A DNA stretch of 64,000 nucleotides from Candidatus Kerfeldbacteria bacterium (GTDB lineage Bacteria; Patescibacteriota; Patescibacteriia; SBBC01): positions 15,461 through 79,460 of the forward strand of contig JAZDNT010000003.1 of assembly GCA_043799405.1 (NCBI GenBank). Direction: 5' to 3'. Below the pieces are notes generated by a model. It was not told where the DNA came from. It was given only the letters and a program-made list of their open reading frames with translations, and did not search any database. Each line of letters starts with the position of its first letter. Position 1 is the first letter of the stretch. Made by a program: the position numbers and the translations under genes. Shown in pieces: positions 1-64,000 of the stretch.

Positions 1-246
1 ACGCCGGCCGGGCGGTATGACGATCGGATACTGGTAATTGGCGTCACCACTCCCGGAAGCGAGTTCGACCGTTTGCGACGCAGCGCTGTTTGCCGGGAGA
101 AGGTTATCAAGATTCGTCCCCTCACCCAATCCGTTTCCGTTCGATGCACGTACTACGTGCGGCAAGAACAATGCAAGGGGTTGCACCATCAGGGCAAACA
201 AGGCGATCGTGGTGATCGACTTCCCAATTGCTCTACGAATATTCAT
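1..246 (-). CDS. secreted Rhs/YD-repeat- or Tc-toxin-like protein, N-terminal fragment (continues beyond left edge)
   Basis: ATG at 244-246 (minus) preceded by AAAGGAG. Translation starts MNIRRAIGKSITTIALFALMVQPLALFLPHVVRA (signal peptide) and reaches ...GDANYQYPIVIPPGRR. That resembles the YxYPIxxPPGRxG motif near the N-terminus of SpvB/TcB/Rhs-type proteins. Frame stays open to base 1; absent from the ORF track because it is truncated. Confidence 0.5.
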   Translation of the reverse strand, partial: MNIRRAIGKSITTIALFALMVQPLALFLPHVVRASNGNGLGEGTNLDNLLPANSAASQTVELASGSGDANYQYPIVIPPGRR

Positions 247-402
247 ATGGCTCCTTTCAGGGAGCGCTTGAGAGGTATGCGGACTCCCTGATTACGGACT
301 ACCACGAAAATTGGTTCAGTCAAGGCGCACAGTAACATCAACAAACGAAAGTGGCGTATTTAGGGCAGTACGGCAGTGTAGCAGGATGATTTGTCACAAT
401 TC

Positions 403-429
403 TTGACACTTTTTTCACAACGGTATACT
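403..429 (+). promoter_or_regulatory. candidate sigma70-type promoter (TTGACA-15 nt-TATACT) giving a near-leaderless transcript for the TrmB-like gene
   Basis: TTGACA at 403-408, TATACT at 424-429, ATG at 438. No Shine-Dalgarno in between; the spacer is short (15 nt). Confidence 0.4.
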
Positions 430-437
430 GTCGAGGC

Positions 438-1190
438 ATGCGCATCGAAGAATCACTCTCACAGCTCGACCTTACCCCCCGCCAGGCACAGATCTACGCT
501 GCCCTGCTCGAACTTGGCGAAGCAACGCCGCTCACCCTCTCGAAAAAAACCGGTCTGAAGCGCTCTACGACGTACCTCGACCTCGAAACGCTGCGGAGAA
601 AACAGCTGGCGGGTCTCTCCTTCCATGAACGGAAGACCGTGTACGTTCCAGAGCCGCCGACGCAACTGCTCCGAAGGGTACATAACCAAGAGCGTCTTAT
701 ACTAGAGATGCTGCCTCACCTGCGGGCGATCGAGAACCGCGGCGCAGCAAAACCAGTCATCCGTTACTACACAGATCTAAAAGACATCGAGCGCGTCTGG
801 GTTGAAGAGTGTTACAAAGCAAAAGAGAACTTCTACATCTCCGACTACCTTGCGACGCTCAAGCTCTTCCCTGCGCTTGAACAGCAAACCCTTGAACACC
901 TAAAACGCGGACCGCTCGAAACAGTCCGTGAGATCCATCCTGATACACCGGAAAACCGACGCTTTGCCCGTAATCATACAAAACACGGTCGCCACTTTCA
1001 CTTGCTGCCGAAAGGAACGCCTGTGGATATTGATATCGCCATCTGGGGTCATTCTGTTGCCCTCTACTCCAATCCACGACGCTACATGCTCGTCATTTCC
1101 GACGCCGCGATCGCAAGAGGGTTTCGGATACTGTTCGACGCGGCCTGGGAGATGTCGAGCGATCCGCTCAGGAAGAAAAGAACGCGTTAA
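438..1190 (+). CDS. TrmB-family winged-helix transcriptional regulator
   Basis: N-terminus LTPRQAQIYAALLELGEATPLTLSKKTGLKRSTTYLDLETLRRKQL is a typical TrmB-type HTH; 250 aa. Confidence 0.7.
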   Translation: MRIEESLSQLDLTPRQAQIYAALLELGEATPLTLSKKTGLKRSTTYLDLETLRRKQLAGLSFHERKTVYVPEPPTQLLRRVHNQERLILEMLPHLRAIENRGAAKPVIRYYTDLKDIERVWVEECYKAKENFYISDYLATLKLFPALEQQTLEHLKRGPLETVREIHPDTPENRRFARNHTKHGRHFHLLPKGTPVDIDIAIWGHSVALYSNPRRYMLVISDAAIARGFRILFDAAWEMSSDPLRKKRTR

Positions 1191-1331
1191 TCGTTTCTAT
1201 TAACGTACAAGAAGTCACGCTTTCTGTGTTGTTATTCGCGAACTATTCGCTTACGCTGTGCGTTACGTCCCCGCTCTTCCTAATCCTTCACCCCGCACCA
1301 TCCGCCTGCGGCGGAGGTACGGGGCAGCGCC

Positions 1332-1757
1332 TCAATCTTCCTTGCGATTTCCTTCCTGCCCTTGTTCACTTGAAAAAAATACCTCTAATTCTCCGCCTTC
1401 AGCAATACCAAATGCTTTTCGAAAGTTATCCCGGAAAAAACGCGCGCCGTATCTGTCTGAATCTTCATTTTCAGACATAAACAATCTATTTCCCTCTATG
1501 AATGCGCGATGGCCGGCTGTTCCCGTACCAACGTAAATAGTTGTACTGCCGGTCCTTAAGAGTTCTTCAACATCGCCATCCCGAGGTGGTGTAATCCACT
1601 TGATTTTCGAGTCACCGTGGATCAAGCGTTGAATTTTCTCCAGAACGTCGCGAATGGCGGCTTTATCTCGTTGCGCTAATGCTTGCTGAAGTTCTCTGAT
1701 TGCTCCCATTCCATCCGGGATATGAGCTGCCTCGAATTCTCCTTTACCTTCACTCAT
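1332..1757 (-). CDS. hypothetical protein (141 aa), translationally coupled to proS
   Basis: ATGA start/stop overlap with proS at 1754-1757. No family recognised. Confidence 0.5.
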   Translation of the reverse strand: MSEGKGEFEAAHIPDGMGAIRELQQALAQRDKAAIRDVLEKIQRLIHGDSKIKWITPPRDGDVEELLRTGSTTIYVGTGTAGHRAFIEGNRLFMSENEDSDRYGARFFRDNFRKAFGIAEGGELEVFFSSEQGQEGNRKED

Positions 1758-3001
1758 AGGTCGGTTAGGGCAGATAGATCCCCTACATCAATTTTTCCGT
1801 TTTTCCTGTCTTTCGTTTCATACTTCCCCGCTTTCACCGTTTTCTCGCTTACGACCATGCGCACCGGAATGCCGATGAGGTCGGAATCTACGAACTTTTC
1901 ACCGGCTGATGCATCGCGGTCATCGTGCAACACTTCCTTTCCGGACTTTTCCAACTTCATGACCAGCTCCCCTGCTTCTTTTGTGATCGCCTTGTTGTGT
2001 TTTGGATTCAGCTCAACAACGTGCACGCCGAACGGCGCAATGGAAGTAGGCCACACAATGCCCTTCTCATCTGCGAACAGCTCAACGACCGTTGCCATGA
2101 CACGGCCCGGTCCGATGCCATAACTTCCCATGACGACCGGGTGCGGCTTCCCTTCACTGTCCTTGTAGGTAAGGCCTAAGGGCTCGGAAAAGCGCGTACT
2201 GAGCTTGAATATGTTCCCGACCTCTATCGCGCGCACTTCATCGAAGTCATTTTTTGTCATCCTGAGGTCGCTCAGGATCTCATCGGTATACACTTCTTTA
2301 TTCACAGCCATACTCTTGTCCTTCGCGAGGTAGATCGTGTCCTCGCCGGTTTCGCATACGGTCTGGAACTCATCGGAGAACTTAGAGAACGCCCCGCCCG
2401 ATGCGAACGTACGGTAGGTAGTATTACCGATACCGATGCGCTCCCAGATCTTTGCATACGAAACAGCGGCTTTCTCATAGAACGCGTCGAGGTCAGCTGC
2501 GGTCGCTGAGAACGAGTACAGGTCTTTCATCAGGAACTCGCGGGTGCGCAGGAGCCCGCTCTTTGCCCGGAGCTCGTTTCTAAACTTCGTCTGGAACTGA
2601 TAGAGATAGACCGGGAGATCGCGGTACGATGATACGTAGCTTTTCATCATCCGCGTCAGCGGGTCCTCGTGCGTGATCGCTAAACCTACTTCAGTGTCGT
2701 TCTTGAGCTTCGTTTTGAACCAGACGTCGACGCTCGCATCGTTCCACCGGTCCGTCGTTTTCCAAACGTTCGGGTCTTGTAGGGAAGACATTGAAAGCTC
2801 TATCCCGCCAAGCGTATTCATCTCTTCGCGGATGATAGAAACGATGCGGTTCAAAACCCGGAGCCCTAACGGCAGGAACGAGTATACGCCCGCCATTTCC
2901 TTGTGCACGAACCCGGCGCGCATCAGAAGCTGTGCGCTCTTTACGATCTCGTCCTTTGGCGTTTCCTTCTTCGTCTTTGTGAACAGCTGCGACTGCTTCA
3001 T
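1754..3001 (-). CDS. proS: prolyl-tRNA synthetase, bacterial-type but lacking the INS editing domain (415 aa)
   Basis: N-terminus MKQSQLFTKTKKETPKDEIVKSAQLLMRAGFVHKEMAGVYSFLPLGLRVLNRI matches bacterial ProRS. Class II core and C-terminal anticodon-binding region are present. The length leaves no room for the roughly 180-aa insertion domain. Confidence 0.93.
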   Translation of the reverse strand: MKQSQLFTKTKKETPKDEIVKSAQLLMRAGFVHKEMAGVYSFLPLGLRVLNRIVSIIREEMNTLGGIELSMSSLQDPNVWKTTDRWNDASVDVWFKTKLKNDTEVGLAITHEDPLTRMMKSYVSSYRDLPVYLYQFQTKFRNELRAKSGLLRTREFLMKDLYSFSATAADLDAFYEKAAVSYAKIWERIGIGNTTYRTFASGGAFSKFSDEFQTVCETGEDTIYLAKDKSMAVNKEVYTDEILSDLRMTKNDFDEVRAIEVGNIFKLSTRFSEPLGLTYKDSEGKPHPVVMGSYGIGPGRVMATVVELFADEKGIVWPTSIAPFGVHVVELNPKHNKAITKEAGELVMKLEKSGKEVLHDDRDASAGEKFVDSDLIGIPVRMVVSEKTVKAGKYETKDRKNGKIDVGDLSALTDL

Positions 3002-3250
3002 ACGGGTATTCTGCGTGAAATTTCTCGTTACGTCAAACTAGCGATAAGCATTAAAAATAAAACAAACATCAAAAAAGAATCGCTCCGCGCAGCGGTCGTG
3101 TCAGGGGGTATGAGGTCGTCAGGGGGTAAAGGAGAGAAACTCGGAGTCCCCCTAGGCCCCCTGATACAAAAATCTTCAAGGAGAGAACGCAGTATTGGAA
3201 AACCGCTGACTGCAACATCAACGGTCTCCCTCCTCAGAAGATAACGACGA

Positions 3251-3634
3251 TCAAGCGGTCCGCGTCACCTCGACGGTGACTGGGTACGCTGAAGGCAAAT
3301 GGAGGTTAATGTGCTCATGCTTCTCGACGTTATCCATGAGCTCCCCTGGCAGTAGCTGGCGTGCGCGTGATTCTCCAGCAGACCAGAATGTCCGGATAAC
3401 TTCCTCCGCCGCCTTTGCTGAAATGTCTACTATGACGCTATGATTCTCAGCAGTCGTGAGCGTAAGCGTCGCTGATCCGTGTTTCTCATACATGGGATGC
3501 GCAACATCACCGATGAGAGCCCAAACAGCAACGAGCAACTCGGCCCAGTTATCGGCGGTCTCCTTCCGTGCTTCTCCAATCTCGAGCGAACGGTGTGTGT
3601 GTTCAGACTCTAGCGCTTCCTGCATCGCCTTCAC
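3251..3634 (-). CDS. hypothetical protein (127 aa)
   Basis: Long ORF co-directional with murF and proS. No recognisable motif. Confidence 0.45.
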   Translation of the reverse strand: MKAMQEALESEHTHRSLEIGEARKETADNWAELLVAVWALIGDVAHPMYEKHGSATLTLTTAENHSVIVDISAKAAEEVIRTFWSAGESRARQLLPGELMDNVEKHEHINLHLPSAYPVTVEVTRTA

Positions 3635-3659
3635 CTCCTTCCCTGTTTTGGTACCAAAG

Positions 3660-4943
3660 TCATGGGATAGTAAGCCACGTTGTATCCTGCCGTACGAGGA
3701 GCTCTTCTGCCCGTTCAGGGTCTGCCATAAGCTCCTTGACTGCTTTTTCCATCCGAGCGATCTGTGATCCTTTGATGAGCGCAGTGTCGCCCGGCGTAAA
3801 TCGATCGTGCACTAACTTCGCGGCTGATACGGGATCATCGAACGAGAATATGTGATCTTCGTCCATGCCAGCCTTTCGTGCCTCACTTGCTGCGTGCTTC
3901 ATTGCTTCGCCGACGCCGACGAACACGTCAATGCAGTTTTCAACGACTTTACGGCCGATCTCGCGGTGCGCCGGTTCGGTCGACGCTCCGAGGTCCGCCA
4001 TTTCACCAAGCAGCGCATAGCGCTTCCCTTCGGCTGGGAACGATCTGAGCGTCTCGAGCGCGGCAGTGCACGCGTCAGGCGACGAATTGTATGAGTCGTC
4101 GATGAGCGTCGTGTTCTTCACGCCAGACAACACGCGCATACGGCCCGGAGGCGGCGTATAGCGCGAGAGCGCGGCAACGATGTCAGGAAAGTCCATGTGG
4201 AACGCAATGCCAACAGCAATACCGGCGAGCGCGGCATACGCAGAATGTATTCCAACGACGCCGGGTATGAAGACTGAAACAGTCTCGCGGTTGAACAATA
4301 CCTTGATCATCAATCCGTGCTCGCCGGAGTCGCCCTTCACAACGGCCGCATCGATACAGCGGACGGCAACGCCGCCTGAAAAGCCGAAACTGATGACCGA
4401 TGCAGGCGATACATCAGCGAGCGACCGGACGCGAGGATCATCCCCGTTGAGCACGATCCACCCGTCATGAGCTACCCTCGTTGCGATGAGTGATTTTTCG
4501 GCAAGAACGTTCTCGACCGATCCGAAGTGGTGGAGGTGGGTCGGACCGACGCTTGTGATCACGCCGACGGAAAGCGGAACGATACCGAGGATCGCTTCAA
4601 TGTCGCCAGGCTTATCCGCACCCATCTCAAGAACGAGTACCGGGGGGTAGGGCTTATGAGAAACAAGGTACTGTGCCCCGTGCCAGAGAGAAACGGCAAC
4701 GCGTCTCCATCCCGGAACACCCTTTGCCGTCGGAGCGCCAAGCACGGTAAACGGAACGCCGAATTCATTATTGAAGCTTCCTGCGCTCGACTGAATGTCG
4801 TAGATGTGCGAGAGCACTACCGCAATAGCCTCCTTCGCGCTCGTCTTTCCGTAGGAACCGGTGATACCGACGACGTGCGGGTGGTAGCGCCTGACGACGC
4901 GTCGCGCGAAGAAGGTGAGCAGTGCCTGCGCTATGCGTTTCAT
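3660..4943 (-). CDS. murF: UDP-N-acetylmuramoyl-tripeptide--D-alanyl-D-alanine ligase
   Basis: Mur ligase P-loop GITGSYGKTSAKE plus the NNEFGVP motif typical of MurF. Lies in the dcw-type cluster. Confidence 0.88.
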   Translation of the reverse strand: MKRIAQALLTFFARRVVRRYHPHVVGITGSYGKTSAKEAIAVVLSHIYDIQSSAGSFNNEFGVPFTVLGAPTAKGVPGWRRVAVSLWHGAQYLVSHKPYPPVLVLEMGADKPGDIEAILGIVPLSVGVITSVGPTHLHHFGSVENVLAEKSLIATRVAHDGWIVLNGDDPRVRSLADVSPASVISFGFSGGVAVRCIDAAVVKGDSGEHGLMIKVLFNRETVSVFIPGVVGIHSAYAALAGIAVGIAFHMDFPDIVAALSRYTPPPGRMRVLSGVKNTTLIDDSYNSSPDACTAALETLRSFPAEGKRYALLGEMADLGASTEPAHREIGRKVVENCIDVFVGVGEAMKHAASEARKAGMDEDHIFSFDDPVSAAKLVHDRFTPGDTALIKGSQIARMEKAVKELMADPERAEELLVRQDTTWLTIP

Positions 4944-4978
4944 GTGCCTAAGTGTACGCCGTCAGCACCCTTTTGTCA

Positions 4979-6739
4979 TTACGGTATTGCGTCTTCCGTT
5001 ACGGTCGGCGGAACTTCTAGGTAGTGGAGGATGAAGTTCGCAATCTCGCCGAACAATGGCGCAGCGGACGACTCAGCGAACTGCACGTCGCGCGGCCTGT
5101 CGATCCGTACGACCATGACGAACCTCGGATTCTCGACAGGTCCGAAGCCGGCGAACGTCCCGATCGTGACATCATCCTGGTATCCTGGGCTGTCAGTACG
5201 GGGAACCTGTGCAGTACCGGTCTTACCCGCAATGTAGTACCCGGGAACTCCCGCGCGCGTGCCGTGACCATTCTTGACGACGTTCACGAGCATCGCCCCG
5301 ATCGTCGTTGCGGTCTGCGGGCTTATTGCTTGCCGAACGGTCGTCGGCTGCGTCGTCGTTGTTGTCCCGTCGGGATGCCGCAGTTCCTTTACGATGTACG
5401 GTTTCATGAGTATACCGCGGTTAGCGATCGCAGCAAAAGCCGAAGCGAGCTGGAGCGGCGTTACCGTAATGCCCTGGCCGTACGACGCCGTCGCTGCGTA
5501 GATCTCCTTGCCTGCTTTCAATGTCGATGTGTCCCCGGCTGACTCGCCCTGAAGCTCTATCCTGGTCTTAACCCCGAAACCGAACTTATCGAGGTACGAC
5601 GCGAACGTCTTCGGCCCGATCTGCCGCATCGCGAAGATCGCGCCGGTGTTCAACGACTGCTCAAGGACCTGCGTCATAGTATTCACACCGTGCGCCTTTC
5701 CGTCCGAGTTCTTTATCGTGTAGCTCCCGATCTTCACGAACCCCTCGTCCGTGTAGGTCGTATTCGGCGAGACCTTCCCCTGATCGACAGAGGCCGACAT
5801 CGTAACACCCTTCATGACCGATCCCGGTTCGTACTGATTGAAGATCGCAGGATTCGCGTACACCTTAACGTCCTCCTCATCGGCGTACTCGTTCGGATCG
5901 AAGTCAGGGCTCCCGCACATCGCGAGGATTGCTCCGGTCGACGGCTCGAGGACCACGACGCTCCCTCCGTCGGCGCCGTGCTTCTGCACTGCCTCATCGA
6001 GCTTGACGCACGCCTCGTGCTCAATCGAGCGATCGATGGTCAGGACGATGTCATCGCCGTTCTCAGCAGGAACGAGCGACCGCGCACCGATCGCGATCCA
6101 CCGGCCGGCCGCATCCTTCTCCGCCGAAAGCGCCCCCTGCTTTCCGGTGAGCTTCGTATCGAACGATCCCTCGATTCCGTACTGCCCTTTGCGAAGGTCG
6201 CCGTCGAAACCGAGGAATCCGACGATATGGCTGCCGTAGCGTCCTTCAGGGTACATGCGGACCGACTCATCGACGAACTCGATCCCGGAAAACTGCAACG
6301 CCCGTATCGCGTCGACGTCGGTCTTCCGTACCGCATGCTTCAGCGGTTCGTACAGATCGTCCTGCTTCGCAATGCGTTCGTAGATGACGCCTGGGTCCAT
6401 GTCGAGGATCGGTGAAAGTTCCCGCGCAATTTCTTCAGGATCATTCTTAATCTTCGAAGGGTTCGCGAAGACGAGCGACAGCGGCTCATTGGTCGCGAGC
6501 GGGAACAGCTGAGAGCTCCCCTTCTCGGTCATGTAGATCTTGCCGCGTTCGGGGAACAGCTTCTGGTACAGGCTGTGCTGCCCCTCTGCGAGCGCCTTAT
6601 AGAATCCGTACTGAAGCACCTGTAATGAAAAAAGGCGCAGTATGATAACTACGACGAATATGCCTGCCAATCCGGCTAAGATGCGCGTTCTGTCTCCAGA
6701 ACCGCGTGCCCGTGGCGAGCGTGGGGAGCGAACCGGCAT
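4979..6739 (-). CDS. ftsI: class B penicillin-binding protein (FtsI/PBP2-type transpeptidase)
   Basis: N-terminal membrane anchor. Transpeptidase motifs SVMK (SxxK), SLN (SxN) and KTGTA (KTG). Sits between ftsL-like and murF. Confidence 0.88.
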   Translation of the reverse strand: MPVRSPRSPRARGSGDRTRILAGLAGIFVVVIILRLFSLQVLQYGFYKALAEGQHSLYQKLFPERGKIYMTEKGSSQLFPLATNEPLSLVFANPSKIKNDPEEIARELSPILDMDPGVIYERIAKQDDLYEPLKHAVRKTDVDAIRALQFSGIEFVDESVRMYPEGRYGSHIVGFLGFDGDLRKGQYGIEGSFDTKLTGKQGALSAEKDAAGRWIAIGARSLVPAENGDDIVLTIDRSIEHEACVKLDEAVQKHGADGGSVVVLEPSTGAILAMCGSPDFDPNEYADEEDVKVYANPAIFNQYEPGSVMKGVTMSASVDQGKVSPNTTYTDEGFVKIGSYTIKNSDGKAHGVNTMTQVLEQSLNTGAIFAMRQIGPKTFASYLDKFGFGVKTRIELQGESAGDTSTLKAGKEIYAATASYGQGITVTPLQLASAFAAIANRGILMKPYIVKELRHPDGTTTTTQPTTVRQAISPQTATTIGAMLVNVVKNGHGTRAGVPGYYIAGKTGTAQVPRTDSPGYQDDVTIGTFAGFGPVENPRFVMVVRIDRPRDVQFAESSAAPLFGEIANFILHYLEVPPTVTEDAIP

Positions 6740-6767
6740 AGCCGAGCCAATCTCCTCTTATGCGTCG

Positions 6768-7106
6768 CTACCGTGCTGCGACCGCACCGGATGTAGTGAG
6801 GTACTGGACGTTCTCGACCTGAACGAGATCGAGGCCTTGGCGCGCCGTTTCGAGACGCGAGAGCGACTGGAGCCGGTCGACCGCTGCCTGCAATGTCGAC
6901 CGCTGCGACGAGAGGGTTTCGAGCCGATCGGAGAGCTCTTTCACCTCGAGCCCGCGGGTCGACGTCGTCGACGTCATGACGAGGTAGCCGAATCCGCCTG
7001 CGACGATGACCGCGACAAGAACGATCCGAAACCCAAGCTCCGAAATCTTCAGCCGTTTCCAAAAATCGAGGTGTTCTTTCTTCGTCTCAGTTCTTGTGTA
7101 GACCAT
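6768..7106 (-). CDS. ftsL: FtsL-like cell-division protein
   Basis: 112 aa with a single TM (FRIVLVAVIVAGGFGYLV) followed by a coiled-coil-like segment. Canonical position between rsmH and ftsI. Confidence 0.6.
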   Translation of the reverse strand: MVYTRTETKKEHLDFWKRLKISELGFRIVLVAVIVAGGFGYLVMTSTTSTRGLEVKELSDRLETLSSQRSTLQAAVDRLQSLSRLETARQGLDLVQVENVQYLTTSGAVAAR

Positions 7107-7160
7107 GTTTTTGATTTTTTATATACGTGCTACGAATTAAGTTATGTGAGGAAACTTCTG

Positions 7161-7199
7161 TAAGGGAAGGGGGCATCGGGGGGAAACCGCAGGTTTCCC
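7161..7199 (+). repeat. GC-rich dispersed repeat, copy 1 (TAAGGGAAGGGGGCATCGGGGGGAAACCGCAGGTTTCCC)
   Basis: Homologous to 19876-19918 (TAGGGAAGGAGTGGTATCGGACGAGGAAACCGCAGGTTGCCTC) and related to 15669-15713 inside dinB. Ends in the hairpin GGGAAACC-GCA-GGTTTCCC. Confidence 0.6.
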
Positions 7200-7207
7200 A
7201 ACCGAGT

Positions 7208-8131
7208 TTATTTTCGCACCGTCACCCGGAGTTTCGCACTCCGCGATCGCGGATTGGTTGTGACTTCCGCGAAGCTCGGGGTGACGGGATGCTTCGTAAG
7301 GATGGTGAGGAGCCCCTTCGCTGCCTGCTCTCTAAAGAACCGTTTTACGATCCTGTCTTCGAGCGAATGGAACGTGATGACAGCGAGACGGCCGCCAAAT
7401 GCTAGCGCTGCCACTGCCTGCGGGAGGAAACGCGTGAGCGTACCGAGCTCATCGTTCACGGCGATCCGGAGCGCCTGGAACGCCCTTGTTGCAGGATGTA
7501 TCCGGCCTCTCCTTCCGCCCGTTGCTCCCGGGATCACGTTCAGGAGGTCGCCGACGGTCGCGAATGTTTTTTTACGCCTACTGGTAACGACCGCTTTCGC
7601 GATCATGCGTGACCGGCGTTCCTCTCCATACTCACGGAGGATGCGTTCGATCTCCTGTTCTGGCGATGAATTCAGGAGCTCGGCTGCAGTAGCAGTACCG
7701 CGCGAGGTGTCATAGCGCATGTCGAGGGGGCTCTCTTCGCGCTGGAATGAAAATCCGCGTGAGGCATCAGAGAGCGTCTGCGACGATACGCCGAGGTCAG
7801 CGAGGATGCAGTTTGGTTTCTGGAAACGAGCGTCGGAAATACTGTCGAGGAGTCTGTCGAAACTACCGTGTATGAAGGTGATTCGTTCTGCGAATTGGGT
7901 TAGGTTCTGTTTTGAGGTTTCAAGGGCAGACGCATCGAGATCGATCGCGAGGAGTTTCCCGTCAGGAGCCGTCCGTTCTAGGAGCGCTGTTGCATGACCG
8001 CCTGCTCCGACTGTTGCATCGACACAGGCGTCTCCCGGCTTTGGATTAAGGAGCTTTGTTACCTCTTTCAGGAGGACGGGGGTATGGGCAAGCCCGCCGA
8101 CGTTAGACTGAGGACTTTGGCGGGCAAGCAT
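7208..8131 (-). CDS. rsmH: 16S rRNA (cytosine1402-N4)-methyltransferase
   Basis: MraW-family sequence (HTPVLLKEV..., DATVGAGGHA, ADLGVSS). Directly downstream of mraZ. Confidence 0.93.
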   Translation of the reverse strand: MLARQSPQSNVGGLAHTPVLLKEVTKLLNPKPGDACVDATVGAGGHATALLERTAPDGKLLAIDLDASALETSKQNLTQFAERITFIHGSFDRLLDSISDARFQKPNCILADLGVSSQTLSDASRGFSFQREESPLDMRYDTSRGTATAAELLNSSPEQEIERILREYGEERRSRMIAKAVVTSRRKKTFATVGDLLNVIPGATGGRRGRIHPATRAFQALRIAVNDELGTLTRFLPQAVAALAFGGRLAVITFHSLEDRIVKRFFREQAAKGLLTILTKHPVTPSFAEVTTNPRSRSAKLRVTVRK

Positions 8132-8152
8132 GGTTCCCGCAAATCTTACATT

Positions 8153-8584
8153 TTAAACGCCGAGCTCGCCGAGCGCTTCAGCAATATCTCCGGCTTTCCG
8201 TTCGGTACCTGCCTGATACTTCTGCCATACAGCCGAATCCCAGACCTCAAGCCGGTTCAGGAGCCCTGCAATGACGACCTTCTTTTTCAATTGAGCGTAC
8301 TTTCGTAGGTAGTCCGGAAGGATCACCCGTCCCTGCTTATCAACCTCGAGCTCCATTGCTCCTGCTAGCATCAGGCGCGCGAATGCTCGGGTGTTCGCCT
8401 TTGCCATCGAAAGCTTGCTCAATCGCTCGGCCAAACCCGCCCACTCGGCCTGCGTATATACGAAAAGACAGTTGTCGAGGCCTCGCGTGACCACCACGGT
8501 CTCTCCAATGTCATCACGAAACTTCACGGGTACCGCGAGGCGTCCCTTGTCATCAATCGCGTGGTGATATTCGCCGATGAACAT
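8153..8584 (-). CDS. mraZ: transcriptional regulator MraZ
   Basis: Start moved from the track ORF (8674) to the internal ATG at 8584, giving the canonical MFIGEYHHAIDDKGRLAVP N-terminus. Second repeat is VDKQGRVILP. Confidence 0.88.
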   Translation of the reverse strand: MFIGEYHHAIDDKGRLAVPVKFRDDIGETVVVTRGLDNCLFVYTQAEWAGLAERLSKLSMAKANTRAFARLMLAGAMELEVDKQGRVILPDYLRKYAQLKKKVVIAGLLNRLEVWDSAVWQKYQAGTERKAGDIAEALGELGV

Positions 8585-8671
8585 TGGTCTTTGAAATGCT
8601 AGTCTGTTAATGATGTGGAGCTCCCTCGCCAGTAGCTCGGGATGCCTCAGCTGGTTATACACCAGCCTCGG

Positions 8672-8696
8672 CACTTATCCCCACTTTTGTCCACTT
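8672..8696 (-). promoter_or_regulatory. three AAGTG boxes with exact 10-nt periodicity (candidate MraZ operator)
   Basis: Plus-strand CACTT at 8672, 8682 and 8692. The minus strand reads AAAGTGGAC AAAAGTGGGG ATAAGTGCC, between the predicted -10 and the mraZ start. Confidence 0.5.
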
Positions 8697-8712
8697 TCTC
8701 CCCCTCTTCACC

Positions 8713-8741
8713 ATTTTACACCACAAAACACCAAGGGTCAA
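8713..8741 (-). promoter_or_regulatory. candidate mra promoter (TTGACC-17 nt-TAAAAT)
   Basis: On the minus strand, TTGACC at 8741-8736, a 17-nt spacer, then TAAAAT at 8718-8713. Confidence 0.55.
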
Positions 8742-8763
8742 CCCGTCAAGACCTGTGGATAAA

Positions 8764-8980
8764 CCTTCCCCTTAGTAAGGGGAAGGGAGGAAGTCGAGCG
8801 TAGCGAGACGACGGCAAGGGGTTCTCCCCTCCTTAACTAAGGAGGGGAGGTGAGCTCGAGCGAGGGATATTCAAAATCCCGCAGCGAGAGCCGCGGGGGA
8901 GGTCAACCCTCCCCTTTCAAAGGGGAGGGTAGGAAGACCGACGAAGCCGGGCGACGGAGAGGGGCCGCCCGTCCCCTCCT
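8764..8980. repeat. cluster of four polypurine/polypyrimidine palindromic hairpins
   Basis: 8764-8786 CCTTCCCCTTA-G-TAAGGGGAAGG. 8824-8849 CTCCCCTCCTTA-AC-TAAGGAGGGGAG. 8906-8930 ACCCTCCCCTTT-C-AAAGGGGAGGGT. About 8956-8979 GGAGAGGGG...CCCCTCC. All lie between the tsaB stop and the mra promoter. Confidence 0.7.
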
Positions 8981-8984
8981 CCTA

Positions 8985-9389
8985 CTACGCGCGTCGCTTG
9001 GGTTTCGTAATGTGAGCAGGTCTTCCGTAGAACGGCACGATGATAGTACCGACCTTCGCGATTGGAAGTTTCTTTATTCCCTGTTCTGCAAGACTACGCA
9101 TCAAACATTCACCGCGCACACCTACAGCAGGAATCCTAAGAGCGTAGCTCATCGCATTCGCAACAGCACATGCGCTCCGGAGCGCAGAGAACGGACCAGG
9201 TCCGATCGCTACGATAATGCCTCGCAGATCACGAGGAGACACGCAATGTTTTCGAAGTACTTCATCAATGACATTAAGAAGCTGTCCCCTGACAGGACCG
9301 TCAAACGCTTTCTGCACTGTATGGAGCCTTCGATCTTTGAGGCCGACCCTGATCGTGCCTGTTCGTGTTGTATCGATAAGAAGCGTCAT
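8985..9389 (-). CDS. tsaB: tRNA threonylcarbamoyladenosine biosynthesis protein TsaB-like (short, 134 aa)
   Basis: Start moved to MTLLIDTTRTGTIRVGL (ATGA overlap with the upstream gene at 9386-9389). Motif GIIVAIGPGPFSALRSACAVANAMSYALRIP is typical of YeaZ/TsaB. The C-terminal half of longer homologues is absent. Confidence 0.7.
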   Translation of the reverse strand: MTLLIDTTRTGTIRVGLKDRRLHTVQKAFDGPVRGQLLNVIDEVLRKHCVSPRDLRGIIVAIGPGPFSALRSACAVANAMSYALRIPAVGVRGECLMRSLAEQGIKKLPIAKVGTIIVPFYGRPAHITKPKRRA

Positions 9390-10579
9390 ACAAGTCCGAG
9401 CGACGTACACTGCTGACGGAATCCGGGATACATTCTTGTAAATGGCATTTGATCGATCGTCACCCATCGCAGCGCTGTGTGTTCCCAATCAAGCTTCACC
9501 TTTATCTTTTCTGTTTTAAAAAGATACGGTGTTACGACCCACGTAATATCGAGATCGCGGTCGTGAAGTGCTACCGGAACGCCTTTTTTCACGAACCTGA
9601 CGTCGCGTTTTACAAAACCGGTCTCCTCCTTAAGTTCGAGGAGTGCTTGTATCAGAGGATCAGCGCCGTGCGGAAGGTGTCCCCCGACAACGCCCCAAAA
9701 CCTACGGTACGAGCCAACTGCGTTCGAGCGTTTCATGATGAGATAACGATCGCGCCGACGCACAAACGCGACTACGGCAAGCTTTCTCCTGTTCTTCAGA
9801 TATTCCGCGCACCAACGCCGTACTTCCCGTTCCATAAAAATGTAATCGGATGGCCGCATGAATCCGTGGCGGCCGTTGTGAACGACTGCGAGCGTATGCA
9901 GACCTTCGAGGTTTCGTACAAGAGCACGCGATTCGGAGATCGGAACAAAGCGATCTGCAGTGCCGTGTACTACGAGCACTGGCTGGTGCACATGCGTCGC
10001 CTCTTTGAGCGTATCGATCGTACGCCGATCCATCCAGTACCGGAACCCGAGGCGCAACGGCTTAGAGAGGTGAGGTCGTCTCACAACCAGATACCCGAGC
10101 CTTCGCCACTTCCTGATGACCGCTGGTGTGTACACGTGGCGTTCGTGCGTCTTAATGTCGCCGACTGGCGCCAACAGCACGAGCGTATGGATGTCCGCCC
10201 CGCGCGCACGGGCAAGCAACAGCGTCGTGCCGCCCATCGAGTGTCCAATGCCTGCGATGGCGTGCGGATTGATGCGCGGCTGACGCTGGAGGAACCGAAC
10301 TGCAGCGAAAACGTCCTCGATGCACCGCGTGTAGGTAAAGTTCCTGAACCCGCCGGCGCTCTCGCCGTGACCGTTAAAATCGATCGACAGTACCGCGTAA
10401 CCCTGTTTCGTGAGCGACTGCGTTAACTTCGGAAAGAAAATCCCATGTCGATTCCCCGTGTAGCCGTGCACGAGGAGAATCGCCGGTACACGCTTTCCAT
10501 GCTTGCTGTCTGGATAGGAAAGGTCGCCGACAATAGTGCGGTTATGATGGCGAAAATGTACTACGCGTACTGTAGCCAT
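9386..10579 (-). CDS. alpha/beta hydrolase fused to a C-terminal NUDIX hydrolase domain
   Basis: Start taken at MATVRVV (10579). N-terminal half has the GHSMGG nucleophile elbow and HG oxyanion motif (LLVHGYTG). C-terminal half has a Nudix-box-like GGHLPHGADPLIQALLELKEETGF. Confidence 0.72.
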   Translation of the reverse strand: MATVRVVHFRHHNRTIVGDLSYPDSKHGKRVPAILLVHGYTGNRHGIFFPKLTQSLTKQGYAVLSIDFNGHGESAGGFRNFTYTRCIEDVFAAVRFLQRQPRINPHAIAGIGHSMGGTTLLLARARGADIHTLVLLAPVGDIKTHERHVYTPAVIRKWRRLGYLVVRRPHLSKPLRLGFRYWMDRRTIDTLKEATHVHQPVLVVHGTADRFVPISESRALVRNLEGLHTLAVVHNGRHGFMRPSDYIFMEREVRRWCAEYLKNRRKLAVVAFVRRRDRYLIMKRSNAVGSYRRFWGVVGGHLPHGADPLIQALLELKEETGFVKRDVRFVKKGVPVALHDRDLDITWVVTPYLFKTEKIKVKLDWEHTALRWVTIDQMPFTRMYPGFRQQCTSLGLV

Positions 10580-10655
10580 GCGTGCAGTATAGCAGAAATG
10601 ATGCACCCCGCGCCGTGTAAGAAAACCGACGCGGGGTTGTTGCTCCAAACGGTAC

Positions 10656-11030
10656 TCACCTCCTGCCAGAGGGCGGATCCGTGTGGATGTGGTGGAGGAT
10701 CCGATGCCCCCACGGAATCACTAGGAGGCTGAAGCTAGTGAAGAACCCGAGCGAAGCGAGCGGTCCGTAGAAGATGAGGAACCACTTCGTCGCGTCCTTC
10801 TTGAACTCGGTGACGTGTCCGAGCTGCGACATCAGCATCGTCGAGTTCACTGCCGCGTCAAGCGCGCGGCATCCTTCGCAGGCGACAAACCCGACAATGC
10901 CCACGGTGAATACCACGACGTACAGGAGCGTCCCGAACGCCGCGCACCATAGTGCGCGCCGATAGAACTGCGTTCTCGGTAGAAGCGGCTCGGCGACCTT
11001 CTCGATTCCTTCGATCAATCGGAGAAGCAT
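10656..11030 (-). CDS. small membrane protein (124 aa)
   Basis: Two to three hydrophobic helices (LWCAAFGTLLYVVVFTVGIVGFV; WFLIFYGPLASLGFFTSFSLLVI). No family recognised. Confidence 0.5.
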   Translation of the reverse strand: MLLRLIEGIEKVAEPLLPRTQFYRRALWCAAFGTLLYVVVFTVGIVGFVACEGCRALDAAVNSTMLMSQLGHVTEFKKDATKWFLIFYGPLASLGFFTSFSLLVIPWGHRILHHIHTDPPSGRR

Positions 11031-11218
11031 GCGACCCTCCTTCGAAACGAGCTGGCGGGATTGTCGGATACTGCGGGAACTGAATGGATGAACCTAACAC
11101 TCCCGGGCATTCCCGTCAATACCAAAGCTCCGGGGGCTTGCTTTTTTATACAGGCTGTGCTATTGTGTCATGTCTGACTCGCAGTGAGTTGGACATCACA
11201 CTAAGGGAGGGGTAAGCC

Positions 11219-11506
11219 ATGGAGACCATGCAGTTGCCGCCCGTTGCGGTCACGATCGGAATGCCCACGTCGGGGCACTTGGAAACGGGACAGGAGGTGA
11301 CATTGACCTTCCACGCCATCCCCGACCGGGTGCTGAATAACCTCGGATTCGCCCTGGAGGCGCTCGGTGGACACCTGACTGCCGAGGGCGGCAACGTCGT
11401 CTGCCGTCTGAAGCTGGTGAAGAATGTGACTACCTTCACCCCCGCCCACATCCGCAACGGTGAGATGCAGGGCGAGCGACAGCCCTTCGCCAGCGATGAT
11501 CGTTGA
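11219..11506 (+). CDS. hypothetical protein (95 aa)
   Basis: Strong SD (AGGGAGGGG, 6 nt before the ATG) and a possible promoter TTGCTT-17-TATTGT upstream. Competing antisense ORFs lack an RBS. Confidence 0.4.
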   Translation: METMQLPPVAVTIGMPTSGHLETGQEVTLTFHAIPDRVLNNLGFALEALGGHLTAEGGNVVCRLKLVKNVTTFTPAHIRNGEMQGERQPFASDDR

Positions 11507-11684
11507 TTCAATGAGGCTGCTGCGCCCCGTGTCGGAGAGTTCTTCGGAACAATCTGACATGGGGCTTCTTCTTTTCCAAACAAATAATTACCTATTATTA
11601 GAGCCTTTTTGAAATTTTTAAGTGGGCGGGGGCTCCCGACGGTATTTCCATCAGGAGTTTCGTCTGATTATTTCAATAATACGC

Positions 11685-12374
11685 TTACCACGTCCGAACG
11701 ACTTTTCCATTGACGACCCTCAGGTTCGACATCGGGTACTTCGAGTCCCGAACAAACATGTCGTCCGTAGGATCATAGACCCAGACGCGGATCGATGACT
11801 TCAGCTTATCGACGATCGTTACGAGGCTGTACGTGTTGTCCGATGAAAGACGGATGAATTGCGGAACGACGGATCCGCCTTTCGTCTTGACCGCCGTGAG
11901 CTTCACTTCATTGCCGAGGCCCATGGTCATGAACTTGTAGAGCCGTACGGACAAACCCTTCTTTGTTCCAACCGCGACATAGACAGAATTCGTCATGGTC
12001 TCGACTCTGATGTCGAAGTTCATACCCCACTTCGTGGAAGAGCCGAACGGCTTCACGGTCTGCATGCGCTTGCCTACACCGTTATAGACGTAGACCGCAT
12101 CCTTCGACCATGCGTCCTGCGTCCCAAAGATGTAGAGCGAACCAATGTCTCCGAACGTGACCTGCCGCGCCCATATCTTTCCAGTGTATGTTTTCGAGAA
12201 CGGGCGGATCTTCATTGGAATACCGCTTGCCGGCGTGATCGTGAAAACGCCTTTTGAATCTTTGAGAACGGCTACGGTAGGCGCAAGCGTTTCATCAGCA
12301 TGAGCATGGGAAATCCCGATACTGACGCAAAGAACCGCAGAAGCTGCGATGCCGAGAAGAACGTGTTTGAACAT
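11685..12374 (-). CDS. secreted protein; paralogue of the C-terminal domain of the 13040-14989 protein
   Basis: Signal peptide MFKHVLLGIAASAVLCVSIGISHAHA. The body aligns with residues about 450-649 of the neighbouring 649-aa protein (KIRPFSKTYTGKIWARQVTFG vs KVQPFEKSYKGKIWAKRINFG; VYVAVGTKKG vs VYLAVGTRKAG). Confidence 0.7.
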   Translation of the reverse strand: MFKHVLLGIAASAVLCVSIGISHAHADETLAPTVAVLKDSKGVFTITPASGIPMKIRPFSKTYTGKIWARQVTFGDIGSLYIFGTQDAWSKDAVYVYNGVGKRMQTVKPFGSSTKWGMNFDIRVETMTNSVYVAVGTKKGLSVRLYKFMTMGLGNEVKLTAVKTKGGSVVPQFIRLSSDNTYSLVTIVDKLKSSIRVWVYDPTDDMFVRDSKYPMSNLRVVNGKVVRTW

Positions 12375-12580
12375 ATTCCTCCTTACGATAACGACGAATG
12401 ATACCTCAACACTACGTTCGAAGTACAGCTTTTGTCAACTGATAAAAAGAGTCCCCGCGCCGGATTCTAAAACGAGTTCAGGAGAACCGACGCGGGGCTG
12501 ACGCTGCATGGCACTGGGCACGATGTCCTCGTGGTTCAATGCTGGCAGTAGTGACAGCTAGAGTGCGTCACGATACGACG

Positions 12581-12784
12581 CTACGCTGCTGTACGAACGA
12601 TGCATTCTGGCATGACGCCGGAGTGGCTGCACGAAGCTCCGTCGAGACCATCGTGCTTCACGAGCAACCAGCGTTCCTCGCGGCCTTCCGGAAACGACTG
12701 CCGACCCGGATCCGGGTGCGCTTCGACCGCGTAGTACTGCCTGCACACCTCGCACCATCCCCGTACACCTGCACCGGTACACAC
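12581..12784 (-). CDS. small Cys-rich protein (67 aa), hypothetical
   Basis: GTG start preceded by AGGGAGGTG. Contains CEVC...C...C, possibly a zinc ribbon. Several overlapping alternative ORFs make it uncertain. Confidence 0.3.
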   Translation of the reverse strand: MCTGAGVRGWCEVCRQYYAVEAHPDPGRQSFPEGREERWLLVKHDGLDGASCSHSGVMPECIVRTAA

Positions 12785-13039
12785 AGTTCACCACCTCCCT
12801 TGACGTAAAATGAGCGGTACGCTAGCCACACGTCCGCTTCTTATAGTTACTCCACAACCTCTAGAGGGCTGCGTCCCTTCTGTATTATCACCACCCCTAA
12901 CCATAGTCAAGTCCGCGAACAAACTCAAATTCATCACGCTGCGCTCCCGATTTTTTCCCATCAATGCCTCAGCCACCACAAGAAGCGCGCCCATCGTTCG
13001 GCGGGCGTGCTTAACAATATTGGGTACTGCCCCGAATCG

Positions 13040-14989
13040 TTATTTTAATTTAATGGTGTCACCAGAAATCTTTAGCTTCTTCAATGAGTATGTCTTATCC
13101 TGCGTGAACTTGTTGGTTGCTGGATTGAGCTTCCAAACCTTCATTGTCTGGGCGGAACTATTTACGGCTGTTACCAGACCGTACTGATTAGCATAGAGTT
13201 TCAGAAATTTTACCATTACATTACCGGATGTTTTTCCGACCTTAACGGAATGAACGAACTTCAGCCCTGTCGAACTAACTTCGTACACCACAGCCGTTGT
13301 TCCGGCTTTCCTAGTGCCGACCGCCAAGTAAACAACATCGTTTAGCGGCTCGACAACGATATCAATATTAAACCCCGAAGTGCTGAATCCGCCAAACGGT
13401 TTTACTGTTTTTATCAACGTCCCTTTCGGACCATATACCTTAATGGCACTCTTTGCATACGTATCGGTCGGTGCAAACAAGTAAAGCGACCCAAGACCTT
13501 CTCCGAAATTAATGCGCTTTGCCCAGATTTTGCCTTTATATGATTTTTCGAACGGTTGTACTTTAACGGACTTTCCGGCGAGCGTAACAAGCGAGTATTT
13601 ATTCTTTGATTGCTTTAAGTTAGTGATTACCGGAAGAGCAGTTTGCACACCAAGCACGCGGCCTTTAGAAATAACTTTTACAGTCCGTACTGCTGTTATC
13701 GCGTTTCCACTCGAATCAGTAACGGAATAAGTAACAGAGTAGTCACCAATCACAGCGGTGTTCACAGTCGATGCCGTAGAAATCTTCGAGGTAATGTCGC
13801 CGTTAACGGAGTCAGAAGCAGTAGCGCCTGCATCAGTGTAAACGGCGTTCTTATCGACCGTCACAGGGTTGCTGCCAAGTATCGTAATGATCGGCTTTGT
13901 CGAATCGACAACTTGAACGGTCCGCGTTACCGCAGTTGCAGCGTTTCCAGCTTCATCACTCACATTGTACGTTACAGCATACGTCCCGACTTTTGCCGTG
14001 TTTACTGCATTGGTGACACTGATTCTTGAAGCAATTACTGCGTCGAGATTATCTGTCGCTGATACACCGGAATCGGAATATAAAGACCCTGCTTCTACAG
14101 TCATTGAACCGGAACCGATAAGTGTAAGGATCGGTTTCGTTGCGTCCACCTTGAACGATGCGGTTTTCGTAACCTCGGCATTTCCTGCTACATCACTCGA
14201 GATATATGAAAGCGTATGAGTACCCTCCAAGGCCGCAAAGGGTCCGGCATAGGGGATCAAAACTCCGCTGTCCCAGGTGTAGAACGGTTTATCGACACCG
14301 CTACCACCAACATCGTCGGAAACCGAAAGAGTTATTGTGGGGATTGCCGTGTAATACGAATTACTCCCATTAGGTGCTGAGGGGAAAACCGATAAAACCG
14401 TTGTAGGGGCAGTTAAGTCTGGCTTTTCAATATTCACTTTAACGTCATCAACTAACACAATGGTTTGTTCGGCTGTATCATTTATAATTCCGACAACAAC
14501 CCTCATCGTTTTTCCCTGCGCTGCCGTAACATCACATGATAAATTCGTCCATGTTCCCGGCGCGCCATCGATAACAGGATCTTTTATGATGAGACAGAAT
14601 TCTTCAGTAATATCATTCTTGTTAAATGCCCACATAACATATGCATCGTACCTAGAAAGATATTCGGAGGAATAGAGGGCATACCACCCACTAAACGTTG
14701 CACTTGTAATTCCATTTGGAACAACAATATCTTGCTGGATAAAATCCATTGTATTAATCCTACCCATTAATGCACCGCGACTACCGCCATGCCAAATGAT
14801 AGGTGAAAAAACACCTATGTTACTTCCAGGAGGTTGTTGTACCCACCCTGTTCCAACGGGATCATTTTCAAATCCACCATTAACGACTAAATCCTGTGAA
14901 TAATATGCTTTCGCTTGACCGTTGTGAATGGCGAGCGATCCAGTCAACACAAAAATCGCGATAGACGCGAACATTAGTACTTTTTTCAT
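13040..14989 (-). CDS. secreted multidomain surface protein (N-terminal CBM-like domain, Ig-like domains, C-terminal domain of unknown function)
   Basis: Signal peptide MKKVLMFASIAIFVLTGSLAIHNGQAKA. A GGFENDPVGTGW segment typical of galactose-binding-like/CBM modules. Two tandem Ig-like repeats (PILTLIGSGSMTVEAGSLYSDSGVSATD... and PIITILGSNPVTVDKNAVYTDAGATASD...). C-terminal about 200 aa is paralogous to 11685-12374. Confidence 0.82.
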   Translation of the reverse strand: MKKVLMFASIAIFVLTGSLAIHNGQAKAYYSQDLVVNGGFENDPVGTGWVQQPPGSNIGVFSPIIWHGGSRGALMGRINTMDFIQQDIVVPNGITSATFSGWYALYSSEYLSRYDAYVMWAFNKNDITEEFCLIIKDPVIDGAPGTWTNLSCDVTAAQGKTMRVVVGIINDTAEQTIVLVDDVKVNIEKPDLTAPTTVLSVFPSAPNGSNSYYTAIPTITLSVSDDVGGSGVDKPFYTWDSGVLIPYAGPFAALEGTHTLSYISSDVAGNAEVTKTASFKVDATKPILTLIGSGSMTVEAGSLYSDSGVSATDNLDAVIASRISVTNAVNTAKVGTYAVTYNVSDEAGNAATAVTRTVQVVDSTKPIITILGSNPVTVDKNAVYTDAGATASDSVNGDITSKISTASTVNTAVIGDYSVTYSVTDSSGNAITAVRTVKVISKGRVLGVQTALPVITNLKQSKNKYSLVTLAGKSVKVQPFEKSYKGKIWAKRINFGEGLGSLYLFAPTDTYAKSAIKVYGPKGTLIKTVKPFGGFSTSGFNIDIVVEPLNDVVYLAVGTRKAGTTAVVYEVSSTGLKFVHSVKVGKTSGNVMVKFLKLYANQYGLVTAVNSSAQTMKVWKLNPATNKFTQDKTYSLKKLKISGDTIKLK

Positions 14990-15196
14990 AAGTCTCCTTA
15001 ACTACATTTATTGACGCCACAACCATACCCCCCCCCCGACGTTTCTGTCAAACCTGTTTATCAACTAATTATTCACAATCCATTATTCATCCTGCACCAC
15101 AGTTACTACATCCATTGTGTCACCACTCTTCCCCATCAACCCCTTCTCAACCCCGTTAGAGAGACGCTCAATCACTCGTCAACAATTTTCACTTCA

Positions 15197-16606
15197 TTAC
15201 TCGTATATTAAAAGAGGCTCTCTAACGGGGTCAATCCCTGTAATATCCCACCCAACGGTCTTCCGGTAACCGATGCGGTCAGGCACATGGTGCCCGGCGA
15301 GCCCGAGCATGCTGCCCGGCACGATCACATACTCGCCGTAACGATCATTTATCTCATCCAAGGCCTTCTGCAATCCATAGTCTTTTGGCCCTGCCCCGCA
15401 CCGCTCCGAGCTTAGCGAGGAGCTGGTGCGGGGTTTCCCGAACAGCGACAGCTGCCGCGACACTGGTGCCAAGTCAAACGTGTACACCGCAAAGAAGCTC
15501 GGAATGCCGGTCATATGCTCCCGCCTAAAAATGTCGAGTGCCGTCCGGAACAGCACGCGCGTGTCCGCGGTTCTGTCAGGCAAGCGCACTGACTCTCCAA
15601 AAAAATCCGTCCGAGGGCTGCGGGTCTCGCGGGACCCGAGACCGAGGACACCTTCGGAAACGGGAGGCGTGGGAAGGGAGAAACCGCCAGCATTAGCGGG
15701 GTTTCTCTCTCCCAGTATTCCGAGCGTCGTCCCGAACCCGCACCACAGCGCGCCCGCTTCCATATCCAAACTCCGCAACCGCCTGCCGGTCTTTTCGCAG
15801 AGCTTTAAAAGTACGGCTTCATGGAACCGTTGGTCGTTCGTCCGCCTCCGCAGCACGTGGCTGTGCCCCACGGACTTCGGCGGACGAGGCGTCTGCACGC
15901 GCGACAACTCGATCGCATTGAGATTTGCCCAGAGCTCGTACCCGCGCATGCCGAACGACTGAATAAGGTTTGCGACGGGGTAGCGCTTGAGCTCCAATAG
16001 ATCCCGGATACCGAGGTCCATGAGTTTCGCTGCGGTCCGGTCCGCAATGCCCCAGGCCTCGGTAAGCTCGCGGCCCGTAAGGTACGCGTCGAGCATATCC
16101 GCAGTCAAAACCACTAATCCGCCCTTCTCACACGTGTCAGCGCCGAACTTCGCGAGCCATCTCGTCGCGGCAATCCCCATAGAACAGGTCAGCCACTCCC
16201 CGACCTCGCCCAAGATCCGCTGCTTGATCCGCCGCCCCAGTTCTGATGCGGCATCAAAATCAGCGACGAACCCGGTCAGGTTCACGAACGCCTCATCAAT
16301 CGAGTACGGCTCGATGTCCTCGGAGTATTCGGCGAGTATCGAAAAGATCTTCTCCGTCGTTGACCGATACTTCGGCGGGTCCACCTCCACCAAGATGACG
16401 TTCGGATCGATGGCGCGCGCATCTTGCACGCGGCAACCGACCTTGATGCCCTCTTTCTTCGCTTCCTTTGACGAAGCAATAATGCAGCCGTTCCGCGTCA
16501 TCGTCGCGCACACACCAAGCGGTTTTCCACGATAGAACGGATTCGCCTGCTGTTCTACCGAAGCGAAGTAACTGTTCATATCTAGGTGGAGAATTATTCT
16601 CTGCAT
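15197..16606 (-). CDS. dinB: Y-family DNA polymerase IV with an internal ~40-aa insertion
   Basis: MQRIILHLDMNSYFASVEQ..., YSIDEAFVNLTG catalytic motif, and HhH thumb. 469 aa, longer than I would expect for DinB. The extra segment is LGILGERNPANAGGFSLPTPPVSEGVLGLGSRETRSPRTDFF in the little-finger region. Confidence 0.88.
   Translation of the reverse strand: MQRIILHLDMNSYFASVEQQANPFYRGKPLGVCATMTRNGCIIASSKEAKKEGIKVGCRVQDARAIDPNVILVEVDPPKYRSTTEKIFSILAEYSEDIEPYSIDEAFVNLTGFVADFDAASELGRRIKQRILGEVGEWLTCSMGIAATRWLAKFGADTCEKGGLVVLTADMLDAYLTGRELTEAWGIADRTAAKLMDLGIRDLLELKRYPVANLIQSFGMRGYELWANLNAIELSRVQTPRPPKSVGHSHVLRRRTNDQRFHEAVLLKLCEKTGRRLRSLDMEAGALWCGFGTTLGILGERNPANAGGFSLPTPPVSEGVLGLGSRETRSPRTDFFGESVRLPDRTADTRVLFRTALDIFRREHMTGIPSFFAVYTFDLAPVSRQLSLFGKPRTSSSLSSERCGAGPKDYGLQKALDEINDRYGEYVIVPGSMLGLAGHHVPDRIGYRKTVGWDITGIDPVREPLLIYE
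15623..15713. repeat. GC-rich palindromic element lying in frame inside dinB
   Basis: GGTCTCG-CGGGACC-CGAGACC (15623-15643) and GGGAAGGGAGAAACCGCC-AGCATTA-GCGGGGTTTCTCTCTCCC (15671-15713). The second part resembles the intergenic repeat at 7161-7199 and 19876-19918. Confidence 0.55.
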
Positions 16607-16701
16607 ATTACGAATTCATGCTTGCCCCACACTTGAACGCAGCGAATAGTGCGGGGTCTAAATGTAAGATGATACGTTGCATAGTGTTTTTGTTGTTCTG
16701 G

Positions 16702-16827
16702 GCGCCGCTCCTCCCTCACGCTGTCACTCCGAGGCGGAGCCGAGGAGTCCTGTTCCGGCGCTGTCAGCTTCGGAGCGGGACCTCTCGCTGACGCTCGAGG
16801 TGACGTTGAGGGGAGGAGCGGCGGCGC
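16702..16827. repeat. 126-nt imperfect palindrome upstream of dinB
   Basis: Outer arms GCGCCGCTCCTCCCTCA (16702-16718) and TGAGGGGAGGAGCGGCGGCGC (16807-16827), with further imperfect pairing inward (GTCAC/GTGAC, CCGAG.../...CTCGAGG). Confidence 0.6.
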
Positions 16828-16946
16828 AGCAATCCACGTCTTGACCGGAACGAACATTCAGGGCTACCCTGCAACCGACTGCACAGGAGGGTGCGGATCA
16901 TCCGTGCTCCTTCACAAACCGACTGCCAGACCACGGAGGCAACAAG

Positions 16947-17291
16947 ATGCTAAGCCAAGTTCAGTCAGCCGCGATTGTGCTCTTTCTGGAAGTACTCGTT
17001 CTCCTGATGGGGCCAATCAGCAGGTTGTTCCGCAAGCCAGGGGGCAACTCTTTCAAGGTGGAGGGCGCAGGGTCGCCGGCTACAGGACCAGAGATGCTGT
17101 TCTTCGGCGGGATAATAGTTCTTATCGCTGGGGGCGCACTGTGGAATAACTACCCCCAACAACGAAGTCTACTCACGAATCTGGCGATTGTGCTCGCAAT
17201 TCCGGTAGCGCTTGCCGCCTTCTGGGGTGTTGTGACTGGAGGTGACTACATCATTCGAGAACGCTCACCCAAGTCCCCGACCTCCAGTTGA
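16947..17291 (+). CDS. small membrane protein (114 aa)
   Basis: GGAGG 8 nt before the ATG. Three hydrophobic segments. First of three same-strand small ORFs in a region that looks GC-richer by eye. Confidence 0.5.
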   Translation: MLSQVQSAAIVLFLEVLVLLMGPISRLFRKPGGNSFKVEGAGSPATGPEMLFFGGIIVLIAGGALWNNYPQQRSLLTNLAIVLAIPVALAAFWGVVTGGDYIIRERSPKSPTSS

Positions 17292-17450
17292 GGTTTTGGA
17301 GGGTTGGGAACGACCCTCTGTTACCTCGATCATCGTTGTTCTGTAAACCTTTGGACAGGGAGGACGAGATCCGCAAACCGGCTGGGCAACCGGTGCGATG
17401 GATTCTCGTCTCCCTATCCTGTTCCACTCCCGAAAGCGAGGTGAGACACG

Positions 17451-17945
17451 TTGCGAACGGTCAACGGACTCGTCTGCGTTGCCATATTCAGGGACGCCAG
17501 GGTAAGAATGAATACGCTGTTCGGGCCTCCGACTACGAACCCAGACCTCTACGAATCGCTTGCCACGAACGGCATCAACGCATTCCCTGATCGTCAGTCG
17601 GCTGCCGCGGCTCAACAGCGGCTCCGGCAACGCGCTGACATCGCCAAGGTAGACCTGGCAAGGCTGCGCCTGCGCATCGCCGACAACGACGACGAGATTC
17701 CGATGCTGCACCGTTGCCGATCCCTGATCGTGATCTACGGCATCAGGGAGGGCAGCGACGTGGAGTTCCTCGGACGCGCGGTAACCGGCCGTCCAACCGC
17801 GCACCCCCTCTCCGGCGCATTCCTCTGGACGAACGGGTTGAAACCGTTCCCTAACTTCGCTGATGCCGAATACGCCGCCCGTGAAGCGCACCGACAAGCA
17901 ATGTCCAAGGCGACAATCGCCGCTTTCTCCCTACGGACATGCTGA
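17451..17945 (+). CDS. hypothetical protein (164 aa, TTG start)
   Basis: TTG preceded by AGGTGAGA within a ~40-nt leader that is conserved with the leader of 18049-18342. Confidence 0.45.
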   Translation: MRTVNGLVCVAIFRDARVRMNTLFGPPTTNPDLYESLATNGINAFPDRQSAAAAQQRLRQRADIAKVDLARLRLRIADNDDEIPMLHRCRSLIVIYGIREGSDVEFLGRAVTGRPTAHPLSGAFLWTNGLKPFPNFADAEYAAREAHRQAMSKATIAAFSLRTC

Positions 17946-18048
17946 ACGCACACGGACAGAGAGCGGAAGTGTGATAGGCGCCCGGGCAGTGCCGTCACGT
18001 CGTTCCGTCTCCCTGTCCGCTTCCACCCAGAAAGCTAGGTGAGAGGAA

Positions 18049-18342
18049 ATGCTGATCACTGAAGTCCTCTTCTGCATGGCGCTGATTGCGCTGGCTATCC
18101 ACATATGGAGGAGACGCGAGGCGGTCCTGTCGATCGGTAACATGCTGGGGGTGATCACGGCTGTGGCGTTGTGGTTATTCCTCAGAATCTATGGGCTGCC
18201 GGTCTTCAGAAACTGGGTGATGACGCTATCACCGCCATCGACAGCTCGGCACGCCCTGATATACATGATGACTTTCGTGACGTACGCCGCCGTGCTCGCG
18301 ATCTACCAGATCGTTCGGCAACGCGACTCCACCAGCTCGTAG
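18049..18342 (+). CDS. small membrane protein (97 aa)
   Basis: ATG preceded by AGGTGAGAGG within the conserved leader. Three predicted TM helices. Confidence 0.5.
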   Translation: MLITEVLFCMALIALAIHIWRRREAVLSIGNMLGVITAVALWLFLRIYGLPVFRNWVMTLSPPSTARHALIYMMTFVTYAAVLAIYQIVRQRDSTSS

Positions 18343-18526
18343 TACCCCGCCCTTTCCCCGCCATGCACCAACTGGTACATGGCTCGCGCCCCGACAGATC
18401 CTTGCCGGGGCGTTGTGCTATCACCACCTCCCCTGTCCTCCGGACATCCCCTCCTCAATTGAGGAGGGGTGGCGCGAAGCGCCAGGGTGGTCATGAAATA
18501 CCGCACTCACCTCCTCCAGCGTCCAA

Positions 18527-19504
18527 TTACAACCGTATCTCCTTCTCCAACCACGGAATATGCTCGTGCTTCCTGCGCCAGAATACATCCTCCCAGATGT
18601 AATGAACTGCCAGCATGGCGTATTTCCCATAACACCACTTGATGTCCCTGCTGATCTTTTGTACCGGCACCAAACGTTTTCCATAAAACAGGCGCGAGTA
18701 GATCTTCTGCTGCCACGGCGTAATATGATCGAACGTACCGTCGTGATGCAGCGCCTCAAACAGCAGAATACGAGCGGTTTCCGGACCAACGCCGTACAGT
18801 GCCATCAGCGTCTGTTTCGCTGCTTCTTCCGTTGCACTTCGCAACGCAATCTCGTCAACGGTTTTTTCCACAAAATCCCGCGACAGCCGTTTCAGAAACT
18901 TTGCGCGGTAGCCGATCTTCAGTGCTCGCAAATCATCCTCCGATACATGACGCAATCTCTCCGGCAACCATATCGCATGCAACGTCTTACCGCCGAATGC
19001 AACGGTCATCCCGAACTTTTTCAGCAACGCATCGAGCATCTGGCTGCTCCTGCGTACGGTCGCGTTCTGCAACACAAGACCGACAACCAAAAGTTCATAT
19101 AAATTGAACTGGGCGGCGTTCCGCATGCCAGTCCATTTCCTGAACACCGGAAAGAACCGTCGATCTCGCCTCGCCAACGCATTAAACTCATGAAGGTCCT
19201 TGTCCAGCTCGAAACGGTACGCAATTTCATTCCGCACCGGCTCCAGTTCTTTCGCGGCAAGGGGTTTCCGGGAAAACACGGAAACCTGCATACTCGGCTT
19301 TCGCTGCGTTCCCATGTTCACGAAGATCAGGCCGTAGAGCCGTTCCCCCATGCGCAGCGTCTGCCAGTACTTCCCCGGAATCCAATCTTCGAGTTTCAAC
19401 ATATTGAGAAAATGCGACGGCTTATGGAACGTACCGTCAAAATGAAACGGCGGCTTCGGGTACAAGGTGAATGATGTTCGATGTGCTAGTTTTATAATCG
19501 TCAA
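18527..19504 (-). CDS. HhH-GPD superfamily DNA glycosylase (AlkA/3-methyladenine glycosylase II-like)
   Basis: LVVGLVLQNATVRRSSQMLDALLKKFG and the HhH motif LMALYGVGPETARILLF. N-terminal FTLYPKPPFHFDGTF is typical of this family. Apparent TTG start. Confidence 0.78.
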   Translation of the reverse strand: MTIIKLAHRTSFTLYPKPPFHFDGTFHKPSHFLNMLKLEDWIPGKYWQTLRMGERLYGLIFVNMGTQRKPSMQVSVFSRKPLAAKELEPVRNEIAYRFELDKDLHEFNALARRDRRFFPVFRKWTGMRNAAQFNLYELLVVGLVLQNATVRRSSQMLDALLKKFGMTVAFGGKTLHAIWLPERLRHVSEDDLRALKIGYRAKFLKRLSRDFVEKTVDEIALRSATEEAAKQTLMALYGVGPETARILLFEALHHDGTFDHITPWQQKIYSRLFYGKRLVPVQKISRDIKWCYGKYAMLAVHYIWEDVFWRRKHEHIPWLEKEIRL

Positions 19505-19526
19505 AAGTCAAATGTTACGTGTTTTC

Positions 19527-19775
19527 TCATACCCCACTCACCTCTTCCAACGTCCACACCAACGATTCCGGATCGTACACGAGCACAAAACTATTTCCCT
19601 CGTCCGACACGGCAAAGCACCACACGAACCGCTTACCCACGCGTTTCCGGTACACCAGGTTCACGCGCTGCACCTCGTACTTCCTCCCGGCACGCACGAA
19701 CGCGATCGGCCGAACCTGGCTGCCGTTGAAATCCGCGAACACCCGAACGTTTTCGTGCACTTTCTCAGTTTCCAT
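19527..19775 (-). CDS. small conserved-looking protein (82 aa), function unknown, upstream of the glycosylase
   Basis: Start moved to METEKVHENVRVFADFNG; the upstream part of the 143-aa track ORF runs through a repeat element. It lies 22 nt upstream of the glycosylase start and diverges from lexA. Confidence 0.5.
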   Translation of the reverse strand: METEKVHENVRVFADFNGSQVRPIAFVRAGRKYEVQRVNLVYRKRVGKRFVWCFAVSDEGNSFVLVYDPESLVWTLEEVSGV

Positions 19776-19875
19776 AATGTTCTCAACGTATTCCGTTGCG
19801 CCGCAGCGGCGAGGATCAGGGTGGCGGGCTTTGCCCGACGGGACCCTAGCCGAGACGCAAGGCGCGACACCATAG

Positions 19876-19918
19876 TAGGGAAGGAGTGGTATCGGACGAG
19901 GAAACCGCAGGTTGCCTC
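19876..19918 (+). repeat. GC-rich dispersed repeat, copy 2
   Basis: TAGGGAAGGAGTGGTATCGGACGAGGAAACCGCAGGTTGCCTC aligns with 7161-7199. Confidence 0.6.
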
Positions 19919-20036
19919 GCCGAATTTTGACCCGAATAAAACCCGAAGTTATCCACACCGTACCACTCGCCTGCGGCTCGTGTACGGTGCAGGCGCGTTA
20001 TTTCCTTTAAAAAGGGCTTATCTTAGGATACTTGAC

Positions 20037-20052
20037 TTCGGTTTTTCTTCGG
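20037..20052 (+). promoter_or_regulatory. TTCGGTTTTTCTTCGG 16-mer upstream of lexA (candidate operator/promoter element)
   Basis: Exact copy of 20845-20860. Preceded by TTGACT and followed by TATACC. Internally a direct repeat, TTCG-N7-TTCG. Confidence 0.45.
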
Positions 20053-20168
20053 TATACCCTTACAGTATCGCGATAACGGACTGGGGTCAAGAGCCAAAAG
20101 AGCGCGGACGAGGAAACTCCCAAACTCAAGCTCTTCCTCCCCTTCCACCATTCATTAGAGGAGGCACT

Positions 20169-20801
20169 ATGGCGCCAGTACTACCACGTCAGAAGCAAAA
20201 AATCCTTCAGTATCTGAAGGACTACATCGGTTTGCATGATTATGCGCCGACGCTTACCGAGATCGCAAAGGAGTTCAATCTTTCGTCGCTCGCGACAGTA
20301 CATGAACACCTCGGCTTTCTCGAGGATCGCGGGTTTATCCGGCGTATTGCCGGCGAGGACCGCGGTATTAAAATCATAGAACGAAAAGCTGATGAACCCG
20401 AGGGAGACTGGAAACCAAGCGTTTTACTTCCGCTTGTCGGTGTCATAACCGCTGGCAAGCCCATTGAAGCAGTTGAGCGGCCTGATGAAACAATCGCTGT
20501 TCCCGAGGAGATCGTACGGAGGAAGAACGCCTACGTTCTTAAGGTTCGCGGTGATTCCATGATCGAAAGCTTGATCGCTGATGGCGACTACGTCGTTGTC
20601 GAGAAGACGGACTATGCGCGTGACGGGGACATGGTTGTTGCCATGCTCGATGACGGAACTGCGACGCTTAAGAAGATCTTCCGAAAGAAAAACTTTGTCC
20701 GCCTGCAGCCGGCGAACAGAGCATATAGGCCGATCGATGTGCCGAACGTTATTGTACAGGGTAAGGTGCTCGGCGTACTGCGTTCTTATCAGCCGGTGTA
20801 A
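20169..20801 (+). CDS. lexA: LexA repressor
   Basis: Start moved to GGAGGCACT-ATG (MAPVLPRQKQKILQYLKDYIGLHDYAPTLTEIAKEF wHTH). Cleavage-site-like ITAGKP. Ser/Lys dyad context RGDSM ... LKK. Confidence 0.9.
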   Translation: MAPVLPRQKQKILQYLKDYIGLHDYAPTLTEIAKEFNLSSLATVHEHLGFLEDRGFIRRIAGEDRGIKIIERKADEPEGDWKPSVLLPLVGVITAGKPIEAVERPDETIAVPEEIVRRKNAYVLKVRGDSMIESLIADGDYVVVEKTDYARDGDMVVAMLDDGTATLKKIFRKKNFVRLQPANRAYRPIDVPNVIVQGKVLGVLRSYQPV

Positions 20802-20844
20802 CGTTATGGATCACAGCAGACATCTTTTTTATTTGAACACAACG

Positions 20845-20860
20845 TTCGGTTTTTCTTCGG
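20845..20860 (+). promoter_or_regulatory. second exact copy of TTCGGTTTTTCTTCGG
   Basis: Lies 4 nt upstream of the ATG at 20865, preceded by GAACACAACGTTC and followed by CTATAT. Confidence 0.45.
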
Positions 20861-20864
20861 CTAT

Positions 20865-21476
20865 ATGAACATACTACGAAACATCATCGCGATCCAAACC
20901 GAGCGCCGAACTGATCTTGGCCCGGCTCTCCCCTACCTGTCACGTATCGGGGTGCTTGAAGTACGAAGCACATCTATCATTGTCGATGCTGGTCCTGATA
21001 TTGGAATGAAACGGCTTCGCAAAAAGCTGATCATGCTTCGAAGCGCTCTTCACGTTATACTCGGCAATCCAGTACGGATCGGTGCGGGATCGGGTACAGT
21101 TGTCAGTCTTGTTGCAGCTAAAAGATCAATGCCCGGAGGTATTACCATTGTACCGCCAGGCAATGAACCATCGTTCCTCGACCGAACGGCCATTGACCTC
21201 CTCCCCGGTATCGGGCGGAGGACAGCGACATATCTAAGAAATCGTGGTGTACGGACGATCGGACAATTTAATAAACTTTCACAGTATGCTGCGGTCAAAC
21301 TTTTCGGAATATCCGGTATCGTTTTACACGACTACAGCCGTGGTAATGATCCGCGCGAAATCATCGCTATAGGTAACAGTGAGCCTGATGTATCTGGACG
21401 ACAATCGCTCTTTTCGGTCTTTTCAAAAAAGCATCATCCTGCCTTAGGTGTTGCAGCAGGCATGGATATTGCTTGA
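20865..21476 (+). pseudogene. truncated, catalytically degenerate Y-family polymerase fragment (palm end + thumb only)
   Basis: VRIGAGSGTVVSLVAAKRSMPGGITIVPPGNEPSFLDRTAIDLLPGIGRRTATYLRNRGVRTIGQF matches the DinB palm/thumb HhH region. The SIDEAF position reads RSTSIIVDAG (acidic residues lost). No N-terminal catalytic region or little finger. Start codon uncertain. Confidence 0.5.
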
Positions 21477-22375
21477 GGTTTCTGTGGAATCGCATTGTTC
21501 GTCTGCTGTACTTTGAATATAGCAAAGACGAGAACGATACCGGCAACGATCTGCTGCCATACGAGCAACTCATGCAGGAAGATCCAGTTAAAGAGCACGG
21601 CAGAGAAAGGATAGGCAAGCTCAACAATCGTTGATACGCTCGCACGCGTTGTTTTAAGGCCTTTGTAGTATATGAGGATCGGGATGGTGCCTGACATGAA
21701 GACGATCGCAATGATCCGTAATAGCGATTCACCATTGACGCTCGAGACAGTTCCGAGCGTTCCCTTCATCGCCATGATCGCAGTAACGGTCAACACCGCA
21801 ACAATGAAACGCAACGCACTCATCGTAACGAAGGAGATTTTTTTTATCGCATAGCGGCCAAATACGGTCGATGCTCCCCAAAGGAATGCCGCGGAAAGCG
21901 CAAAAATGATCCCGCGCGTTCCGTTGTCATAGAACGACCACGCGATCCGCAAATCCGGAAAGGAGATAACGTATGCTGATGCGATCGCGACGACTGCCCA
22001 TGCCCAGAACCGGGGATTAAGCCGCTCACGGAGCACTACGTACGCGAAGATGATCGCAGAGAGCGGCTGAACCTTCTGCAGGAGTATGGCAACCGACGGA
22101 TTGACGTACCGAAAAGAGCTCGTGAACAGAATCGTTGCGAGCGCAGATCCGCCGATCCCGACCGCGCACACGGCGAACCAGTCAGACGAATTCAGCTTTT
22201 TGAGCTCCCGTAGTCGCGGAATGAGGAGCGGAATGAGGATCCCAAGACCGAAAAGGTGCTCGAGGAGCACGATGGTGGTGCTATCGAGTACGCCGGTGAG
22301 CGGTTTGCGGAACAGCGCGTCCGTGCTCCAGAGGATCGCTGCCAGCAGTATGAAGTACGGACCGTAATTTCGCAT
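21434..22375 (-). CDS. EamA/DMT-family transporter
   Basis: 10-TM pattern with two EamA-like halves (MRNYGPYFILLAAILWSTDALFRKPL...). Confidence 0.82.
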   Translation of the reverse strand: MRNYGPYFILLAAILWSTDALFRKPLTGVLDSTTIVLLEHLFGLGILIPLLIPRLRELKKLNSSDWFAVCAVGIGGSALATILFTSSFRYVNPSVAILLQKVQPLSAIIFAYVVLRERLNPRFWAWAVVAIASAYVISFPDLRIAWSFYDNGTRGIIFALSAAFLWGASTVFGRYAIKKISFVTMSALRFIVAVLTVTAIMAMKGTLGTVSSVNGESLLRIIAIVFMSGTIPILIYYKGLKTTRASVSTIVELAYPFSAVLFNWIFLHELLVWQQIVAGIVLVFAIFKVQQTNNAIPQKPQAISMPAATPKAG

Positions 22376-22398
22376 GCTGTACCTTTAAACTCCCGTTG

Positions 22399-22995
22399 CT
22401 ACGGTGTTACGACGTCCTCGTGTTCCCGGAGGTGCATCTTGTCGACGATGACGATCTTCGGGCTCTCAAGGATCGTGTACAAGAAACGATCGGTGAGGTC
22501 GTTCCGGTACTTGAACTCTGCGGGTGTCATCACGGTGTAGGAGATCTCGTGATCGAAATCGTGCTGGAAACGCCGGAGCAACCGTCGCAGCCGCATACGA
22601 TTGATGCTTCCGACGATAAGGACATCCGTCATCGTGTAATCGAGCCCGGAAAAATATCCGGTCAGCGCGAGGTATCGTATCCTGCCGATCCTCTGAAGTT
22701 CTCGGAGCGTCTGCTTCTGCTGCAGTATCTGAGCTTTAAAGAGCAACGATTTGATCTCAGGGTAGAGCCCATGCTCAGTGTTCACCTTAAAAAACCGTTT
22801 TTTGCCGACCATCTCCTCCGAGATCAGTTCGCACGATAAAAGGTTCTCGACCTCACGACGGATCGAATTGAGGTGTTCGCCGGTTCTTCGCACGATCTCC
22901 CGAACGAAGTACGACTGGTCGGGATTGAGGAAGAAAAGCTTTAAGAGCTTTACCCTCGTTCTCGAACTCAAAAGTTGTTCAAGCATTGAGTTCAT
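22399..22995 (-). CDS. winged-helix DNA-binding protein with C-terminal nucleotidyltransferase-like region
   Basis: N-terminal SRTRVKLLKLFFLNPDQSYFVREIVRRTGEHLNSIRREVENL resembles ArsR/MarR-like wHTH. Confidence 0.6.
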   Translation of the reverse strand: MNSMLEQLLSSRTRVKLLKLFFLNPDQSYFVREIVRRTGEHLNSIRREVENLLSCELISEEMVGKKRFFKVNTEHGLYPEIKSLLFKAQILQQKQTLRELQRIGRIRYLALTGYFSGLDYTMTDVLIVGSINRMRLRRLLRRFQHDFDHEISYTVMTPAEFKYRNDLTDRFLYTILESPKIVIVDKMHLREHEDVVTP

Positions 22996-23039
22996 TGGAC
23001 GGTCATTACTACCTCGAGTATACTAGAAAAGCAGGATCA

Positions 23040-25292
23040 ATGGAAGCCATGCCGACCCTACGAACAGAATCCGATACTCTCCTCCTTTCCGACCCGACAC
23101 GCAGCCGGAGCACCGTTCACATCGGAATAGCGCACCCGACGCCTCTCGAAGAGGCGGCGTTCGGTAAACTGCACCTCATCGTCGAAATAGAGAGTACAGA
23201 ACGTATCAACCATGACATCATAAGCGCCCTGCAGGAAGAGCTTCGAACCGTCTACTACCGATCAACGGAATTCACACTTGAAAACGCTTTCGAAGTAGCA
23301 CTCCATCGCGGCAACGAGCGACTCCACCGTTTCATCACCGAAGGGATCACGCAGTGGACGGACCATTTCAACGCCATCGTTGCGGTCGTAAAGAACGACC
23401 TGCTGACGTTCAGCTCTATCGGAAGGATTCATTCGTTCCTCTTCAGGGGTAACCGCATCACCGACATCATTGGAAAGGGAGGGCTGGTCGAAGAGCGGCG
23501 GAACCCCCTGAAACTGTTTTCGACTATCTTAAGCGGTCACCTTCAACCGAACGACCGGATACTGTTATGCACCTCATCGCTTCTCGATTACTTCTCGCAG
23601 GAAAAGCTGAAGCGCCTGATCATTGATGACCTTCCGTCCGCAACAGTCTCAAACATTGAGAAAAGCTTGCTTACGAACAGCGCGACCGCTTCGTTCGGTG
23701 CGATCTTCTTCGCGTTCCTGCCCCAGGAAAACGTTACGAGCGATCAGCCGATCGTAATGCAGGATTCGCTCCGTCAGGCATCAGTACCCGAACGATCCAT
23801 GGAAGAGCTCATTAGTAAGGAACGTACGACCGAGCAGCTCCTATCGCCTTCGGTAATGCCGAATATTAAGGCGTTCATTTCTGAGAGCGCTACGGCAGTC
23901 GGATCGTTCGTTCGAACAATGATCCTCCGACAGCCGCCACGTCGTCGAGTGCCGCGAGGCGCTGCGGAGCTGCCGACTACGATGAGGCCGGTAACAACGA
24001 AGAATAAGTTCTCGCGATCGATCAAGCAGGCCGTGGTTCGATTGCTCATCGCTCTCCTCTCGTTACCCCGTGCGATCGCGAACGTTTTTCGCTATCAGAA
24101 GAAGGTCGTAAGCAACGTTAGGGCTATTCCTACAAAAACGACGGAGCGAACAAACCGAATTGTCCGATGGGTGCAAACCATGACGGCTGGTCAGCGTATT
24201 ATCGCGATTCTGGCGATCGTTGCGCTCTTCGTTCTGAGCCAAGGTATCGTATCTCTGACGACAAATCGTGCGCACGTCGTCCGCGGCGACGAGGCAGCGA
24301 ACGTTGCTGCGACCATTGAGGATAATATAAGCAAGGCTTCTGCCGCGCTTACGTATGGTGACTACGATGGCGCGAAAAAGCTGCTTGACGAATCAGGTAC
24401 GCTCCTTTCGACCCTAGCGAACAAATCCAAGAAAGAAAAAGAGGCGGTTTCATCGCTCCAGCAAAAAATCGATGCCGTTAGAGTGCAGACCCGCCGGATA
24501 GCTACCCCGAGCATCACAGCGGTCGCTAATCTTGCGAGTACCCTGCAGAACGCTCTTCCTACATCCCTCGCGATCGTTGGATCGAACGCGATCGTCACGA
24601 CGAACAAACCAAACCTCCTCATTACCGCCAGTATCTCAAAAGGAACAGTGACAACAAACGCTGACGACACGAACCGGCTTGCGTTCGCTGTTCCGCTCGA
24701 TACGCAAACGGCCGTCCTTGGAACGTCAGAAAGTACGCTCCAAACGTTCTCGCTCACAACGAAACGCATCACGAACGCGGACGTAACCTTCGAGAACGCC
24801 GACCGTTCGATCGTCGCTGCTGCTGTCTTCCAATCTCGCCTCTACCTCCTTGATACAAAGAACCAATCGATCCTACGTGCGCTCCGGACCTCGGCAGGCT
24901 TCAGCCCGGCAACGCAGTGGCTCAAACAGCGCTACCCCGACCTTACAGACGCGACCAGCATTGCCGTGGATGGGAGCATCTACGTTGCGCTCGCGAACGG
25001 TGACATACAACGGTTCACCGCCGGAATAAAAGATGACAGCGCGCTAGAATTGGTCGAACCAGCACTGCACACTCTAACGAAGATCTGGACGACGAGCGGA
25101 TCAACGACGCTCTACATCCTTGAACCGTCCGAAAAACGACTGCTTCTATATACGAAATCGTCGAAAAAATTGAAGGTTCAGTACGTCGATGATCGACTCG
25201 GTGATGCGATCTCATTCGCAATCGATGAAAAGAGCAAGGTCGCATACGTCGTCCTGAAAAACTCAATAATAAAATTCACTGTCGCGCCTTAG
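23040..25292 (+). CDS. large membrane protein, unknown function (possible degenerate PP2C/SpoIIE-like N-terminal domain, one TM, beta-rich C-terminal domain)
   Basis: Long ORF. The ATG at 23040 is preferred over the TTG at 22986, which overlaps the divergent gene. TM helix is IIAILAIVALFVLSQGIVSL. Confidence 0.65.
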   Translation: MEAMPTLRTESDTLLLSDPTRSRSTVHIGIAHPTPLEEAAFGKLHLIVEIESTERINHDIISALQEELRTVYYRSTEFTLENAFEVALHRGNERLHRFITEGITQWTDHFNAIVAVVKNDLLTFSSIGRIHSFLFRGNRITDIIGKGGLVEERRNPLKLFSTILSGHLQPNDRILLCTSSLLDYFSQEKLKRLIIDDLPSATVSNIEKSLLTNSATASFGAIFFAFLPQENVTSDQPIVMQDSLRQASVPERSMEELISKERTTEQLLSPSVMPNIKAFISESATAVGSFVRTMILRQPPRRRVPRGAAELPTTMRPVTTKNKFSRSIKQAVVRLLIALLSLPRAIANVFRYQKKVVSNVRAIPTKTTERTNRIVRWVQTMTAGQRIIAILAIVALFVLSQGIVSLTTNRAHVVRGDEAANVAATIEDNISKASAALTYGDYDGAKKLLDESGTLLSTLANKSKKEKEAVSSLQQKIDAVRVQTRRIATPSITAVANLASTLQNALPTSLAIVGSNAIVTTNKPNLLITASISKGTVTTNADDTNRLAFAVPLDTQTAVLGTSESTLQTFSLTTKRITNADVTFENADRSIVAAAVFQSRLYLLDTKNQSILRALRTSAGFSPATQWLKQRYPDLTDATSIAVDGSIYVALANGDIQRFTAGIKDDSALELVEPALHTLTKIWTTSGSTTLYILEPSEKRLLLYTKSSKKLKVQYVDDRLGDAISFAIDEKSKVAYVVLKNSIIKFTVAP

Positions 25293-25308
25293 CGCACCTG
25301 ATATAAAA

Positions 25309-25336
25309 ACGAGACCGCCATACCAGGCGGTCTCGT
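25309..25336 (-). terminator. rho-independent terminator of rplL (hairpin shared with the convergent gene)
   Basis: ACGAGACCGCC-ATACCA-GGCGGTCTCGT, followed on the minus strand by TTTTTAT. Confidence 0.8.
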
Positions 25337-25352
25337 TCGAATACTTACGTAA

Positions 25353-25760
25353 TTACTTCAAGGTGACCGTTGCTCCTGCATCCTCGAGCTTCTTTTTCAG
25401 CTCTTCCGACTCTTCTTTCGTCGCGTTCTCCTTTACGACCTTCGGCGCTGCATCAACGAGGTCTTTCGCCTCTTTCAGTCCTTTGCTCGTGACCTCACGC
25501 ACAACCTTGATGACAGCGATCTTGTTCGCGCCGGACGATGTGAGTTCGACATTGAACGAAGTCTTCTCTTCTGCAGCAGCGGCTTCGCCTGCCGGTGCAA
25601 CCGCAACAGCTACTGCCGGTGCAGCCGCTGAAACACCGAACTTGCTCTCGAGGACTTTTACCAGCTCCGCGAGATCGAGCACGGACAGTTTCTCTATCTG
25701 ATCGACGAGCGCCTTGAACTTCTCTGGCACTTCGACGGTCTTCTGTTCGTTATCTGGCAT
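25353..25760 (-). CDS. rplL: 50S ribosomal protein L7/L12
   Basis: Ala-rich hinge and C-terminal [24 protein letters not shown]...[11 protein letters not shown]. Confidence 0.95.
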
Positions 25761-25799
25761 AGTATCTCCTTATCTTATGATGTAGAGTGTATTAATAAA

Positions 25800-26339
25800 T
25801 TACGCTACGGGCGTGCCAGCGTGTTTTGACCGATACCCATCGAGCACCCTGACGAGACCGGTGATATTTCCGCTGATGACGCGAACGAAACCGCTGAGCG
25901 GAGCAGCTACCGAGCAGGCGATGCGCGCGAAAAGGTCGTTCCGGCTCGGAAGCAACGCGAGTGCTTTTACCTGATCTGCGCTCAGTAACGAACGCTCCAT
26001 GATACCGCCCAGAAACGTCAACGACTCATGCGTCTTTGCGAACACAGCCAAGAGCTTTGCAGGGGTAACTTCATCATTGTAACCGAACGTAATTGCCATA
26101 CTCTGCGTGAACGGTGAAACATCGATGTTAGTAAGCGACGCCTGCTCGATTGCGCGCTTGATGAGCGTCTTCTTTGCTACGACATGGTCAATGCCCTCGT
26201 TCCGGAGGATCGTCCTTAGCTGGTTCGCATCCTTTACCTTAAGGCCTGCCGTGGTCGAAAAGACAGCAACCTTCATACGACCGAACTTTTCGGATAGAGC
26301 GCTTACTTCGCTCTGCTTCTTTTCACGTGATTTTGCCAT
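25800..26339 (-). CDS. rplJ: 50S ribosomal protein L10
   Basis: Start moved to MAKSREKKQSEVSALSEKF. Immediately upstream of rplL. Confidence 0.9.
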   Translation of the reverse strand: MAKSREKKQSEVSALSEKFGRMKVAVFSTTAGLKVKDANQLRTILRNEGIDHVVAKKTLIKRAIEQASLTNIDVSPFTQSMAITFGYNDEVTPAKLLAVFAKTHESLTFLGGIMERSLLSADQVKALALLPSRNDLFARIACSVAAPLSGFVRVISGNITGLVRVLDGYRSKHAGTPVA

Positions 26340-26520
26340 AGTGATCGCTGTACTAATTGGATATGAAACACCGGAGCACAATGAACCCCGGGAGAATGGC
26401 CGTTTGCCTGCGTCGGCGCCGTTTTTGGCATTACCTCCGCCTTAGTCCCGCGGAGCGGGACGACGGTGGAGACCGACGGTCTTGGGGTTCAAACGGAACA
26501 AGAAATAGTGTAGCCTACCG
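26340..26520 (-). promoter_or_regulatory. structured 5' leader of rplJ (possible L10-type autoregulatory leader)
   Basis: About 180 nt untranslated with hairpins GTCCCGC-TCC-GCGGGAC and GACCG-TC-GGTC, plus long-range CCGTTTG/CAAACGG complementarity. The family assignment is not verified. Confidence 0.3.
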
Positions 26521-26643
26521 CCAATAACTCGTCAACTCAGCACCACTTTTTACCTACAAGTACATACCAAATATAAACTATCATTATGACAATCTAAAAA
26601 GCGCTGTCGGGAATACCCCACAATGGCAAAAAGTGGTGCTGGG

Positions 26644-27321
26644 TCAAGACAGGCCGATCGTAGTTCCGACAAACGGCTTTCCGGCTATCACCTTGCGGAG
26701 ATTGGCAAGATTAGACGAGACGACGAAGACGGTGAGCTGGTGTCGCGCAGCATACCTGCTCGCAGCAGGATCGAACGGAGCGTGCATACTCGGCTTCAGC
26801 GGTCGATCGAACACGCGTCGGTACTCCTTCCACGTCATACGGTCGATCAACCGCGCGTGGCGCGACGTATCTGGGTCGGCGGTGTACACCCCTTCGACGT
26901 CGGTCACGTTGATGATCGAGTTCGCTCCGAGCGCACGGGCAAGGACAACGGCGCAGTAGTCAGTCGTCCCGCCCGGCTTCCTCCCTGCCGCGACGATGAT
27001 ATTCCCCGTGAATCGGGTGTGTTCGCTGTACGAGGTCATAACAGGCCGACGGACGCCGAGAGCGATGCGGATCAGTTCGGAGTTTACTACGGTTTGTCGG
27101 ATTCCGATCCAGTGCAGATCCTCATCGCGTCGGGCACCGAGCTTTTTCGCAATACGGACCATGGTGCGCGACTGCGCGCCACCACCACAGGTGATCGCAA
27201 AACGCCTTTTTTGCGAGAGGCGCTTTATCATCGTGGCGAATCTCGAAACGAACCTAACGTCAACATCACGGGGAACTACGACCGAGCCCCCGAGCGAAAT
27301 GACTAACGCTGAATTGTTCAT
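26644..27321 (-). CDS. pyrH: amino-acid-kinase-fold protein, archaeal-type UMP kinase-like
   Basis: LVISLGGSVV..., ITCGGGAQSR, GRKPGGTTDYCAVVLARALGANSIINVTDVEGVYTADP. 225 aa. Confidence 0.72.
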   Translation of the reverse strand: MNNSALVISLGGSVVVPRDVDVRFVSRFATMIKRLSQKRRFAITCGGGAQSRTMVRIAKKLGARRDEDLHWIGIRQTVVNSELIRIALGVRRPVMTSYSEHTRFTGNIIVAAGRKPGGTTDYCAVVLARALGANSIINVTDVEGVYTADPDTSRHARLIDRMTWKEYRRVFDRPLKPSMHAPFDPAASRYAARHQLTVFVVSSNLANLRKVIAGKPFVGTTIGLS

Positions 27322-28355
27322 CGCAGGTACTGCTGCTTATTCGCAAGGTGCTCCTCATACGTCATCGCGTAGTGCACAGAACCCGACGCATCGGTAAGGA
27401 AGTACAGGTAGGAGTTCGGCTGCGGATTGTTCGTCGCCGAAATACTTACGAGTCCCGGATTGCTGATAGGTCCCGGCGGTAGGCCTCTGTTCACGTACGT
27501 ATTGTACGGCGAACCTACGGAGATATCTGATTCTGTCGGCTGGAGCGCCTTTTTTCCCGTTACGAAGTTGACTGTCGCATCGGACTGAAGCGGCATGCCT
27601 ACGGCGAGCCTCCGCCAGAAGATATCAGCGACCATCTTACGGTCTGTTTCGCTCCGGACCTCGAGCTCGACGATAGAGGCGAGGGTAACGACGTCATAGA
27701 GCGTTTTTCCCTTCGAAACGATCTCATTACGCGTAGAGCTCATGACCTTCGTTCCGAAGTTCGTCAGCATTTTTTTTATGATATCGGCGGTGCTCGCGTT
27801 CGGAAACACACGGTACGTATCCGGGAACAGGTACCCCTCGAGCGTCGCCGTTGCCGGCCTTCCAGCTAAGAAATCAAAGCGATCATCGGGGAGTATTGTC
27901 CGTGAATCGATCGTACTGGCGGCAGTAACGAACTCCTCTTTCATACCGATCCCCTTTCCCTGCAGGTACTCGCCGATCTGCGAACTCGTCCATCCCTCCG
28001 GGATCTGAATTGTGACGTCCGTTGCCGATGGCTTTACCAACGCTCGCGCGATCGCCGTTGCGCTCATCGACGGTGACAGCTCGAACGTCCCGGCACGCAG
28101 GTCCTTCCCCAGTCCGGCGAGAACGACGGTCGCCTCGAAAATGTACTCATTGCGGATGAGCTTCGCCTCAGCAAGCTGTTGTGCGATGCTTCTGACACCG
28201 CTCCCCTGAGGGACGGTGAACGTCTGTGTATCCTTGTTCCCCGAATTCACTGGCCGAAGTTCAGTAAAGAACCACCACACTGCAACGCCGATGAGGATGA
28301 CCGGAACGACGAAGAGGATCGCGCTTATGACCGGTGAGGTTCGTCGGTGTCGCAT
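27318..28355 (-). CDS. mltG: endolytic murein transglycosylase MltG (YceG family)
   Basis: N-terminal TM, LASIVELE, LQSDATVNF, SPYNTYVNRGLPPGPISNPG. Confidence 0.88.
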   Translation of the reverse strand: MRHRRTSPVISAILFVVPVILIGVAVWWFFTELRPVNSGNKDTQTFTVPQGSGVRSIAQQLAEAKLIRNEYIFEATVVLAGLGKDLRAGTFELSPSMSATAIARALVKPSATDVTIQIPEGWTSSQIGEYLQGKGIGMKEEFVTAASTIDSRTILPDDRFDFLAGRPATATLEGYLFPDTYRVFPNASTADIIKKMLTNFGTKVMSSTRNEIVSKGKTLYDVVTLASIVELEVRSETDRKMVADIFWRRLAVGMPLQSDATVNFVTGKKALQPTESDISVGSPYNTYVNRGLPPGPISNPGLVSISATNNPQPNSYLYFLTDASGSVHYAMTYEEHLANKQQYLR

Positions 28356-28356
28356 A

Positions 28357-29433
28357 TCAGAGGAGGTGATGGAGCTGCTGGCGCTCGAGCTCGGTAACGA
28401 TCTTTTTGACGTCCTGCGCGCGGTCCTTCGGACAGATCAACAGGGCATCCTCCGTGTCGATCACGACCATATCGGTCAATCCGGCCGTGGCGATGAGTTT
28501 ACCGGTGTAGCTATAGACGATGTTGCCGCGGGAATCGATGTGCACGTGCTTGCCGTGCGTAACGTTCGCGTGCTGGTGCGGCGCACGCATTTCGAACACC
28601 TCGCGCCAGCTCCCTATGTCCGCCCAGGTGAGGTCGAGCGGCATGACGAGCATCGACCGGTCGTGTTCGTTGATGCCGTAGTCGATCGCGATCCTATCCA
28701 TCTTCGGGAATAGCCGCTTGAGCGTCGCAGACTCACTGCGCGTCCCGATCGTCTTTGCGATCCTCATGAGGAGCGCGTAGCTCTTCGGAAGCCAACGGCG
28801 GTACTTCTCGAGCATAGCGTCGACCCTGAACGCGAACGAACCGATGTTCCAGAGGTACTCCCAGCGTGAGACGAACTTCCGCGCCGTTGCGAGGTCCGGC
28901 TTTTCGACGAACCGCTTTACGGAGAACACCTCGTACGGCCCGAAACGGTCTACCTGACTTTCCATCATGATGTACCCGAGGCCGGTGTGGGGGTAGCGCG
29001 GCTTGACCCCGAACAGCAGCGTCCGGTCCGGATGCTTCGCGACGATCCGGCCCGCCGCCCGGATCGCACGGTTGTACGCGACCTCTTCCTTGAAGTAGTG
29101 GTCCGAGCTCACCGTAACCATAATGTCCTTCGGATTGCGCTTCCAGAGATACGTCGCGATCAATCCGATCGCCGCAGAGGTGTCGCACCGCAACGGTTCA
29201 ATGATATAGTGACCCTTGCCGAGCGTCGGCAGCTGTTTTCGGATCGCTGGAGCCTGCGCTTCATTCGTTGCGACAAAAATATCAGCATTGTTCCAGCTGC
29301 GGCGGAGCCGCCGGTACGTTTTTTGCAGCAACGAATCGCGGTCGCCGAACGGCTGCACCTGTTTCGGAATGTTCTTGCGCGAGACAGGCCAGAGCCGTGT
29401 ACCGCTCCCTCCCGCTAAAATAACAACCTTCAT
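28357..29433 (-). CDS. mannose-1-phosphate guanylyltransferase-like nucleotidyltransferase
   Basis: Start at MKVVILAGGSGTRLWPVSRKNIPKQ. Length and C-terminal beta-helix region fit ManC/CpsB type. Confidence 0.82.
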   Translation of the reverse strand: MKVVILAGGSGTRLWPVSRKNIPKQVQPFGDRDSLLQKTYRRLRRSWNNADIFVATNEAQAPAIRKQLPTLGKGHYIIEPLRCDTSAAIGLIATYLWKRNPKDIMVTVSSDHYFKEEVAYNRAIRAAGRIVAKHPDRTLLFGVKPRYPHTGLGYIMMESQVDRFGPYEVFSVKRFVEKPDLATARKFVSRWEYLWNIGSFAFRVDAMLEKYRRWLPKSYALLMRIAKTIGTRSESATLKRLFPKMDRIAIDYGINEHDRSMLVMPLDLTWADIGSWREVFEMRAPHQHANVTHGKHVHIDSRGNIVYSYTGKLIATAGLTDMVVIDTEDALLICPKDRAQDVKKIVTELERQQLHHLL

Positions 29434-29465
29434 GTCGTATAGTCTACCATGGTACACTATTTCGA

Positions 29466-30101
29466 TTAAGCGGTGATTAGTGGCACGAACTGGAATCCGG
29501 GGAACCGCTGTTCACGGTAGTTACCCTTCCCCTGCTTCTCGACGAGAACCATGTCCTGCGCGTACTCACCGACGGGAATGACGAGCCTGCCGCCGACCTT
29601 CAGCTGATCGAGAAGCGCAGAAGGGATCTCGTTTGCTGCAGCGGAGACAAGGATGCGGTCAAACGGCGCAAACTCAGAGAGTCCCCTGCTTCCGTCTCCG
29701 GCGAACAGCTCAACCGTCGTATACCCTGCGCGTCTCAAATTCTCCTCGCCGAAATTTTTCAGCTGCGGAATGAGTTCCATCGCGTACACCTTTCCCGCCT
29801 TCCCAACGATCTCAGCGAGCAGTCCCGTTGTCCACGCAGAACCAGAACCGACGTCGAGGATCTTGTCCCCCTCCTGCGGCTGCAGGAGCTCGAGCATGAA
29901 CGCAACGGTCAATGGCTGGGAAATGGTCTGCCCGTATCCGATCGGCAGCGGCTCATCAACGAGCGCGTCCTCGGAATACTCTGGTTTCACAAAACCAGCC
30001 CTATCGACGATCTCGAACGCCCGTATGATCGACGGGGATTTCAGAATGCCCTGTTTTCGAAGCTTTTCAATGAGTTCCTTCACATGAACAGTATACTCCA
30101 T
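29466..30101 (-). CDS. pcm: protein-L-isoaspartate O-methyltransferase
   Basis: Start at MEYTVHVKELIE. Motifs GYGQTISQP and ILDVGSGSAWTT. Confidence 0.88.
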   Translation of the reverse strand: MEYTVHVKELIEKLRKQGILKSPSIIRAFEIVDRAGFVKPEYSEDALVDEPLPIGYGQTISQPLTVAFMLELLQPQEGDKILDVGSGSAWTTGLLAEIVGKAGKVYAMELIPQLKNFGEENLRRAGYTTVELFAGDGSRGLSEFAPFDRILVSAAANEIPSALLDQLKVGGRLVIPVGEYAQDMVLVEKQGKGNYREQRFPGFQFVPLITA

Positions 30102-30305
30102 TATACGCAGAGAAACGAAATAATCGCTAGGATAATGCGTACTAAGTTGCACACTATAAGCATTAAGAAATTTTTCAGGCTGTGGATAAATCACAGCAAA
30201 CCCGCTAGGGATTCAGCTGTCTCCAAAGACAACGCATCAATTTATTGGTATCTATTGCGAAAAGTATCTGTGCACGGTACACTATTCCAGTCAGGGGAAT
30301 AACCC

Positions 30306-30334
30306 TTGACAAAAATAAAACAAACTTGTAAGGT
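30306..30334 (+). promoter_or_regulatory. promoter P1 of surface-protein operon (CCCTTGACAA-17-TAAGGT)
   Basis: TTGACA 30306-30311, TAAGGT 30329-30334. Same hexamers and flanks as 34304-34332. Followed by a leader of roughly 280 nt. Confidence 0.6.
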
Positions 30335-30616
30335 TTGCTGGCTATTATCGTTCGTTGATCCCCAACAAACCGGAACTTTCATGGGGCAGTTCCAAAGCTC
30401 ATTAACTACACGCTCGTTTTAGACGGGTCGAAAGCACCCGAAATCGCACGTTCGCACGATACCTCTGGAGGGGGAGAGAAAGCCAACAAAACTATATAAG
30501 AAATTTCACGACCTACTGTGCGTGATATTTCTAAAAATCTTATGCAGTTTTGCTGGCTTTTTTACTTACGTTACGACTACTAACACCATATTATAAGCAT
30601 CTAAATAGGAGCACTT

Positions 30617-31459
30617 ATGAAAACCGTACGAACGACCGCACGAAGGGTCCGCAGCAATCGCCGCCCAACCGGGCTAGTGGCTATAACCAGGTTCGTGGCT
30701 GTCTCGATATGCCTGCTCGCGCTGATTTCAGCCGGTTTCATCTGGACTGCGCTCCGGCCGTCAGCAGCCAGCGCCTCGATCCCAACGACCGGTACTATCT
30801 CCGGAGTGGTTTGGCACGACCTGAACGGCAATAAGCTGCGCGATGCCGGCGAACCGGGAATGCCCAATGTCATGATCTTAACCACCCGCGGCAATAAGAC
30901 CATCACCGCGGCTGACGGCAGTTATACTTTGACCAACGTTCTGACCGGCCGTGTCTTCGTCATTGAAGCCACTCCCGCGGGTTACGTGAACACCAACGCT
31001 AACAACGTCATCATTACCAATGCGGTCGCTGGTCAAACCACCGCCAACATCAATTTCGGAAATTACCAGACCCTGAACACGCATTTCACCGGCGGCGTTT
31101 ACAACGATGCGAACGGGAACGGTCATCGTGACACCCCCGGCGACAAATGGGTTAAGACGGGATTGACCGTGACGTTATGGCAGTTCGACATCTGGTATTT
31201 TAACCACCCTGAATTATACGGAGCGAATGACGGTTACCTAGAATACGCAACCACGACAACTAATTCCGGTGGGCAATACGATTTCAGCACCATCGATCCT
31301 GGAAAATATAAGTTGACCGTCACGCCGGATGCCGGATACGCCATGACCGAACCGGCTAGCGGACAGTACATCGACGTTCTGCCACGTTCCGGTGGTTCAG
31401 TGGGTCCTCTTGATTTCGGAGTTCATTCGAGTACGGTCATGCAACTATTAGATAGATAA
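30617..31459 (+). CDS. membrane-anchored protein with SdrD-B/Cna-B-like domains
   Basis: N-terminal anchor LVAITRFVAVSICLLALISAGFIW. ISGVVWHDLNGNKLRDAGEPGMPNV...DGSYTLTNV is typical of SD-repeat B-type folds. Confidence 0.75.
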   Translation: MKTVRTTARRVRSNRRPTGLVAITRFVAVSICLLALISAGFIWTALRPSAASASIPTTGTISGVVWHDLNGNKLRDAGEPGMPNVMILTTRGNKTITAADGSYTLTNVLTGRVFVIEATPAGYVNTNANNVIITNAVAGQTTANINFGNYQTLNTHFTGGVYNDANGNGHRDTPGDKWVKTGLTVTLWQFDIWYFNHPELYGANDGYLEYATTTTNSGGQYDFSTIDPGKYKLTVTPDAGYAMTEPASGQYIDVLPRSGGSVGPLDFGVHSSTVMQLLDR

Positions 31460-31479
31460 TCATTTTAAAAGGAGACGCT

Positions 31480-34227
31480 ATGAAAACATTAACAAGAATC
31501 GCACGGCGAAAGTCATTCAGACTGGCCGTGTGGAAAACCTTAAGTGCCGTCGTTGGGGTAGTGACGGTATTCAATGTCAGTCTTATCGGTGTAGTATTTG
31601 TGCCAAGAAGCGCTGTCGAGGCAGGAGTTGGAGGAGGCTCAGGGGCGATTTGGACCAACACTGGACCATGTGGCGACCCACAAAATGTGAATGAATATGC
31701 GGTCGGTGATGATGTATATATTCATGGCTCAGGTTTTGATCCAGGAACATACAATTGGGATATAACTGGCCAACCTCACTCTGGTGATCCTAGTTCAATT
31801 GTTGCCTCTGGAACAATAACACCGGACACGAGTGGTGGTTTTTGCTTTATTGGTTACACGATTCTTAGTGGTGATTTTGGTGTCTATAAATACGGAGTCG
31901 GCAATAAAAACGACAACTACCATGTAAATGGTCTAACGACTGGATCGCTGCTTTTTACCAAGATGGTTGATAGCGGATCGGTTAACGCGGATTCTTTTAG
32001 CTTTACAATCTCTCCTGATCCACAAAGTGTGGGAACAATTAATACGTCCAGTGGGACGTTTACCTTTGAGGGTTTGACCGCTGGTCCTTACACGGTTACA
32101 GAACAACCAATGGCGGGCTACCATCAGGTTTCCTCAACCTGTACAAACATTGCAGTAGTTGCCGGTCAACAGGCTACTTGTGTAATCCACAACGCCATCG
32201 ACCCGACACAGCCATCCCTCACGGTGAATAAAACTGTTAATGGAGTAAAAACCAATTCTGCTGCACCGGGCGCAACACTGAACTACGCGATTACCGTGAC
32301 GAACGGCGGTGACCTTCCAGCAACGAACGTCACTATCACGGATACGGTCCCGGCGCACCTCACTGTGGTAACGCCAATCCCCGACGGAGGCGTTCTCTCG
32401 AGCAATACCGTAACGTGGACCGGCATTACTGTCCCGGGACACAATTCAATAACGCGTACCTTCCAGGCGACGATAGATACGTTCATGCCTCTCGGCACGA
32501 CGGACCTTACGAACACCGCGGAGCTCGGTTGCCAGCTTACAACCCTAACTCTGAGCACATTGGCGTTCAGGGTCTGTCCTTGGGGTGGTCTTACCTCGAG
32601 TGCAACAACGACCGTTGAAGTTGTACCCACATACGACCTCCACGGCCAGAAATTCAACGACCTGAACGGCAACGGCACCTGGGACCAAGGTGAGCCGGCC
32701 CTTAATGGTTGGAACATCTTCATCGATAAAAACGCTAACGGCGCTCTCGATACTGGCGAGCCATCAATGATAACGCAGAATCATAGCGGTCAAGATGGTT
32801 GGTACTGGTTCGAGGGTCTACCTGCCGGTACCTACTCGCTCTGCGAAGTGCCGCAGGCGGGATGGGGCCAAACGTACCCCGCCAATGCTAACCACAACTG
32901 CCATACGGTCACGCTTCCGTTCGGCCAAGGCGAAAACACCTGCTTCGGCATCGGAGACCTCAGGGGAGCTGTGTCTGTAGTAAATGCAGTAGTCGCCCCG
33001 ACTTGCAACTTCGGTAACAAAGGAATCCCGACCATAGCATTAAGCAAGTCCGCGACAGCAACGGTCGCAGCAGGCAGCAACATCACGTACACGTTGACCT
33101 GGTCAATCGGTGGAAACGCACCGGCAACGAACCTTATACTCACCGATCCCCTGCCGACAAACACCACGTTTGTCTCGGCGGACAACGGCGGCACGAATGT
33201 CGCGGGTACTGTGACGTGGAACCTCGGGACGAAGAATCCCGGCGATTCCGGAACGCTCACGCTTGTCGTGAAGAGCAATTCCCCGCTCGACAACGGCACG
33301 GTCATCACGAACACGGCAACGCTCACCGCTAGTGGTCTGACCCCGATCAGCAAGACTGCAACGACAACGGCGACCGGAGCCCCGACACTCTCGCTCACGA
33401 AGACCGTTGATGCTTCAACTGTGAAGCCGAACCAGACGGTCAACTACACGATCACCTGGAGCGTTGCCGGCAACTCGAAGGCGACTAACGTCATCCTGAC
33501 CGACTCGCTTCCTGCAACTCTAAATTTCGTGTCAGCGGATAACGGCGGAACGTTCGACGTGACGACCCGGACGATCACCTGGAACCTCGGCACGAAGGAT
33601 CCGGGAAACACCGGAAGCGTCCACGTCGTTGCAACGACGTTCGCGACAATGGCGAACGGGATCACGATCACCAACAATTCGGCGATCAAGGCAACGGAGA
33701 CCGACCCGAAGTTCGCGTCAGCATCATCGACCGCGGTTGTTCCGCAGGTGCTCGGTGCTACCATAACGCCAGGACTGTCGATCACGAAGGTCGCAAACGT
33801 GAAGACCGCGAAGCCGAACACCTCGGTCACCTACACGATCACGGTGAAGAACACCGGTGACGTCGGAGCAACAAACGTCGTCGTGACCGATACGATCCCG
33901 AGCGGGCTCTCGTTCATCGGGGCATTAGGAAAGACGCAAACCTGGGAACTTGGTACGCTCGCTGCCAGCGAAACACGGACGATTACTGTCGACGTACGGG
34001 TAAACAGCACGATACTGGGCGGAAGCTACACGAACGTCGCGTCAGCGGTCGCTGACGACGTCGCCATGGTACAGGCATCCGCGACCATTAAAGTACCGAC
34101 TGTTCTCGGTCTCGCAACGACCGGCACAAGCTGGTTCGACTACCTGATCGCCATGATCGGCGCAGCGCTCGTCGCATTCGGTCTGTTCGGCCTTAAGAAA
34201 CCGAAACGCGTAAGAGTACAAAATTAA
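31480..34227 (+). CDS. LAxTG-anchored surface protein (915 aa) with DUF11-type repeats and SdrD-B-like domain
   Basis: Signal/anchor N-terminus. Repeated xLTKxxxxxxVxPGxxVTYTIxxxNxGxxxATNVxxTDxLP modules. C-terminus is VLGLATTG + hydrophobic helix + KKPKRVRVQN. Confidence 0.85.
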   Translation: MKTLTRIARRKSFRLAVWKTLSAVVGVVTVFNVSLIGVVFVPRSAVEAGVGGGSGAIWTNTGPCGDPQNVNEYAVGDDVYIHGSGFDPGTYNWDITGQPHSGDPSSIVASGTITPDTSGGFCFIGYTILSGDFGVYKYGVGNKNDNYHVNGLTTGSLLFTKMVDSGSVNADSFSFTISPDPQSVGTINTSSGTFTFEGLTAGPYTVTEQPMAGYHQVSSTCTNIAVVAGQQATCVIHNAIDPTQPSLTVNKTVNGVKTNSAAPGATLNYAITVTNGGDLPATNVTITDTVPAHLTVVTPIPDGGVLSSNTVTWTGITVPGHNSITRTFQATIDTFMPLGTTDLTNTAELGCQLTTLTLSTLAFRVCPWGGLTSSATTTVEVVPTYDLHGQKFNDLNGNGTWDQGEPALNGWNIFIDKNANGALDTGEPSMITQNHSGQDGWYWFEGLPAGTYSLCEVPQAGWGQTYPANANHNCHTVTLPFGQGENTCFGIGDLRGAVSVVNAVVAPTCNFGNKGIPTIALSKSATATVAAGSNITYTLTWSIGGNAPATNLILTDPLPTNTTFVSADNGGTNVAGTVTWNLGTKNPGDSGTLTLVVKSNSPLDNGTVITNTATLTASGLTPISKTATTTATGAPTLSLTKTVDASTVKPNQTVNYTITWSVAGNSKATNVILTDSLPATLNFVSADNGGTFDVTTRTITWNLGTKDPGNTGSVHVVATTFATMANGITITNNSAIKATETDPKFASASSTAVVPQVLGATITPGLSITKVANVKTAKPNTSVTYTITVKNTGDVGATNVVVTDTIPSGLSFIGALGKTQTWELGTLAASETRTITVDVRVNSTILGGSYTNVASAVADDVAMVQASATIKVPTVLGLATTGTSWFDYLIAMIGAALVAFGLFGLKKPKRVRVQN

Positions 34228-34238
34228 TATCAACTGCC

Positions 34239-34275
34239 CTGGAGGGGGTGGCCAACCTAGGTCACCCCCTTCCAG
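34239..34275 (+). terminator. hairpin terminator after the 915-aa gene
   Basis: CTGGAGGGGGTG...CACCCCCTTCCAG inverted repeat. Confidence 0.55.
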
Positions 34276-34303
34276 TAGGGATTAGAAGGCTCTGTGAAAA
34301 CCC

Positions 34304-34332
34304 TTGACAAACTACAACAATTCAGCTAAGGT
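34304..34332 (+). promoter_or_regulatory. promoter P2 of giant adhesin gene (CCCTTGACAA-17-TAAGGT)
   Basis: TTGACA 34304-34309, TAAGGT 34327-34332. Paralogous to P1. Confidence 0.6.
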
Positions 34333-34491
34333 CAAACGTTTTCCACTCACCGTGATCCAACCCAATAAATAGGACATCCAGCATGATAGAAATATTTCGC
34401 AGTATAAAGCCAACAACTGGGCATCAACTCGGCGTGGCGCGCAGTTGCTTACTTTATATACATAATTATAGAGGAGTTTAACGAAACGCTT

Positions 34492-37400
34492 ATGACAATC
34501 AATTTCATACAGAAGAAATCGTTCAAGGAAAAATTCGGAAAGGCGCTGAGCATCGTCGTCGGCGTGACGACCGTGCTTAACGTCAGCATGGTCTGGGCGC
34601 TAGTCCCGACAGCACAGGCAGTCCCGCCTCCGCTCCCGAACTTTGCGGCTGTTTCCTGGTCTCCGTACCAGCTCAATGGCCACAATGTTACGGACTACGA
34701 GGACAACGTCTGCGGCATCAATGACAGCTCGCACGGACCTGCGAACGTAGCGCCGGACAGCGTCGACCTTGCATCGAACGCGATACCAGACCCCTGCCCG
34801 CCTGGGCAGAACCCCGGTACTGCGCCGACGCTCTTTACTGGCGCTGACGCTGATTACTTCTACTTCCGCGTCCGGCTTGCCGATACGCCGCTCTCCCCCG
34901 GGGGCGGAGCAAAATACGACAGCTATCACTGGGACGTCCTGATTGATACGAACAACGACCACTACAGCAACTACGTATTCGACCTGTTCGGAACGAGCTC
35001 GGTTTTCGGGAGCGGTTCGACTCGAAAGGGCGCACTCGGCCTCTATAAGAACGATCCGAATGCGCAGACCTACGATCCTAACGTTCCGGCAAATGTCGTC
35101 TGGCAGGCAGAAGCAAGCGCAACGACCGACCTCTACACGAACCTCTCCGTGACCCCAGAGAACGCACTCCAGTACTTCCTCGACCTCGCACTTCCGAAGT
35201 CAGTCGCGCCTTTTACGTCGTACGCGAATCTCTTTGCAAGTACGTCAGCATCGAACACTGATCCGCTGCAGAAGGACTGGATGTCGAACGAGGCGTTTTT
35301 CCTTGAACTCACGCAGCATAAGTCGGTCGTGAACCTCACTCGCCCAGGTGCATTGACGGTAAGCAACCCGGTAAAGCCGGGTGACACGCTCCGCTACACG
35401 CTCACTGTTGCGAACACCGGAACAATCGCGGCTCCTGCATACATCGTGACCGATGACCTTTCTGACCTCGTCGATTATACCGGCGCGCCGTTCAACATCT
35501 CGAACACCGGGTCATACAACGGGACCACGCACTTCATTTCCTGGCCCGCGGTCACGATCAATCCTGCAACGACCATCACACGGACATTTGACGTCACCGT
35601 AAAACCGTACACAGAGTGGCCTGGAAGCGGCGATTTTGACATTACAAACGTCTACGGCGACCGGATCGACCTTAAGCTCTGCAACCTCACGATCACAAAA
35701 TCAGTCAACAAGACATCGGTACAACCTGGCGACCAGATCACCTATACCGTCAACTACTCAAACACAGGAACAGCGAACTGCACCGGTACCGGCGTCCGCA
35801 TCGATGATGCGATCCCCGCCGGTTCGACGTACGTAAACGGCAGCAATACGCAGAACGTCACCGGCGATACTGATGGTCAGGGCATCGACTTCGGCTACGG
35901 CGACACAAAATTCAGCGGATTTGCTAATCCAACTGGTTACAATGGAACGTACGTTTCGTGGAACGCGCACACCGTCTCGCCCGGCGAATCCGGAACAGTG
36001 ACCTTCAAGGTTACGGCGAACGCTCTTGCGGAGTGCGGCCAGGCAGACATCACGAACAAGGCGAAGATCTACAGCGACCAGTTCACCGCAGGTATCGAAA
36101 GCAATATGGTGACGACACACAGCACAGCAGATTGCTTCACCACGCTCACGGTCATCAAGCACGTTGTGAACGACAACGGCGGAACAAAGAACGCTTCTGA
36201 CTTCCAGCTGCACATCAGCGGAACCGTCGGCAATCATGACGTCACTGGCGCAGAAGCGCCTGGCGTTACCGTGAACGTCAATCCCGGAACGTACAACGTT
36301 ACCGAGGATCCTGTGTACGGTTATGCAGCGTCCTATAGCGCAAACTGCTCCGGAACGCTCAACCCAGGAGACGACAAGGTCTGCACAGTCACGAACAATG
36401 ACATCCAGCCCAAGCTCACCGTTACGAAGGTCGTTGTGAACGACAACGGCGGGACAAAGCAGGTTTCTGACTTCCCGCTGTTCGTCGGCACAGCGTCGGT
36501 AACGAGCGGGGTCGAGAACGGCTTCAATGCCGGTCCCTATGTTGTCAGCGAAACACAGCAGTTCGGTTACGATTCGGCTATTACCGGCGACTGCGATACG
36601 AACGGCAACGTCCGGCTATCGGTTGGTGACGACAAGCACTGCACCATCACGAACGACGACATTGCCCCGTTGCTCACTGTGACGAAGACCGTCGTGAACG
36701 ACAACGGCGGCAACAATTCTGCTCCTGACTTCACCATGAACGTCACAGGCACGAACGTCTCGAATCCGTCGTTTGCAGGTAGTGAAGCAGGAACGACCGT
36801 GACCCTCGACCAGGGCTCCTACGGCGTCGACGAGTCGCCTTTCTCGGGCTACACGAAGACGCTCGGAACCGACTGTGTCGGAACGATCAGCGTCGGCGAG
36901 CACAAGTACTGCACGATCACGAACGACGACCAGTCTGCTTCGATCACGTTGATCAAGTCCGTCACGAACAACAACGGCGGAACAGCAGGCGTCAATGACT
37001 TCGGCCTGACGATCGGCGGCATAGCAGTCAACTCCGGTGATACTCGCAATGTCAACGCCAACACAGCCATAGCACTCAACGAAGCTGGGCTCTTCGGCTA
37101 CAACTTCGTGTCGCTCACGGGTGACGCAAAGTGCCCGACAGTGCTCGGCGGTACAGCAACGCTCAACGAAGGCGAACACATCACCTGCACGATCACGAAC
37201 GATGATGTGGCGCCGCTCCTCACCGTTACAAAGTACGTCAATAACTCGAACGGCGGAACAGCGGTTCCTTCTGACTTCACGATGAACGTAACCGGCTCAA
37301 GTCCGGCGCCAGCTTCGTTCCCAGGAAGCTCTACGGGTACGCTGGTCGTACTCAATACAGGATCGTACAACGTTACTGAATCGGGCCCGAGCGGGTATAG

Positions 37401-40400
37401 CCCGGCGTTCTCCGCCGACTGTACGGGTTCACTAAGCGTTGGCGAGCATAAGTACTGTGTCGTTACGAACACAGCGATCGCTCCGCAGCTCGTCGTTATA
37501 AAGCACGTCATCAACGACAACGGCGGGACAAAAGAGGCTGATGACTTCACGATGAACGTCACAGGAACACATCCGTCGCCCGCATCCTTCCCCGGCAGTG
37601 AAGCTGGAACCTCAGTTACCATTGATCTCGGTTCATTCAGCGTGGACGAGAACTACGATGCCGGCTATGCAAAGTCCTTCAGCGGAGACTGCAGCGGCAC
37701 CATCGCTCTCGGCGAGGTGAAGTTCTGCACCATCACGAACGACGACATCGCCCCAGAGCTCACGGTCATCAAGCACGTCGTGAACGACAACGGCGGCAAC
37801 AACACGGCCCCTGACTTCACCATGAACGTCACAGGCACGAACGTCTCGGACCCGTCGTTTGCCGGAAGCGAAGCAGGAACGACCGTGACCCTGAACCAGG
37901 GTTCGTACGGCGTCGATGAGTCACCTTTCTCGGGCTACACGAAGACGCTCGGAACCGACTGTGTCGGAACGATCAACGTCGGCGAGCACAAGTACTGCAC
38001 GATCACGAACGACGACCAGTCTGCTTCGATCACGTTGATCAAGTCCGTCACGAACAACAACGGCGGAACAGCAGGCGTCAATGACTTCGGCCTGACAATC
38101 GGCGGAACACCGGTGAACTCTGGTGATACGCTGAACGTCAACGCCAATGCGGCCATAGCCCTCAATGAAGCAGGGCTCTTCGGCTACAACTTCGTCTCGC
38201 TCACTGGCAACGCAAAGTGCCCGACAGTACTCGGCGGTACAGCAACACTCAACGAAGGCGAGCACGTCACCTGCACGATCACGAATGATGATATAGCCCC
38301 ACAGCTAACTGTCATCAAGTACGTCTCCAACAACCACGGCGGCAATAATGTCCCGGCCGATTTCACCATGAACGTGACCGGTACCAACGTGTCCGATCCC
38401 TCGTTCCCGGGTGATGATGCCGGCACTACCGTCACGCTCGACGCTGGTAGTTATGCGGTCGATGAAACTGGACCGTCTGGATACACAGCAAATAAATCTC
38501 CGGATTGTACTGGTTCAATCGCCGTCGGTCAGCACAAAACCTGTACCATCATCAACTGGGACATCGCGCCGATGATCACCCTTAACAAAGTGGTGAACAA
38601 CAACCATGGCGGCACCGCGGATGTTAATGACTTCGGTCTGACTGTCGGTGGCACGTCGGTTGATTCTGGCCAGACGATTCATGTCAACTCAAATACCCCG
38701 ATCGCACTGGATGAAGCCGGCTTATTCGGTTACCAGTTTGTATCGATCAGTGGTGATGCTGGATGCCCGTCAGTACTGGGCGGTACGGTCACTCTAAACG
38801 AAGGCGAGTACATCACCTGCACGATCACGAACGAGGATGTCCAACCGACACTGACAGTTACGAAGGTTGTGAACAACAACCACGGCGGCAACGCAGTGGT
38901 CGGAGACTTCCCGCTGTTCGTCGGCACAACCTCAGTAACGAGCGGCACGCAGAACGGCTTCAACGCTGGCGCGTACCTCGTTTCTGAATCGCAGCAAACC
39001 GGCTATACCCTCGTTTCTATCACTGGAGACTGCGATACAAACGGCAACGTTTCGCTTGCGGTCGGTGAGAACAAGGCTTGTACGATCACGAATGAGGACA
39101 TCGCCCCGAGGATCACGCTTATCAAGGATGTGATCAAGGACAACGGCGGAACAGCCGGAGTAAACGACTTCGGTCTCACGATTGGCGGAACACCGATGAA
39201 CTCTGGTGATACGCTAGACGTTAACGCGAATACACCGATCGCACTCAATGAAGCCGGCCTCACGGGCTACAGCTTCGTCAACATCACTGGCGACGAAGAG
39301 TGTCCGTCAGTCCTTGGCGGAACAGTAACGCTCGATGAAAGTGCTGCTATTACCTGCACGATCCACAACGATGATATTGCACCGCAACTCAACGTTGTGA
39401 AGCACGTCGTACTGAACGGGTATGAACAGCATTCTGCCGCTGACTTCACCATGAATGTCACAGGCGCGAACGTCTCGAACCCGTCGTTTGCTGGCAGTGA
39501 ATCTGGTACTACAGTTACGCTCAATCAGGGTTCATACAGCGTCGATGAAGCCGGTACCCCCGTGGGTTATACGAAGTCCTTGAGCGCTGACTGCTCAGGT
39601 ACGATCTACGTCGGCAACACAAAGACCTGCACGATCGAAAATACCCGCGACACGGGTACAATCATCGTCCACAAGCAGATCGACACGAACGGCGATGGCA
39701 CCGTTGATGTGACTGATGACGCCGTTGCTACTAGCACCTACGGCTTCATGTGGTCGCTCGACGGCGGCGCAACGAACCGCAACATGGGTTCGAACGCGAC
39801 CGTAACGACCCTCGATACACACACGGTCAGCGAAAACACCGTCCCGAACTACCACTACGTCGGATACTTCATCGGTGAAGGCACGTGCAACGATCCATCG
39901 GTCCAGCAGCTGCCGGTAAGCTTCACCGTTGCTAAGAATGGTGAAACCCACGTCACGCTCTGCAATGCGCGCGACACCGGTACGCTCATCGTCAAGAAGC
40001 ACGTCATTAACAACGATGGCGGACAGAAGGTCGCGATCGACTTCACTATGGACATTGCCGGCGTTACCGTTCTTGGTACTTCGTCATTCCCTGGTGAAGA
40101 GGCCGGAACGACACGTACGGTCACGACCGGAGTATACAACGTCACGGAGACTCAGCTGCCCGGATACACCGCGAGCTTCTCTGCTGACTGTGCGGGAACC
40201 CTCGCATTCGGCGAAACTAAGACCTGCACGATCACGAATGACGACATTGTCTCAACGATCGGTCTTGTAAAGACTGCAACACCAGCAGTCGTGAGCGCTG
40301 GCGGAAATATAACGTACACGCTTGCATGGTCAGTCACCGGCGTAAACCCGGTCCACGACGCGATCATCACCGATCCGATCCCTGCGAACACCACGTTCGT

Positions 40401-41460
40401 AACGGCAGGATGCGGAACGACAACAGGAACCTGCACGATCAATTCTGCAACGTCGACCGTTAGCTGGAGCCTCGGCACCCGTAACGCGGGCGAATCCGGA
40501 ACGGTTACACTCGTCGTGAAGACTGCATCCCCGATTACGAATGGCACAGTGATTACCAACACAGGAACCTTCGACACGACGGAAACCCCGCCGGTCACCT
40601 CGACCGCGGTTACGCCGGTCACCTCGGCTCCTGACCTCACGATCGTAAAGACGGTTAGCGTCGCTCCCCCGTCGTTCACCAATCCAGGTAAAGCAGTGAC
40701 CTACACAGTCGTCGTGACCAATAAGGCAACCGCGACCGACACGGCGAAGAACGTCGTCCTCACCGATACGCTCCCCGCAGGGTTCACCTTTGCTTCAGAC
40801 GGAACGACAACGAAGAGCTTCCCGATCGGTAACCTCGCTCCGGGGCAATCAGCGACCGTCACGTACCTCGTGAACATCAGCGGTACGCAAACGGCAGGCA
40901 CGTACAACAACTTCGCAAAAGCGAAGGGTGATAACACATCGGAAGTAACCGCTGTTGCGCCTGTCGAGGTACGTATACCGACCGTACTCGCAGCGACGTC
41001 TCCTGACCTCACGATCACTAAGGTCGCGAACAAGAAAACGGTCAAACCGAAGGACATCGTCACCTACGCCATTACGATCAAGAACATCGGTGATGGCGAT
41101 GCGACCAATGTCGTTGTAACGGATACGCTCCCGAGTGGCCTCTCATACGTCAATATCACTGGTAAAGTCGCGACCTGGTACCTCGGCACGCTCAAACCTG
41201 GCCATACGCGCGAGATCAACGTCGACGTACGCGTGAACTCGACAGCCAAGGAAGGGAACTACACGAACGTCGCGACCGTTACGGCAGACGACGTGCCGCA
41301 GAAAGAAGCACAAGCGACCGTTACGGTCCCGAAGGTCCTCGGTCTTGCAACGACCGGTATCGGCTTCAGGGATTACCTGATCATGCTTCTAGGCGTAGTA
41401 CTCGTGGCTGTCGGAGCCCTTGGCCTCCGCTCACGCGAACGACAGGGCGTCACCGCGTAA
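34492..41460 (+). CDS. giant LAxTG-anchored repeat adhesin (2322 aa)
   Basis: N-terminus is similar to the 915-aa protein (KKSF..K.LS.VVGV.TV.NVS). About 15 tandem ~95-aa two-Cys repeats of two types (..LTVxKxVxNDNGGxxxxxDFTMNVTG..CTITNDD and ..ITLIKxVxNNxGGTAGVNDFGLTIGG..CTITNxD). C-terminal DUF11-type domains, then VLGLATTG + TM + RSRERQ. Confidence 0.9.
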   Translation: MTINFIQKKSFKEKFGKALSIVVGVTTVLNVSMVWALVPTAQAVPPPLPNFAAVSWSPYQLNGHNVTDYEDNVCGINDSSHGPANVAPDSVDLASNAIPDPCPPGQNPGTAPTLFTGADADYFYFRVRLADTPLSPGGGAKYDSYHWDVLIDTNNDHYSNYVFDLFGTSSVFGSGSTRKGALGLYKNDPNAQTYDPNVPANVVWQAEASATTDLYTNLSVTPENALQYFLDLALPKSVAPFTSYANLFASTSASNTDPLQKDWMSNEAFFLELTQHKSVVNLTRPGALTVSNPVKPGDTLRYTLTVANTGTIAAPAYIVTDDLSDLVDYTGAPFNISNTGSYNGTTHFISWPAVTINPATTITRTFDVTVKPYTEWPGSGDFDITNVYGDRIDLKLCNLTITKSVNKTSVQPGDQITYTVNYSNTGTANCTGTGVRIDDAIPAGSTYVNGSNTQNVTGDTDGQGIDFGYGDTKFSGFANPTGYNGTYVSWNAHTVSPGESGTVTFKVTANALAECGQADITNKAKIYSDQFTAGIESNMVTTHSTADCFTTLTVIKHVVNDNGGTKNASDFQLHISGTVGNHDVTGAEAPGVTVNVNPGTYNVTEDPVYGYAASYSANCSGTLNPGDDKVCTVTNNDIQPKLTVTKVVVNDNGGTKQVSDFPLFVGTASVTSGVENGFNAGPYVVSETQQFGYDSAITGDCDTNGNVRLSVGDDKHCTITNDDIAPLLTVTKTVVNDNGGNNSAPDFTMNVTGTNVSNPSFAGSEAGTTVTLDQGSYGVDESPFSGYTKTLGTDCVGTISVGEHKYCTITNDDQSASITLIKSVTNNNGGTAGVNDFGLTIGGIAVNSGDTRNVNANTAIALNEAGLFGYNFVSLTGDAKCPTVLGGTATLNEGEHITCTITNDDVAPLLTVTKYVNNSNGGTAVPSDFTMNVTGSSPAPASFPGSSTGTLVVLNTGSYNVTESGPSGYSPAFSADCTGSLSVGEHKYCVVTNTAIAPQLVVIKHVINDNGGTKEADDFTMNVTGTHPSPASFPGSEAGTSVTIDLGSFSVDENYDAGYAKSFSGDCSGTIALGEVKFCTITNDDIAPELTVIKHVVNDNGGNNTAPDFTMNVTGTNVSDPSFAGSEAGTTVTLNQGSYGVDESPFSGYTKTLGTDCVGTINVGEHKYCTITNDDQSASITLIKSVTNNNGGTAGVNDFGLTIGGTPVNSGDTLNVNANAAIALNEAGLFGYNFVSLTGNAKCPTVLGGTATLNEGEHVTCTITNDDIAPQLTVIKYVSNNHGGNNVPADFTMNVTGTNVSDPSFPGDDAGTTVTLDAGSYAVDETGPSGYTANKSPDCTGSIAVGQHKTCTIINWDIAPMITLNKVVNNNHGGTADVNDFGLTVGGTSVDSGQTIHVNSNTPIALDEAGLFGYQFVSISGDAGCPSVLGGTVTLNEGEYITCTITNEDVQPTLTVTKVVNNNHGGNAVVGDFPLFVGTTSVTSGTQNGFNAGAYLVSESQQTGYTLVSITGDCDTNGNVSLAVGENKACTITNEDIAPRITLIKDVIKDNGGTAGVNDFGLTIGGTPMNSGDTLDVNANTPIALNEAGLTGYSFVNITGDEECPSVLGGTVTLDESAAITCTIHNDDIAPQLNVVKHVVLNGYEQHSAADFTMNVTGANVSNPSFAGSESGTTVTLNQGSYSVDEAGTPVGYTKSLSADCSGTIYVGNTKTCTIENTRDTGTIIVHKQIDTNGDGTVDVTDDAVATSTYGFMWSLDGGATNRNMGSNATVTTLDTHTVSENTVPNYHYVGYFIGEGTCNDPSVQQLPVSFTVAKNGETHVTLCNARDTGTLIVKKHVINNDGGQKVAIDFTMDIAGVTVLGTSSFPGEEAGTTRTVTTGVYNVTETQLPGYTASFSADCAGTLAFGETKTCTITNDDIVSTIGLVKTATPAVVSAGGNITYTLAWSVTGVNPVHDAIITDPIPANTTFVTAGCGTTTGTCTINSATSTVSWSLGTRNAGESGTVTLVVKTASPITNGTVITNTGTFDTTETPPVTSTAVTPVTSAPDLTIVKTVSVAPPSFTNPGKAVTYTVVVTNKATATDTAKNVVLTDTLPAGFTFASDGTTTKSFPIGNLAPGQSATVTYLVNISGTQTAGTYNNFAKAKGDNTSEVTAVAPVEVRIPTVLAATSPDLTITKVANKKTVKPKDIVTYAITIKNIGDGDATNVVVTDTLPSGLSYVNITGKVATWYLGTLKPGHTREINVDVRVNSTAKEGNYTNVATVTADDVPQKEAQATVTVPKVLGLATTGIGFRDYLIMLLGVVLVAVGALGLRSRERQGVTA
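36655..37205 (+). repeat. ~550-nt block, near-identical copy A (partner 37741-38291, offset 1086 nt)
   Basis: GACGACATTGCCCC... vs GACGACATCGCCCC.... The encoded peptides differ at only a few positions. Antisense track ORFs 36849-37079 and 37935-38165 are almost identical. Confidence 0.85.
37741..38291 (+). repeat. ~550-nt block, near-identical copy B
   Basis: See 36655-37205. Confidence 0.85.
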
Positions 41461-41477
41461 ACCCATTGCAAAAATCA

Positions 41478-41518
41478 GGGGGATTCGGTAGCATCGTAAG
41501 TGTACTACCGGATCCCCC
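41478..41518 (+). terminator. hairpin terminator after the giant adhesin gene
   Basis: GGGGGATTCGGTAG-13 nt-CTACCGGATCCCCC. Confidence 0.55.
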
Positions 41519-41570
41519 GCAGGGGATACGAAAAACCAATCAACTTGATTAATCAGGGAGGAAACGACAT

Positions 41571-42236
41571 ATGACCAAAAACCACCTACGCCTCATAACC
41601 GCAGTCCTCAGCATCATCGGGATCGTCGGGATCGCAGCGAACGCATATGGCGAAGAGCCGCTTGTGCCGGGTGACAAAATTCTGCTTTTAAAGCCGACAC
41701 TTGTTGTATCTAACGAGGCCGATCTTTCTGTCGCTAAACCTGGAGACCTCGTTACCTATACGGTCACGATCATGAACGTCGGCAGTGGCGCAGCGACGTC
41801 AGTAATGCTCCATGCGGTACTCCCAGAAGGCTTTACGCTTTCAACGGACGGAGCAGCGACGTACGACTATACGTTCCTTGCGCTCCTTGAACCCGGAACG
41901 AAGGTCGCGGCGTCGTACACCGCAAAGATCGGCGATGGCGTGGTTCCTGGTACCTATACGAGCAATGCGACCGTAACCGCGGCATCTGTCGATCCGCTCA
42001 CCTCGGCAGCATCGGTCATGGTAAAACAGCCGGAAGTCCTTGGTATCCAGGAGGAAATCGCGCCGCCCGTCGATTTCACTGTTCCGGCAGTCTCCATTCC
42101 GCGACCGCAGGTTCTCGGAGTATCAGATGAGCTCGCAGCGACCGGACTCGGCCAGCTTGACGTACTGATCGCGTTCCTCGGGTCATGCTTTGTCGCTGTT
42201 GGCGTGTTCGGACTTCTACGGACCGTGCGAGCGTAA
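41571..42236 (+). CDS. small LAxTG-anchored DUF11-domain surface protein (221 aa), possible pilin-like subunit
   Basis: Signal peptide. ADLSVAKPGDLVTYTVTIMNVGSGAATSVMLHAVLPEGF. C-terminus is LAATG + hydrophobic helix + RTVRA. Confidence 0.8.
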   Translation: MTKNHLRLITAVLSIIGIVGIAANAYGEEPLVPGDKILLLKPTLVVSNEADLSVAKPGDLVTYTVTIMNVGSGAATSVMLHAVLPEGFTLSTDGAATYDYTFLALLEPGTKVAASYTAKIGDGVVPGTYTSNATVTAASVDPLTSAASVMVKQPEVLGIQEEIAPPVDFTVPAVSIPRPQVLGVSDELAATGLGQLDVLIAFLGSCFVAVGVFGLLRTVRA

Positions 42237-42293
42237 CGCTCGCAAACCAACGAAGCTTCAGAGGGACTGCCTAACGATGACGATGCTCGTACC

Positions 42294-42935
42294 ATGAGAA
42301 CACAGGTGGGTCCCCTGTCTCGCTGGTGGTGGCGGATATCGAAAAAAACGAGAATCGCCCTATCGGTAACCTCGATCATCCTCGGTATCGTCATCCTTGC
42401 GATACCATTCTCCCCGTGGATCCTCTTCCATACCTTCAAACCCTCGCCGGTATACCCCTACCCGACGAAGCTATCGGGTACGTCGTACCTTCCCGCCATA
42501 CCTGACAAACAGAAAGAGCCATCTTCGCAGCAGCTTCCAAAAGGCAACAGGCTCGTCATTCCAAAGATCGGCGTCGACGTCGAGATCGTCGAGGGAAAGG
42601 ACGAACGCGCGCTCTACCGGGGTATCTGGCACTATCCAACAAGTTCAATACCTGAGAGAGGCGGTAACACCGTACTGACCGGTCACCGATTCCAATACCT
42701 TGCCGGTCCTCGAACCCTCTACCTCCTTGACCAGATGCATGTCGGCGACGTCATCATCGTATACTGGAAAGGTACGGAGTACGACTATACGGTTCGACAG
42801 AGAAAAATCGTAAATCCTACCGCGGTAGAAGTACTCGACAATACGCCGAATGCCCAGCTCACCATCTTCACCTGTACGCCGCTCTTCTCTACGAAACAAC
42901 GTCTTGTCCTCATAGCAGATCCAATTAATACCTAA
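42294..42935 (+). CDS. sortase (class E-like)
   Basis: N-terminal TM. Catalytic His in VLTGHR, Cys in LTIFTCTP (TLxTC), Arg in KQRLVLIA. The neighbouring substrates carry LAxTG, the motif reported for class E sortases. Confidence 0.85.
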   Translation: MRTQVGPLSRWWWRISKKTRIALSVTSIILGIVILAIPFSPWILFHTFKPSPVYPYPTKLSGTSYLPAIPDKQKEPSSQQLPKGNRLVIPKIGVDVEIVEGKDERALYRGIWHYPTSSIPERGGNTVLTGHRFQYLAGPRTLYLLDQMHVGDVIIVYWKGTEYDYTVRQRKIVNPTAVEVLDNTPNAQLTIFTCTPLFSTKQRLVLIADPINT

Positions 42936-42945
42936 GGAACACTTT

Positions 42946-43983
42946 ATGCGACTACGTACCCTCGGAGGGATCACTATCGCTCTTGTCGTCGGTTGTGTGG
43001 TGTTTATTCATCCCGTTCGTGCTATTGGGCCGATCGTTAAGATAACCATATCTCCAGCAACAGTTGAGCTCTCCGCAGGATCGAGTAAGGCGTTTACATC
43101 GCAGGGGCAGGACGCCTCTGGCGCAACGACGGATTTTACGGTGAACACCGTTTTCACGACGACCGATCCCCTCGGAACGGTTTTAGCGGCCACGTATTCC
43201 CCCGGAAAGGCCGGTTCCTGGGTTGTCACGGCAACCTATAATGATCTCAGCGCTGACGCGCAGGTAACGGTAACGCCAGGACCGGTCAAAGAGATAGCGA
43301 TCAATCCAAACTCAGAACCGGAGTATGTGATGAAGGGGAAGACCAGAACCTTTACGGGTGAAGCGTTTGACGCATTCAACAACGCTGTTGATGTCGCGCC
43401 AATCGAGTGGACGATCGATGGAGATATTGGATCGCTCACTGCCATCAACAAAACTGCAACGCGGTTTACGGCAAAAGAAACCGGTAGCGGCAGCCTCACC
43501 GCTTTTAGCGGCGACGCACGCAGCACCATAGACATCGTCGTAACAAAACCCGTCGTTACGAATACTAACGCAAATACGAACGCTGCAACGACAAACAAAA
43601 ACGCCAGCGCGAATGCCTCGAACGCGAACAGCAACACGAACAGCGAGACCATCGTACCTGTCAATGAAAATACGAATGCGTCGCCTTCTTCGACGACTTC
43701 CTCGTCCTGCAAGGCGTGGTCGCGGTCAGTGTGGCTATGGATATTCATCGGCTACCTCGTCCTTCTCATGCTCAGTCTCTACCCGATCAGGAAAATGCGG
43801 CTGATCTGGTGGTGGGTTGCGCCTCTCATTCTGACAATTGCCGCTCTCTGGATCTACTTCCAGTTCCGATGCTACCCGGTATACCCCGCTCTCCCCTACC
43901 TCATCCTTCTCGGCGGCATTATCGCGACATCGTGGTACAACTGGCAACGAACTGCTCCGCCTGTCCAGAGGTTACCGATGTAA
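42946..43983 (+). CDS. membrane protein with two Big_2-like Ig domains, Asn/Thr/Ala-rich linker and C-terminal multi-TM region
   Basis: ITISPATVELSAGSSKAFTSQG... and IAINPNSEPEYVMKGKTRTFTGEA... resemble bacterial Ig-like group 2 domains. Low-complexity TNTNANTNAATTNKNASANASNANSNTNS. Three to four C-terminal TM helices. Confidence 0.75.
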   Translation: MRLRTLGGITIALVVGCVVFIHPVRAIGPIVKITISPATVELSAGSSKAFTSQGQDASGATTDFTVNTVFTTTDPLGTVLAATYSPGKAGSWVVTATYNDLSADAQVTVTPGPVKEIAINPNSEPEYVMKGKTRTFTGEAFDAFNNAVDVAPIEWTIDGDIGSLTAINKTATRFTAKETGSGSLTAFSGDARSTIDIVVTKPVVTNTNANTNAATTNKNASANASNANSNTNSETIVPVNENTNASPSSTTSSSCKAWSRSVWLWIFIGYLVLLMLSLYPIRKMRLIWWWVAPLILTIAALWIYFQFRCYPVYPALPYLILLGGIIATSWYNWQRTAPPVQRLPM

Positions 43984-44004
43984 CGAACAACAGTAGAAAA
44001 CTCC

Positions 44005-44028
44005 AAACGCTCCCGAAAGGGGGCGTTT
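44005..44028 (+). terminator. GAAA-tetraloop hairpin terminator
   Basis: AAACGCTCCC-GAAA-GGGGGCGTTT. Confidence 0.55.
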
Positions 44029-44062
44029 GCGATACCTACAACCATATTGCTATACTACATTC

Positions 44063-44503
44063 GTGGAATACCCAAAAATAATACTCATTCCGATCATCGC
44101 AGGAATTATCGCGCAGGCCTCAAAGGTTGTCGTTGAAGCATTTAAAACGGGCCACATCGATCTCCGGCTCCTCAACCGCTACGGCGGCATGCCGTCGTCC
44201 CACACCGCGCTCGTCGTATCGCTCACAACGGTCGCGGGACTTATCGATGGTATCAATTCGACCGCGTTCGTCATTGCGTTCATTTTTTCGCTCGTCACGA
44301 TCCGCGATGCTATCGGTTTTAGGATGTACCTCGGTCAGCACGCATCACTCATAAACAAGCTCATCAGCGAGCTTCCAGACGCCGAAAAGATCAAATTTCC
44401 GCAACATATCATCGAACGCATCGGCCACACGCAGCTCGAAGCGCTCATGGGCGCCCTCATCGGGCTTGCCGCAACGTTCATCCTCTGGGTCATCGTTCCC
44501 TAA
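44063..44503 (+). CDS. divergent PAP2-family (acid phosphatase/vanadium-haloperoxidase-related) membrane protein
   Basis: GGMPSSHTALV motif and four TM helices. GTG at 44063 is preferred because the TTG at 44027 lies inside the upstream terminator. Start uncertain; possibly leaderless after TATACT. Confidence 0.7.
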   Translation: MEYPKIILIPIIAGIIAQASKVVVEAFKTGHIDLRLLNRYGGMPSSHTALVVSLTTVAGLIDGINSTAFVIAFIFSLVTIRDAIGFRMYLGQHASLINKLISELPDAEKIKFPQHIIERIGHTQLEALMGALIGLAATFILWVIVP

Positions 44504-44532
44504 AACCCAGAATATAGAGCGTACACGGACGT

Positions 44533-45735
44533 TCACATCGTACCGTCGAGTATATTCGACCTGCAGACCAATGCAAACCAACGCGCACTTGGACGGATCG
44601 TGCGCTGTTGAGTTTGAAAGTCGACCTCGACCAATCCGAACCGCTTCGTAAAACCCTCTCGCCACTCGAAATTATCGAGGAACGACCAATAAAAATACCC
44701 GCGTACGTCAACGCCGCATGAAATCGCTCTATAGAGCTCTTTGAGCTCATTCATGATGAACTCTCTGCGCCACTGGTCGTGTGCGTCTGCAAGCCCGTTC
44801 TCGGTGATGTAGAGCGGCATACGGTACCTCCCAAGAGACGTTAATACCTTGTACATAGCCTCCGGACAAATGCCCCATCCATAATCAGTCAACGGTTCGC
44901 CACGGGGTTCGGTGACAACCGGATGTTTCAGCGACTGCACTCGTATTCCCTGCCGGAAGTAGTGGTTCACGCCGATGAAATCGAGCTCGTTGAGGGTACG
45001 CTCGATGAACCAACGGTTGTACCACCGGTCGCAGAACCGTACCATCCAACGGTCGAGCACGGACGAAGGGCGCGCGGGTACATAGTCGATCGCGCTGTTG
45101 GCGATGCCAACCGACGACTTCGGGTTGGCGCGCTTGATCGCCGTGTATGCGAGCCGATGGGCTTCCGCCATGGTCCGGTAGACACGCAGCGCCCGCCGCC
45201 ACTGCTTCACCTCGGGCGGCCAATAACCCACGAGGTACGAGAGCAGCGCGTAGACGTTCGGTTCATTCAGCGTCATCCAGAACTTCACGTCAGGAAGAGC
45301 CCTAACGACCCGTTGCGCGTACCGAGTGAACAGTTCCGGCGCCTGTGGCGACTCCCACCCGCCGAGTTTCATGAACCACCGAGGGTTCGTAAAGTGCCAC
45401 AGCGTCACGAACGGTTCAATACTGCGCTCCTTAAGAGCACGCACGACGTTACGGTAGTGAGCAAGCGCTGCATCGTTCCATTCGCCAGGCATCGGCTCTA
45501 CCCTGCTCCACTCGATCGATAAACGATGCGCGTTATGGCCGAGCTCCTTCGCACTATCAAAATCCTCGGTGTACCGGTTCCAGTGATCACATGCTCTTCC
45601 CGAACGTTCTCCGCCCGATACCTTGCCGAGCTTTTCCCACTCGCTCCAATCGTTGCTCTGCCCGCCTTCAACCTGATGGCTCGAGGTCGCTGCACCCCAG
45701 AAAAAACCATCGGGGAACTTGAGCGTACCTGCCAT
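44533..45735 (-). CDS. GH1-family beta-glucosidase
   Basis: FPDGFFWGAATSSHQVEGG, acid/base TLNEP, nucleophile ITENG. Confidence 0.9.
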   Translation of the reverse strand: MAGTLKFPDGFFWGAATSSHQVEGGQSNDWSEWEKLGKVSGGERSGRACDHWNRYTEDFDSAKELGHNAHRLSIEWSRVEPMPGEWNDAALAHYRNVVRALKERSIEPFVTLWHFTNPRWFMKLGGWESPQAPELFTRYAQRVVRALPDVKFWMTLNEPNVYALLSYLVGYWPPEVKQWRRALRVYRTMAEAHRLAYTAIKRANPKSSVGIANSAIDYVPARPSSVLDRWMVRFCDRWYNRWFIERTLNELDFIGVNHYFRQGIRVQSLKHPVVTEPRGEPLTDYGWGICPEAMYKVLTSLGRYRMPLYITENGLADAHDQWRREFIMNELKELYRAISCGVDVRGYFYWSFLDNFEWREGFTKRFGLVEVDFQTQQRTIRPSARWFALVCRSNILDGTM

Positions 45736-45749
45736 ACAAAGATCGTCCT

Positions 45750-47048
45750 CTACCTGTCTTCAAGGTGCGTGATCGGATCCTCGCCGGCTAACACCCTGAT
45801 GGTGTTCTTGAACTTCAGCTGCTGGATAAAGAGGTCATGTTCAGGAGGTAACGCGTCGATGGTGAGCGGGGACTTGAAGTAGAAACTGAGCCACTCTTGT
45901 ACGCCGGAATAGCCTGCGCGCGCAGCGAGATCGAGGAACAGTACGAGGTCGTGGACAACGGGCGCTGCTAAGATCGAATCGCGGCAGAGAAAGTTCACCT
46001 TGACCTGCATCGGATACCCGAGCCAGCCGACAAGATCGATGTTGTCCCAGCTCTCTTTTTCATCGCCGCGCGGCGGGTAGTAGTTGATCCGTATCTTGTG
46101 GTAGAGGTCTCCGTAGAGCTCAGGGTATAGCTCCGGCTGAAGGATCGTATCGAGCACTGAGCCCTTCGTAACCTCTTTCGAACGGAACGATCCTGGATCG
46201 TCGAGCACTTCGCCGTCACGGTTACCGAGGATATTGCTCGAGAACCAGCCACGAATACCAAGCATACGCGCTTTAAAACCAGGGGCGAGAATGGTTTTTA
46301 CAAGCGTCTGCCCTGTCTTAAAATCCTTGCCGATCATTGGCGTGTTCGTCTTTGCCGAAAGTTCGCGGAGTGCCGGAATTTCGCAGTTCAAGTGCGGCGC
46401 TCCGTTTGCGTAGGGTATGCCCGAACGTAACGCGGCGTACGCGTAGAGCATGCTCGGGCTAATGGCGTGGTCGTCGGCATCGAGCGCATGCTCGAATGCA
46501 TCAAGCGACTTATGGACATCGACAGGCTCATGGTACACCTCGGTGCTTCCGCACCAGATCATAACAAGACGATCGCATTGATTCGTTTTGCGGAACCGTT
46601 CGATATCATCAATGAGCGCATTCACCAATTCGCGCCGCGTGCCCTTTTTTACGTTCGGACCATCGAGCTTTTTAACGTACTCTCGGTCGAACGCAGCGGA
46701 TAGTGGCATGATCGGTTCAAGGTCGTTCCGCAAAGGATCGAGGTGCTCACGTTTCAATACTCCCGCCTTTTCCGCTGCTTCAAAAGCATTGTCAGGAAAG
46801 ATATCCCATCCGCCAAAAACGATATCAGCTAGATCCGCGAGCGGTACGACCTCTCGGATACGGGGATTCCGGTTATCTGCTCGCTTTCCAAGACGGATGT
46901 GAGCAAGCTCAGCGACCGATCCGATCGGACGCCCGAGATTCCTTCTAACCGCGCACACCCCGGCAATGTAGGTAGTCGCTACAGCGCCAAGTCCAGGCAG
47001 GAGCACACCGAGACGGCCTTGCGCTGGCCGAATGGAATGTTTACCCAT
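45750..47048 (-). CDS. myo-inositol-1-phosphate (inositol-3-phosphate) synthase
   Basis: N-terminal Rossmann GVLLPGLGAVATT, SNILGNRDG motif, about 430 aa. Confidence 0.85.
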   Translation of the reverse strand: MGKHSIRPAQGRLGVLLPGLGAVATTYIAGVCAVRRNLGRPIGSVAELAHIRLGKRADNRNPRIREVVPLADLADIVFGGWDIFPDNAFEAAEKAGVLKREHLDPLRNDLEPIMPLSAAFDREYVKKLDGPNVKKGTRRELVNALIDDIERFRKTNQCDRLVMIWCGSTEVYHEPVDVHKSLDAFEHALDADDHAISPSMLYAYAALRSGIPYANGAPHLNCEIPALRELSAKTNTPMIGKDFKTGQTLVKTILAPGFKARMLGIRGWFSSNILGNRDGEVLDDPGSFRSKEVTKGSVLDTILQPELYPELYGDLYHKIRINYYPPRGDEKESWDNIDLVGWLGYPMQVKVNFLCRDSILAAPVVHDLVLFLDLAARAGYSGVQEWLSFYFKSPLTIDALPPEHDLFIQQLKFKNTIRVLAGEDPITHLEDR

Positions 47049-47376
47049 AGGGGGTCGATTCGTTTTTTCCCATGATCTCTAGCCAGTCGCCCCGAGCCGC
47101 ATCCCATCGGAACGCCCGTACCGTATGCACTTTTTCGGTTGCCGAGTATTGGTACTTGACACTGACGTTGCTTCCGATACGTTTCGAACCGAGCGCGGTT
47201 TTTCCGATGACGCGAGGTTTACTGACGCGTTCAAGTTTCATCCGTCCCTGGGGTGTTTCGAATTCGATTACCTCAAGGTCGCCCGATGCTTCATCGCCCC
47301 GGGTCACCTCATGCCGCTCAACCTTAAACGTATCCTGAATCCGACCGATTGTGTCCTTCCACTGTTCATCGTGCAT
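47041..47376 (-). CDS. hypothetical protein (111 aa)
   Basis: ORF overlapping the MIPS start by 8 nt. No family recognised. Confidence 0.5.
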   Translation of the reverse strand: MHDEQWKDTIGRIQDTFKVERHEVTRGDEASGDLEVIEFETPQGRMKLERVSKPRVIGKTALGSKRIGSNVSVKYQYSATEKVHTVRAFRWDAARGDWLEIMGKNESTPYG

Positions 47377-47388
47377 GTTACGTATGCG

Positions 47389-48438
47389 TTAAAAGTACGT
47401 GCTCAGTTTATCGGGGTCGACCATACGATTTTTCGCTGTTGTTTCGCTGATACGACCGGCAAGGTACAACTGACGCAGTGCTACATCCATCGTCCGCATC
47501 CCTTCCTTTGTCCCCATTTGCATTGCCGATGGGATCTGAGCGATCTGGTTCTCACGAATCATGTTTGCTATCGCTGGCGTGTTGATGAGCACCTCGCGAA
47601 CCGCGATCCGGCCTCCGCCTACCTGAGGAACGAGTTGTTGCGCAACGATCGCACGAAGGACGCTCGAGAGCTGAACGCGGGCTTCATCCTGCTGGTAGGG
47701 AGGGAACATATCGATGATCCTGTCGACCGTCTGCGCAGCGCTCGGTGTATGGAGCGTGGAAAGAACGAGGTGTCCGGTCTCGGCAGAGGTAAGGGTCGCC
47801 TGGAACGTCTCGAGGTCGCGCATCTCGCCGACGAAGATGACGTTCGGATCCTGCCGTAACACGCGCTTGAGCGCTGATGAGAACGAGTGCGTGTCAATAT
47901 CGACCTCTCGCTGTTCGATGATGCTCTGCTTCGGCGTAAAAATGAATTCGATCGGATCCTCGATGGTAATGATGTGCGCTCGCCGTTCCGAGTTGATGAT
48001 ATCGATCATCGCCGCAAGCGTCGTAGACTTCCCCATGCCGGACGCTCCTGTGACGAGCACTAATCCCGAATTGATGTGCGTCAGTTCGTACAACGTCTCA
48101 TCGAAGTCAAGCTCTTTTGCGTCGGGAATGACGTGCGGAACGATACGAACAGCGACCGCGACGCTCCTGAGTTCGAAGTGGAGATTGATCCTGAACCGAC
48201 TGACGCCGGAAAGATCGAACGAGAAATCGTACTCCTGTTCGTTCTCGAACCGCTTGATCTGGTCGGCGGTCAGGATGCTGTAGATGAGCGAACGCGTATC
48301 ATCGGATCTGAGGCGTGGTTGGCCCTTGATATGCTCAAGCTCCCCGTCGATGCGAAGCGTCGGAGGTTCGCCGACGATCAGGTGCAGGTCTGATGCGCGG
48401 CTGTCGACCGCTTTCTTCATCAGCTCTTGTATCGTCAT
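47389..48438 (-). CDS. pilT: type IV pilus retraction ATPase PilT-like
   Basis: ASDLHLIVGEPPTLRIDGEL, Walker A GASGMGKST, and Asp/His boxes typical of the PilT/PilU subfamily. Confidence 0.88.
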   Translation of the reverse strand: MTIQELMKKAVDSRASDLHLIVGEPPTLRIDGELEHIKGQPRLRSDDTRSLIYSILTADQIKRFENEQEYDFSFDLSGVSRFRINLHFELRSVAVAVRIVPHVIPDAKELDFDETLYELTHINSGLVLVTGASGMGKSTTLAAMIDIINSERRAHIITIEDPIEFIFTPKQSIIEQREVDIDTHSFSSALKRVLRQDPNVIFVGEMRDLETFQATLTSAETGHLVLSTLHTPSAAQTVDRIIDMFPPYQQDEARVQLSSVLRAIVAQQLVPQVGGGRIAVREVLINTPAIANMIRENQIAQIPSAMQMGTKEGMRTMDVALRQLYLAGRISETTAKNRMVDPDKLSTYF

Positions 48439-49124
48439 ATCAACACTCTAGCATAGTTCCTTGTATGCTTTCCAGCGGGTCTCGGTGTCTTTATGGAATA
48501 CTGGCACCACCGCCGGATAGGACAGCGCCAGCACTGGGGCGTAATGGGGCGACACACGTCTTTACCGAACTTTACGAAAACGTCATTGACCGTCGACCAC
48601 TGCGCACGTGGAACGATCCTCAGAAGCGCCGTTTCCGATTGTTGCGGCGTTCGTGTTGTGATCCATCCTAACCGGTTACTGATACGATGGACGTGAACGT
48701 CAACAGCTATTGCAGGAACGCCGAATGCGAGTGATCGAACGATGTTCGCCGTCTTTCTGCCAACGCCCGGTAACGCCATGAGCGACTGCGTATCCCTCGG
48801 TACGTGGCCGTGATGGCGTGAAATGAGCAACTGAGATGTATGAAGTATATTCTGAGCTTTTACACGAAAGAACCCGATCTGATGTATAACGCGCTGTATA
48901 TCAGTTGTACGGGCACGTGCAAGAGCCCGAGGCGTCTTGTATCGAGAAAAGAGCGCATGAGCAACACAGTGCGTCGTCTCATCCCTTGTCCGTGCAGAGA
49001 GGATGGTCGAGATAAGGATCTCGAACGGTACTGAGCGATCAGAGGCTGATATACTCTTTCCGTGATACCGTCGCGCAAGGACCTTCAGGACGGGACCGAT
49101 GGTTGTTATACGGGACGTACTCAT
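48435..49124 (-). CDS. nth: endonuclease III
   Basis: HhH-GPD core (LMALPGVGRKTANIV) and a C-terminal 4Fe-4S cluster motif CRPITPQCWRCPIRRWC. Confidence 0.88.
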   Translation of the reverse strand: MSTSRITTIGPVLKVLARRYHGKSISASDRSVPFEILISTILSARTRDETTHCVAHALFSRYKTPRALARARTTDIQRVIHQIGFFRVKAQNILHTSQLLISRHHGHVPRDTQSLMALPGVGRKTANIVRSLAFGVPAIAVDVHVHRISNRLGWITTRTPQQSETALLRIVPRAQWSTVNDVFVKFGKDVCRPITPQCWRCPIRRWCQYSIKTPRPAGKHTRNYARVLI

Positions 49125-49861
49125 TCAATTCGGTCGCTTCTGATCAGACGGTTCATGACGCTTGACCATGGAATCTTAAAGATCGCATACACGAGTATGG
49201 TCAGCAGCATCAACGTCCCGAATTGATAGAGCAGCGCCGTTGAAACGGCGCTCAAACGCGTTGCACCCTGAACAAGCCGAGCGCTGAAAGCAATCGCCAA
49301 TCCGGCGCCGATCTTACCGGCAAGCGATGGCACGATAAGCTTCCAAGCAGAATAGCGGAGCATGCCAAGCGGTATGAACAGCACGTCATCCGGAAATGGA
49401 AGCAGTGAAAACGTGAAGAGGAGCGCGGGAACAACAGCAGGACGGTGCTCGACGATGCGTTTTAGGGCGGCATATTCAACCGGTCGACGGCGTTCCACGG
49501 AACCGGAGCTAAAACGACCGATACAGTAGCCGGACAGTTCGCCGATCACCGCACCGATGCCGGTTAGCACCCCGAGGAACACCGGGTTCAGACCGGCAGA
49601 TGCTAAAAAGAACGTCACGATCGTATAGGGCAAAACGATAACAACCGTAAGGTTCCCGACGAGGGCAGCGATGAATGCGCCAAAATATCCGTAGTGGACC
49701 GCCCATACGGTCCATGCCTCATAGAGCCGTTGGTTCCAGAAAGCAAATGTCTCGCTGGTAGCGACGAGTGCCGCACTAACGGCAAGCGCTGCGAGTATGC
49801 TCACCACCGCCCACTCGGGTTTTCCGAAACGCACATGCCGCTGCTGGGCCATACCGATCAT
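49121..49861 (-). CDS. DedA/TVP38-type (VTT domain) membrane protein
   Basis: Start placed at the ATGA overlap at 49858-49861. YGYFGAFIAALVGNLTVVIVLPYT and LPFPDDVLFIPLG are typical of the SNARE-associated/DedA fold. Confidence 0.65.
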   Translation of the reverse strand: MIGMAQQRHVRFGKPEWAVVSILAALAVSAALVATSETFAFWNQRLYEAWTVWAVHYGYFGAFIAALVGNLTVVIVLPYTIVTFFLASAGLNPVFLGVLTGIGAVIGELSGYCIGRFSSGSVERRRPVEYAALKRIVEHRPAVVPALLFTFSLLPFPDDVLFIPLGMLRYSAWKLIVPSLAGKIGAGLAIAFSARLVQGATRLSAVSTALLYQFGTLMLLTILVYAIFKIPWSSVMNRLIRSDRIE

Positions 49862-50157
49862 ACGAACGGCGGCTGACGCCCTCGTTCCCGCCATCGTCCG
49901 AGCGTTTCGACGACCGTCCAGAAACACACCGACACGCCGATGGTCCAGAGTACGTTCACGACGAACGGAACAACCTCGAACACCGGCCCGCCGGGACTGT
50001 ACGGGGAGAACGGTGTACGGAGAAACACCGGGAAACCAAATACAACGGTATCCACCGCGCATTTCGGCGTACAACTCTCTCTCCACATCGAGAAAAGCGT
50101 TGCCGCGACGAATAGTGCTGCGGCCGTAATGAGATACCTCCTGAATCTAGCGAACAT
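49858..50157 (-). CDS. small membrane protein (99 aa)
   Basis: ATG at 50157 preceded by GGAG. MFARFRRYLITAAALFVAATLF plus a second TM. Overlaps the rarA stop by 11 nt. Confidence 0.4.
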   Translation of the reverse strand: MFARFRRYLITAAALFVAATLFSMWRESCTPKCAVDTVVFGFPVFLRTPFSPYSPGGPVFEVVPFVVNVLWTIGVSVCFWTVVETLGRWRERGRQPPFV

Positions 50158-51439
50158 TTCCCGCTCCTTTCGGCCCAGGCGTATAGTACTTCGCATTTCG
50201 AAGGGCGTCCGGAAGGTACTGCTGATCCGCATCCTCGGGCGCATAGTCGTGTGAGTACTTGTACCCCTTGTGGTAACCGAGCTCTTTCATAAGATCGGTC
50301 GAGGCATTACGAAGGTTAAGGGGGACCGGCTCATTGAGCGTCCGCTTCACGTCCTCAACCGCTTTTCCGTATGCTACGTATGTATCATTCGATTTCGTAG
50401 CACACGAAAGGTATACAGCGACGTGCGAAAGGTTTATCTTGCACTCAGGCATGCCGATCATATCGCACGCCTGCATGCACACTACGGCAAGCGGTAACGC
50501 GTTCGGATCCGCAACGCCGATATCCTCGGATGCAAAAATGATCATGCGCCGTGCAATGAAGAGCGGGTCCTCTCCGGCCTCGAGCATGCGTCCGAGGTAG
50601 TACAGCGCTGCATCCGGATTGCTCCCGCGCATTGATTTGATGAACGCAGAAATGACGTTGTAGTGCTCCTCGCCTGACTTATCATAGAGGAGCGCCCGGT
50701 GCTGGAGGGCTTCAGCGACTGTTTCAAGCGTCAGCGTCCGAACCTTCTTCGCATCCGGTTTCGTCGCCTTTGCGCTGATCTCCAGCGCATTGAGCGCTGT
50801 CCGCGCATCTCCGTTCGCGACCGTCGTGAGCAAACGCATCGCCTTCGGTTCTACAGAGACGTTCATTGTCCCGAGTCCCCGCTCAGTATCCTTTATAGCC
50901 ATCTCGACAATCGTTTGAAGGTGCGCTGGATCAAGCCGTTTCAGCACGATGACGCGGGTTCGCGACAGTAAGGGGCTTATGACCTCGAAGCTTGGATTTT
51001 CCGTTGTCGCACCGATGAGCGTGACGATCCCCTGCTCGACGTAGGGAAGGAGCGCATCCTGCTGCGCTTTGTTCCATCGATGGATTTCATCGATGAAAAG
51101 AATGGTTCGGCTTCCATGCATTTTTCTGCGCTCAGTAGCCGCTTTGACGATCCTCCGTAGATCCTCTTTACCGCTATCAACTGCGGATAAATGTATGAAT
51201 TCGGATTTCGTTAGTCCTGCGACGATCGAAGCGATTGTTGTTTTCCCCGATCCCGGTGGTCCCCAGAACAGTATTGAGAACAGCTCGTCATTCTCGACAG
51301 CACGTCGTAATATGGTCCCCTTCCCAACGGCTTCTTGTTGTCCAAAAAACTCATCGAACGTACGCGGGCGCATTCTGTCCGCTAACGGAGCATTGACGCG
51401 GAGATCTTTCTCAAGTTTCGTATCGAATAGGTCTGCCAT
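50147..51439 (-). CDS. rarA: replication-associated recombination protein A (AAA+ ATPase)
   Basis: Walker A GPPGSGKTT, Walker B LFIDEIHR, MgsA-type C-terminal domain. Confidence 0.9.
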   Translation of the reverse strand: MADLFDTKLEKDLRVNAPLADRMRPRTFDEFFGQQEAVGKGTILRRAVENDELFSILFWGPPGSGKTTIASIVAGLTKSEFIHLSAVDSGKEDLRRIVKAATERRKMHGSRTILFIDEIHRWNKAQQDALLPYVEQGIVTLIGATTENPSFEVISPLLSRTRVIVLKRLDPAHLQTIVEMAIKDTERGLGTMNVSVEPKAMRLLTTVANGDARTALNALEISAKATKPDAKKVRTLTLETVAEALQHRALLYDKSGEEHYNVISAFIKSMRGSNPDAALYYLGRMLEAGEDPLFIARRMIIFASEDIGVADPNALPLAVVCMQACDMIGMPECKINLSHVAVYLSCATKSNDTYVAYGKAVEDVKRTLNEPVPLNLRNASTDLMKELGYHKGYKYSHDYAPEDADQQYLPDALRNAKYYTPGPKGAGNVR

Positions 51440-51563
51440 GCGTTGTTTTCATTATGCTCTGAAGGTACTGCGTAAGTGTACCAAAACCGAAGAAAAGCCG
51501 AAAGATACTCCAGCATCTTTCGCCCCGAGCAACTGCGAGGGGCCTCACACACCAGTGCTTGAC

Positions 51564-52262
51564 CTACTTTCCCCCGAACCGCCGCTCGCGCCGAGAATAT
51601 TCAGCGAGCGCCTCATCAAAATCTTTCGGAGTAAAGTCTGGCCAGAGCTTTGGCGAAAACACGAACTCGCTGTATTCAGCCTGCCATGCCATGAATCCCG
51701 AAAGCCGCATTTCCCCGCTCGTACGGATAATGAGCTCGGGATCGGGTATATCCGGCTGATACAGGTGTTTCGAGATGAGCGAGGTATCGATACGGTCAGG
51801 ATCCGGTTTCGACCGTACGATCGCACGGATAGCATCGACGAGTTCGGTCCGTCCTCCGTAGTTTAAGAGCACGTTGAGAACGCCCCCCGTATTCTGTCGT
51901 GTGAGATTCATTGCGTCCGCAACGAGATTCTGCAACCTCGTAGACAGCTCATGGATCCTGCCGGTAACGACGAGCCTTACGTTCTTCCGATGGAAATCCG
52001 CGACCTCCTCGCGAAGCACCCACTCAAGAAGGCGCATGAGGTACTGGACCTCGCGCTTCGCTCGCTTCCAGTTCTCGGTCGAAAAAGCCCAGACGCTTAG
52101 GTACTTCACGCCACGGTCGAGCGCCGCGTCGCCGATCCTCTTCAAGGTCTGGTAACCGATGCGATGACCTTCGAGCGCGGGTTTTCCGTGCTTCCGTGCC
52201 CAGCGACGGTTACCATCCATGATGATGGCGACGTGCTTCGGCACGGTATGAACTGATGACAT
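51564..52262 (-). CDS. uppS: undecaprenyl-diphosphate synthase (cis-isoprenyl transferase)
   Basis: Start moved to MSSVHTVPKHVAIIMDGNRRWA. The upstream part of the track ORF is translation across tRNA sequence. Confidence 0.9.
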   Translation of the reverse strand: MSSVHTVPKHVAIIMDGNRRWARKHGKPALEGHRIGYQTLKRIGDAALDRGVKYLSVWAFSTENWKRAKREVQYLMRLLEWVLREEVADFHRKNVRLVVTGRIHELSTRLQNLVADAMNLTRQNTGGVLNVLLNYGGRTELVDAIRAIVRSKPDPDRIDTSLISKHLYQPDIPDPELIIRTSGEMRLSGFMAWQAEYSEFVFSPKLWPDFTPKDFDEALAEYSRRERRFGGK

Positions 52263-52285
52263 ATGGATAGTATACACCTTTCGTT

Positions 52286-52340
52286 TGGTCGGGGTACCGG
52301 GACTCGAACCCGGGACCTCAGTTCCCCCGCACCACAATTG
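52286..52340 (-). pseudogene. tRNA-Pro-like 3' half, copy a (ends in CCA) with GTGGTGCGGGG helper strand
   Basis: Minus strand reads CAATTGTGGTGCGGGGGAACTGAGGTC CCGGG TTCGAGT CCCGG TACCCCG A CCA. Confidence 0.6.
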
Positions 52341-52367
52341 ACTGCTAAATGTCTTACTCACGCTTCC

Positions 52368-52423
52368 TGTCGGGGTACCGGGACTCGAACCCGGGACCTC
52401 AGTTCCCCCGCACCACAATTTTG
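52368..52423 (-). pseudogene. tRNA-Pro-like 3' half, copy b (ends ACA), contiguous with the trailer of inner tRNA-Pro
   Basis: Same 50 nt as copy a. Preceded by ACAAAATTGTGGTGCGGGG, which pairs with the leader at 52496-52514. Confidence 0.6.
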
Positions 52424-52495
52424 TCGGGGATGCGAGATTTGAACTCGCGACCTCTCGGTCCCGAACCGAGCGCGCTACCACTGCGCCAATCCCCG
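52424..52495 (-). tRNA. tRNA-Pro(CGG), complete cloverleaf, no encoded CCA
   Basis: CGGGGAT TG GCGC AGTGGTA GCGC G CTCGG TTCGGGA CCGAG AGGTC GCGAG TTCAAAT CTCGC ATCCCCG A. Confidence 0.85.
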
Positions 52496-52518
52496 ACAAA
52501 ATTGTGGTGCGGGGCGGG

Positions 52519-52576
52519 CCGAACCGTGCGCGCGGACTTTATCCCGCCGTATGGCGGGGAACTGCGCTATACCCCG
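52519..52576 (-). pseudogene. tRNA-Pro-like 5' portion (acceptor, D arm carrying a CCCCGCC-ATAC-GGCGGG hairpin, anticodon stem 5' strand and TTCGG)
   Basis: CGGGGTA TA GCGC AGTT CCCCGCCATACGGCGGG ATAAAGTCC GCGC G CACGG TTCGG, then CCCGCCCCGCACCAC.... The acceptor matches the 3' halves, but the 3' halves lack CCGTG to pair with CACGG. Confidence 0.5.
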
Positions 52577-52667
52577 AAGCAATACGTGGATTGTGAATTT
52601 ACGGCGCCCTGCCAACGGAGTTTATCCCGAGCTACCGCGAGGGACCATGCCCCGATGGTATCTAGTC

Positions 52668-52913
52668 TGGCAGGGGTGCCAGGGCTCGAACCTGGAATAA
52701 CGGTTTTGCCTGCCCGCCGTACGGAGGTATTTTTTAATGTGTACTGTATCAATGTCATTAATTGGCAGGGGCGGAAGGTGTCGCACCCTCATTACCGGTT
52801 TTGGAGACCGGTGTTCTACTGCTGAACTACGCCCCCATCAACTAACGACAGATTGTTTTCTCCGTACTCCGGCAGGCGGGGAGACCGTTGTGATACCGTT
52901 TCACTACACCCCC
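52668..52913 (-). tRNA. interrupted tRNA-Trp(CCA) (outer gene): exons 52881-52913 and 52668-52708 separated by a 172-nt insertion
   Basis: Joined exons give GGGGGTG TA GTGA AACGGTA TCAC A ACGGT CTC|CAAA ACCGT TATT CCAGG TTCGAGC CCTGG CACCCCT G CCA, a canonical cloverleaf. The insertion sits at anticodon position 34/35 (or 35/36 by sliding). Confidence 0.6.
52763..52836 (-). tRNA. tRNA-Trp(CCA) (inner gene) with a non-canonical elbow
   Basis: GGGGGCG TA GTTC AGCAGTA GAAC A CCGGT CTCCAAA ACCGG TAAT GAGGG TGCGACA CCTTC CGCCCCT G CCA. The D loop lacks GG, and the T loop has G where U55 is expected. Confidence 0.75.
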
Positions 52914-53002
52914 ATCAAAACTGGTGCTGGATTGAAAACTATTCCTGCCCGGCGAAGCCGGGTCCGGCTCTGCCGGAAACGACGCTCCCGCGATTGTAGC
53001 TC

Positions 53003-53164
53003 TCATTTCAATTTCGCTTCTTTATGGAGCGTATGTTTCTTGCACCACTTGCAATACTTCTTCAGTTCGATCTTCACCTTGACCTTTTTCTTGTTACGTC
53101 TCGAAAAGTAATTGACGTGCTTGCACACACCGCATGAGAGACCGATAAGATTGTCTTGGGACAT
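53003..53164 (-). CDS. rpmG: 50S ribosomal protein L33 (53 aa, zinc-ribbon type)
   Basis: Own translation: MSQDNLIGLSCGVCKHVNYFSRRNKKKVKVKIELKKYCKWCKKHTLHKEAKLK. Below the ORF-track size cutoff. Confidence 0.85.
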   Translation of the reverse strand: MSQDNLIGLSCGVCKHVNYFSRRNKKKVKVKIELKKYCKWCKKHTLHKEAKLK

Positions 53165-53198
53165 AAGGAATGGTTAATTAGGAATTGTGTTCGTTCAG

Positions 53199-53570
53199 TT
53201 AATTAAGGTGGCGGGCTTTGGCAAGATACTTAATATATGCATTGAGTCCGATCAATAGGCCTTCGTACTCGTGATCAAATGAATTGAATTCTTCTTCAGG
53301 CAGATACCCCAGACCCTCGGCAACTTTTAGATGACTTCTTGTTTCAAACACCTCGCCACGAGATTGGTAGAGAACTCGAATTTTATCGTTAAATGAATGC
53401 CTTCCCTGGCTTTCAGCGATATTCGCGATAATGGCATTAGCCGACCGTCTTAGCTGATCTATCAGACCATATCGTTCAGATGTTGGAAAGCGCTCAGTTA
53501 TCCGATAGACGTTGAGAACGAGCGTATATCCGTTCTTCCAGATATCGAGTTGATAGAATGATTGTGGCAT
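53199..53570 (-). CDS. four-helix-bundle protein of the 23S rRNA intervening-sequence (IVS) protein family
   Basis: MPQSFYQLDIWKNGYTLVLNVYRITERFPTSERYGLIDQLRRSANAIIANIAESQGR... is the typical signature of this family. Confidence 0.8.
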   Translation of the reverse strand: MPQSFYQLDIWKNGYTLVLNVYRITERFPTSERYGLIDQLRRSANAIIANIAESQGRHSFNDKIRVLYQSRGEVFETRSHLKVAEGLGYLPEEEFNSFDHEYEGLLIGLNAYIKYLAKARHLN

Positions 53571-53638
53571 AACTTTTCTTTCTTGCCACCAATCTTTAGT
53601 TTCTTAATTAACTTAATTAACTATTATCTTCCTGCTGA

Positions 53639-53869
53639 AGCCGGTGGTCGGATTTGAACCGACGACCTACTGTTTATCCCGATGTTCTCAAAATCTTGCC
53701 GGTGGAGCCGGAGAGCGGATTCGAACCGCTGACCTGCTGTTTACAAAACAGCTGCTCTACCGCTGAGCTACTCCGGCAAGATTTTGTAAGAACATCGAGG
53801 ATCCCGCGTACTATACCTTATTTATCGGAGCGGGACAAAACAGTTGCTCTACCACTGAGCTACACCGGC
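53639..53869 (-). tRNA. interrupted tRNA-Thr(UGU) (outer gene): exons 53835-53869 and 53639-53675 separated by a 159-nt insertion; no CCA
   Basis: Joined exons give GCCGGTG TA GCTC AGTGGTA GAGC A ACTGT TTTGT|AA ACAGT AGGTC GTCGG TTCAAAT CCGAC CACCGGC T. Confidence 0.6.
53703..53777 (-). tRNA. tRNA-Thr(UGU) (inner gene), CCA encoded
   Basis: GCCGGAG TA GCTC AGCGGTA GAGC A GCTGT TTTGTAA ACAGC AGGTC AGCGG TTCGAAT CCGCT CTCCGGC T CCA. Confidence 0.9.
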
Positions 53870-53906
53870 GTGGCGGACGCGTCCGAACATCGGACAATCC
53901 TCTGCT

Positions 53907-53935
53907 TGTATACCATTTTTCCGGTGCATCTTCAA
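53907..53935 (-). promoter_or_regulatory. candidate promoter for the Thr(UGU) unit (TTGAAG-17-TATACA)
   Basis: On the minus strand, TTGAAG at 53935-53930 and TATACA at 53912-53907, about 35 nt upstream of the outer tRNA 5' end. Confidence 0.4.
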
Positions 53936-53965
53936 CAGTCGCAGAATGATGAGAAGGGTTATTAC

Positions 53966-54273
53966 TGGTGGGCAGGGTAGGATTTCTCACCCCGCACCAC
54001 TTTCTTTCGTGCACTGGTGGGTGGAGTAGGATTCGAACCTACGAAGGCCGGAGGCCACCTGATTTACAGTCAGGTCCGTTTGACCGCTTCGGTATCCACC
54101 CTGGCCTTAGAAATTCTCCATCATGGTTGTGAAAGAAAGTGGTGCGGGGCGGGCCTACGAAGGCCGGAGGTCACCTGATTTATGCCGCCGTTGGCGGCAT
54201 CCCGCCTTCCTTAGATTGCTTGAGGAATTGTGGCGGGACAGTCAGGCCCGTTTGACCGCTTCGGTACCTGCCC
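53966..54273 (-). tRNA. interrupted tRNA-Tyr(GUA)-like (outer gene) in three pieces: 54238-54273, 54154-54181, 53966-53989
   Basis: GGGCAGG TA CCGA AGCGGTCAAA CGGG CCTGA CTGT | 56-nt insertion | AAA TCAGG TGACCTCCGGCCTTC GTAGG | 164-nt insertion containing the inner tRNA-Tyr | TGAGAAAT CCTAC CCTGCCC A CCA. The resulting T loop is non-canonical. Confidence 0.45.
54015..54101 (-). tRNA. tRNA-Tyr(GUA) (inner gene), long variable arm, CCA encoded
   Basis: GGGTGGA TA CCGA AGCGGTCAAA CGGA CCTGA CTGTAAA TCAGG TGGCCTCCGGCCTTC GTAGG TTCGAAT CCTAC TCCACCC A CCA. Confidence 0.88.
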
Positions 54274-54274
54274 A

Positions 54275-54527
54275 TGGAGCCGATGCGCGGATTTGAACCG
54301 CGGACCTACTTGCCCAGCATCCAATGTGATACTGGGCTACTTACCCCCGTATTACGCCCGCGTCAAGTGCGGTCGTACGCGGGGCAAGCATGGAGTTGCG
54401 TCATTCACCCCGCCGCTTCTGGAGCCGATGCGCGGATTTGAACCGCGGACCTACTCCTTACCATGGAGTTGCTCTACCAACTGAGCTACATCGGCAGAAG
54501 CGGCGGGGCCAACTGAGCTACATCGGC
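54275..54527 (-). pseudogene. degenerate outer tRNA-Thr-like gene enclosing inner tRNA-Thr(GGU)
   Basis: 5' piece GCCGATG TA GCTC AGTTGG (54509-54527) and 3' piece AGGTC CGCGG TTCAAAT CCGCG CATCGGC T CCA (54275-54309) are identical to the inner gene. The middle keeps GC A ACTCC ATG, but I cannot reconstruct a D-stem 3' strand or an anticodon-stem 3' strand. Confidence 0.4.
54420..54495 (-). tRNA. tRNA-Thr(GGU) (inner gene), CCA encoded
   Basis: GCCGATG TA GCTC AGTTGGTA GAGC A ACTCC ATGGTAA GGAGT AGGTC CGCGG TTCAAAT CCGCG CATCGGC T CCA. Confidence 0.9.
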
Positions 54528-54552
54528 GAATAGTGTGTCTATTGTATACGTG

Positions 54553-55476
54553 CTACGCCCGTCGATGAACGTTGGTCAACATCGTATCGATCCGAGAGGT
54601 GAATTCGGCGAGTTTTTGGTTTTCCGGATTTACCGATCGGAGCTTTTCGAGCGTTTCGAGCGCCCACTCTCGTTTTCCGGCGACGATGCTCGCCTCGACG
54701 AGCGCGTCGAGGAACTTCGGGTTGTTCGGTTCGAGTTCCACCGTCCGCCTGCTGCTCTCAAACGCCCCGATACTATCACCGAGGGCAAGCTGAACCCTCG
54801 AGAGATCGAGGTAGTGCTGCGCAACGTGGCCGTTGATCACGATCGACTTCTCGAAATCACGGCGTGCTTCATCATATTTCCCTTCTCCTGAAGCGACGAG
54901 TCCGAGCTCCGCGTATAGTTCATCATCCTCTACCTTGAGACGCTGAATGACGAACTGCAGCGTTTCGCGGGCATGTTCATAATCCTTCTGTTCGATGTAT
55001 ATTAATGCGAGCTGTCGGTATGCAGAAACGCTCCGTGGGTCGATGCTGATCGCAGCGATCGTCCGCTGTTCCGCTGCTGAAAGGTCGCCTGCCGTCATTG
55101 AGCTTCTCGCGTCATCGAGGAGCTGTTCTATCTTCTGTACTTTCTCTGCTTTCGCTTCCGGCGTCAGGACTTCTTCCTGCAACGTTCGTGCACGGTATCG
55201 CTTTTCAAGTTCAAGGAGTTTCTGGTACTGTGACCGTAAGAACCTTCCTGCCGACGATGCAACAGGCCGAAGCGCCTTGCCGGTCGTTCTCGTAACATTG
55301 GATAACTTCCTCCGGAAACGTTGTTCAATGAGTTTTGATTTCAGCTCATCGTGCTGCTCTGCAGGAATGCTCTTCGTATCAATGACCGCAAGTTTCGGGA
55401 ACTTACGAACGACAATGACGATAATCATTACAAGCGCACTGACCGCGAGGATGGCAACGATGATATCAATCAACAT
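54553..55476 (-). CDS. membrane-anchored TPR-repeat protein
   Basis: N-terminal TM MLIDIIVAILAVSALVMIIVIVV. C-terminal TPR-like repeats (AYRQLALIYIEQKDYEHARETLQ...). Confidence 0.72.
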   Translation of the reverse strand: MLIDIIVAILAVSALVMIIVIVVRKFPKLAVIDTKSIPAEQHDELKSKLIEQRFRRKLSNVTRTTGKALRPVASSAGRFLRSQYQKLLELEKRYRARTLQEEVLTPEAKAEKVQKIEQLLDDARSSMTAGDLSAAEQRTIAAISIDPRSVSAYRQLALIYIEQKDYEHARETLQFVIQRLKVEDDELYAELGLVASGEGKYDEARRDFEKSIVINGHVAQHYLDLSRVQLALGDSIGAFESSRRTVELEPNNPKFLDALVEASIVAGKREWALETLEKLRSVNPENQKLAEFTSRIDTMLTNVHRRA

Positions 55477-55481
55477 ACACG

Positions 55482-56069
55482 CTAGAGCGATAGTCTTACG
55501 AACTCTCTCACCTGGATGTTCTCGCCTAACTTTTGAATTGCTGCAGTGATAAGGTCACCGATGGTCATCGATTCATCCTTTACGTACGGTTGGCGTACAA
55601 GACAGGTCTCCTTAAAGAACGTCTCCAGTTTCCCTTCAATGATTTTTTCAACGACCGCTGCGGGTTTCTTACTGCCGGCTACCTGCGCCCGAACTATCTC
55701 GCGTTCCTTCTCAAGCACCTCTTCTGGGACATCCTCGGGCTTCACATAACGGGGATTCAAAGCTGCGATATGGAGAGCGATATCATGAACCAGCTGCTTA
55801 AAATCATCTCCTCGAGCGACAAAGTCGGTCTCACAAGTGACGACAACGAGTGCGGCGACCTTACTATTGGCATGTACGTAGTGCCCGATGAGACCTTCGC
55901 GCATCTGACGGGTCAGTTTGCTCGCGGCAACTTTCTTGCCGGATTTTCTGATCACCTCTACAGCCTTATCAAAGTCACCATCGGCCTCCTCGAGCGCCTT
56001 CTTCGCCGCAGAAACGCCGATACCAGTCCTTTCACGAAGACGGGCGACATCGCTAATAGTAACGTTCAT
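55482..56069 (-). CDS. tsf: elongation factor Ts (short form)
   Basis: UBA-like N-terminus ISDVARLRERTGIGVSAAKKALEEADGDFDKAVEVIRK and CETDFVARGDDF. Downstream of rpsB with an ATGA overlap. Confidence 0.9.
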   Translation of the reverse strand: MNVTISDVARLRERTGIGVSAAKKALEEADGDFDKAVEVIRKSGKKVAASKLTRQMREGLIGHYVHANSKVAALVVVTCETDFVARGDDFKQLVHDIALHIAALNPRYVKPEDVPEEVLEKEREIVRAQVAGSKKPAAVVEKIIEGKLETFFKETCLVRQPYVKDESMTIGDLITAAIQKLGENIQVREFVRLSL

Positions 56070-56887
56070 ACCGTACCCTCCTTCTGTGCCGGTGGTAACG
56101 AACTTGTTGCGATAACTTCCTCTTTTTTTTCTACAACGGGAAGCGGGATAGTGTCGTCTGTTGGCGGTGTCGGCACGTCAGATGCGCCGGCTGCGCTACT
56201 CGGGCGGGCGTGCGTACCTTCTTCAACCGCCTCTGCGATCGCTTCAGTAAGGAGACTGATCGACTTAGTCGCATCATCATTCGCGGGTATTGGATAGGCG
56301 ATACCTTCAGGATTGACGTTGGTGTCGACGAGGGCAACGATCGGAACCTTTACTTTCAGCGCTTCCTTGACCGCCGTCTTTTCCTGCTTCGCATCGACGA
56401 CGAAGATCGCTTCGGGTATCTTTGACATTCGTTCGATCCCGCCAACCAGCTTCTCAAGCCTTTTGATCTCATCGTTGAAGGTAAGCTGTTCTTTCTTCGT
56501 GTACTTTTCAAGGTGCCCGCTCGCGCGTTCCTCCTTAAGGTAGGTAAGACGCTTCGTCATCTTCGAAATGGTCGGGAAATTCGTGAACGTCCCGCCGAGC
56601 CAGCGTTCGATGACGTACGGCATTCCGACGTTCGTTGCCAGCGACTGTATGATCGGACGCGCCTGTCGCTTTGTCCCGACAAAGAGGACCGTACCCCCCT
56701 TCGCAACGATATCACGAAGGAATTCTTGGGAACGCTTGAGTTGTTCGCTCGTCTTCTCGAGATCGACGATGTAGACGCCCGCTCGTGACGTATAAATGAA
56801 CGGACGCATCTTCGGATGCCAACGAGAGACATGGTGGCCGAAGTGCACGCCCGATTTCAGTAGTTCGATGAGTGGTATTTCGCGCAT
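56066..56887 (-). CDS. rpsB: 30S ribosomal protein S2 (with Pro/Glu-rich C-terminal tail)
   Basis: Start moved to MREIPLIELLKSGVHFGHHVSRWHPKM, with AAGGA upstream. Confidence 0.9.
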   Translation of the reverse strand: MREIPLIELLKSGVHFGHHVSRWHPKMRPFIYTSRAGVYIVDLEKTSEQLKRSQEFLRDIVAKGGTVLFVGTKRQARPIIQSLATNVGMPYVIERWLGGTFTNFPTISKMTKRLTYLKEERASGHLEKYTKKEQLTFNDEIKRLEKLVGGIERMSKIPEAIFVVDAKQEKTAVKEALKVKVPIVALVDTNVNPEGIAYPIPANDDATKSISLLTEAIAEAVEEGTHARPSSAAGASDVPTPPTDDTIPLPVVEKKEEVIATSSLPPAQKEGTV

Positions 56888-57133
56888 GATTGTTTCCTTG
56901 TTGCCGCTACCCTCTTCTTCCGCTCTCCCCATCCCGGCGATCAGCCGGGCAGGACGGGGAAACGTCCAAGGGTATGGGTGATTAGTAGTACTGTGCTGAA
57001 AAAGCTAAAAAACATGCGAAATGTCAGCGTGAAGAGCATAGCATGCGCTGCGAAACAGCACAAGACCTTGCTCTAGATCGAATACTCTGCTACACTCATT
57101 TCGCATTAATTTTCGACTCTTCGCCGTACCTAC

Positions 57134-57403
57134 ATGAAAGAATCCACTCATCCGAAGTACCACGATAAAGCCAAGATCGTCTGTGCCTCATGCGGCGCAG
57201 TTCTCGTTACTGGCTCAACCGTTCCAGAAATGCGGATCGAGGTTTGTTCGAACTGCCACCCGTTCTATACCGGAAAACAGCACCTGATCGATACCGCTGG
57301 ACGCGTTGATCGCTTCCGGCGCATCGTCGGCCGCGGCGATTCTGCGCGTGCTGCACGCACAAAAAAGAAGAGCAGCACAAAAGAATCTAAGACCGAAGCG
57401 TAA
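57134..57403 (+). CDS. rpmE: 50S ribosomal protein L31
   Basis: [29 protein letters not shown]...[12 protein letters not shown]. Possible promoter TTGCTC-17-TACACT upstream. Confidence 0.9.
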
Positions 57404-57452
57404 CAGTAACGAGAGAGTCTGCGATATTAATTCGTAGGCTTTTTCCCTTTCT

Positions 57453-58514
57453 ATGAAAGAGGCGATGAAGCGCGTTACAGCGCGCTACCACGAACTCGAA
57501 AAGCAACTCCAGGATCCGAAGACCATCAAGGACCGTGGTCGTTTTTCCTCGCTCTCAAAGGAGTTCTCCGAACTCGCCAGTGCGATCCGGTCGTACGACG
57601 AGCTTTGTTCGCTCGAACAAGCGCTCAACGAGACACAGAACGTCCGGCAAACGAGCACGGACAAAGATATGCAGCGGCTTGCAGATACGGAGATTCGTTC
57701 GCTCAAAGATCGAATCGCCAGTCTCCACGAGGCAATAACAGTTGTCATCGAACCACCAGATCCCCACGACCGTAGGGACATTGTCGTAGAAATCAGGGCT
57801 GGCGTCGGGGGTGATGAGGCGGCGCTCTTCGCCGCTGAATTGCTGCGCATGTACCTCCGATACGCTGAACGACATGGATGGAAATCGCAATTCGTAAACG
57901 AATCGCGAACCACGCTCGGCGGATACAAAGAGGTCATTGTCGAGCTTCGAGGCGGGCCGATCTATCGCGACCTTAAGTTCGAGGGCGGGGTCCACCGCGT
58001 CCAGCGTGTACCGGAAACCGAAAAATCCGGACGCGTCCATACCTCGACAGCGACCGTCGTAGTCCTCCCTGAAGCCGAAGAGCAGGAGGTTTCGATCGAT
58101 CCGAAGGACCTTGAATTCACAGCGACGACCTCAAGCGGCCACGGCGGTCAATCGGTCAATACCACGTACTCCGCAATCCGGCTGCTCCATAAACCATCCG
58201 GCATCGTCGTCAGCTGCCAGGACGAGAGGAGCCAGATGCAGAACCGGGAAAAAGCGCTCAGGATACTCCGCACACGTCTCGCTGCCTACGAAGAGGAAAA
58301 ACGGCGTAAAGAGGCGTCAACGAAAAGGAAATCAATGATCGGATCAGGAGACCGTTCGGAAAAGATACGAACCTACAACATACCGCAGGACAGGGTTACC
58401 GATCACCGGATCAAAGAAAGTTTTCACGGCATGACACGGATCCTCAATGGAGAGCTTGAACCGATTATCGAAAAACTCCGCGCAGCGGAAAAAGCATTGC
58501 GCGCAAATACATGA
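57453..58514 (+). CDS. prfA: peptide chain release factor 1
   Basis: GGQ motif ([12 protein letters not shown]). The tripeptide-region context [14 protein letters not shown] is of RF1 (PxT) type. Confidence 0.9.
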
Positions 58515-59329
58515 GGCACCGCGCCTGCGACATTGACCGCCGTGAGGTGACTCTCCTCACGGCTCATGTGCTACATAAACCGTACGAGCACGTACTCGCA
58601 CATCCTGATCAACCTATCTCAGTCAAGCAGCGCCGAACGATCGAACGGCTCATACAAGGACGAGCCAGCGGTATTCCCCTGGCGTACCTTACGGGAACGA
58701 AATGGTTCTATGCTAACGCTTTCTCGGTCGGACCGGGAATCCTCATTCCACGACCTGAAACAGAGCTGCTCGTCGATACGGTGCTCAAAATGCTGCCCTC
58801 GACGTTCTCCGGTACCATTGTTGACGTCGGAACCGGGTCAGGATGCATTGCGCTATCGCTTGCTGCACTATTTCCCCGGGCACGCTTCTTCGCAACTGAA
58901 CGATCACGCCGAGCGCTTCGCTATGCAAAACAAAACGCGAAATCCCTCGGCTGTCAACGGCGAGTATCGTTTCTCAACGGTGATTTACTGACACCGCTGC
59001 AAAGAAAAAAAATCGTGCCGGATATTATTGTAGCGAACCTCCCCTATGCAACACCACAGGAATACAATGCGGTACGGCATGAGCCACAATCAGCGATCGT
59101 TGGTGGCTTTGATGGCATGTCTCTCATTCGCCGTTTCTTCTTACAACTCAAGCGTTATCGCTTTAGGATACCGTGCATTCTCGAGATCGATCCAAGGCGA
59201 CGCTCAGCAGTCGCTGCACTAGCAATACGGGCGCTGCCAAAGTCAGTCATCACGACGAAAAAAGATCTTGCGGGTCGTTACCGCGCGATCGTCATCGAGC
59301 CACAACCGGTGGTCTCTGGAACTAACTGA
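58511..59329 (+). CDS. prmC: release-factor glutamine N5-methyltransferase
   Basis: SAM motif [11 protein letters not shown] and NLPY (NPPY-like). ATGA overlap with prfA. Confidence 0.85.
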
Positions 59330-59423
59330 ACATCAAGCCCCATCCGGTAATTGCTCCAATGAGGAGCACGATACCGATGAGTGTCGATGCAACAATGACA
59401 ATCCAGCCCACCGGATTCTTCAT
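59322..59423 (-). CDS. possible 33-aa single-TM peptide
   Basis: Own translation: [41 protein letters not shown] lies about 16 nt upstream, which is rather far. Weak call. Confidence 0.25.
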   Translation of the reverse strand: MKNPVGWIVIVASTLIGIVLLIGAITGWGLMFS

Positions 59424-59482
59424 TGTTATCGGGAGCTTTCTCTCCTTAGCCATTCGTTCTGCAGACTCCTGATGTAAGAGTG

Positions 59483-60829
59483 TTACTTTACGGTTACCTG
59501 CTGATCAGGAGGCACGACCTCGACCCACGTCTGACCGGCATTGAGCTCTACGGGCGTCCCGTCATCCTTGAGGAGCTGCAGGGGGTCCTGCGGTGAATCC
59601 TTCTTCCATGTGCCCTTCAGAACTGTGCCGTCGAGGAAGAACTGGGCTGTGCCCTGACCGACCGTGTCCATCTCGAGACGGCCGTGGTTACCAGTGACCG
59701 GCTGTTCGAGGCGACGGTTAACGGTTATTACGACGACGTTCTTCGGACGCAGCTGTTCGCCATCGCGCATGACGTGCGGTTTTTCTGCGACCGACCGAAC
59801 GTAATCGTTCTGGACCGGATCGTACTCGTAGTCCACCTTATAGCTGAACGTCGAGAAGTTGATCGTGATGTGCTGGCTCGACTGCCGTTCGGAAGAAAGC
59901 GCATCCTGCTTGTACTTCCATGGTTCAAAGTCGCCGGTCGTCGGTATCTTCTTATCGATGAGCGCGAGTGACATCAGGTAGTCGGACGTGTAGAGCGTAT
60001 GCTCTGATGCGACATCGCGCGTCTTATCCCTCCAAAAATACTGGCTATTGAAGAACTGATTGAAATCACGGATGCCTGTCTGGCTGATGCGAGCAAGCGC
60101 CTTCGGACTCCCTCCGATATGTACGTAGAGAGCGTTGTATGCCCGTGCCCAGTCGACGTAGTACGGACGCGCTGAACGTACCGGTCCGATCTCTTTCACC
60201 GGGCTCGTAATTGTGAAGATCGCGAGGAAACGGGTTATCCCGCCCTCAGCGAGCGCTTCGTAGACTATGTTCGCCTTTGTAAGTCCGGACTGCGGCCGCG
60301 CAGCAGTGTAATTTTCTACCATGATCGCCACGGGGAACTTGTTCTGGTTCTGCGGAGAGTCAAGGACGCCATCGATCCTCCTCGCAACGAGCTGCTTTAC
60401 GGTATCGGTGCTAACGACGGCGGAGTTCGTCGTAGTTTCATCATTATCGGAACGACCGAACATGAAGTACCCGCCCACAGCAACTCCGACAAGCACAACA
60501 CACAGTACAGTTATCAGAATAATGAGTTTGCGGTTTTTGCCTTGCTTTCTGTCTTCCTGCGGCTCTTTGTCTGGCGGGGGTTTCGTAGGCGATTTCTGAG
60601 AAGCGTTCTTCAACTTAGGGGCTTCTTTCTTCCCTTTTTTACCTGTCGCTGCTGAACGAGAGTTCGATTCTTTCTTTCCTTCCGTATCCTGATTCGCTGA
60701 AGACTCCTGTTCGTCGCCCTTCTCTTCTTCCGGCTGCTCCTTTTCGTCGTGCTCATTCTCTTCCTCGTTGCTGTCATCGAGCGCCTTTAACACCTCTTCA
60801 CGCTCATTGATCGGCTGTTTTTTCGGCAT
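59483..60829 (-). CDS. DUF3048 (YerB-like) domain protein with Lys/Glu-rich N-terminal region and one TM
   Basis: FPVAIMVENYTAARPQSGLTKANIVYEALAEGGITRFLAIF is characteristic of the family as I recall it. Confidence 0.7.
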   Translation of the reverse strand: MPKKQPINEREEVLKALDDSNEEENEHDEKEQPEEEKGDEQESSANQDTEGKKESNSRSAATGKKGKKEAPKLKNASQKSPTKPPPDKEPQEDRKQGKNRKLIILITVLCVVLVGVAVGGYFMFGRSDNDETTTNSAVVSTDTVKQLVARRIDGVLDSPQNQNKFPVAIMVENYTAARPQSGLTKANIVYEALAEGGITRFLAIFTITSPVKEIGPVRSARPYYVDWARAYNALYVHIGGSPKALARISQTGIRDFNQFFNSQYFWRDKTRDVASEHTLYTSDYLMSLALIDKKIPTTGDFEPWKYKQDALSSERQSSQHITINFSTFSYKVDYEYDPVQNDYVRSVAEKPHVMRDGEQLRPKNVVVITVNRRLEQPVTGNHGRLEMDTVGQGTAQFFLDGTVLKGTWKKDSPQDPLQLLKDDGTPVELNAGQTWVEVVPPDQQVTVK

Positions 60830-60852
60830 GGTTTTGTATATTAATTACTCGG

Positions 60853-61581
60853 TCATCCCTTTTTCTCTTCTTTCTTGTCTTCTGTCTTCTTTTCTCCCTG
60901 ATCTGAAGGCTGTCCTTCTTCCGCCACCTGCTCTTCCGTTTGCTCCTCCTTCTTGATGCCTTCCACAGCCTCAACCGCCGCTTTCTCATCCGTTGTCTTT
61001 TCCAGTTCTGCAAGCTCCTCCTCGCTCCGTGGAGGGGTAACGAGTACAACGACCTCATCCGCTCCATCGAGTACGGTGATACCCTTCGGAAGGACGAGAT
61101 CTCTTACGTGGATACTGTCATCGAACGTTTTGAGCTTCGATACATCAACGGGTATCTCTGAAACGAGGTCAACCGGGAGAACTTCAACTTTAACGCGGCT
61201 GATGTTCTTAACGAGTATGCCGCCAAGTTCCTTAACTGCAGGCGCGTCGCCGGTGAACGCAAGCTCGATTTCCGTGTGCAGTTTTTCGGTCATTCGGACC
61301 TGATGAAAATCGACGTGCAGTATCTTCCCGGAGATCGGGTGGCGCTGAACATCCTGTACGATTACCTTGACCGGTTTCTCATCTTGGACAATAAGATCGA
61401 TGAGCGTGCTCTCGCCCGCTGTACGGTATACTTTTTGGAACTCAGCAACAGCTACCGTCAATGAACGGGAAGAAAGCCCGTGTCCATACAGAACAACGGG
61501 AAGGCTCCCTGAAGAACGCAAGGATTTCGTCTTTTTCCCCAGCACGGTTCGCGCCTGGGCAGTGAGCGTTAGTTCTGACAT
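60853..61581 (-). CDS. rplY: 50S ribosomal protein L25/general stress protein Ctc (long form)
   Basis: LTAQARTVLGKKTKSLRSSGSLPVVLYGHG... plus a second beta-domain and an acidic/Lys tail. Confidence 0.85.
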   Translation of the reverse strand: MSELTLTAQARTVLGKKTKSLRSSGSLPVVLYGHGLSSRSLTVAVAEFQKVYRTAGESTLIDLIVQDEKPVKVIVQDVQRHPISGKILHVDFHQVRMTEKLHTEIELAFTGDAPAVKELGGILVKNISRVKVEVLPVDLVSEIPVDVSKLKTFDDSIHVRDLVLPKGITVLDGADEVVVLVTPPRSEEELAELEKTTDEKAAVEAVEGIKKEEQTEEQVAEEGQPSDQGEKKTEDKKEEKKG

Positions 61582-61587
61582 AGCGTA

Positions 61588-61938
61588 CTAGTGTGGAAGA
61601 GGCGGAACGAGGTGCTGGAGCAACGATCCATCTGTTAAGAGTGAGTGAAAGACGATAGCATCATCCGCGCTCACAGCAGAAGCCTGTAAGAAGGGAGCCA
61701 CCTCATCATGTGTAAGGTCGGTGATGACACCTACGGATTGCGATCCGAACCCACCGGGAATAATAAGAGCTATGATCGACCCTCCGCAGTGCCGACATTC
61801 AATGTGAACGACATGGGCGTCATCTTTCTGTGCGATGACGCGTGCTGCCCGTATTGAGTAATTCGTATTGCAAAATGGACATGCGGTCAGCACCCGCAAA
61901 TCCCCTTCCCCGGACATAAACGCGTCTATAGATTGCAT
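61588..61938 (-). CDS. hypothetical zinc-ribbon protein (116 aa)
   Basis: CPFCN...CRHCG four-Cys arrangement. Confidence 0.45.
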   Translation of the reverse strand: MQSIDAFMSGEGDLRVLTACPFCNTNYSIRAARVIAQKDDAHVVHIECRHCGGSIIALIIPGGFGSQSVGVITDLTHDEVAPFLQASAVSADDAIVFHSLLTDGSLLQHLVPPLPH

Positions 61939-62033
61939 TTCTTCTAGTTATTTCCTAGGTATCGATGCTCATAGTATACCACAACAACGATGTTCGTCAA
62001 GACTCAATGATCAATACGACGTTATCAATACTA

Positions 62034-63137
62034 TCAATACGATGAAGACCGTGTTAAAACGCTCAAGGCAACACCGACGGCAAGTATGCTCGATATCAAC
62101 GCACTTCCTCCATAGCTAAGAAACGGGAGCGGGATACCAGTCAGAGGCAGTAATCCTAGGTTTCCGCCGATATTGAGTACTATTTCCAGCGAAAACAGAG
62201 TTGCAATACCGGCAAGGAGATAGTTACCGAAGATATCGCGACCTCTCGAAATCCCCCGAATGAACCGAGATAAGAAAATACCAAACAATCCAAGAAGGAC
62301 CGCGGTTCCAACGAAGCCGAGCTCCTCGGCAATGACCGAAAAAATGAAATCGGTATCTTGCGTCGGAAGAAAATTCAACTGCGACTGAGTACCGAGCCCG
62401 AGGCCCCTTCCGAAAAGCTTCCCGGATCCGATCGCAACGATCGCCTGACGAACGTTGTATCCGCTCCGTAACGGATCGCGGGTCGGATTGAGAAACGTCA
62501 GTACGCGTTCGCGCTGGTAGTCAGCGAGACCGAACCACCCGATACATGCTACGACCGCGATCCCTACTAGTATCGTTACGAACCGTCTCAACGGTATTTT
62601 TAGGAACAACAACATGCCTAACCACACCCCGATGAGCAGCGCGGCAGAGCCAAGGTCGGGCTGGAGCACAACGAGAAGCGTAGGCGCGGCAACAAGCGCT
62701 CCCGAGGTGCGGATGACGCGCCAGCTCGCCCCTTCGTCAACGTGTTCGGCAAAGTACCGTGCGAGCACGATGACGAGCAGTACCTTTACGATCTCAACCG
62801 GCTGGAACGTCGAGCCAAACAAGGCAAACCACCCTGTCGTACCGCGGATGGTCGTACCGAGTATCAGTACGGCGGAGAGGAACCCAAGGGAAACGCCGTA
62901 CAGTACCCACGCGTATGATCTGATTTTTCTGAAATCGGTCGAAACGACAAACAGCAGCAGCACCAGACCGATGCCGAACGAGATGAGCTGTCGATAGAAC
63001 TTGTCAATGCGCGGCAGCTCAACGTTTAGGGTGATGCTATAGAGCGTCGCAATACCTATCGCAACGAGAAGGATGGTTGCGCCGAGCAACAACCAATCAA
63101 ACCGGCGGAACAGCCTGATGGAAGTAAACGACGCCAT
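62034..63137 (-). CDS. SEDS-family peptidoglycan glycosyltransferase (FtsW/RodA)
   Basis: 10-TM protein with TDFIFSVIAEELGFVG and LPLTGIPLPFLSYGGSA motifs. Confidence 0.85.
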   Translation of the reverse strand: MASFTSIRLFRRFDWLLLGATILLVAIGIATLYSITLNVELPRIDKFYRQLISFGIGLVLLLFVVSTDFRKIRSYAWVLYGVSLGFLSAVLILGTTIRGTTGWFALFGSTFQPVEIVKVLLVIVLARYFAEHVDEGASWRVIRTSGALVAAPTLLVVLQPDLGSAALLIGVWLGMLLFLKIPLRRFVTILVGIAVVACIGWFGLADYQRERVLTFLNPTRDPLRSGYNVRQAIVAIGSGKLFGRGLGLGTQSQLNFLPTQDTDFIFSVIAEELGFVGTAVLLGLFGIFLSRFIRGISRGRDIFGNYLLAGIATLFSLEIVLNIGGNLGLLPLTGIPLPFLSYGGSALISSILAVGVALSVLTRSSSY

Positions 63138-63140
63138 GCG

Positions 63141-63971
63141 TTAGAGGTAGGAATCCTTATCGGTAAGATCAAGGATGGGGAATATCGTTGCTTCCGATGA
63201 GGTGGGGAGTGTCGAAAGCCACGAGACCTCGATGGTTCGCTCTTCGAGTGGTTTAAACCGCTCGACAATGACGTCACTGACGGCAACGACCGCTCCCTCT
63301 GCTTTTAAAATCACTCCGAAGCGCACGGACCGGAACGAGTACACCGACTTGTTCTGTACGGTTGCGGTGAGCCTTGTCGCAGTAACATCCGACGCAAGTC
63401 CTGTAATCGGTCGGATGGATACGTTACTAACGGGAAAGGAAACATCGCTGGTGTACCGCTGTAAATCGTCCGGCCGCTGCCACTGTACATCAATGATCGT
63501 TACGCTCGGCGTTGCACCGGTTTCAGGCACCTTAAGAGCAACGTTGGCCTGCGTTAAGAAGCTCTCCGAACCCGGCCAGAGCGTCGTTATGTCATCTCGC
63601 GTTGTTTCACCGTAGGTAAAGTGGTACCTGACCTGCACCGCAGCCCAGTGCTCGTTGGAGTTCGTTACCGGTGCGACAAAATCGTACCGCCCATTACCGC
63701 GGTTCAGTACGACCGCGGTACCGGTCACGAGGTTCACCGGAGCAATAATCTTCTTTAGCGCAGGTGAGACCAGCGGTTGCGCCATTGCGCCGATGCCTTG
63801 AACCGTTTTCGTCATTCCGAACGAGTACGTAGCAAAAACGACGAAGAAGTACACGAGGAGTAGCGCATCACACACGAGGATCGCAATCGCCCACCAGGTA
63901 CGAAGCTGATCACGGTGCACAGCGAGCCAGTAGCCGAGTCGTAAGGAAATGTCGTCTTTTTGTTCAGCCAT
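63141..63971 (-). CDS. hypothetical membrane-anchored protein (276 aa)
   Basis: N-terminal TM WWAIAILVCDALLLVYFFVVFATY followed by a beta-rich extracytoplasmic part. Lies 3 nt from the SEDS gene. Confidence 0.5.
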   Translation of the reverse strand: MAEQKDDISLRLGYWLAVHRDQLRTWWAIAILVCDALLLVYFFVVFATYSFGMTKTVQGIGAMAQPLVSPALKKIIAPVNLVTGTAVVLNRGNGRYDFVAPVTNSNEHWAAVQVRYHFTYGETTRDDITTLWPGSESFLTQANVALKVPETGATPSVTIIDVQWQRPDDLQRYTSDVSFPVSNVSIRPITGLASDVTATRLTATVQNKSVYSFRSVRFGVILKAEGAVVAVSDVIVERFKPLEERTIEVSWLSTLPTSSEATIFPILDLTDKDSYL

Positions 63972-64000
63972 TACTCCGAGTGTAGCATAGGGCGTCCAGT

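Follow-up and report, generated by a model that had tools for sequence, protein, structure and literature searches.

What kind of event leaves every tRNA gene of a cluster enclosed in the remains of another copy of the same gene? The question is raised by a minus-strand tRNA cluster, with its low end at 52285, in a 64-kb stretch of Kerfeldbacteria DNA (the window, meaning the whole stretch), where all five tRNA genes are nested. ARAGORN and Rfam searches of the whole window recognised only five intact tRNAs, all on the minus strand: tRNA-Thr(GGU) (54495-54420), tRNA-Tyr (54101-54015), tRNA-Thr(UGU) (53777-53703), tRNA-Trp (52836-52763) and tRNA-Pro(CGG) (52495-52422). When each was compared by BLAST with its own flanks, 5' and 3' fragments of another tRNA with that anticodon were found around it, and judged by their sequences these pieces are an older, split copy of the enclosed tRNA. 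No earlier description of this arrangement was found in the literature searched, where for tRNA genes of Patescibacteria only group I introns were found described.

Following the minus strand, the Thr-GGU nest (54275-54527, delimited with ARAGORN, Rfam and BLAST) consists of an outer 5' piece (54527-54509), the left arm CCCCGCCGCTTCT (54508-54496), the intact gene, the right arm GAAGCGGCGGGG (54419-54408), a degenerate outer middle part (54407-54389), two cargo-less hairpins (54388-54344 and 54336-54313) and an outer 3' piece (54309-54275). BLAST shows 100% identity with the inner copy over 19 nt at the outer 5' end and 36 nt at the outer 3' end, and the outer copy with its insertions removed is not a clean tRNA. 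The outer Tyr copy starts 1 nt past the outer Thr-GGU CCA; this is close to the 4 nt that separate Thr-GGU from Tyr, both plain, in a related locus, L086. In the Tyr nest (53966-54273) the outer 5' part (54273-54238) is followed by a cargo-less anticodon-loop insertion of two hairpins (54237-54182), the outer middle part (54181-54154), a left arm beginning with CCCGCCCCGCACCACTTTCTTTC (54153-54102) and, beyond the intact gene, a right arm ending in GAAAGAAAGTGGTGCGGGG (54014-53990) and the outer 3' end (53989-53966). The Thr-UGU nest (53636-53869) is interrupted precisely at T36/A37, where the outer 5' half (53869-53835) gives way to the left part of what we call cassette A (53834-53778, a hairpin CCCGC...GCGGGAT plus the arm CCTCGATGTTCTTACAAAATCTT); the right arm CCGGCAAGATTTTGAGAACATCGGGAT (53702-53676) and the outer 3' half (53675-53636) stand on the other side. 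In the Trp nest (52668-52913) the inner tRNA, which has an unusual T loop (TGCGACA), lies between a left arm (52880-52837) and a right arm ending in GGCGGGCAGG (52762-52709), flanked by the outer 5' (52913-52881) and 3' (52708-52668) parts.

The Pro nest (52285-52654) has three layers, assigned on the basis of comparison with the Pro nest of another related locus, L081. Its outermost 5' relic (52654-52616) precedes the 5' part of a middle copy (52576-52560 and 52540-52519), which is divided by the D-loop hairpin CCCCGCCATACGGCGGGAT (52559-52541); then come the left arm CCCGCCCCGCACCACAATTTTGT (52518-52496), the intact gene, the right arm (52421-52406), the middle 3' half (52405-52369), an older right arm CAATTGTGGTGCGGGG (52340-52325) and the outermost 3' half (52324-52288), with CCA to 52285. 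The extent proposed in the initial annotation thus needs amendment: the strand is minus, the Pro nest is three-layered and reaches 52285, and the outer Thr-GGU copy holds two extra hairpins.

What the insertions have in common is found at their ends. It had been claimed that they begin with CCCGC directly behind the upstream piece and end with the complementary sequence, and on the minus strand all these statements hold: each insertion opens with CCCGC or CCCCGC, and its end is GCGGG followed by 0-5 nt. The verified left junctions (slash, junction) read GTTGG/CCCCGCCGC, CTGT/CCCGCCAC, GTAGG/CCCGCCCCGCACCAC, TTTGT/CCCGCTCCG, CTC/CCCGCCTGCC, AGTT/CCCCGCCATAC and TTCGG/CCCGCCCCGCACCAC, and the right junctions follow GCGGCGGGG, GGCGGCAT, GGTGCGGGG, CGGGAT and GGCGGGCAGG. 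As had also been noticed, the identical module CCCGCCCCGCACCAC is shared by the Tyr T-loop and Pro anticodon-loop insertions; its partner GTGGTGCGGGG is present in three copies, the third just before the extra Pro 3' half (52340-52285), which falls beyond the stretch covered by the initial annotation. The reported empty, hairpin-only members do exist. A single element family, as initially proposed, is not what the termini indicate, since they fall into at least three types, namely CCCGCACC...GGTGCGGG(AT), CCCGCC...GGCGGG(AT) and ...GGCGGGCAGG, besides unrelated double hairpins. A recognition motif (T)CCCGC[AC]CC...GG[GT]GCGGGA(T) could be derived from them. The insertions are about 19-160 nt long and ORF-less, with terminal inverted repeats (arms of 11-25 bp, ends conserved) in at least 11 copies in the cluster and one in dinB.

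Without exception they are located in cloverleaf loops or at helix ends; the observed sites are the anticodon loop (34-37), position 31/32, the D loop and the T loop, and some cassettes take the place of the entire anticodon arm. In minimum-free-energy folds the outer cloverleaf is kept with the insertion as an extra arm, and the predicted stems at the insertion base, 12-25 bp long, run on into the inner acceptor stem. All elements, eight cargo-less ...GGGAT hairpins included, have one orientation relative to the tRNA sense strand, which an RNA or single-strand intermediate would explain at least as well as a classical DNA transposon. Furthermore, the target sequences vary from tRNA to tRNA, for which one sequence-specific transposase would not account. 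A search for target-site duplications, suggested by the initial annotation, gave none of constant length, either between empty and filled sites or at 26 junctions, the ambiguity being 0-2 nt.

Are such hairpins simply generic GC-rich palindromes? In part they are: other parts of the window also have GC hairpins starting with CCCGC, of which those at 10607-10635 and 12454-12496 look like terminators and one lies in dinB. The CCCGCACC type, on the other hand, is strongly concentrated at tRNA loop junctions. It matched 10 times in the window against 2.2 expected from shuffles, six of the 10 lying within the 2.2-kb cluster (binomial P = 3e-7), and 33 times in 386 kb of other CPR loci, where most matches (about 20, counted by position-by-position reading) are in tRNA nests. 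All three occurrences of GGGATAAA in the 64 kb are inside the tRNA cluster. It is extremely improbable that the nests are chimeric assemblies of strain variants, or random tandem duplications and deletions whose hairpins are ordinary terminators. The sequences are indeed metagenome-assembled genomes, some CCCGC hairpins of the window are terminator-like and the Thr-GGU inner and outer pieces are identical; nevertheless no T runs follow the arms, the termini are conserved and the junctions precise to the nucleotide, inner and outer copies differ by paired changes across stems, unlike strain-level noise, and the same architecture recurs in at least seven assemblies of independent origin, drawn from various samples and from NCBI MAGs, Logan and JGI. 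The earlier verdict against random rearrangement is upheld, the insertions being a related, hairpin-bounded set with defined termini.

The family is also represented in a protein-coding gene. A cargo-less member, CCCCGCACC...GGTGCGGGGCAGGG (45 nt, 15389-15433, minus strand), lies in frame in dinB and adds PRTSSSLSSERCGAG, and a second in-frame insertion (120 nt) occupies 15599-15718. Both are stop-free and missing in nine of nine aligned DinB homologues of Kerfeldbacteria and CPR, as in-gene palindromic elements are, and the in-frame copy suggests that the same family also remodels proteins.

Orthologous loci share the gene order rpsB-tsf-TPR-tRNAs-rpmG-tRNAs-uppS, with varying occupancy, and no more than one locus type was seen per genome. 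L086 has five plain tRNAs, that is, empty sites; in L081 Thr-UGU and Trp are plain while Tyr and Pro are nested; L083, L084, L085 and L195 are nested loci, and in L197 only a relic Pro nest is left. Cassettes are also present in more distant metagenome loci (L092 (Arg), L095, L141 and L153). Cassette A was found at TTTTGT/AAA in three different outer Thr-UGU alleles, its arms being conserved, with one base pair altered on both sides between copies. Nesting at Thr-UGU reaches three layers in L085 and at least four in L195, where the cassettes alternate A, B, A. The outer Thr-UGU copy of the window shares 92% identity with its uninterrupted counterpart in L081, and the innermost one of L085 shares 93% with the plain counterpart in L086. 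The nesting order that the Pro alleles 'GTA' and 'GAT' have in the window is reversed in L081, within the same arms; on this sequence evidence the two alleles have invaded each other reciprocally. The two-hairpin element of the Tyr anticodon loop recurs at the same position in L085 and L133 (three lineages altogether), and the Trp cassette with its odd T loop reappears in L153, where the surrounding copy is decayed.

Decay of outer copies is seen in other loci as well. The outer Trp copy of L083 has a truncated 3' part, the outer copies of L141 and of L081 Tyr are without an anticodon arm, and the acceptor strands of the outer Pro copy of L083 are mismatched. After in silico splicing, five of 11 outer copies were not recognisable as tRNAs and two more were aberrant, which makes it doubtful that the outer pieces are exons of working genes, as had been supposed. 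The outer Thr-UGU copies of the window and L083 and the outer Trp copy of the window would be flawless tRNAs after exact excision.

Considering the empty sites, the recurrence at the same nucleotide, the reciprocal Pro invasion and the truncated or mismatched outer copies, the CCCGC...GCGGG segments are probably, with some room left for doubt, an ORF-less, GC-clamped palindromic insertion family of Kerfeldbacteria and some other CPR lineages. The initial annotation had left the choice between a processing signal and the ends of a mobile element; the empty sites of L086 and L081, the same-nucleotide cassette in three alleles, the three to four layers and the dinB member favour the latter. Small members of such a family would be bare hairpins and larger ones, the cassettes, a complete tRNA gene between two arms. 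A cassette would enter the loop of a resident tRNA gene of the same identity and destroy it, its cargo tRNA would take over the lost function, and the split halves of the old gene would persist as decaying relics. As the cargo recreates an intact target, a next cassette could enter, which would yield Russian-doll nests of two to four layers. The nest may be transcribed from the ancestral upstream promoter, and the arms, stacked on the inner acceptor stem, would form a long helix that could keep the inner tRNA apart from the relic halves, which are nearly identical to it, and act as a stem for processing by RNase III, followed by RNase P and 3' trimming. Nesting within the same identity might reflect selection, other insertions in a single-copy tRNA gene being lethal, or homology-assisted homing. 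Mobilisation may be due to a transposase or nuclease acting in trans, or may proceed through RNA or single-stranded DNA as an intermediate; about 45 ORFs examined in the window yielded no domain of a transposase, reverse transcriptase or homing nuclease. Given such small genomes, the relics persist surprisingly long, and this counts against an insertion family, as do the negative results for a mobilising enzyme in the window and for a constant target-site duplication, the varying target sequences, the single orientation, the flawless outer copies and the one locus type per genome.

The flawless outer copies lead to the question of whether the segments are true tRNA introns. The outer tRNAs would then be functional and the hairpin-bounded segments cut out by an endonuclease or RNase III recognising the CCCGC/GCGGG helix, the exons being rejoined by an RtcB-type ligase and the inner tRNA being a second, intron-encoded product. 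Such splicing agrees with the confinement of insertions to cloverleaf loops or helix ends, with the same termini and the single orientation relative to the sense strand across loci and genomes, with the valid tRNAs obtained by exact removal (window outer Thr-UGU and Trp, L083 outer Thr-UGU), with the folds retaining the outer cloverleaf and with the two-hairpin element at one Tyr position in three lineages. We consider it improbable, however, because many outer copies are non-functional, there is no group I or group II signal and no bulge-helix-bulge (BHB) structure, and at no examined locus is the interrupted copy the sole one. Splicing is not required either, as each nest has an intact tRNA with the same anticodon at its centre. 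The best-preserved outer copies (Thr-UGU in the window and L083, Trp in the window) may, judging by their sequence, still be spliced.

In group I introns a U precedes the 5' splice site, a G precedes the 3' splice site and a P3-P9 core is conserved. Here the left junctions stand after T, C or G and the right junctions end with T or G (CGGGAT, GGCAGG), and Rfam, applied to the whole window at the gathering threshold and to 52200-54600 at E <= 5, gave only the five tRNAs and no group I core, so that group I introns were rejected. BHB introns have both splice sites in bulges of 3 nt with a 4-bp helix between them. They were likewise rejected, as in the minimum-free-energy folds the junctions are predicted to be opposite each other across an internal loop at the helix base, or at a three-way junction; no EndA splicing endonuclease or ligase domain was found among about 45 ORFs examined in the 64-kb window. 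Patescibacteria tRNA genes carry group I introns at anticodon-loop sites including 35/36 (PMC13011429), with which our insertions share the phylum, the kind of host gene and anticodon-loop sites, but ours are much smaller, consist of simple hairpins or enclose a tRNA, and have no detected core. In archaea there are non-canonical tRNA introns, intron transposition in Thermoproteales and split tRNAs with GC-rich complementary leaders (PMC4090602, PMC4033280). The D-, anticodon- and T-loop sites, several insertions per gene, GC-rich complementary flanks and related insertion sequences in different tRNAs are similar; the bacterial host, the missing BHB, the decaying outer genes and the full same-identity tRNA inside the insertion are different.

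A related possibility, also of low probability, places movement of the segments, their removal or both at the RNA level. The segments would then represent a previously unknown class of bacterial tRNA introns, recognised through the CCCGC/GCGGG clamp, with proteins and not a ribozyme doing the cutting and rejoining; they would spread by inserting in reverse into tRNA loops that are exposed, and a second tRNA could travel with them. The uniform sense orientation, the restriction of targets to loops and the outer Thr-UGU and Trp copies that are still perfect would all be accounted for in this way.

Movement of the insertions may otherwise depend on double-strand-break repair, a trans-acting, tRNA-gene-specific endonuclease cutting the uninterrupted gene and the nested allele being copied in together with adjacent exon sequence. 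Homing of this kind, which differs from the preferred insertion family only in how the element moves, seems unlikely. Different alleles are hit at the identical nucleotide, and layer 1 of L195 is chimeric (5' half of GCCAGCG type, 3' half of CATCGGC type), as co-conversion would yield. The candidate nucleases are 80-87-aa GIY-YIG proteins adjoining tRNA genes in related contigs (L133, L129, L198, L107 and L108, the one in L198 being Pfam-annotated); in L133 the GIY-YIG and tRNA-Tyr unit is duplicated into an older Tyr copy, and a partial ORF directly upstream of tRNA-Tyr in L195 resembles the C-terminus of the GIY-YIG family by eye, although tblastn gave no match. T4 SegB, a GIY-YIG homing endonuclease within a tRNA gene cluster, is a precedent (PMC2330249); our nests resemble it and twintrons in that a tRNA region is inherited preferentially and that insertions lie inside other insertions, but the cassettes contain no endonuclease gene and it is genes, not self-splicing introns, that are nested. 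Against homing, no GIY-YIG gene is present in the 64-kb window, the short candidates are without a DNA-binding domain, the dinB hairpin has no tRNA homology that could guide repair, and homing spreads existing nests, leaving the first formation of a new layer unaccounted for.

Other mobile sequences resemble the proposed insertion family in part. Rickettsia palindromic elements (RPEs), MITEs and REP/REPIN sequences are ORF-less, multi-copy palindromic repeats able to occupy genes. By their general descriptions, our elements are like RPE and REP in being short, self-complementary, ORF-less and multi-copy with conserved termini, a variable interior and an in-gene copy (dinB); they have the terminal inverted repeats of MITEs but not the fixed-length target-site duplication, and differ from all of these in their preference for tRNA-gene loops, their tRNA cargo and their recursive nesting. 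No RAYT-type or other transposase with matching termini was found in the window. Genomic islands and prophages that enter tRNA genes by tyrosine-integrase attP/attB recombination span kilobases and code for an integrase; the segment they bring restores no more than the 3' part of the gene, and direct repeats remain at their ends. The nests have in common with them the tRNA target (anticodon or T loop), an incoming function-restoring sequence and a displaced piece left behind, but they have no ORF, carry a whole tRNA and retain both old halves; integrase-type integration was rejected, as the flanks are inverted rather than direct repeats, the old halves are complementary parts and not duplicates, and there is no integrase. 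Intervening sequences of 23S rRNA are excised by RNase III, often carry a PF05635 ORF and leave rRNA fragments that still function, which is implausible for tRNAs broken in the anticodon loop. The nests are likewise stem-bounded insertions in structural-RNA loops with a predicted long basal stem, and a PF05635 gene with an 11-bp inverted repeat at its bounds lies within the tRNA cluster; unlike in rRNA, however, a tRNA cut in the anticodon loop would not function, and the cargo tRNA would supply the function.

If splicing were true, this would be the first bacterial tRNA intron that is neither group I nor group II, and removal at the RNA level would be the bacterial counterpart of the protein-dependent tRNA splicing of archaea. 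The nests would account for tRNA-like fragments that confuse the annotation of such genomes, and the terminus motif is a handle for finding the recognising enzyme. If the preferred interpretation as an insertion family is true, tRNA alleles of CPR are exchanged horizontally, with quick turnover, and a tiny ORF-less element can, by a strategy new for mobile elements, invade essential single-copy tRNA genes, which the host would survive because a working replacement tRNA is brought along; as the replacement is again a target, the nests would be a layered fossil record of successive invasions.

The window is bacterial: its UppS and DinB have 100% identity to proteins encoded by a 'Candidatus Kerfeldbacteria' MAG. 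The tRNA cluster is located on the minus strand between a TPR gene (54553-55476) and uppS (51564-52262), with rpmG (L33; 53164-53003, minus strand) in its middle, and its neighbours are the housekeeping genes uppS, tsf, rpsB, rpmE, prfA and prmC, as judged from the translations, from synteny and, for the TPR gene, from Pfam. Only five tRNAs were detected by ARAGORN and Rfam in the 64 kb, all of them within this cluster. On the minus strand, two complementary arms flank each intact tRNA, and beyond them stand the two parts, 5' and 3', of a further tRNA with the identical anticodon; both parts were recovered objectively by BLAST of each tRNA against its own flanks (for Thr-GGU 19 nt and 36 nt, with 100% identity to the inner copy). 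The nested insertions described in the initial annotation were confirmed and extended, and its junction strings agreed with the sequences; the range given there, 52406-54237, misses part of the Pro nest, namely a third layer made up of a 5' relic (52654-52616) and, at 52340-52285, an older right arm together with a 3' half.

The common boundaries and the common module noticed earlier hold: every insertion starts with CCCGC or CCCCGC and closes with GCGGG plus 0-5 nt, the Tyr T-loop and the Pro anticodon-loop insertions share the 15-mer CCCGCCCCGCACCAC, and the three occurrences of GGGATAAA in the window are all inside the cluster. The objection that such hairpins are generic GC-rich structures found everywhere applies to the GC clamp alone, which is not specific since other CCCGC hairpins in the window resemble ordinary terminators, but not to the CCCGCACC type, which is specific in the window and likewise across the other CPR loci examined (386 kb). 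CCCGCACC occurs 10 times in the window against 2.2 expected, 6 of the 10 within the 2.2-kb cluster (P = 3e-7), and the majority of its 33 matches in the CPR loci (about 20, according to our own reading of the positions) are in tRNA nests. Two related hairpins, CCCCGCGTCGG...CGGCGCGGGG (10607-10635 and 12454-12496, minus strand), stand at gene ends, one of them followed by a T run, and look like intrinsic terminators. The suggested check for target-site duplications revealed none of constant length. The reading of CCCGCACCA as a tRNA 3' end was abandoned, several termini being ACCG, ACCT or ACGT. An internal guide in the Thr-UGU cassette called A (53834-53778 and 53702-53676), whose arm segment ACAAAA could pair with the TTTTGT exon end, was also abandoned, as nothing similar is found in the Pro, Trp and Tyr cassettes.

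The occupancy of this ORF-less hairpin family with conserved termini varies between loci. Other Kerfeldbacteria contigs were reached through UppS homologues of 67-82% identity, and one of them, L086, has the gene order of the window with five plain tRNAs and a Thr-GGU to Tyr spacing of 4 nt; this arrangement is the empty state, and the ancestral spacing is retained in the window by the outer copies (1 nt). Thr-UGU and Trp are plain in L081, where Tyr and Pro are nested, and all five tRNAs are nested in L083 and L084. The Thr-UGU nest of L085 has three layers, in which an earlier inner Thr-UGU, its old right arm still attached, is split by a new cassette (TCCCGCACCATCCTGG-tRNA-CCAGGATGGTGCGGGAT), while that of L195 is at least four layers deep and alternates between two types of cassette. 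Insertion into tRNA loops is recursive and takes place at reproducible nucleotides: cassette A sits exactly between TTTTGT and AAA in three different outer alleles (alignment A2), and its arms are conserved, with one arm base pair changed on both sides (GATG/CATC versus GAAG/CTTC). The outer Thr-UGU of the window has 92% identity to the uninterrupted gene of L081 whereas it has 85% to its own inner copy, and the innermost Thr-UGU of L085 shares 93% identity with the plain gene of L086, which is more distant. Of two Pro alleles, with acceptors CGGGGTA and CGGGGAT, the one that is inner in the window is outer in L081 and vice versa, and the CCCGCCCCGCACCACAAT arms are the same in both loci. In an L33-anchored scan of metagenome contigs the tRNAs of other CPR lineages were mostly plain; cassettes of the same kind were also found in L092 (Arg), L095 (Thr-UGU), L141 (Thr-GGU) and L153, the last carrying the Trp cassette of the window, odd T loop included, in a decayed host copy that lies inside yet another copy. 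The UppS scan of GTDB species genomes gave only matches of at most 52% identity, without nests, and the exact-protein look-up gave no match for the UppS of the window. It is very unlikely that the nests are an artefact.

In the case of true splicing the outer copies would be exons from which the insertions are cut out, and the outer Thr-UGU copies and the outer Trp of the window do become perfect tRNAs after in silico excision, so that these in particular might still be spliced. This displaced Trp is canonical, unlike the inner, functional tRNA-Trp (52763-52836, minus strand), which has a T loop TGCGACA without TTC and a D loop without GG and recurs with 95% identity in L153 (1247-1320). However, among the 11 outer copies spliced in silico 5 were not recognised as tRNAs and 2 had aberrant anticodon loops. 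In the window the outer Pro required a 1-nt boundary shift and even then showed an A:A mismatch, a variable loop of 3 nt and no GG in the D loop, the outer Tyr retained an 8-nt T loop, and the outer Thr-GGU is broken by two additional hairpins. In minimum-free-energy folds the outer cloverleaf persisted and the insertion formed a single long helix stacked on the inner acceptor stem, and no outer gene was detected by the intron mode of ARAGORN.

Displaced copies decay in the related loci as well. The outer Trp of L083 has lost the 3' strand of the anticodon stem and the T arm, the anticodon arm is missing from the outer copy in L141 and from the outer Tyr of L081, and the acceptor strands of the outer Pro in L083 are now unpaired. 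The innermost tRNA is intact in every contig-covered nest except the L085 Tyr relic, cut by the contig end, and the Pro nest of L197. The latter is only a relic (150-290, upstream of a NUDIX gene), composed of a 3' part, the TTGGTGCGGGA right arm and AGGTCG with a hairpin; no tRNA was found in this locus by ARAGORN, therefore the genome must carry its working Pro gene at another place. Since the outer copies are in such widely varying states of decay, we read the outer pieces as probable remains of displaced genes and not as exons. Splicing is regarded as improbable, and the initial annotation's alternative, that the termini are the ends of a mobile element, is favoured over it on the comparative evidence with moderate confidence.

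With regard to the mode of movement, all elements, eight cargo-less hairpins among them, have one orientation with respect to the sense strand, and only cloverleaf loops are hit; because of these two features a single-stranded DNA or RNA intermediate is suggested. Homing by break repair is a possible but rather unlikely mode, with which the identical insertion points and the chimeric outer copy of L195 are equally compatible. No GIY-YIG gene is present in the window, and its approximately 45 ORFs yielded no domain of a transposase, reverse transcriptase or nuclease. Small GIY-YIG ORFs of 80-87 aa directly adjoin tRNA genes in other loci (L133 651-890, L129 1220-1456, L198 1841-2104, L107 and L108), and a partial ORF beside a tRNA in L195 (2-142) is GIY-YIG-like as judged by eye. 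In L133 an older Tyr copy has received a duplicate of the unit of GIY-YIG and tRNA-Tyr, ORF tail included; this older copy has the same anticodon-loop hairpins as the outer Tyr of the window. These small genes are a lead to a nuclease and not evidence for one.

Hairpins of the family were also observed outside tRNA genes. The dinB gene (15197-16606, minus strand) harbours two in-frame, hairpin-forming insertions, a CCCCGCACC...GGTGCGGGGCAGGG hairpin of 45 nt (15389-15433) and a hairpin-rich stretch of 120 nt (15599-15718), which as 15 aa and 40 aa account for the length of DinB, 469 aa against 423-430 aa in close homologues. They are placed in and after the little-finger domain, one has CCCCGCACC/GGTGCGGGG termini, and both are missing in all nine homologues compared (the closest 84% identical). 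As in-gene, in-frame hairpins they resemble the Rickettsia palindromic elements, and they argue for mobility of the family at the DNA level. A 31-nt double hairpin, TCCGGCAGAGCCGGACCCGGCTTCGCCGGGC, lies in the rpmG-Trp spacer (52947-52977, minus strand), recurs with 28/31 identity in the T loop of a relic Thr-UGU (L195 820-850) and is intergenic in L198 (about 3830-3860); two relic tRNAs of L085 have a different double hairpin at this T-loop position, and both look like additional hairpin families aimed at T loops. Elsewhere in the window, a LexA-like ORF of 444 aa (19467-20801, plus strand) has its LexA DNA-binding and S24 peptidase domains confined to residues 239-434; the ORF after it (203 aa; 20865-21476, plus strand) contains a fragment of a Y-family polymerase thumb domain and a further CCCGCACC motif at 21081.

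Other insertions were recognized near the tRNA genes. Between the Thr-UGU nest and rpmG sits an ORF of 123 aa that belongs to the '23S rRNA intervening sequence protein' family (PF05635, E = 1e-30; 53199-53570, minus strand) and for which exact-protein look-up gave no match; it is enclosed by the 11-bp inverted repeat AGTTAATTAAG/CTTAATTAACT (53622-53612 and 53207-53197). It is an insertion itself, because this spacer is about 30-60 nt long and ORF-less in L081, L083, L085, L086 and L195. A second type of tRNA-linked insertion (Trp in L089, L094, L100, L112 and L134, Leu-CAA in L093, and L166) has a complete tRNA, then 130-350 nt with a conserved CGAAAGCCGGA...GAGGCGGGGTCG segment, and at the distal end a duplicated 16-19-nt stretch reaching from the T loop to the 3' end of the tRNA. 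No ribozyme or known RNA family was found in this type or in the nests.

Group I introns have recently been described in tRNA genes of Patescibacteria (PMC13011429). The insertions of the nests matched neither group I nor any other Rfam family, nor do their junctions obey the U...G rule known from group I. A bulge-helix-bulge was rejected, as both junctions are predicted at the base of one helix, and so were classical integrase att sites, the flanks being inverted and not direct repeats. Viral carriage was discarded too: the pattern TCCCGCACC N70-100 GGTGCGGGA had 27 matches in IMG/VR, all in GC-rich phage contigs and at chance expectation, with no tRNA between the arms.

The identity of the cargo tRNA is that of its host gene, and the cargo would take over the job of the gene that it interrupts. 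A promoter-like TTGAAG-17-TATACA (53935-53907, minus strand) precedes the 5' half of the outer Thr-UGU, and its counterpart in L081 (TTGAGA-17 nt-TATGGT, about 5005-5035, with shared CCGGAAAnATGGTAT) stands upstream of the plain Thr-UGU, which suggests that the nests may be transcribed from the ancestral promoter. A -35/-10 match within cassette A lacks conservation in both L083 and L195, and a promoter and terminator scan of the cluster gave counts at the level of shuffled controls. The arms might serve as an insulating and processing stem.

Besides the paper on group I introns, full-text searches returned the archaeal literature on disrupted tRNA genes; for CPR bacteria they gave no description of tRNA genes nested in one another or of hairpin cassettes with a tRNA inside. 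The nearest precedent of a selfish element tied to tRNA genes is T4 SegB (PMC2330249). The recursive gene replacement appears to be an undescribed behaviour, and the elements are akin to two known kinds, palindromic insertions and elements by which the targeted tRNA gene is restored.
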